From an uncultured archaeon (GTDB lineage: Archaea; Asgardarchaeota; Thorarchaeia; Thorarchaeales; Thorarchaeaceae): a stretch of 23,314 bases of DNA. Location of the stretch: positions 1-23,314 of the forward strand of contig CAZPWM010000045.1 of assembly GCA_964590575.1 (NCBI GenBank), read 5' to 3'. The first letter of the stretch is position 1, and every line of letters starts with the position of its first letter. This document shows, piece after piece, positions 1 to 23,314 of the stretch. The notes below the pieces were generated by a model. That model searched no databases. It was not told where the DNA came from and was given only the letters and a program-made list of their open reading frames with translations. The position numbers and the translations under genes were made by a program.

Positions 1-1
1 A

Positions 2-136
2 GCCACAGAACTGGCAGAAAAGAGGGGTAGGTCTCGTTCAAGGACAAGTGAAGTCCTGAACAAGCTTGTTGATGAAGGGCATCTCGAGAAGATTCGTGAT
101 GGGCGACAGATAAGAATCAGAACTGCTGAAGAATGA
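2..136 (+). CDS. 3' end of winged helix-turn-helix DNA-binding protein (partial, runs off window start)
   Basis: Not in the ORF track. Frame 2 reads ATELAEKRGRSRSRTSEVLNKLVDEGHLEKIRDGRQIRIRTAEE-TGA(134-136), matching the wHTH pattern 'ELA...G.SRS..S..L..L...G.L...R.GR'. Confidence 0.8.
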   Translation, partial: ATELAEKRGRSRSRTSEVLNKLVDEGHLEKIRDGRQIRIRTAEE

Positions 137-278
137 CTTTCATACAATCTACTTCATATTTGTATAGCAATAGTACGATGAGGGTTGGTTGCGGTCAGTC
201 ACATTGTCTCGCGTAAGTACTCTTAAGTAAGTGTTAGCTGTTTCTGCACTGGACACGACTACAGAAGAGGATGCTCTG

Positions 279-2618
279 TTGAGTAACATTCTACCTAGCT
301 CAAAGAAGAAACCAATTGAAGAGATAGAAGATACAGATGACACTACAATCTACACAAGTCTTCTTTTCGAGCTCAATATCAAGGCCCAAGAATCAGTGAA
401 GGAGTTTGCCCTCCATGACATAGATGATCGCGAAGGTCTTGAGAAAAAACGTATAGATATGCATGACACCTTCACAGAACTATACGACACCATTGCAGCC
501 TTCAACGAACAAATAATGATTGAGGATTTTGATATTGCATATCTGAGAAACAGGATTGCACAGAGTGAGGGAGAAACCAAAGAGCAGCTCGAAACAGCGC
601 TTGAAGAGATTATAACTCAGTCTAAGAAGAATCTCGCAGATGTATGGATGGCAAGGGTCATGGCATGGTTGCATCAGGCGGCTGCTGCAAGTGGACCCTT
701 TGTTGAAGAAGAGCATGCGGACAAGGAGAAGAGTGCTTCCAAACATCTTGCTGCAGTCTACACAATGCTAGAGAAACCGTTCTCTGCAACCCCCCAAAAA
801 ATAGACGGGACTCAGAAGCTCCGTCGAGTGGCCTTGGGTATGCAAGCATATACACTCCTCAAAGAGAGTCTCGATGCTGACGATTCGGAACTTTCTTCAA
901 CTCTCGGAAAGAACAAGAGCGCTGAAGCTGAGTTCTATGACGAATTCTTGAACGAGCTCGTCGGTCAGGAGAGTACGTTCAGACAAGCATTCAACCCGTT
1001 TGACGAACTCATCTGGAGGGACATCATCAGCTCATTCATCTTTGAACAAGCAACTGACCTATATAATGAGGCCATTCCATACTTTGGCAAGGCGCGAGAA
1101 TATAAAGAAAAAGTATCGATGTTGAAGTCTTGGAAGCATAACACAGCTGGACTCAGCGAGGTGTATCTTGCGATGACCTACACGGATATAGCTGATGCCC
1201 AGATGCGAGCAGGCAACTTGGAGGATGCTTCCAAATTGTATCAAGTGGCTTCTGACGCGTTTGGACGTGCAGAGAAGTGTTTCAGAGAGGTAATCGCACT
1301 TCAGACTAATGCCGAGCAGTCACGACTTGACAAAGAACAGAAAAAAGCCCAATCACTGTATTGTAGCGTTGAATCTAGTGTGCAGACTCTGTCACAATTA
1401 ATCAAGGTAAACAATAAGACAGAAGCAAATCAAGTATTGAAAGATATTTTCAAGAATTTAGAGAAAGCAGAGCAACTCGCAAAAACACGCGAGCTAACAG
1501 GTGCAATCAAAGAGGACCTTAAGACTTACACATTCGTTAAAGATCTCCTTGGCAAACGCAAGAAGAATGAAGAAATTAGTAGCATTATTGACCAGATACA
1601 ATTCGCTAAAGACCTCCGAAAAACAGGTCTAATTCAAAGTGTGAGTAAGGAACTCGACGAAGCATATGCTCTGATGGCAAAGAATCCTGCTGAAGCTCTT
1701 GACTCGATCCGTGAGGGTCTAGATAGTTTGGGCATTCTTTTGAGTTTGGAAGCCGAGGACCAAGAGGTGGGAAATCTTCGAAATAGAACTCTGGCACTCC
1801 TCAACAATGTGAAGTATATGATTCAGTTTCAATTGAGTTCACAGCTCGAGCATGGAGTGAAATTCATCATGTCACGCATTCTTGAGAATCTTCATGCTGC
1901 AGAGGCGGCGTCCTACTATAAGGTGATTGGAGAAAAGGAGCCTGCGCAAGAGTTAACGGACTTAGGAAAGCTTGCTCTTGCGACTGCATTTGCCTCAGAA
2001 GCGCAAGTCTACTCACGACAGTCTGAGCAGTGGTCGTTCAGAGCGCAGATTGAGAGAGTGAATGCTTTATCAACTCTAGAGGACGAGCTTTTGCAGCTAG
2101 AGGACGGCGAAACAATCGAAGATGCACTAGCGATTCATGATGGAGCAATTTCAAGAATTAAACAGACGGTTGCCTCATTCGAGTCTGCAGCAAATGAACT
2201 TGATAGTGTCAAAGGGGAGATTATACGTGCCAAAAATAATGTCGAATCTCAGGTTAAACAGCTACAAGGCGTAGTCATGAAATTCAAAGGAGACCTGTCA
2301 CGAATTCAAGGTGCTAGAAGTGATTTCATGGCAGAATACATGTTCAAGACGGGAGAGAAATCTAAAGCTAAGACGCATTATTCAGAAGCGAACGACCAAC
2401 TTCGGGAAGCTGTTGGTAACTATACTGTAGCAGCGCAGGTCTTCCAGCAAGTAGGAGATGCGCAAGCAGCTCAGAACGTGGATGGCAGAGCAAAGACTAC
2501 AGATCTACTGGCGAGGAGTATCTGGGACAACAGACAGCGTCTCGAGAGAGACCAGGATCCTAGCCAGAAAGGTGAAGCTGAACTTATCGCGCTCTACCTT
2601 GGTTCATCGGGACAGTAA
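279..2618 (+). CDS. Large all-alpha TPR/alpha-SNAP-like and coiled-coil protein, function unknown
   Basis: Long ORF (track start 231). TTG at 279 preceded by GAGG (267-270) is the more plausible start. Rich in A/E/L/K/Q with no TM segment. Helical-repeat-like segments include 'IADAQMRAGNLEDASKLYQVASDAFGRAEKCF' and 'MAEYMFKTGEKSKAKTHYSEANDQLREAVGNYTVAAQVFQQVG'. Confidence 0.6.
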   Translation: MSNILPSSKKKPIEEIEDTDDTTIYTSLLFELNIKAQESVKEFALHDIDDREGLEKKRIDMHDTFTELYDTIAAFNEQIMIEDFDIAYLRNRIAQSEGETKEQLETALEEIITQSKKNLADVWMARVMAWLHQAAAASGPFVEEEHADKEKSASKHLAAVYTMLEKPFSATPQKIDGTQKLRRVALGMQAYTLLKESLDADDSELSSTLGKNKSAEAEFYDEFLNELVGQESTFRQAFNPFDELIWRDIISSFIFEQATDLYNEAIPYFGKAREYKEKVSMLKSWKHNTAGLSEVYLAMTYTDIADAQMRAGNLEDASKLYQVASDAFGRAEKCFREVIALQTNAEQSRLDKEQKKAQSLYCSVESSVQTLSQLIKVNNKTEANQVLKDIFKNLEKAEQLAKTRELTGAIKEDLKTYTFVKDLLGKRKKNEEISSIIDQIQFAKDLRKTGLIQSVSKELDEAYALMAKNPAEALDSIREGLDSLGILLSLEAEDQEVGNLRNRTLALLNNVKYMIQFQLSSQLEHGVKFIMSRILENLHAAEAASYYKVIGEKEPAQELTDLGKLALATAFASEAQVYSRQSEQWSFRAQIERVNALSTLEDELLQLEDGETIEDALAIHDGAISRIKQTVASFESAANELDSVKGEIIRAKNNVESQVKQLQGVVMKFKGDLSRIQGARSDFMAEYMFKTGEKSKAKTHYSEANDQLREAVGNYTVAAQVFQQVGDAQAAQNVDGRAKTTDLLARSIWDNRQRLERDQDPSQKGEAELIALYLGSSGQ

Positions 2619-2633
2619 TTTACCATTTGTTTG

Positions 2634-4796
2634 TCAAGATACTGTGATGTTGGACGCCATAGCTTTTTGATTGGTTTGCACTGTATGTAGACGTTTCGCA
2701 CAGAATGGTTGGAACTCAACACCACCAGCATGATAGAACTTACTAAACCACTCCACAAAGTGTAACCTGAGCGTGTGCATGAAACCAAGTAGTCCTTCAA
2801 GGATTCCCACAATCAGAGTACCAATGAAGGCACCTAGAATTGGCATAACAGGAGGACCTGTGTAGTGTTCTGTGATTACCTCATGTGGAATTATCTCAAT
2901 ACCAAACAATGAGAATTCTGGAAAGTAGATGTTAATAATTGGTGGCAGCATAGTGATGAAAACACTACTGAGAATAATGTGTACTGTGTTTAAGGCGAAG
3001 ATACGTGCATAGCTCACAGTGTGGCTGATCATTCCAATGACACTCTCTAGGAGGTGTACAAAACCATCCATCCCTCCTATGAATGAAGCGATCATCATGA
3101 CAACAAGTGGAATAATGAACATCATGAGTGTGAACACCAATGGGGCAATTGGTAAAACCGGATAGAACGGATTGTGTGTCCCTGTGCCCGCTCCGATACC
3201 AATAATGGGGAGCCATAGAGAAACAGTTCCAGATGGTAGGAACCAGTTACCAATACTATTGTAGCTAACACCAAAGATGAGATTGATAAAACCAAGATAC
3301 ATCCAGAGGTATGAAGCAGCAATCAATGCTTTCCGCATGTGCTTGTATTTCAGCTCGTTGTAAAGACTCAGTATGATGCCCATTGAGATGTGAATGACGC
3401 CCACCTCAATCGAGAGTTTGAGCATGTGTGTTGCGCGGTTGGGATCTGTATGTGCAAATATGGGCCACAATGGTTCGATGACTGTTTCTGCACCAAAGAA
3501 ACTTCCAAACAGGAAACCTCCCAAAATCGCAAATATGCCCATCATCATCAGACCTTGTGCGCCATTCTGGACATACCCTAGAATTGCACCCCAATCTTGA
3601 CCCTTCTTGTTAGCTCTGAGAGCAGCATATCCGATGAGAAAAATCAAAAAGCCCTGTCCGACATCCGCAAAGACCAGACCAAAGATCAATGGGAATGAGA
3701 ATGCCATGAGTTTAGTGGGATCAAGATCATGTCGGGAGGGAATACCAAAAGCCTTGACAACATCCTCTGTTGGTTTCATGAATTTTGGATTCGAGATGTA
3801 GGTTGGCGCTTCGACCTCAGCAAAATCCGGTTTGTCAAAGGTCACTTCAAGGGCGGGTCCTACGTTTTCGCGAAGAAGTGATTCAATCTCTTCCTCCTTG
3901 CCTTCTGGAATCCAACCCCACATCTTTATTGACTGCTCAGTATAGACAATATAGCTCTTGATTTCAATCCTTTTTCGTTCAATGTCAAGGGTTTCCCAAG
4001 CAGCAAGAATTCTTGTACCCCATTCGAGAGCGATGTGGTCCTTTCTCTTCTCTAGTTGCTCAATTTCCTGTTCAAGCTCAACAATCTGGTTCTGAGCATC
4101 TACTACAATCTGTTCAGGACTTCCAGCTGAATCCTCAGGGATGGTAAAAGCTTCATACTGCATAGCTGAGAGGATTCGCTCAACAGCTTCTTTCAATTCG
4201 ATAGGGACCGTAACGACACATACAGAGCCGCCTCTCTTCAGAGGTAGGATTCCAACAGTGTACGCGCCCTCAGTTACCTCGTTGATGCTCCATTCCAGTT
4301 CAGACTCTCTTCCTGAGGGAACTATTCCAGCAGTGGTGAAAGTGAAATCTGTAGAACCGATTAGACTAGGATCTATTCCTAGAGGTTTCAGTGAAACAGC
4401 AACGTCTGCAATACCTTTTTGACGCTCCATCTCAAGACGAGCTATTGTTGTCTTGGAATCAATGTCAAGAACTTCTGTTTCAACAGCAGAGATAACCTCT
4501 GAAGCCAGAGTAAGCGAATTCTCAAGTGTGGTATCATTGACCTCGGTGTATACTCCAGTTCGTTTTCTCGGATCGATCTCTAGTGACTCAAGTACCTTCG
4601 CCAACCGTTCATGGGCAGAGTATACAGTTTCCTCATCACGAGTCCGCTTAACATCAACAATCCCAGCTTGTCGCCGAACGTCAATGAATTCAAAGAGCGA
4701 AAACTCTTCAAGTGACATCAAAACTTGCCTCTCAAAATCTCTATGAGAAACAACTTTTACTACAATCATATTCTCAGGACTCATCCGAAGACCCAT
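2634..4796 (-). CDS. atpI: A/V-type ATP synthase subunit I (homolog of V-ATPase subunit a)
   Basis: Soluble helical N-terminal half followed by a multi-TM half. Signatures: 'WGWIP', 'DLDPT...FPLIFGLVFADVGQG', 'SHTVSYARIFAL' (essential Arg) and 'HTLRLHFVEWFSKFY..GG..F.PF'. GGAGA SD-like motif upstream. Confidence 0.96.
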   Translation of the reverse strand: MGLRMSPENMIVVKVVSHRDFERQVLMSLEEFSLFEFIDVRRQAGIVDVKRTRDEETVYSAHERLAKVLESLEIDPRKRTGVYTEVNDTTLENSLTLASEVISAVETEVLDIDSKTTIARLEMERQKGIADVAVSLKPLGIDPSLIGSTDFTFTTAGIVPSGRESELEWSINEVTEGAYTVGILPLKRGGSVCVVTVPIELKEAVERILSAMQYEAFTIPEDSAGSPEQIVVDAQNQIVELEQEIEQLEKRKDHIALEWGTRILAAWETLDIERKRIEIKSYIVYTEQSIKMWGWIPEGKEEEIESLLRENVGPALEVTFDKPDFAEVEAPTYISNPKFMKPTEDVVKAFGIPSRHDLDPTKLMAFSFPLIFGLVFADVGQGFLIFLIGYAALRANKKGQDWGAILGYVQNGAQGLMMMGIFAILGGFLFGSFFGAETVIEPLWPIFAHTDPNRATHMLKLSIEVGVIHISMGIILSLYNELKYKHMRKALIAASYLWMYLGFINLIFGVSYNSIGNWFLPSGTVSLWLPIIGIGAGTGTHNPFYPVLPIAPLVFTLMMFIIPLVVMMIASFIGGMDGFVHLLESVIGMISHTVSYARIFALNTVHIILSSVFITMLPPIINIYFPEFSLFGIEIIPHEVITEHYTGPPVMPILGAFIGTLIVGILEGLLGFMHTLRLHFVEWFSKFYHAGGVEFQPFCAKRLHTVQTNQKAMASNITVS

Positions 4797-4971
4797 TATG
4801 TCATCTCCGTGGTTACAAGCTTAGATAGGGTGTACATGATGGTTCCATATACTGAACTATGTAAGTACGAGATGCTTCCCACCCTCCAAATAACCTTTAC
4901 GGGCTGACATCAATCTTTAAAGGGGGGAGTTAATGGTGAGGGACTGTTATCGTGTAATTTGAGGTATAGTC
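4797..4971. promoter_or_regulatory. Divergent promoter region between atpI and atpH-atpE
   Basis: 175-bp gap between head-to-head genes. TATA-like TTTAAA at 4916-4921; GAGGT SD-like motif at 4961-4965 before atpH. Confidence 0.5.
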
Positions 4972-5295
4972 ATGTGTGCAGCACACGATGAAATCGACCA
5001 GATTCATGAGAGTGAGAAAGCAGCCAATATGAGAATCGAAGACGCTCAGAAGAAGGCGCGCAAAATCCATGAAGGTGCAGATGAAGAAGCGAAAATGATT
5101 ATTAAGGCTGCTGAGAGAGAGGCAAAAGATACAGCTACGCGAATGCTTAGTGATATTGAGAGTAGAAAAGTAGAGATTGAATCTTCGGTTTTCAAGGAAA
5201 CAGAGAAGAGAATCAAGAAAATCCAAGACTCAGCACAAAAGAAAAGGGATGATGCATATCAAGCAGTCGTGAAGATTATTCTGGGGGAGGCATGA
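4972..5295 (+). CDS. atpH: A/V-type ATP synthase subunit H (homolog of V-ATPase subunit G, peripheral stalk)
   Basis: 107-aa charged coiled coil ('EIDQIHESEKAANMRIEDAQKKARKI...A.EEAKMII..AEREA') directly upstream of subunit E; size and pattern fit G/H. Confidence 0.82.
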   Translation: MCAAHDEIDQIHESEKAANMRIEDAQKKARKIHEGADEEAKMIIKAAEREAKDTATRMLSDIESRKVEIESSVFKETEKRIKKIQDSAQKKRDDAYQAVVKIILGEA

Positions 5296-5299
5296 TATC

Positions 5300-5929
5300 A
5301 TGACTGGAATGACAAACATTATTGAAATCATCAATTCCAAGACAAGTGTAAAGGAGAAAGAGATTCTCTCAGAAGCGGAATCATATAAAACGCAGAAGCT
5401 CAATGACGCACGTACAAAGGGAAAAGAGGTCGCCACAGCAATCACAAAGAAGGCCGAGATGGCTTCACACGCCGAGGTTTCCAGATACGAAGCAAGTGCC
5501 AAGCTAAAGTCGAAGTATCAACTTCTTGATGCTAAAGAAGTCCTGATTGCAGATGTTCTATCATCAGCTAGGACACATCTTGAAGAGCTGGTCAAGAAGA
5601 AAGCTTACGAGAAGACTCTTGAGAAACTAATCATTGATGCAGCAGCTTCACTCGAGGAGAGAAATCTAGAGATTGCTGCGCCAAAGGGACATACATCCAA
5701 TATTGACCTTAAAGCAATTGAAGCAGCTGTTGCTAAAGCGACTGGCAAAAAGACAACCTTCAGCATCTCGAAGGAAGAGGTACGTGCAACTGGTGGAGTT
5801 ATTGTACGGAATAAGGAATCAACCAGGTGGGTAGATAATACCTTCGAAGCAAGACTTGAGCGATTCGAAAGCGAGATACGGGACACTATCTCATCAATCC
5901 TATTCGTTACTAAAGAAAAGAAAGAGTAG
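5300..5929 (+). CDS. atpE: A/V-type ATP synthase subunit E
   Basis: 209 aa with an N-terminal coiled coil and the C-terminal subunit E motif 'GGVIV......VDNTFEARL'. Confidence 0.93.
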   Translation: MTGMTNIIEIINSKTSVKEKEILSEAESYKTQKLNDARTKGKEVATAITKKAEMASHAEVSRYEASAKLKSKYQLLDAKEVLIADVLSSARTHLEELVKKKAYEKTLEKLIIDAAASLEERNLEIAAPKGHTSNIDLKAIEAAVAKATGKKTTFSISKEEVRATGGVIVRNKESTRWVDNTFEARLERFESEIRDTISSILFVTKEKKE

Positions 5930-5968
5930 AGGGAGGACGACCACCTCTACTTGTTTCTCTATGTTTTT
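5925..5968. terminator. Stem-loop with flanking A/T tracts between convergent atpE and atpK (possible bidirectional terminator)
   Basis: AGTAGAGG (5925-5932) is the reverse complement of CCTCTACT (5944-5951), with an inner GG-ACGA-CC. T-rich tract follows on + (TTGTTTCTCTATGTTTTT); A-rich tract precedes (T-rich on -). Confidence 0.55.
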
Positions 5969-6370
5969 CTAAGGAAGAAGGTTGCCAATTAATCCTACAA
6001 GAAGGAATGCAATTACAAAGCCGTAGATTGCCACAGCCTCAATGAATACTACATAAAGGATACTCTTTCCGAAAGTTTCAGGTTTTTCAGTGATGGCTCC
6101 AAGTGCAGCTGCAGAAGCAGTACCCATTCCAAGACCAGCACCAATTCCAGCTAGGCCCAGGGCAAGACCGGCACCAATTCCAAGACCGAGAATGGCCCAA
6201 CCGTTCCCATCTGCTATTTGCGCAGGTACAAATCCGTTGTCGACTGGTACACCCAATGCTCTTAGAACCGTAGAAGCATCGGCCATGGAAATAGCAAATA
6301 TCGCAAGGGTAAGAAGAACTACACCCATCATCATCATGGCCATGAACTTGATTCGATTGTCGATTTTCAT
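5969..6370 (-). CDS. atpK: A/V-type ATP synthase subunit K (proteolipid c), single hairpin plus N-terminal signal/extra TM segment
   Basis: Gly/Ala-rich inner helix 'GAGLALGLAGIGAGLGMG', loop 'AITEKPE', outer helix 'FIEAVAIYG' with the carrier Glu. Start moved to ATG 6370 because of GGAGG SD at 6385-6381. Confidence 0.95.
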   Translation of the reverse strand: MKIDNRIKFMAMMMMGVVLLTLAIFAISMADASTVLRALGVPVDNGFVPAQIADGNGWAILGLGIGAGLALGLAGIGAGLGMGTASAAALGAITEKPETFGKSILYVVFIEAVAIYGFVIAFLLVGLIGNLLP

Positions 6371-6390
6371 GTGATCGTTTCCTCCATTTC

Positions 6391-7455
6391 TCACCAGATT
6401 GTTATCATCTTTCTAATGTTTTCGGCAGACTGTCCTCGTTCAACCCCAACTGCAATAGAGCGGATGTTTCGCATTTCATACGCCTTAAGGCTGAAAAATC
6501 CAATGATTGTTCCCAAGTGAAAAGGATATGCTGTCAATAACTGTTTCACTCTCTGAGCTAAATAGTCTTCAATTGCCAGCTCAACATCTGAGAGATCATC
6601 GGTTTCTTCATAGAGCCTAGCAATTCTCCCGCCAAACTGACCAAAACGGGTAGATTCCATCTTCGTGATCACATCACGCCATGTGTTTACCGACTTGAGA
6701 GAGTCAGTGAACTCACGGGCTTTGGCAAATCTGATCAACGACTGTTCTAGAACACGCGATTTCCACTGAAGAGTGACTGCTCGAAGTGCAGTCAGAACAT
6801 TCCGGAGAATAACCCGTGACTCCAAGATATCTAGAACCCGTCGTGCTTCTTCGGTTGAAAACTTTTTGAGTGCTTCTAGAACCTTCTTGAGGTACCATTC
6901 CTCGATAGCTACTTCAAGAGGAGCTGGAGAATTGAACTCTTCATAGCTCGGTAGTTTGGTCAAGAGTGCCACTCTGAGGTCCCAATGGGGGAGGAGGTCT
7001 ATCAGTTTACTAACTGAACCAGCATCAACCAACGTTTCGAACAAAGTAGCCTGGTCAGGATCTTGTGGAACTGCGAAACGTAGAATCTCAGCCCTATCAA
7101 GACCAACGTGAATACCTCGAATAATCGATTTAACACTCTCTGCCATGAACATCTCAAGATAGGTGTTCGTGAACTCACGAACCTTTCCAGTGAGTGAACG
7201 CGACAGATTTGTGCTCACATTGGCAAAGTCCCGGGAGAGAATAAGTGCAAGTTCCTCAGGACCAGGTCTACTGGTTGATGACACTCTGCTGATGACCTGA
7301 CCGTAATATGTCCCAGAGAGAATCTTGATGAAGTCCTCATAGCTGTTACTCTGAAGTAGGCTCTCATAACTGCCAACTGTAAGGAATCGAGATTTCATTC
7401 CTCGAATTCTTGCATTGACAAAGCCATATTCATTTGCAGACTTTGAGGCCATCAT
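6391..7455 (-). CDS. atpC: A/V-type ATP synthase subunit C (homolog of V-ATPase subunit d)
   Basis: N-terminal 'YGFVNARIRGMKSRFL' and C-terminal 'PFHLGTIIGFFSLKAYEMRNIRSIAVG' are subunit C/AC39 signatures. Start moved to ATG 7455 (or 7452). Confidence 0.94.
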   Translation of the reverse strand: MMASKSANEYGFVNARIRGMKSRFLTVGSYESLLQSNSYEDFIKILSGTYYGQVISRVSSTSRPGPEELALILSRDFANVSTNLSRSLTGKVREFTNTYLEMFMAESVKSIIRGIHVGLDRAEILRFAVPQDPDQATLFETLVDAGSVSKLIDLLPHWDLRVALLTKLPSYEEFNSPAPLEVAIEEWYLKKVLEALKKFSTEEARRVLDILESRVILRNVLTALRAVTLQWKSRVLEQSLIRFAKAREFTDSLKSVNTWRDVITKMESTRFGQFGGRIARLYEETDDLSDVELAIEDYLAQRVKQLLTAYPFHLGTIIGFFSLKAYEMRNIRSIAVGVERGQSAENIRKMITIW

Positions 7456-7600
7456 GAATTTTCTACTCTTCACAATCTGGTGAGGACTACGGACAGACAA
7501 TTTATGCACGATATAAGCTTGACGAACGGGTAACATCATAAGAATTGTGAGTAGAAGAATTCAAATAACTAGCAATCCTCATCGGATTCAGTTGGTCAAT

Positions 7601-8167
7601 ATGACGGAACCTCATTAGGATTATATCAATCTTGGAAGCCTGTTCAGAAGCTCAGCAACAATCACTTTCGTTATACAAATCGTTGCAGTCATTGTGATGA
7701 TTGGGTCGTTGTCAGCTTATGCGGTAGGTAATTTGTTCTTTGTATTAAATGACGAATTGAAGATTCTTGTTCTTCTAGTAACCAGTATCATTGCATTGTT
7801 GATCTTTTTAGCTGCAATGAGCGTGTTCATCCGGTTCTCAAGACGGATTGGAGATGCCGTTGTTGGACCGGGCGTCGAAGAGGTGAGGATGGGGACTCCA
7901 AGAGTGAAGTTGGTGGTAGCTGCCTTCGGTCTTCTTGTCGCGTTGATGGGAGTCACTGGAATTTATGTTTGGTATCTCATTGATCTTTATTATCTTGTAC
8001 CATGGGCAGCTTCATTGAGTTCAATCTCAATCAGAATCTTTGGTATTGGTCTTGGGGCATTCTTCATAGCACTGCTCATTCAGATTATTATTGCAGGAGT
8101 CGGGAGGAGCGCTACAAAGGTCATTATTGAGGTTCTGGATGCTGATGACTCTGATTTCATAGAGTGA
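7601..8167 (+). CDS. 4-TM membrane protein of unknown function; frame from ATG 7601 contains an in-frame TAG at 7616-7618 (read-through, pseudogene or base-call error)
   Basis: The track ORF starts at GTG 7694 in the middle of a hydrophobic helix. The same frame upstream reads MTEPH*DYINLGSLFRSSATITFVIQIVAVIVMIGS. Four hydrophobic segments and an acidic tail. Confidence 0.6.
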
Positions 8168-8175
8168 TCGAGAGG

Positions 8176-8529
8176 TCATTCATCAGTGCTTTCATCAGTA
8201 ATATTGGGTTCCAGGTCAAAAGTTACATCTTCAAGAATCTCTTCCAAGGGGGGCATGTATGCAGTTCTACGTTTCGTTTCGATGTCAAGCTTGTCAAAAT
8301 ACTTGATTGTAATAAAGACGCTATACACCCCGAATGCAAACCCGAAGAGAGCTCCGAGAATTGCACCCAATGTAGCACCAGATGTTCCCGCAATAGAACC
8401 ACCTACTATCTGACCGACCAAGAGTAAGGCAATAACAGCACACGGTAGTTCAGAAGAAACCGCAAGCCATTTGCCCATATTGGCCATACCCTCATCTGGA
8501 CTGACTCTTTCGTTATTTGACTCACTCAT
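8176..8529 (-). CDS. Small 2-TM protein resembling the AtpZ/AtpI (ATPase_gene1) family
   Basis: 'SSELPCAVIALLLVGQIVG....G....LGAILGALFGFAFGVYSV' follows the 'E+...+....+G..+.....G.....G.++G...G.Y.+' pattern of AtpZ-type proteins. Located ~0.7 kb from atpC. Acidic C-terminal tail. Confidence 0.5.
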   Translation of the reverse strand: MSESNNERVSPDEGMANMGKWLAVSSELPCAVIALLLVGQIVGGSIAGTSGATLGAILGALFGFAFGVYSVFITIKYFDKLDIETKRRTAYMPPLEEILEDVTFDLEPNITDESTDE

Positions 8530-8641
8530 GAGCCTTTACAAGAGTCATACGCAATATCTGTTTTGGTAGGCAAAATTGGAGAAGTGCACCATGGTGAATG
8601 TTTTTGTGAGTGTTCCGTACATCCAATAGCGAGGCGAGACG

Positions 8642-9928
8642 TTGGAAGTACAGATAACATATGGTGATGGGACAATAAAGCTCAACATACCAGATAAGAA
8701 CCTTGCAGGGGTTATCGAGCCTAAGCCAACAAAGACCACAACTGATGTTCTAGCGGGTATTGAACACGTTCTTGACAATCCTCACGGTCCATCACTCTCA
8801 GAGATCTCGAGGAGTAAGAGTGTCTGTGTTTTGGTCGAAGATCACACTCGAGATGCTCCGCACTGGGCGATGGTGTCGGCAGTTGTTCCACATCTTGTAG
8901 ATGCTAACAAGGTTCAGTTCATTATCACAACCGGTTCTCACGAGGTGCAGCATCCCGGTAATATTGAGATTGTTGATATGATTAAGCGTGTAGCTGATGA
9001 TGCAAAGCTCCACAATTATGACGTCATTATTCATGACTGCCAGTTTCCAGATATGGTTGACATAGGAAAGACGAGTAGAGGCACCCCCGTTATTGTCAAC
9101 GCTGCTGCAGTTGGACATGATGTCTATGTGAGCCTGTCTGATATGAAGGCGCACTACTTTGCAGGTTATTCGAACGTTGTGAAAAACTTCCTACCAGGTG
9201 TCTGTGGCTTCAAGACCATTGAGGCAAATCACGCTCTTGCCCTCAACCCACGGTCTACATTTGGAATCCATCCATTTCATCCTGATGAAACTAGACGTGA
9301 CAATCCATTGGCTGATGATATGAGAGAAGCTATGGAGATGATTGCTCGAGAAGCAAAGATATTCTCGGTCGCTATTGTGTCAAGCAACAGGAAACTAGTG
9401 TGGGCTGATGCAGGACTTCCTAAACATGTGGCAGCTCGAGGAATGGAACTACTGGATGAAACATCAAGCTTCAAGGTGACACCTCAGACTAGAATTGTAG
9501 TATCACCAGGAGGTTATCCTCAAGACAAGAGTCTGTATCACGCTCAGAGAGCGATTGAGCTTACAAAAAATGCTGTCGTTGATGGGGGTCAGATTTTGTT
9601 CCTCGCAGAGTGCAGAGACGGTGTTGCTCCAGAGTCAGCAATCGAGAATTTCTACAACAAACTCACCGCGCCTATTGAAGAGGTGATTACATCAATCAGC
9701 GGCAAATATCACCTGTACGAGCACAAAGCCTACAAATTTGCAGAGCTCCTAAAGCGAATCTCAAGTGTTCGTTTGTATTCCAAGTTGGACAAAGATATCG
9801 TCGAAGCAGCTCATCTTGGGAGTGTGGAGGACCCGCAGTTGGTAATTGATGAATGGATCAGTGAGAATCCACACGTGAAGATACTTGTCCTTGACAAAGG
9901 AAACAAGATTGCAATCTATGCGGATTAA
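8642..9928 (+). CDS. LarA-family nickel-pincer-dependent 2-hydroxy-acid racemase/epimerase
   Basis: Motifs 'EDHTR', 'TGSH', 'HYFAGYS...KNFLPG', 'EANH', 'SPGGYP.D..LY' and 'LAECRDG'. TTG start with GAGG upstream. Confidence 0.9.
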   Translation: MEVQITYGDGTIKLNIPDKNLAGVIEPKPTKTTTDVLAGIEHVLDNPHGPSLSEISRSKSVCVLVEDHTRDAPHWAMVSAVVPHLVDANKVQFIITTGSHEVQHPGNIEIVDMIKRVADDAKLHNYDVIIHDCQFPDMVDIGKTSRGTPVIVNAAAVGHDVYVSLSDMKAHYFAGYSNVVKNFLPGVCGFKTIEANHALALNPRSTFGIHPFHPDETRRDNPLADDMREAMEMIAREAKIFSVAIVSSNRKLVWADAGLPKHVAARGMELLDETSSFKVTPQTRIVVSPGGYPQDKSLYHAQRAIELTKNAVVDGGQILFLAECRDGVAPESAIENFYNKLTAPIEEVITSISGKYHLYEHKAYKFAELLKRISSVRLYSKLDKDIVEAAHLGSVEDPQLVIDEWISENPHVKILVLDKGNKIAIYAD

Positions 9929-11454
9929 TCATCATCAAGTCGCAAATCAGAAATTGCTGAATAGAGTGCCTTGAACTTCTTGTATCCCTTCTGATAGACC
10001 TCGAGACTCTCCTTCGTTGGAAGCAGTTGGTCGAGGGTTTTGACCATTTCTTCAGCAGCCTGAGATACAGACTTGAATACACCGATTCCCTTGCAAGCCA
10101 AGATTGCAGCACCAACAGCTGTAGCTTCTTCCATCTGAGTCCTGATTACCGGAATCCGAAGTATGTTGGCTTGTATCTGCATCCATGCCTCACTTCTTGC
10201 AGCACCACCTGTAACACGGATTTCCCTTGAAGGTAATCCAAGTTCTCGCATCACCTCAATATTGGTTCGGATCTCATAGGACACACCCTCCAGAATCGAT
10301 CGTACAATATGAGCCCGGGTGTGACCCAAAGCAAGTCCTGCAAATATACCCCGTGAGTGAGGATTCCAGTAAGGAGCACCAGACCCTGCAAAATGAGGAA
10401 TATGAATAACCCCCTCTGAACCTGCGGGAATCTTGCTAGCCTCTTCTGTTATGATTTCATAGGGATCTACACCTTTCTCATCAGCAATAGTCCGCTCTTC
10501 ACTGCCGAGATTATCCCTGAACCATTTCAATGCGGAGCCTGTAGTGAACATGCTCGCTTCTACAACAAATGCATTGGGAACCACATGCCTACTACAGAGC
10601 ACACGACGTCCCGGGTCAAGACGGACAGTCTTGGAATGTGCAAGAAGGAATGTACCTGTACCGGTTGTTGATTTCAGCATGCCTTCTTTGACAACTCCAA
10701 CGCCTAAAGCTGCACACTGTTGGTCACCACCACCAGCTACAACGGGCGTACCTGTTTTGAGGCCAGTTTCTTTGGAGGCGCGAGTGGTAATCTCACCAAC
10801 TTGAGTTCCTGGTTCAACAGGACGAGGTAGTTTGTCCTCTGGAATACCAAGAGTGTCAAGCATTCGTTTTGACCAGATGCCCCTGCGTATGTCAAAGAGC
10901 ATGGTTCTGCTAGCATTTGAAAAATCGGAGATTGTCTGATCAGACAGACGATAGATGAGATAGTCATGAACAAGTAAGAACTTGTGAGCCTTCTTGAAGC
11001 TGGGTTCTTCATTCTCCTTAATCCAGAGAATTTTGGGTGCTGAGAAATATGGGTCAACTGTAAGTCCAGTTATCGAATAGACCTCATCCTCGGACATCTG
11101 TTTTATTATCCAATCGCACTGTGGTATAGTCCTTCTGTCTTGCCAAACAATGGCTTTCCGGAGTGGTTTGCCATCCTCAGCTATCGGAACAATCGTTTCC
11201 CTCTGATTCGTTACACTCACACCAATAACCTTCTCCGAACTCAGACCGGTTTCAGCCATGGATTTCTTGATGGTCTCACAAGACTTCAACCACCAACTCT
11301 CAGCATCCTGCTCTACCCATGAAGGATGGGGATAAGTACTCTCATATTCGGAGTATGCCATACCCATAACGCCTCCTGTTTTGTCGAAGAATATGGACCG
11401 GACCCCAGTTGTTCCAGCATCGATTGCCAAGACTAACTCCGTCATCAACATCAC
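9925..11454 (-). CDS. FGGY-family carbohydrate kinase, glycerol-kinase-like active site
   Basis: 'AIDAGTTG', 'VEQD', 'TNQRET', 'IVWQDRRT', 'DPYFS', 'SNASRTMLFDI', 'GDQQ', 'TGTGTF', 'GAPYW', 'GGAARS...MQIQA'. Family certain; substrate inferred. Confidence 0.9.
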   Translation of the reverse strand: MMLMTELVLAIDAGTTGVRSIFFDKTGGVMGMAYSEYESTYPHPSWVEQDAESWWLKSCETIKKSMAETGLSSEKVIGVSVTNQRETIVPIAEDGKPLRKAIVWQDRRTIPQCDWIIKQMSEDEVYSITGLTVDPYFSAPKILWIKENEEPSFKKAHKFLLVHDYLIYRLSDQTISDFSNASRTMLFDIRRGIWSKRMLDTLGIPEDKLPRPVEPGTQVGEITTRASKETGLKTGTPVVAGGGDQQCAALGVGVVKEGMLKSTTGTGTFLLAHSKTVRLDPGRRVLCSRHVVPNAFVVEASMFTTGSALKWFRDNLGSEERTIADEKGVDPYEIITEEASKIPAGSEGVIHIPHFAGSGAPYWNPHSRGIFAGLALGHTRAHIVRSILEGVSYEIRTNIEVMRELGLPSREIRVTGGAARSEAWMQIQANILRIPVIRTQMEEATAVGAAILACKGIGVFKSVSQAAEEMVKTLDQLLPTKESLEVYQKGYKKFKALYSAISDLRLDDD

Positions 11455-11502
11455 TGGCTCAATAAGAAACAGGTCCTCGATAAGAACACTTCGAGAATAA
11501 TG

Positions 11503-11790
11503 TCAACGATAACTTAGCTCGGAATCAATGACCTCTCTGATGTCTCTTCGAGGCCTGATACATTCCATCTTGAATTTGTAGTCCCTCTTGAGTCGTTGTT
11601 CAAGACGCATCGCATCTCCACGTGTTCTACATTCAGCCATGTAGACAACATACATGGGTTTGTGCATCTTCAGATATGCGGCAGAACGAGAGTTTCCAGA
11701 GATGTGTTCTTGGAACCGTCTTGCAACATCATTGGTCATTCCGGTGTAGTATGTTTGGTCCTCGGTTTCAATGATGTAGACGAAATACAT
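11503..11790 (-). CDS. Stand-alone GIY-YIG nuclease family protein (UPF0213-like)
   Basis: 'YFVYII.....YYTGMTND..RRF.EH' and 'A.RLE..LK' in 95 aa. Confidence 0.9.
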   Translation of the reverse strand: MYFVYIIETEDQTYYTGMTNDVARRFQEHISGNSRSAAYLKMHKPMYVVYMAECRTRGDAMRLEQRLKRDYKFKMECIRPRRDIREVIDSELSYR

Positions 11791-11886
11791 GAGTCATCTA
11801 GAAGAGAGTCGTGCTTTGTGGGATATAGGCCTTTGCAGTGCTTTGGAAAGTGTTAACAAGATGAAGTTCTATTGATAAGATTGAAC

Positions 11887-12834
11887 ATGACGAAAATTGC
11901 GGTTGTCACAGGAGCTGCTGGTTTCATCGGAAGTCATCTTGTGGACCTGTTACTTGCTAACGGGGTTTCAGTCATTGGCGTAGATAACTTGAGAACAGGC
12001 AATCTTCAGAACTTGGAAGGACCTCTAAAACATAATGCCTTCCGGTTCCTGAAAGAGGATATCTGTAGTCGGAAGTTTCCGGATATTATTCGAGAGGATG
12101 TTGATGTAATCTTTCATTTCGCTGCAATCTCATCTGTGAAACTTTCCGTTGAAAACCCGATTCTTGTGAACGATACAAATGTCCAGGGTACAATTAACGT
12201 ACTGGAGATGGCAAGGAAACTAGATGTGAAGAGATTCGTCTATAGCTCAAGCGCCGCAGTCTATGGAGATCCAGAATCACTTCCAGTACAAGAGGAAACC
12301 CCCCTTTATCCTCTGAGTCCGTATGCAGCATCGAAGATCTCTGCTGAGATGTACAGTATCTCTTATGAAAACCTGTATGGGATATCTCCAACCATCTTTC
12401 GATACTTCAACGTGTATGGACCACGTCAAGAAAAATCTGAATACAGTGGCGTGATTCCTATCTTTATCACTCAGGGGCTTCAGAATAAAGACATCACAGT
12501 CGAGGGAGATGGAAAACAAACAAGGAGCTTCATCTTTGTTGAGGATATTGCAAATGCAACCTATCTAGGTAGTCAGATTGGAGATGCTTCGTGTCAAATT
12601 CTAAACCTGTCTGGGACTGACTCCATTAGGATTCTTGACCTCGCTCGTTTGGTCAAGGACCGTATTCCTGAGTCCACTTCTAACATAGTTCATCGTGATG
12701 CTCGTGAGGGAAACGTGAAGGATAGTATTGGGAGTATGGAGAGAACCTCGAAAGTTCTAGGATTCTCTCCCTCTGTTCCCTTCGAAACTGGACTTGACCG
12801 TACGGTCTCCTGGTATAGATTGCATCAAGAGTAA
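11887..12834 (+). CDS. NAD-dependent nucleotide-sugar epimerase/dehydratase (GalE/WbpP-like extended SDR)
   Basis: 'VTGAAGFIGSHL', 'HFAA', 'SSSAAVYG', catalytic 'YAASK', 'RYFNVYGPRQ', 'GDGKQTRSF'. Start moved to ATG 11887. Confidence 0.93.
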   Translation: MTKIAVVTGAAGFIGSHLVDLLLANGVSVIGVDNLRTGNLQNLEGPLKHNAFRFLKEDICSRKFPDIIREDVDVIFHFAAISSVKLSVENPILVNDTNVQGTINVLEMARKLDVKRFVYSSSAAVYGDPESLPVQEETPLYPLSPYAASKISAEMYSISYENLYGISPTIFRYFNVYGPRQEKSEYSGVIPIFITQGLQNKDITVEGDGKQTRSFIFVEDIANATYLGSQIGDASCQILNLSGTDSIRILDLARLVKDRIPESTSNIVHRDAREGNVKDSIGSMERTSKVLGFSPSVPFETGLDRTVSWYRLHQE

Positions 12835-15800
12835 GTGATGGTCAAGAGCAGATTGATTTGATCCACGACTCCATCATCTGTACGCAATATCACCATCACT
12901 AGATATTGAACTAGTACGATGCCTTCAGGCAAGTATGCTGTTACGAGCGGTGCAGTTCCATAGAGGTCACCAGCACCAATCATGCCAATGTCCATAGTGA
13001 ATGTCTGGTTCCCAGGATTGATGGCAGGTGTAATCGCTGAACCATGCCAGAGTACTAAGAAGTTACTTGACGATGGTACTACAATGTCTAAGTAGAGATG
13101 TTGCGTGATGTTGTCATTGTTCCGCATCTGAGCTATCAGGCTAGAGAATTCTCCAGAGTCGATAGTGTGCGGGCTGAAGCTGACACTCTCGAAACCAACT
13201 TCACCAGTTTCTACAACTGTCTGATTGAGAAGTCCAAACATCTTGTAGTATGCTTCAACTACACTCTCACCAAGTTCAACACGATCACCAGTCTGTACAT
13301 CTACGAGACCTACGCCACCCAACTTCTGGATCACTCTATTTACGGAGGTTTCCACCTCAAGAAAGACAGGAATCACGAAGAACAAATCGCCTCCCAGATG
13401 ATATAGGAGCTTGTTTCCATATCGATGTTCACCCCAGAGCTGGATTTGTGTTCGCACCACATCATTCGTTTCAAATGCTTGGACAGCAGCGGTAGGACCG
13501 AGCCAGTTCGAGAATCCATCTTCACCAGCTTTATAGAACGTTAACCGACCAAAGTCTGTGTCACCACAACCCATAATGTATATGCCTGCGAGGTTATGCG
13601 CTGTAGCCAGCCTGAATTCGGCGTTGTGATAGGCTATGAAACGTTCCACACCCTCAATAGTCATGATCACATATCTAGTGTCGGATTCCTCCGGACTCTG
13701 GTGAAAATCAATACCGGTACTCCACTTTTCACCCTCATCGACATGGAATATGTAGGCTACATTAAGCTGGCGTTCATAGAGGTCTTCTGGCCATTTCAAC
13801 TGGGACTGAAGCCAATCTGGAGTTTCCTGCCAATCGTAGTAATCTCGGTAGGTGATATCTAGGAAAAGACCTTCGTCTGAAGCAGGAGCAGCATAGAACT
13901 GCATCTCACCAGATTCTATACCTACTAGACAAACACCCATGAACCGCATGTAATTCTCATGTGCGTAACCCGTAGATAGACGATAATCAATATAGATTGA
14001 TACAGCGTAGAAGATATTCCCATTTGGATCCACTACGAGGTATGGGTCATTGTCAATTGACAGCCCCTGTAGCATTATAGAGTCCACACGTGATAGAACA
14101 TCTCGTTCCACAAGCATGTCCATATCTCTACCAATGTATGACCAAGCTTCCGGACCCATTGTGAGGATATAGAAGAACGACTCAAAACCACTGAGTGTAT
14201 AATCAGGGGTCCCTCCGAAAGTAGCATTGCCAACCTCCTCAAAGCTAGGAACGTTGACAAACACCACGTCGTTGAAACCCTGACCTTCGCCATAGTAGAA
14301 ATTGATGTCTTCAGTCCGATTAAATAGAGATATGAGATTATCATCCTCGACTAATTCGCCACTGAACGCATCAAGAACGACAATACCTTCTGTGTGAGTG
14401 TAAAGGATATGTTGATTTATGAAACTAGTCCAGGTTGCACTTGTATCGAATGTCAGAGGGGCAATCCAATATTCATGGTTCTTTAACAAGACAATATCTG
14501 AGTCAGCGAGTTGCAGCCAGTTCGTACCAATCTGGTTCCGCATTCGCAGATAACTCGCCGTTTGGTCCCACTGTCGAACATTGGTAAGTGTTTCAATTTC
14601 AGTTGTGGGAGTAGCATTTAACGTGAGCGCTTCGATTGGTTTTACTTCGAAATCACTCAATCCCGTAGCCCATTTTGTGATTTCTATTTCTTTTTGTGTT
14701 TCTAGATTAAATTTCCAATCGATATACTTGTCCCCATCCATCTGAATCCCATAGTATAGTCCCTGGATGATAGGAAGCATGACGACAATCACAATCAGAA
14801 AGCCTGCGACTAATGCAAAGGATTTCTGACCCCCACCAATTGGAATTAGCCGTTCAATCTTAAGCCTCCGAAGCTCATTCGCTATATTCACACGGTCTTC
14901 CATGAGCAGGTTCACACGTTTCCGATATCCTTCAGCATCGATGGCTCCAGTTTCATACTCTTGGCGGAGAGAGAGAAGTTCACCTTGTAATCGGGCTAGG
15001 TCTCCTTCAAGGGAGGTGATCTTGCTTTTCAGACGTTGACGAACATCACCAGAACGAACTCTTGCAGCCATGAAAACGACTGAACCTACAAGACTCGCAC
15101 CGAGTGCAATAATCAGTGCTAGATAACTCATCCAAGTTCCAGCATTGACAGTCCAAGTGGGGACATTGAGAATCTCAAGAACTAGAACTAGCGAAACTAC
15201 GAGAAGGCCTTTGGAGATTACAACAAATACATCTCGCCTCTGTAGCATCAGATCAGTTGCTACGCTTAAGGCGAGTCTTGCGGCTGTGGCCACTAGTACT
15301 GTGGAGATGAGCCCAACATAGAGTTGATACGCCTCCATTGCAGGAATCAGACTCTGGATTGAGGCTGCACTGGTTCCTGGTGCAAAAGGCAACGAAAACA
15401 GGGTCCCAACTTGACCGGGTGTTATAGAGATTGCCCCGTCACGCATCAACATCATCAGAAAGGCCACATTCTGCCCAGTGACCGAATAGCCTCCAATTGA
15501 TACGTAGTAGAAGAAGAAGGCTCCAATCAGAAGTAATCTCCATAGAATTCCAGATCTGAGGTCCAACTTCTTGAGATGGGTGCCAGTTTGCGAGAGTGCT
15601 GAAATGAAGGATAGTGATGTCGAACGTGTCCAGAGTGTAAATACGGTACTTAAGATAGCTAACAGAAGTGATGCAGTGAAGATATTATTCTCTAAGGTCC
15701 AAGTATCCCAGAACCCTACATTTGCTTTCGTAGTAAATAAGTCGTTATAGATTGTCTGACCTAGCCACCAACCATAGGCGGCGCTGCCAGCTAAAATCCC

Positions 15801-15848
15801 AATTATAGCTATGATTAGGAGAATGATAAGGACACGTAGGTACTTCAT
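12825..15848 (-). CDS. UPF0182-family integral membrane protein with coiled-coil/SHOCT-like insertion and C-terminal beta-rich domain
   Basis: Multi-TM N-terminus followed by a large extramembrane region with UPF0182-like motifs 'NVRQWD', 'HILYTHTEG', 'FYYGE', 'DPYLVV' and 'WPEDLY..Q'. Start moved to ATG 15848 (purine-rich SD upstream). 3' end overlaps the epimerase by 10 nt. Confidence 0.8.
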   Translation of the reverse strand: MKYLRVLIILLIIAIIGILAGSAAYGWWLGQTIYNDLFTTKANVGFWDTWTLENNIFTASLLLAILSTVFTLWTRSTSLSFISALSQTGTHLKKLDLRSGILWRLLLIGAFFFYYVSIGGYSVTGQNVAFLMMLMRDGAISITPGQVGTLFSLPFAPGTSAASIQSLIPAMEAYQLYVGLISTVLVATAARLALSVATDLMLQRRDVFVVISKGLLVVSLVLVLEILNVPTWTVNAGTWMSYLALIIALGASLVGSVVFMAARVRSGDVRQRLKSKITSLEGDLARLQGELLSLRQEYETGAIDAEGYRKRVNLLMEDRVNIANELRRLKIERLIPIGGGQKSFALVAGFLIVIVVMLPIIQGLYYGIQMDGDKYIDWKFNLETQKEIEITKWATGLSDFEVKPIEALTLNATPTTEIETLTNVRQWDQTASYLRMRNQIGTNWLQLADSDIVLLKNHEYWIAPLTFDTSATWTSFINQHILYTHTEGIVVLDAFSGELVEDDNLISLFNRTEDINFYYGEGQGFNDVVFVNVPSFEEVGNATFGGTPDYTLSGFESFFYILTMGPEAWSYIGRDMDMLVERDVLSRVDSIMLQGLSIDNDPYLVVDPNGNIFYAVSIYIDYRLSTGYAHENYMRFMGVCLVGIESGEMQFYAAPASDEGLFLDITYRDYYDWQETPDWLQSQLKWPEDLYERQLNVAYIFHVDEGEKWSTGIDFHQSPEESDTRYVIMTIEGVERFIAYHNAEFRLATAHNLAGIYIMGCGDTDFGRLTFYKAGEDGFSNWLGPTAAVQAFETNDVVRTQIQLWGEHRYGNKLLYHLGGDLFFVIPVFLEVETSVNRVIQKLGGVGLVDVQTGDRVELGESVVEAYYKMFGLLNQTVVETGEVGFESVSFSPHTIDSGEFSSLIAQMRNNDNITQHLYLDIVVPSSSNFLVLWHGSAITPAINPGNQTFTMDIGMIGAGDLYGTAPLVTAYLPEGIVLVQYLVMVILRTDDGVVDQINLLLTITYS

Positions 15849-15870
15849 GAGCTCTTTCCTCTCTCGTTGA

Positions 15871-15889
15871 TGCATCTCTATTAGATGCA
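15871..15889. promoter_or_regulatory. 7-bp inverted repeat upstream of the UPF0182 gene and downstream of def
   Basis: TGCATCT-CTATT-AGATGCA; operator or terminator role not distinguishable. Confidence 0.3.
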
Positions 15890-15920
15890 GCGCATAAGAG
15901 GATAGTGTTTTCTACACTCT

Positions 15921-16430
15921 TTATGTTTGAGGTTCAAGAAAATGCTTCTGTTCCTTGTAAGCAAACGATTTTCCATCAAATGCTCTCATAACAGCAAGAA
16001 TGCCATCCAAATGGTCATACTCATGCTGTAGTAGTTCAGAGAGATCGTCTTCCAGATCCATAGATTTTACGTTCCACATTTCATCACGGAATTCAATTGT
16101 GCACTGTTTGTGTCGCTTTACCCTAACAAGGAGGTCCGGAAAACACATGCAGTCGTCCCATATCTCAATCATCTCATCGCTCAGATTCTTGAGTGTTGGA
16201 TTAAGAAAAACAAGCGGAGTATCAACGTTCATGTAGATGATACGTTTCATAACACCAATTTGGGGGGCTGCAATAGCGCGACCAGCTCTATACTTTCTCC
16301 TGAAGTCCATCATGGTGTCATGCAAGTCTTGAACTATCTGAGGCATGTTATCTAGATCGGAAGCGGTCACTACACCCGATGTCTTGTACAACTGGGGATT
16401 GCCAAGCTGCAGAATCTCACGGACTGTCAT
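15921..16430 (-). CDS. def: Peptide deformylase family protein with non-canonical motifs
   Basis: 'ILQLGNPQL', motif 1 'GRAIAAPQIG', 'FLNP', motif 2 'DDCMC' (canonical EGCLS), motif 3 'QHEYDHLDG'. Confidence 0.88.
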   Translation of the reverse strand: MTVREILQLGNPQLYKTSGVVTASDLDNMPQIVQDLHDTMMDFRRKYRAGRAIAAPQIGVMKRIIYMNVDTPLVFLNPTLKNLSDEMIEIWDDCMCFPDLLVRVKRHKQCTIEFRDEMWNVKSMDLEDDLSELLQHEYDHLDGILAVMRAFDGKSFAYKEQKHFLEPQT

Positions 16431-16446
16431 TATAGGAAATTTTACC

Positions 16447-16577
16447 TCATATTATTATTAGTGTTCCACGGTCTGGTGGTACACATGACAGTATATCTCC
16501 AATAATTACCTTATCAAGTCTTACCCAATAAGTGCCTGACTTGAGAAGTCAAGTCACCGTAAACCGTCGAATTCGTT
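16447..16577 (-). pseudogene. Frameshifted 3' remnant of a paralog of the 18079-18762 gene
   Basis: Aligns by hand to 18079-18214 with a 5-nt deletion and about 29 mismatches in 131 nt. Reads TNSTVYGDLTSQV/GTYWVRLDKVIIGDILSCVPPDRGTLIII* versus TNSTVYGDLTCQVATGHFWVKLDNVSVGGAVSCTPVDRGTLIII*. Confidence 0.88.
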
Positions 16578-16886
16578 TTTATTGTTGCATCAAGATTGTC
16601 CTCAAAAATCTGAAGTATAGGTATTGTAACTTCATGCTTGGAAGTCTTTGCTACATCATCTAACAGCTTTTTCGCATTCTCTATTACTTCATCCATAACC
16701 GATTGGATTGTATTCGCACAATTTTCCAATCGAGCTCGCAGATTGTTCCTTCCTTCGTCATAGCCATATCTGCGATGGCAAACTGTATTTGTAGCTCAAC
16801 TTCCGGTCAATCTCAGGGTATAACTCACTCGGAACTTGTGAGTAGTAAAGAAAAAAAGGGATGTGAGGGAATGAAAATCCAGCTTG

Positions 16887-18038
16887 ATGGATATGAATGA
16901 TGAGTATACTCTCATTGAGAAGAGATTCCAACATGTTATCCTTGAGGGTAGTCGTTACGAAATTGGACAACAGCAAGGAGAGTTTCTGAAAGAGCATTCT
17001 CCGCAATATATCAGATTCTATACATCAGGGAAGGTCAATCCCAAGAAACTGGGATTCTTGAGTTTTGAGGATCTTCAAAATCATTACGAAGCGTTTTGTC
17101 CTGGAATCACTGATGAACTGACAGGTGTTGCCGATAGTCTTGGTGTGAAACCTAGAAATCTACCAATGTATGGATCACCAATCTATGAATCTGGAAATTG
17201 TAGTCAGATCTCTGTTCTCTCCTCTGCAACAGACACCGGACATGTCTATGTAGCTAGAAGTTATGAGCTAAATCAAGAGATGAATGACTTCAGATTGTGC
17301 ACAACCAGAATCAAGGGTAAAACCAAGCACATTGGATTCTCAGAGCTGCTTGTATTTCGAGATGAAGGTATGAATGACCATGGGTTCAGTGTAAGCTTCT
17401 CTGGTGGGGGAACGTTCAAGACGAAACCAACCAAGAGAGGATTCCCATTTTTTCTCATTGTGCGTTCGCTTCTCGATAATTGCAGGGATGTCAATGAGGC
17501 GATAAACTATATTGAAAGAGTTCCAGTTCAGGGATTCTGGAACTTCCTGCTTACTGATAATAAAAGCAATGCTGCACTGGTTCAGTTTTTTGATGGGGAT
17601 TATGCGATTCAGAATATAAATCAAGATGCATCTGAACCATATCTTTTCTCTGGAAATCATTACAAACTTCCCGAGGTGGAGAAGTATCAGAAATTCGCTG
17701 GTGATTGGATTCTTGCGAATTCAAAGAAGCGATGTGACCTCATTGATTCGACTTTGAGGAATGCCCATCCAAAGGTAACAACAGAAACATTACGCGAACT
17801 TCTGTCAAAAGAGCTCTACGAAGGAGTTTCTGGGCATTACTACACGGATTTCTTTGGAACTCTATTTTCAATGATATTTGATCTGACTGACCTAACAGTC
17901 GATGTCTGTTTTGGCACCCCTACTCACAACGACTGGAAAGGTCCGTTCTCGGTGGATGGTCCTATGGGCGTTGAATACTATACAGCAATTTTTCCTGACA
18001 AATCAATCAAGACCGATGATCTTTGGACTTTCGGTTAA
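16887..18038 (+). CDS. C45-family Ntn-hydrolase (acyl-CoA:6-APA acyltransferase-like cysteine peptidase)
   Basis: 'LEGS.YEIG.QQG', 'PG...EL.G.AD', autocleavage nucleophile 'GNCS', 'ARSYE', 'EGMND.G', 'NFLLTD', 'NHY', 'S..R', 'FGTL.SMIFD'. Start could be 16884, 16887 or 16893. Confidence 0.88.
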   Translation: MDMNDEYTLIEKRFQHVILEGSRYEIGQQQGEFLKEHSPQYIRFYTSGKVNPKKLGFLSFEDLQNHYEAFCPGITDELTGVADSLGVKPRNLPMYGSPIYESGNCSQISVLSSATDTGHVYVARSYELNQEMNDFRLCTTRIKGKTKHIGFSELLVFRDEGMNDHGFSVSFSGGGTFKTKPTKRGFPFFLIVRSLLDNCRDVNEAINYIERVPVQGFWNFLLTDNKSNAALVQFFDGDYAIQNINQDASEPYLFSGNHYKLPEVEKYQKFAGDWILANSKKRCDLIDSTLRNAHPKVTTETLRELLSKELYEGVSGHYYTDFFGTLFSMIFDLTDLTVDVCFGTPTHNDWKGPFSVDGPMGVEYYTAIFPDKSIKTDDLWTFG

Positions 18039-18078
18039 GTTGAGATTCATGAGAAAGGACAAGTATGGGAAGTTACTC

Positions 18079-18762
18079 TCATATTATTATTAGTGTTCCA
18101 CGATCTACGGGTGTACAAGACACTGCACCTCCAACAGATACGTTATCAAGTTTCACCCAAAAATGACCTGTAGCGACTTGACAGGTTAGATCTCCGTAGA
18201 CCGTTGAATTCGTTATGTCAATACCATTATTGCCTGGACAATTTATCCCATGATGGAAGTTAATATTTTGAAAAGTTGCATTGTTAGCGGTTAAATTCAT
18301 ATTTCCATGTCCAGCCAACGCCTCGAGATCGATGGTATATGCGCTGTTTATTGTAACATTAACGGTTGCTCGCGCATCTCCTTTGTTTAAGGCACATACA
18401 TCGTTGGGGTTTATTTTCAATATCTGAATAGTCACATACTTGCCATACGAACTGTTTACTACTTGCAGATTGGTGTTCTTACCTTTTGCTCCATCGACAA
18501 GGACTGTTAATTTCCAATTAATTTTGATTATGAAACCAGGGTCATCAACCACATTGAATGTTGCATTGTGAAAACAAACATCATAATAGATTGAGATATT
18601 CTCCGCACTTGGATAGGTATCCTCATAGATGGTGACTGTTTCATCATAGTCTACCAATTCCTCTGCGGTGAGTAGTACGTATAACCCTCCAACAACAATA
18701 GCGGTAGCTAATAGCACAGCGAAGCATATACCCATTGATTTTCCTCGTCCCATTTTCTTCAC
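18079..18762 (-). CDS. Membrane-anchored or secreted beta-strand-rich protein (DUF4097/putative adhesin-like)
   Basis: Basic N-terminus plus one TM helix, then N/T/V/I-rich repeating strands with 'GHGNMNL' and 'ATGHFWV' type turns. Several N-x-S/T sequons (NIS, NAT, NSS, NVT, NLT, NST, NVS). Family call tentative. Confidence 0.6.
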   Translation of the reverse strand: MKKMGRGKSMGICFAVLLATAIVVGGLYVLLTAEELVDYDETVTIYEDTYPSAENISIYYDVCFHNATFNVVDDPGFIIKINWKLTVLVDGAKGKNTNLQVVNSSYGKYVTIQILKINPNDVCALNKGDARATVNVTINSAYTIDLEALAGHGNMNLTANNATFQNINFHHGINCPGNNGIDITNSTVYGDLTCQVATGHFWVKLDNVSVGGAVSCTPVDRGTLIII

Positions 18763-18954
18763 TTTCCATTTGCTATTTTATTGTGTATTTAGCTTATTTT
18801 TAATCATCTTGGGATTAATATAAACTTCAATACTCGACTTGATTCTCAAGTTGGATGGAACCAAATCAGACCGGTGTGGTAACCTTTTTCAACCAAGAGA
18901 ATCGCCATCAGAACAATCACCCGTGGATTCTAGACACAAACGAGGAATTAGAAG

Positions 18955-20298
18955 ATGGTCACCAAGATTACTGTCATTGGAATGGGGTATGTTGGAATCC
19001 CGTGCGCAGCCTTGCTCGCGGATGTTGATGGTTTTCTGGTCACGGGCCTTCAGCGAAGGTCAAAGAGGTCAGGATGGAAGATAGAGCATATCAATGCTGG
19101 AAAATCACCCTTTGAAGGAGATGAACCAGGTCTCGACGAACTGATTGCCAAAGTTGTGACCAAGGGATGCTTCAGTGTCACTGATGATGTTGAAGTCTTG
19201 AAAGACTCGGATGTCATTCTGATAGACGTTCAGACACCTACTGATGAGAATCACATTCCACAGTACGACTCACTGAGGGAGGTCAGTGAACAAATAGGCA
19301 AGAGAATGAAGAAAGGAACTCTTGTAATTGTGGAGTCCACAGTCGCTCCTGGAACAACACAAAATATTGTCCAAAAGATCATCGAGGAACACTCTGGCAT
19401 GACAGGTGGGGAGGATTTTGACCTTGCATTTGCATATGAACGTGTGATGCCTGGCAAATTGATCCATAACATTGTCAACCTGCCAAGAATTGTCGGAGGA
19501 ATCACCCCTCAGAGTGCTAAACGAGCTGTGGAGATCTACTCAAAAATAGTGAAAGCAAAGGTTCACCAAACAGATGTCATAACCGCAGAGGTCTCAAAGA
19601 CGATCGAGAATGCATATCGAGATGTGAACATAGCATTTGCTAACGAGATGGCCTTGGTCTGCGAGAGTCTGGGCGTCAATGTCTACGAGGTAATTAACCT
19701 CGTGAATGAGTTGCCTAGTAGAATGATGCACATTCCAGGCGCTGGTGTTGGTGGCCATTGTCTACCAAAGGATACTTGGCTTCTACGACATGGTCTGAAT
19801 GAGTATGGTTCGCAGAAGGTTGAAGCACGGTTTATCTCGCTAGCAAGGGAGATCAACAACCACATGCCAATTCACATGAGCTTGCTCATCGAGGATGCTC
19901 TTGAGGAAAAAGGTGTCAAGATTAAGGGAGCTACTATAACCATGCTTGGAATCGCATATTTGGAGAATGCAGATGATACAAGGAATACACCCGCTCTAGC
20001 ACTCATAAACGCGCTAGAGGCAAAGGGTGCGAAGGTAGTTCTCCACGACCCCTATGTACAGGATTGGGATCTCGGACGACATGAGATCGAGAGAGACATA
20101 TTCGTTGCTGCAAAGGACTCAGACTGTATTGTCCTTGTGACAAGACACAGGGACTACAATGATATCGACTTTGCAAAACTGGGAGCTATAATGAAAACGC
20201 GCACCTTCGTGGATGGTCGTAATGTCTTCGAAGAGGACAAGTTAGTTTCTCATGGCTTTGAGTATCGAGCAGTAGGGAAAGCGGGTCTGAAGAGATAG
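18955..20298 (+). CDS. UDP-N-acetylhexosamine/nucleotide-sugar 6-dehydrogenase (WecC/WbpO family)
   Basis: 'GMGYVG', 'VQTP', 'VESTVAPGTT', 'ERVMPG', 'AE..K..ENAYRDVNIAFANE', catalytic 'GVGGHCLPKD', 'DTRNTP', 'DGRN'. Confidence 0.94.
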   Translation: MVTKITVIGMGYVGIPCAALLADVDGFLVTGLQRRSKRSGWKIEHINAGKSPFEGDEPGLDELIAKVVTKGCFSVTDDVEVLKDSDVILIDVQTPTDENHIPQYDSLREVSEQIGKRMKKGTLVIVESTVAPGTTQNIVQKIIEEHSGMTGGEDFDLAFAYERVMPGKLIHNIVNLPRIVGGITPQSAKRAVEIYSKIVKAKVHQTDVITAEVSKTIENAYRDVNIAFANEMALVCESLGVNVYEVINLVNELPSRMMHIPGAGVGGHCLPKDTWLLRHGLNEYGSQKVEARFISLAREINNHMPIHMSLLIEDALEEKGVKIKGATITMLGIAYLENADDTRNTPALALINALEAKGAKVVLHDPYVQDWDLGRHEIERDIFVAAKDSDCIVLVTRHRDYNDIDFAKLGAIMKTRTFVDGRNVFEEDKLVSHGFEYRAVGKAGLKR

Positions 20299-20324
20299 AC
20301 ACACTTCCCGACGCTCGTGTTTAA

Positions 20325-21566
20325 CTATGCCCCAAACTTTTCGATGTAACCAGAGTAGCCTAGAAGCATGGGCATGACATCGATTCCTCTGATTGTATGA
20401 AGCGCTCCTTTTGCTGCATCATTCTCAGAGAACTTCGTTACCGAGTCAGAACGAATGAAATTCGACCAGAACAAGATTGGCACAGGGTCGCAAGCATGTT
20501 CTTGAACTGAAACTGGAGTGGAGTGGTCACCCGTGATAGCAATGACTACTTTGTCACCAACCTTGTACATGATTTTTCTGACCATTGCATCAGTTCTCTC
20601 GATGGCAAGTATCTTCTCTTTCGCATTACCATCATGACTGGCATTGTCAGTAGCCTTGATATGAACGAAAACATAGTTGTAGCCAGCCTCAATCGTTTCA
20701 ATCGTCTTCTCTGCGATGTTATCGAAGTTCGTGTCGATGGTCCCGGTCTGGCCTTCAACAAGTATATGCTCCATGCCAACATACTTTGCAGTCCCGATGT
20801 AGAGAGCTCCGCCAGCAATCACTGCTGCCTTAATTCCATAACGTGCGGGTAATGGAGGAACATCGCTGTGTTTACCCGGACCTCTCAGAAGAATTGCATT
20901 AGCAAGAGGGACACCCTTCTTTGCACGTTCCTTGTTGGTCTCAAGATCTTTCATCCGTTCATGTGCTACAAGCATTAGTTCATTGACTATCTTAGCAGTC
21001 TTCTCTGCTTCGGGTTTGAGTGCATGAACGGTCAGTATTTTCTTCCCGGTTTCATGGGGGTCAGTATCACTTATTTCAGCAAAGAGACCGTCACCCTCGA
21101 GAACAAGAGCTCCTCTGTGCTCAACGGTGGCAAGAAATCGAACCTTGACACCATCAATCTCGATTCCATCAAGAGCTGCCTGCAATTCAGCCTGTTCCTT
21201 GGGTGAAAAAGTTCTACCTGCTCTCCTGTCTAACACAACCATGTTTGAGTCCACAGTGGCAAAGTTAGCCCTGAAAGCAACATCACCAGGTTTTGTTTCA
21301 AGACCAGCCCCGAATGCTTCCAACGGACCTCTACCCGGATAGTCAGCTAGAGGGTCGTAGCCAAAGAGCGCAAGATGTGCTGTGTCGGAACCGGGAGTGA
21401 TGCCAGGTCCGATCACATTCATCAGTCCGCTCTGTCCTTCAGCAGCGAGTCTGTCAAAAGTGGGCGTTTCAGCAGCCTCAAGAGGCGTCTTATTGCCCAG
21501 TTCCTTTAACGGGCGGTCACCCAATCCATCCATCACCAAAAGGACTGCGGTTCTCTTATCACTCAT
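20325..21566 (-). CDS. apgM: 2,3-bisphosphoglycerate-independent phosphoglycerate mutase, archaeal type
   Basis: 'DGLGD', 'TPLEAA.TP', 'PGSDTAHL', 'GRGPLEA', 'AFRANF', 'D..SHDG', 'TGDHSTP'. Start moved to ATG 21566, 2 nt after the eno stop, with GGAGG SD inside the eno 3' end. Confidence 0.95.
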   Translation of the reverse strand: MSDKRTAVLLVMDGLGDRPLKELGNKTPLEAAETPTFDRLAAEGQSGLMNVIGPGITPGSDTAHLALFGYDPLADYPGRGPLEAFGAGLETKPGDVAFRANFATVDSNMVVLDRRAGRTFSPKEQAELQAALDGIEIDGVKVRFLATVEHRGALVLEGDGLFAEISDTDPHETGKKILTVHALKPEAEKTAKIVNELMLVAHERMKDLETNKERAKKGVPLANAILLRGPGKHSDVPPLPARYGIKAAVIAGGALYIGTAKYVGMEHILVEGQTGTIDTNFDNIAEKTIETIEAGYNYVFVHIKATDNASHDGNAKEKILAIERTDAMVRKIMYKVGDKVVIAITGDHSTPVSVQEHACDPVPILFWSNFIRSDSVTKFSENDAAKGALHTIRGIDVMPMLLGYSGYIEKFGA

Positions 21567-21568
21567 GC

Positions 21569-22867
21569 TCAGTAGTTCCTCCAAGCAGTTCTGAACTCGG
21601 AACCTGGATATCCACATTTCCCATCAAGAACATCATATATCTCGAGAAGGCGATTGTACTTCTCAACACGGTCACTACGCGCAGGACCTCCAGTCTTGAG
21701 CTGCCCAGTTCCGAGTGCAACGCAGAGGTCTGAGATGAAAGTATCACCGGTTTCTCCACTCCTATGACTTACAACAACGCTCCAGTCAGCATTGTATGCA
21801 ATAGTCGCAGCTTCTATGGCTTCTGACACGGAACCAATCTGATTCACCTTGAGGAGGAGTGAGTTCCCAGCCTTTTCTTTGATTGCTCTCCGTACAATCT
21901 CAGGGTTTGATACTGTAAGGTCATCGGTTACAACCTGAGCCTTTGTCTTCTTCATGTACTCTGCAAAGTCGTCAAATGCCTCCTCTTCGAATGGATCTTC
22001 TACATTAAAAAGTGGGAATGTCTTTTCAAGGTCAAGATAAAATTCAAGAAGTTCTGAAGCATCGATTATCTTACCGTCAATAGCGTATTTTCCATCCTTG
22101 AAGAAACCGCTGGCAGCAGCATCGATACCAAGCACAACATCTTTCTTCGGTGTGTAGCCAGCCTCTTCAATTGCACCCATGATCTCCTCAAAAGCATCAC
22201 GTGTAGCTTTCAGACCAAAGCCACAGAATCCACCTTCATCGCCAACATGCTTTGCCATTCGCCCATATCGCTTGATCATACGCTTCCCAAGGTTATGGTA
22301 GACCTCACTGATACATCGAAGTCCCTCAGGATAGGTCTTAGCACCAACTGGTAGAATCATGAATTCTTGAATTGCAAGGTCGTTCCCTGCATGTGCACCA
22401 CCGTTTATGACATTGGACATCGGGACGGGGAGTTGGTACTTAGCATCCTTTCCAATCACGTGCTGTCTCAGGTATTCGAATAGTTCCAGTTTCAGATGCG
22501 AAGCCGCCGCTACAGCTATTGCCATTGAAACTGAAAGTATGGCATTGGCTCCAAGCTTGCCTTTTCCTTTACTAGGATCAGTCTTTAGTAGGGCCTCATC
22601 GACAGCTCTTTGTGAAAGAGGGTCCACAGAGGACATAGCACCAGCCAATACTGTATTGACATTCTTCACTGCTTGAGTGACTCCCTTTCCGCCATAACGG
22701 TCTCCGCCATCTCTCAGCTCCACAGCCTCATGAATACCGGTAGATGCGCCACTTGGGACCTTAGCAACTCCGACAGTTCCATCGGAGAGTGTGACCTTGG
22801 TCATGAGTGTGGGGTTTCCTCGTGAGTCAAGAATTTCAAGTGCGTGTATCGTCGTAATCTTCACCAA
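21569..22867 (-). CDS. eno: Enolase
   Basis: 'EILDSRGNPT', 'VPSGASTG..EA.ELRD', 'LGANAIL', 'NGGAHA', 'QEFMI', 'GDEGG', 'LLKVNQIG', 'SHRSGET'. TTG start with AGGTGA SD. Confidence 0.98.
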   Translation of the reverse strand: MVKITTIHALEILDSRGNPTLMTKVTLSDGTVGVAKVPSGASTGIHEAVELRDGGDRYGGKGVTQAVKNVNTVLAGAMSSVDPLSQRAVDEALLKTDPSKGKGKLGANAILSVSMAIAVAAASHLKLELFEYLRQHVIGKDAKYQLPVPMSNVINGGAHAGNDLAIQEFMILPVGAKTYPEGLRCISEVYHNLGKRMIKRYGRMAKHVGDEGGFCGFGLKATRDAFEEIMGAIEEAGYTPKKDVVLGIDAAASGFFKDGKYAIDGKIIDASELLEFYLDLEKTFPLFNVEDPFEEEAFDDFAEYMKKTKAQVVTDDLTVSNPEIVRRAIKEKAGNSLLLKVNQIGSVSEAIEAATIAYNADWSVVVSHRSGETGDTFISDLCVALGTGQLKTGGPARSDRVEKYNRLLEIYDVLDGKCGYPGSEFRTAWRNY

Positions 22868-23127
22868 TATCTCTCACCTTTGATTAACTCGTCTAACTTC
22901 TCTGTTGTTGAGGAGTAACTAGGATTTATGTCAACCGTTCATTGTAAAGTGGACAAACTTGGATACTCATCAGACAGTTGTTTGATGGAAGGCTACTTGC
23001 AGGCAGAGATCTCGGGAGAACCTTGAAGGTTAAGACTCTTCATTTTGATATTTATTTATATGAAAGCTGTAGAGTATTTTCCATTTTGAAATATCCACTC
23101 TAGGCTATTCAAATGAGAAATATGAGG

Positions 23128-23310
23128 TTAAATAGTAGCGACCATCACTAATCTTGTTAATTATTATAACGACCTTAAATAGTAAAATTCAGGACTGGTA
23201 CATGGAGAAACGATGATGGGACAAGACATCCAGTGCCACTCCTGGAAGCAACGGCGGAGGCCAAGCCCAAAGCCAAAGCACAAGTCAATGACTGGCAATT
23301 ATTATAACGA
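23128..23310. repeat. Short direct repeats in AT-rich intergenic region
   Basis: AATTATTATAACGA at 23159-23172 and 23297-23310; TTAAATAGTA (TATA-like) at 23128-23137 and 23175-23184. Confidence 0.55.
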
Positions 23311-23314
23311 TTCA

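Follow-up and report, generated by a model that had tools for sequence, protein, structure and literature searches.

A divergent AtpZ-like two-helix protein family adjoins the A/V-type ATPase membrane genes in many Asgard archaea

[quoted passage not shown] A small gene beside the A/V-type ATPase genes of an uncultured member of the Thorarchaeaceae raises the question of whether such a factor might be encoded there. The gene, here called Z, lies in a window of 23,314 nucleotides (the whole stretch of DNA analysed). The first-pass annotation, made from the letters of that stretch, had taken its product for an AtpZ/AtpI-like protein with two transmembrane (TM) helices and had proposed it as a candidate assembly factor for the c-ring. 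The features of the window that bear on the question are the following.

2634..4796, minus strand: atpI, membrane stator subunit I/a (PF01496)
4972..5295, plus strand: atpH, peripheral stalk subunit H/G (PF16999 and TIGR02926, both sub-threshold or near threshold)
5300..5929, plus strand: atpE, peripheral stalk subunit E (PF01991)
5969..6394, minus strand: atpK, c-ring proteolipid (PF00137, E 8.1e-20)
6391..7539, minus strand: atpC, A/V-ATPase subunit C, the eukaryotic d (PF01992, E 3.4e-52)
7694..8167, plus strand: predicted ORF of 157 aa with four TM helices (4-TM), between atpC and Z
8176..8529, minus strand: Z, gene of a 2-TM protein, ATG start, 117 aa, putative divergent AtpZ/AtpQ-like (ATPase_gene1) member
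8642..9928, plus strand: gene of a LarA-like protein (Lar_N and LarA_C), divergent from Z
In the window, next after LarA in the gene list: FGGY kinase gene

The ATPase cluster of the window comprises I, H, E, K and C only, and atpF, atpA and atpB are found on another contig (C52) of the same genome. The earlier description of a Vo-only cluster is therefore apt for a set limited to membrane and stalk subunits, with stalk E and H as its qualification. On C52, atpA and atpB are separated by an unknown ORF and a gene for uracil-DNA glycosylase, which shows that unrelated genes are tolerated in the ATPase clusters of this genome. The start of atpK overlaps the stop of atpC by 4 bases, and the atpK product has one hairpin with a hydrophobic N-terminal leader before it. 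Z is upstream of atpC on the same strand at a distance of 0.64 kb, close to the 0.7 kb or so first estimated for its separation from atpC-atpK. The opposite-strand 4-TM gene lies between them, which places Z outside the atpC-atpK operon in this genome; the 4-TM ORF and Z are convergent, with a gap of 8 bp. In metatranscriptomes, five runs held small shares of the stretch 5900-8700, and contigs from four of these runs covered parts of atpK, atpC and 7700-7848 (4-TM) with many mismatches, none of them extending over 8176-8529.

From its N-terminus, the Z protein consists of a polar segment, helix 1, a short uncharged Gly/Ser loop, helix 2, a basic K-R-R and an acidic tail, with hydropathy maxima at about residues 22-46 and 52-76. 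Glu27 stands within an S-E-L-P-C motif that opens helix 1. Helix 2 carries a GxxxG ladder (Gly 51, 55, 59, 63 and 67) and then V-Y, and the tail (residues 75-117) contains 13 Asp/Glu against 5 Lys/Arg and includes the conserved acidic motif Y-M-P-P-x-E-E-I-L-E-D-V-x-F. Thus, the hairpin, the membrane-proximal Glu, the GxxxG-rich second helix ending in V-Y and the acidic tail that had drawn attention to the gene are all present. An AlphaFold2 model built on a 29-sequence alignment predicts a hairpin of helices 11-47 and 49-88 and a short helix at 95-101, with pLDDT of 83-87 over residues 31-70, a mean of 65.9 and values below 50 at both ends. Because basic residues follow helix 2 and the loop is uncharged, the positive-inside rule suggests that both termini probably face the cytoplasm.

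A word-indexed search returned 135 homologous proteins at E ≤ 0.01 among 151 candidates, and nearly all of the named ones were from Thorarchaeota. When 1.84 billion cluster representatives were searched exhaustively with phmmer, 16 relatives came up at E ≤ 0.001, a number that indicates a small family. In an alignment of 29 members, the invariant positions include G19, W21, E27, P29, C30, G39, G43, G55, G59, G63 and G67 and, in the tail, P93, E97, E100, V102 and F104. Moreover, pN was lower than pS in 9/9 pairwise comparisons of Z with nine full-length orthologues, and the 5 pairs with unsaturated dS gave dN/dS values of 0.08-0.24, the mark of purifying selection. Z is a real gene and not a chance ORF.

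To which family does it belong? The window protein itself gives no match to PF09527 (ATPase_gene1; 54 profile positions, curated cut-off 26.6 bits) at E ≤ 1 in a Pfam search and is absent from the PF09527 HMM output at E ≤ 10 over its own genome. The Thor-type genome families (f1, f2) likewise have no PF09527 match at the cut-off in a whole-genome scan, and Z has no significant match in Pfam or NCBIfam at all. Among the 29 Thor members, 13 match PF09527 at E ≤ 1, the best at 9.2e-5. We therefore turn to the relatives of Z, for which three profiles were built: A1 from Thor-type members, A2 from 14 non-Thor Asgard proteins, and A3 from the merged set of 30 sequences, the non-Thor homologues having been gathered by tblastn and phmmer. 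A1 and A2 align over 77 columns, the whole hairpin, with an hhalign probability of 99.6 % (E 2.8e-24). Several non-Thor proteins (L047/L048, labelled Jordarchaeia, and L049, P0129 and P0132) in turn match PF09527 over profile positions 5-53 of 54, with scores of 31.0, 28.3, 27.0 and 25.4 bits. P0129 is also reached directly from the window protein by phmmer (E 1.1e-6 at whole-library scale). In all, the PF09527 cut-off is exceeded in 10/301 Asgard genomes from three families, at 27.3-34.5 bits. The two-helix span of the PF09527 domain is found in the model helices of Z, in its two hydropathy peaks and in the profile coverage of its relatives. Together, the A1-A2 alignment and the non-Thor homologues above the cut-off support Z, on sequence grounds, as a divergent branch of the AtpZ/AtpQ-like group that itself falls below the curated threshold. 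The AtpZ/AtpI-like label thus stands as a statement of homology to PF09527-passing Asgard proteins and fails as a direct PF09527 assignment of the window protein.

Other indications are of the same kind. The JGI name "F0F1-type ATP synthase assembly protein I" is carried by 5 of 120 homologues among the matches listed, and NCBI names a Heimdallarchaeota relative "AtpZ/AtpI family protein". The nearest ESM-Atlas clusters of Z are all PF09527 (score 0.85, 189/256 features shared), which we treat as a lead only. NCBIfam gives sub-threshold matches to the Cg1360 ATP-synthase-associated family (E 0.02 for Z, 4.8e-4 for an f12 relative) and to TIGR02230 (E 0.039). In the merged alignment, G39, G59, G63 and G67 do not vary, and Glu27 and Pro29 are kept in at least 90 % of sequences; several ATPase-linked Asgard groups (f22, f16 and f13) have Asn, Ser, Gly or Leu in place of Glu27. 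The acidic tail motif is specific to Thor-type members and absent from the other Asgard groups. Only 3 of 25 remoter ATPase-linked ORFs tested match PF09527, all weakly, so most of the ATPase-linked Asgard group is invisible to Pfam.

Membership elsewhere was considered and set aside. The glycine-zipper 2TM families (PF05433, PF13488, PF13441) match 29/29 members at E ≤ 1 (best 1.5e-4), and the window protein reaches 12.4-14.5 bits where the cut-offs are 24-29; with all scores below the cut-offs, we take these matches as compositional. Z is not a proteolipid of PF00137: it has no match to that family, its helix 2 has no acidic residue, and its lone conserved Glu lies where helix 1 begins. The matches of a profile search of PDB sequences were confined to weak ones with MscL (E 0.0065), likewise taken as compositional. 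With the Z model as query, Foldseek found 0 matches in the PDB at E ≤ 0.001, the best being unrelated helical hairpins; yeast Vo subunit f ranked 49th (E 8.9).

Several further occurrences of similar proteins were seen in the course of these searches. The genome of the window has a second PF09527-like match, a 129-aa hydrophobic ORF on contig C67 (17.4 bits), whose neighbor, named by eye, is a carboxyltransferase-like ORF. One Bathyarchaeia protein, P0146, also came up. A control search with PF09527 also gave a match in the genome of Methanocaldococcus jannaschii, an organism with the A-type enzyme only.

We next consider how firmly Z is tied to the ATPase genes. Within Thorarchaeota the question is hard to put, since the whole stretch is syntenic, LarA and FGGY included, across a sample of 46 Thor-type loci. 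LarA is beside Z in 46/46 of them and atpC was located in 37/46. The nine loci that have no atpC comprise four that end within a few hundred bases, two with less than 2 kb of flank and three with at least 4.5 kb of other genes. With LarA and FGGY at least as constant as neighbors as atpC, synteny in Thorarchaeota says little about a link to the ATPase. In the other Asgard families neither LarA nor FGGY is beside Z. The confinement of LarA to Thor-type loci marks it as a lineage-specific neighbor, not a part of the system.

The telling evidence comes from other Asgard lineages, for which we surveyed 301 Asgard genomes (f-numbers are family labels, which related genomes share). In 10/10 PF09527-positive loci the relative of Z adjoins atpC. 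In eight of them it is directly upstream of atpC on the same strand, with atpK following atpC where the locus extends far enough; one of the other two is divergent and one convergent. The more sensitive A3 profile detects the family in 123/301 genomes at E ≤ 1e-5, that is, in 68/76 genomes of the window's own family and in 15 other families. We examined 40 of the weaker, mostly non-Thor A3 matches, drawn from 13 families, and found atpC, atpK or atpI within 1 kb of the match in 33. The gene is on the same strand in 20 of these 33 linked loci, in the orders I-Z-C-K (f3, f8), Z-C (f12, f13, f21) and K-Z (f15), and on the opposite strand in 13, where it mostly converges on atpK (f16, f22, f4). 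Of the seven exceptions, two have atpC at a distance of 3.5-4.4 kb, four show no ATPase gene along the stretch and one is a 33-codon remnant in a Thor genome. The matched ORFs are separate two-helix proteins of 75-121 aa and not pieces of atpK. Z also adjoins atpC in 6/7 metagenome loci, which come from the same lineages and so are not independent of the genome loci. In the other Asgard families, atpC is the gene that relatives of Z touch most often. The non-ATPase flanking genes differ from family to family, which leaves adjacency to the ATPase as the only neighborhood feature that persists between them. Since the ATPase membrane genes make up an estimated fraction well under 1 % of a 3-Mb genome, the finding of 33 of 40 matches within 1 kb of them is not due to chance. 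The linkage to ATPase genes claimed for the window is thus kept well beyond Thorarchaeota, and these results support a tie of the AtpZ-like family to the A/V-ATPase membrane module (I, C, K) that is both specific and widespread in Asgard.

The tie is not universal. atpC is present in 276/301 Asgard genomes, and the A3 profile finds Z in none of the genomes of several families that have it (f9, 0/68; f5, 0/28; f14, 0/11; f27, 0/11). Part of such absence is a matter of profile sensitivity: in f22 genomes scored as negative, 3/4 loci inspected have a Z-like ORF converging on atpK. In the loci inspected for f27 (4), f9 (2), f29 (1) and f17 (1), no two-helix ORF is found beside atpC. Genomes that have atpC with no detectable Z indicate that Z is not generally required for the A/V-ATPase. 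The atpC product scores against PF01992 at about 1e-20 to 1e-35 in Z-negative families and at about 1e-42 to 1e-69 in Z-positive ones, with f27 between, a contrast that is an impression from the rows read and not a formal count. This pattern suggests that Z may accompany one ATPase lineage.

What, then, might Z do? From its gene position and by analogy with UncI/AtpI, we favor, with about even confidence, a non-catalytic accessory or assembly factor that would help to build or stabilise the Ao rotor. Adjacency to atpC/atpK, the frequent opposite-strand arrangement and a glycine ladder that could pack against K all point in this direction; an opposite-strand gene, whose expression is decoupled, suits a factor more than a stoichiometric subunit. 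Against it weigh the lack of a PF09527 match for Z itself, its place outside the atpC-atpK operon of the window, the greater constancy of LarA as a neighbor in Thor-type loci, the many genomes with atpC in which Z was not detected, and the unrelated inserts in the ATPase genes on C52; nor did the literature consulted report an assembly role for a PF09527 protein. In such a mechanism, the glycine-ladder helix of Z would lie packed on the glycine-rich helix 1 of K during formation of the ring or its capping by subunit C, and the conserved acidic cytoplasmic tail could contact a soluble or peripheral partner. A complex prediction that paired Z with three atpK hairpins, run twice and without controls, returned an ipSAE of 0.01 each time, where the mark is 0.32, and carries no weight either way on binding. 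The more exact proposal, that Z is a dedicated chaperone of proteolipid-ring assembly, acting with subunit C, for the A/V-type ATPases of a large part of Asgard, is tentative, and we consider it rather less probable than its converse.

The only role with experimental backing that was found for AtpZ is a different one. AtpZ of Bacillus pseudofirmus is reported to improve Mg2+ acquisition (PMC4453477; PMC10598746), and the homologous family PF09527 bears the title "Putative F0F1-ATPase subunit Ca2+/Mg2+ transporter". Z could accordingly be a small Mg2+/Ca2+ channel or uptake aid that supplies Mg2+ near the ATPase. The conserved Glu at the edge of the membrane and a helix with a glycine zipper, which could oligomerise, would suit a small pore. 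However, Glu27 gives way to Asn, Ser, Gly or Leu in ATPase-linked members of f22, f16 and f13, the acidic tail is limited to the Thor-type family, and a place inside I-Z-C-K operons is more to be expected of a partner of the enzyme than of a general ion channel. We consider a channel unlikely.

Equally doubtful in our estimate is membership of Z in the mature Ao sector as a structural or regulatory subunit, in the manner of the small membrane subunits e and f of the eukaryotic Vo. Its place between atpI and atpC within operons of f3 and f8 is typical of subunits, and its presence in 123/301 genomes, apparently those with the higher-scoring atpC by the uncounted impression described above, would fit as well. 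Against this, the gene is on the opposite strand in 13/33 linked loci, and in the window an opposite-strand gene interrupts the order, which is unusual for a stoichiometric subunit; moreover, neither the PDB profile search nor Foldseek found a chain of a solved A/V-ATPase that resembles Z.

The remaining question about the window is the 4-TM neighbor, which the first-pass annotation had joined to Z in a single module. The 4-TM protein belongs to no Pfam or NCBIfam family, and in the ESM Atlas it meets only an unnamed Thorarchaeota cluster (0.88). Its gene was met in Thor-type loci and two close outgroup loci (L064, L161) only. The other Asgard loci where Z touches ATPase genes all lack it, nothing was found to tie the protein to the ATPase, and the proposed module finds no support. 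The C-terminus of the protein reads I-I-E-V-L-D-A-D-D-S-E-F with hardly any variation in 44 loci and is similar to the conserved Z tail (E-E-I-L-E-D-V-x-F). As the simplest history, though one drawn without a rooted tree, we suppose an ancestral order Z-atpC-atpK that was broken in Thorarchaeota when Z was inverted and the 4-TM gene inserted.

These observations bear on a further alternative, that in Thorarchaeota Z and its 4-TM neighbor act together in a process that has little or nothing to do with the ATPase, the adjacency to atpC being inherited gene order. Three loci (L030, L038, L039) keep Z and 4-TM side by side with no atpC in the flank examined, both proteins carry acidic C-terminal motifs that are alike in type and strongly conserved, and the region is syntenic across Thor, LarA and FGGY included. 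However, beyond Thor and its closest outgroup Z touches ATPase genes where 4-TM is lacking, and two of the three loci lose their force on closer inspection. In the L038 genome, atpC is about 10 kb away. The L030 genome, a Thor "chromosome" of 3.2 Mb in one contig, has atpA and atpB and no atpC or atpK, and an assembly presumed, without proof, to be the same one is rated 86 % complete; the Ao genes are thus probably missing from the assembly, and we dropped L030 as evidence against the tie to the ATPase. We regard a joint role with the 4-TM protein as improbable, more so than a channel or a subunit. Least credible of all is the reading of the AtpZ likeness as that of any glycine-rich two-helix hairpin in an unrelated family: the below-threshold glycine-zipper matches of 29/29 members and the few, weak PF09527 matches of the remoter ORFs (3/25) would agree with it, but the PF09527 cut-off is exceeded along almost the entire profile by three proteins and by the matches in 10 genomes, these have in common the defining context of that family, a rotary ATPase operon, and 33/40 matches cannot have come to lie within 1 kb of ATPase genes by chance.

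The reading that we favor remains that of an accessory or assembly factor for the Ao rotor. The conserved small gene in the I-C-K module of many Asgard lineages is a concrete assembly-factor candidate, and it extends the poorly understood AtpZ/AtpQ family from F/N-type to A/V-type enzymes. If Z should prove to be a chaperone, it would be the first assembly factor known for any archaeal rotary ATPase, two-helix helpers of the AtpZ/AtpI type would serve both branches of the rotary-ATPase superfamily, and Z would do in archaea the job that Vma21 does for the eukaryotic Vo.

The comparison with Vma21, the eukaryotic ER chaperone of Vo assembly, extends to topology and proposed role only: both proteins are two-helix hairpins, and both would act on the proteolipid ring. 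Vma21 carries a di-lysine retrieval signal, of which Z has no counterpart, its tail ending in acidic residues. VMA21 is not among the 7 Pfam families matched by the window protein at E ≤ 1, nor among the best 25 of the 28 families matched by the 29 members, and Foldseek gave no match at E ≤ 0.001. A link to Vma21 had been suggested at the outset; the shared two-helix topology is what remains of it, and we see no sign of common descent, with no support for the link beyond analogy in topology and proposed role.

The role proposed here is modelled on that of UncI/AtpI (PF03899), which, like Z, is a small hydrophobic protein encoded with ATPase membrane genes. AtpI proteins usually have four helices, however, and Z has two. 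The window protein has no match to PF03899 (cut-off 25.1 bits), and its best-scoring relatives are sub-threshold, at 19.7 bits (L138) and 17.2 bits (P0122), with weak E-values of 0.007 for P0122 and of 0.0012 and 0.013 for two f3 proteins. [quoted passage not shown] CGL160/Atp1 is its plant and cyanobacterial relative.

The closest comparison is with AtpZ of B. pseudofirmus OF4 and with AtpQ, the "gene 1" product of N-ATPase and other F-type operons, which are grouped in PF09527 and in the COG "F0F1-type ATP synthase assembly protein I". Like them, Z is a small two-helix hairpin with a glycine-rich helix 2, encoded beside the membrane genes of a rotary ATPase. Unlike them, the Asgard group is attached to A/V-type genes (I, C, K) and not to F- or N-type operons, and Z in particular falls below Pfam detection, has the Thor-type acidic tail and is separated from atpC by an opposite-strand gene. 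A literature search, supplementary tables aside, returned no account of A/V-type operons with an AtpZ-like gene. Since some members already bear AtpZ/AtpI-like names from automatic annotation and the family as a whole has no settled function, we regard Z as a good lead rather than a surprise; what is new is the systematic attachment of these proteins to the A/V-type membrane genes in Asgard.

In the genome from which the window derives, the catalytic ATPase genes lie apart from those for the membrane subunits, on contig C52 (locus L174, 2385-7204). Their own series is broken as well: atpF and atpA come first, and a gene for uracil-DNA glycosylase and an ORF of 171 aa with no known identity separate them from atpB. 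No atpD was recognised within the 11 kb fetched around these genes. Among the membrane genes, the atpK product (5969-6394, - strand) carries an N-terminal extension of about 60 residues, including one hydrophobic, signal- or anchor-like helix, ahead of its single c-subunit hairpin. The conserved start of atpK is probably an internal M-K-I-D, eight codons inside the ORF. Other Asgard atpK genes also encode an N-terminal extension, but a variable one. The window also holds two further ORFs:

231-2618, + strand: 795-aa ORF without a Pfam family, adjoining atpI and syntenic across Thor loci
12825-15875, - strand: UPF0182-like membrane protein of 1016 aa, further downstream

In the Jordarchaeia-type loci L047 and L048, a 584-aa multi-helix ORF (6058-7818, + strand) is found immediately 5' of the Z-atpC-atpK genes, Z being the two-helix AtpZ/AtpQ-like protein; judged by eye, this ORF looks like a NuoL/Mrp-type antiporter subunit.

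The two convergent genes of the window encode C-terminal acidic motifs of similar type. That of the 4-TM protein (7694-8167, + strand), I-I-E-V-L-D-A-D-D-S-E-F, is nearly invariant across 44 loci, and Z (8176-8529, - strand) ends in the strongly conserved E-E-I-L-E-D-V-x-F. These similar ends could be a common docking motif, or else a coincidence.

One Asgard genome has a tandem pair of Z-like matches adjoining atpC (L150, G025 contig C13, approximately 23318-23988; family f18), the first of which bears a zinc-ribbon-like C-terminal tail, C-P-x-C...C-P-x-C. Several relatives combine PF09527, the ATPase_gene1 (AtpZ/AtpQ) family, with PF10571. Outside the Asgard group, the control genome of Methanocaldococcus jannaschii, whose only known ATPase is A-type, also yields a genome-level PF09527 match at E<=0.001.
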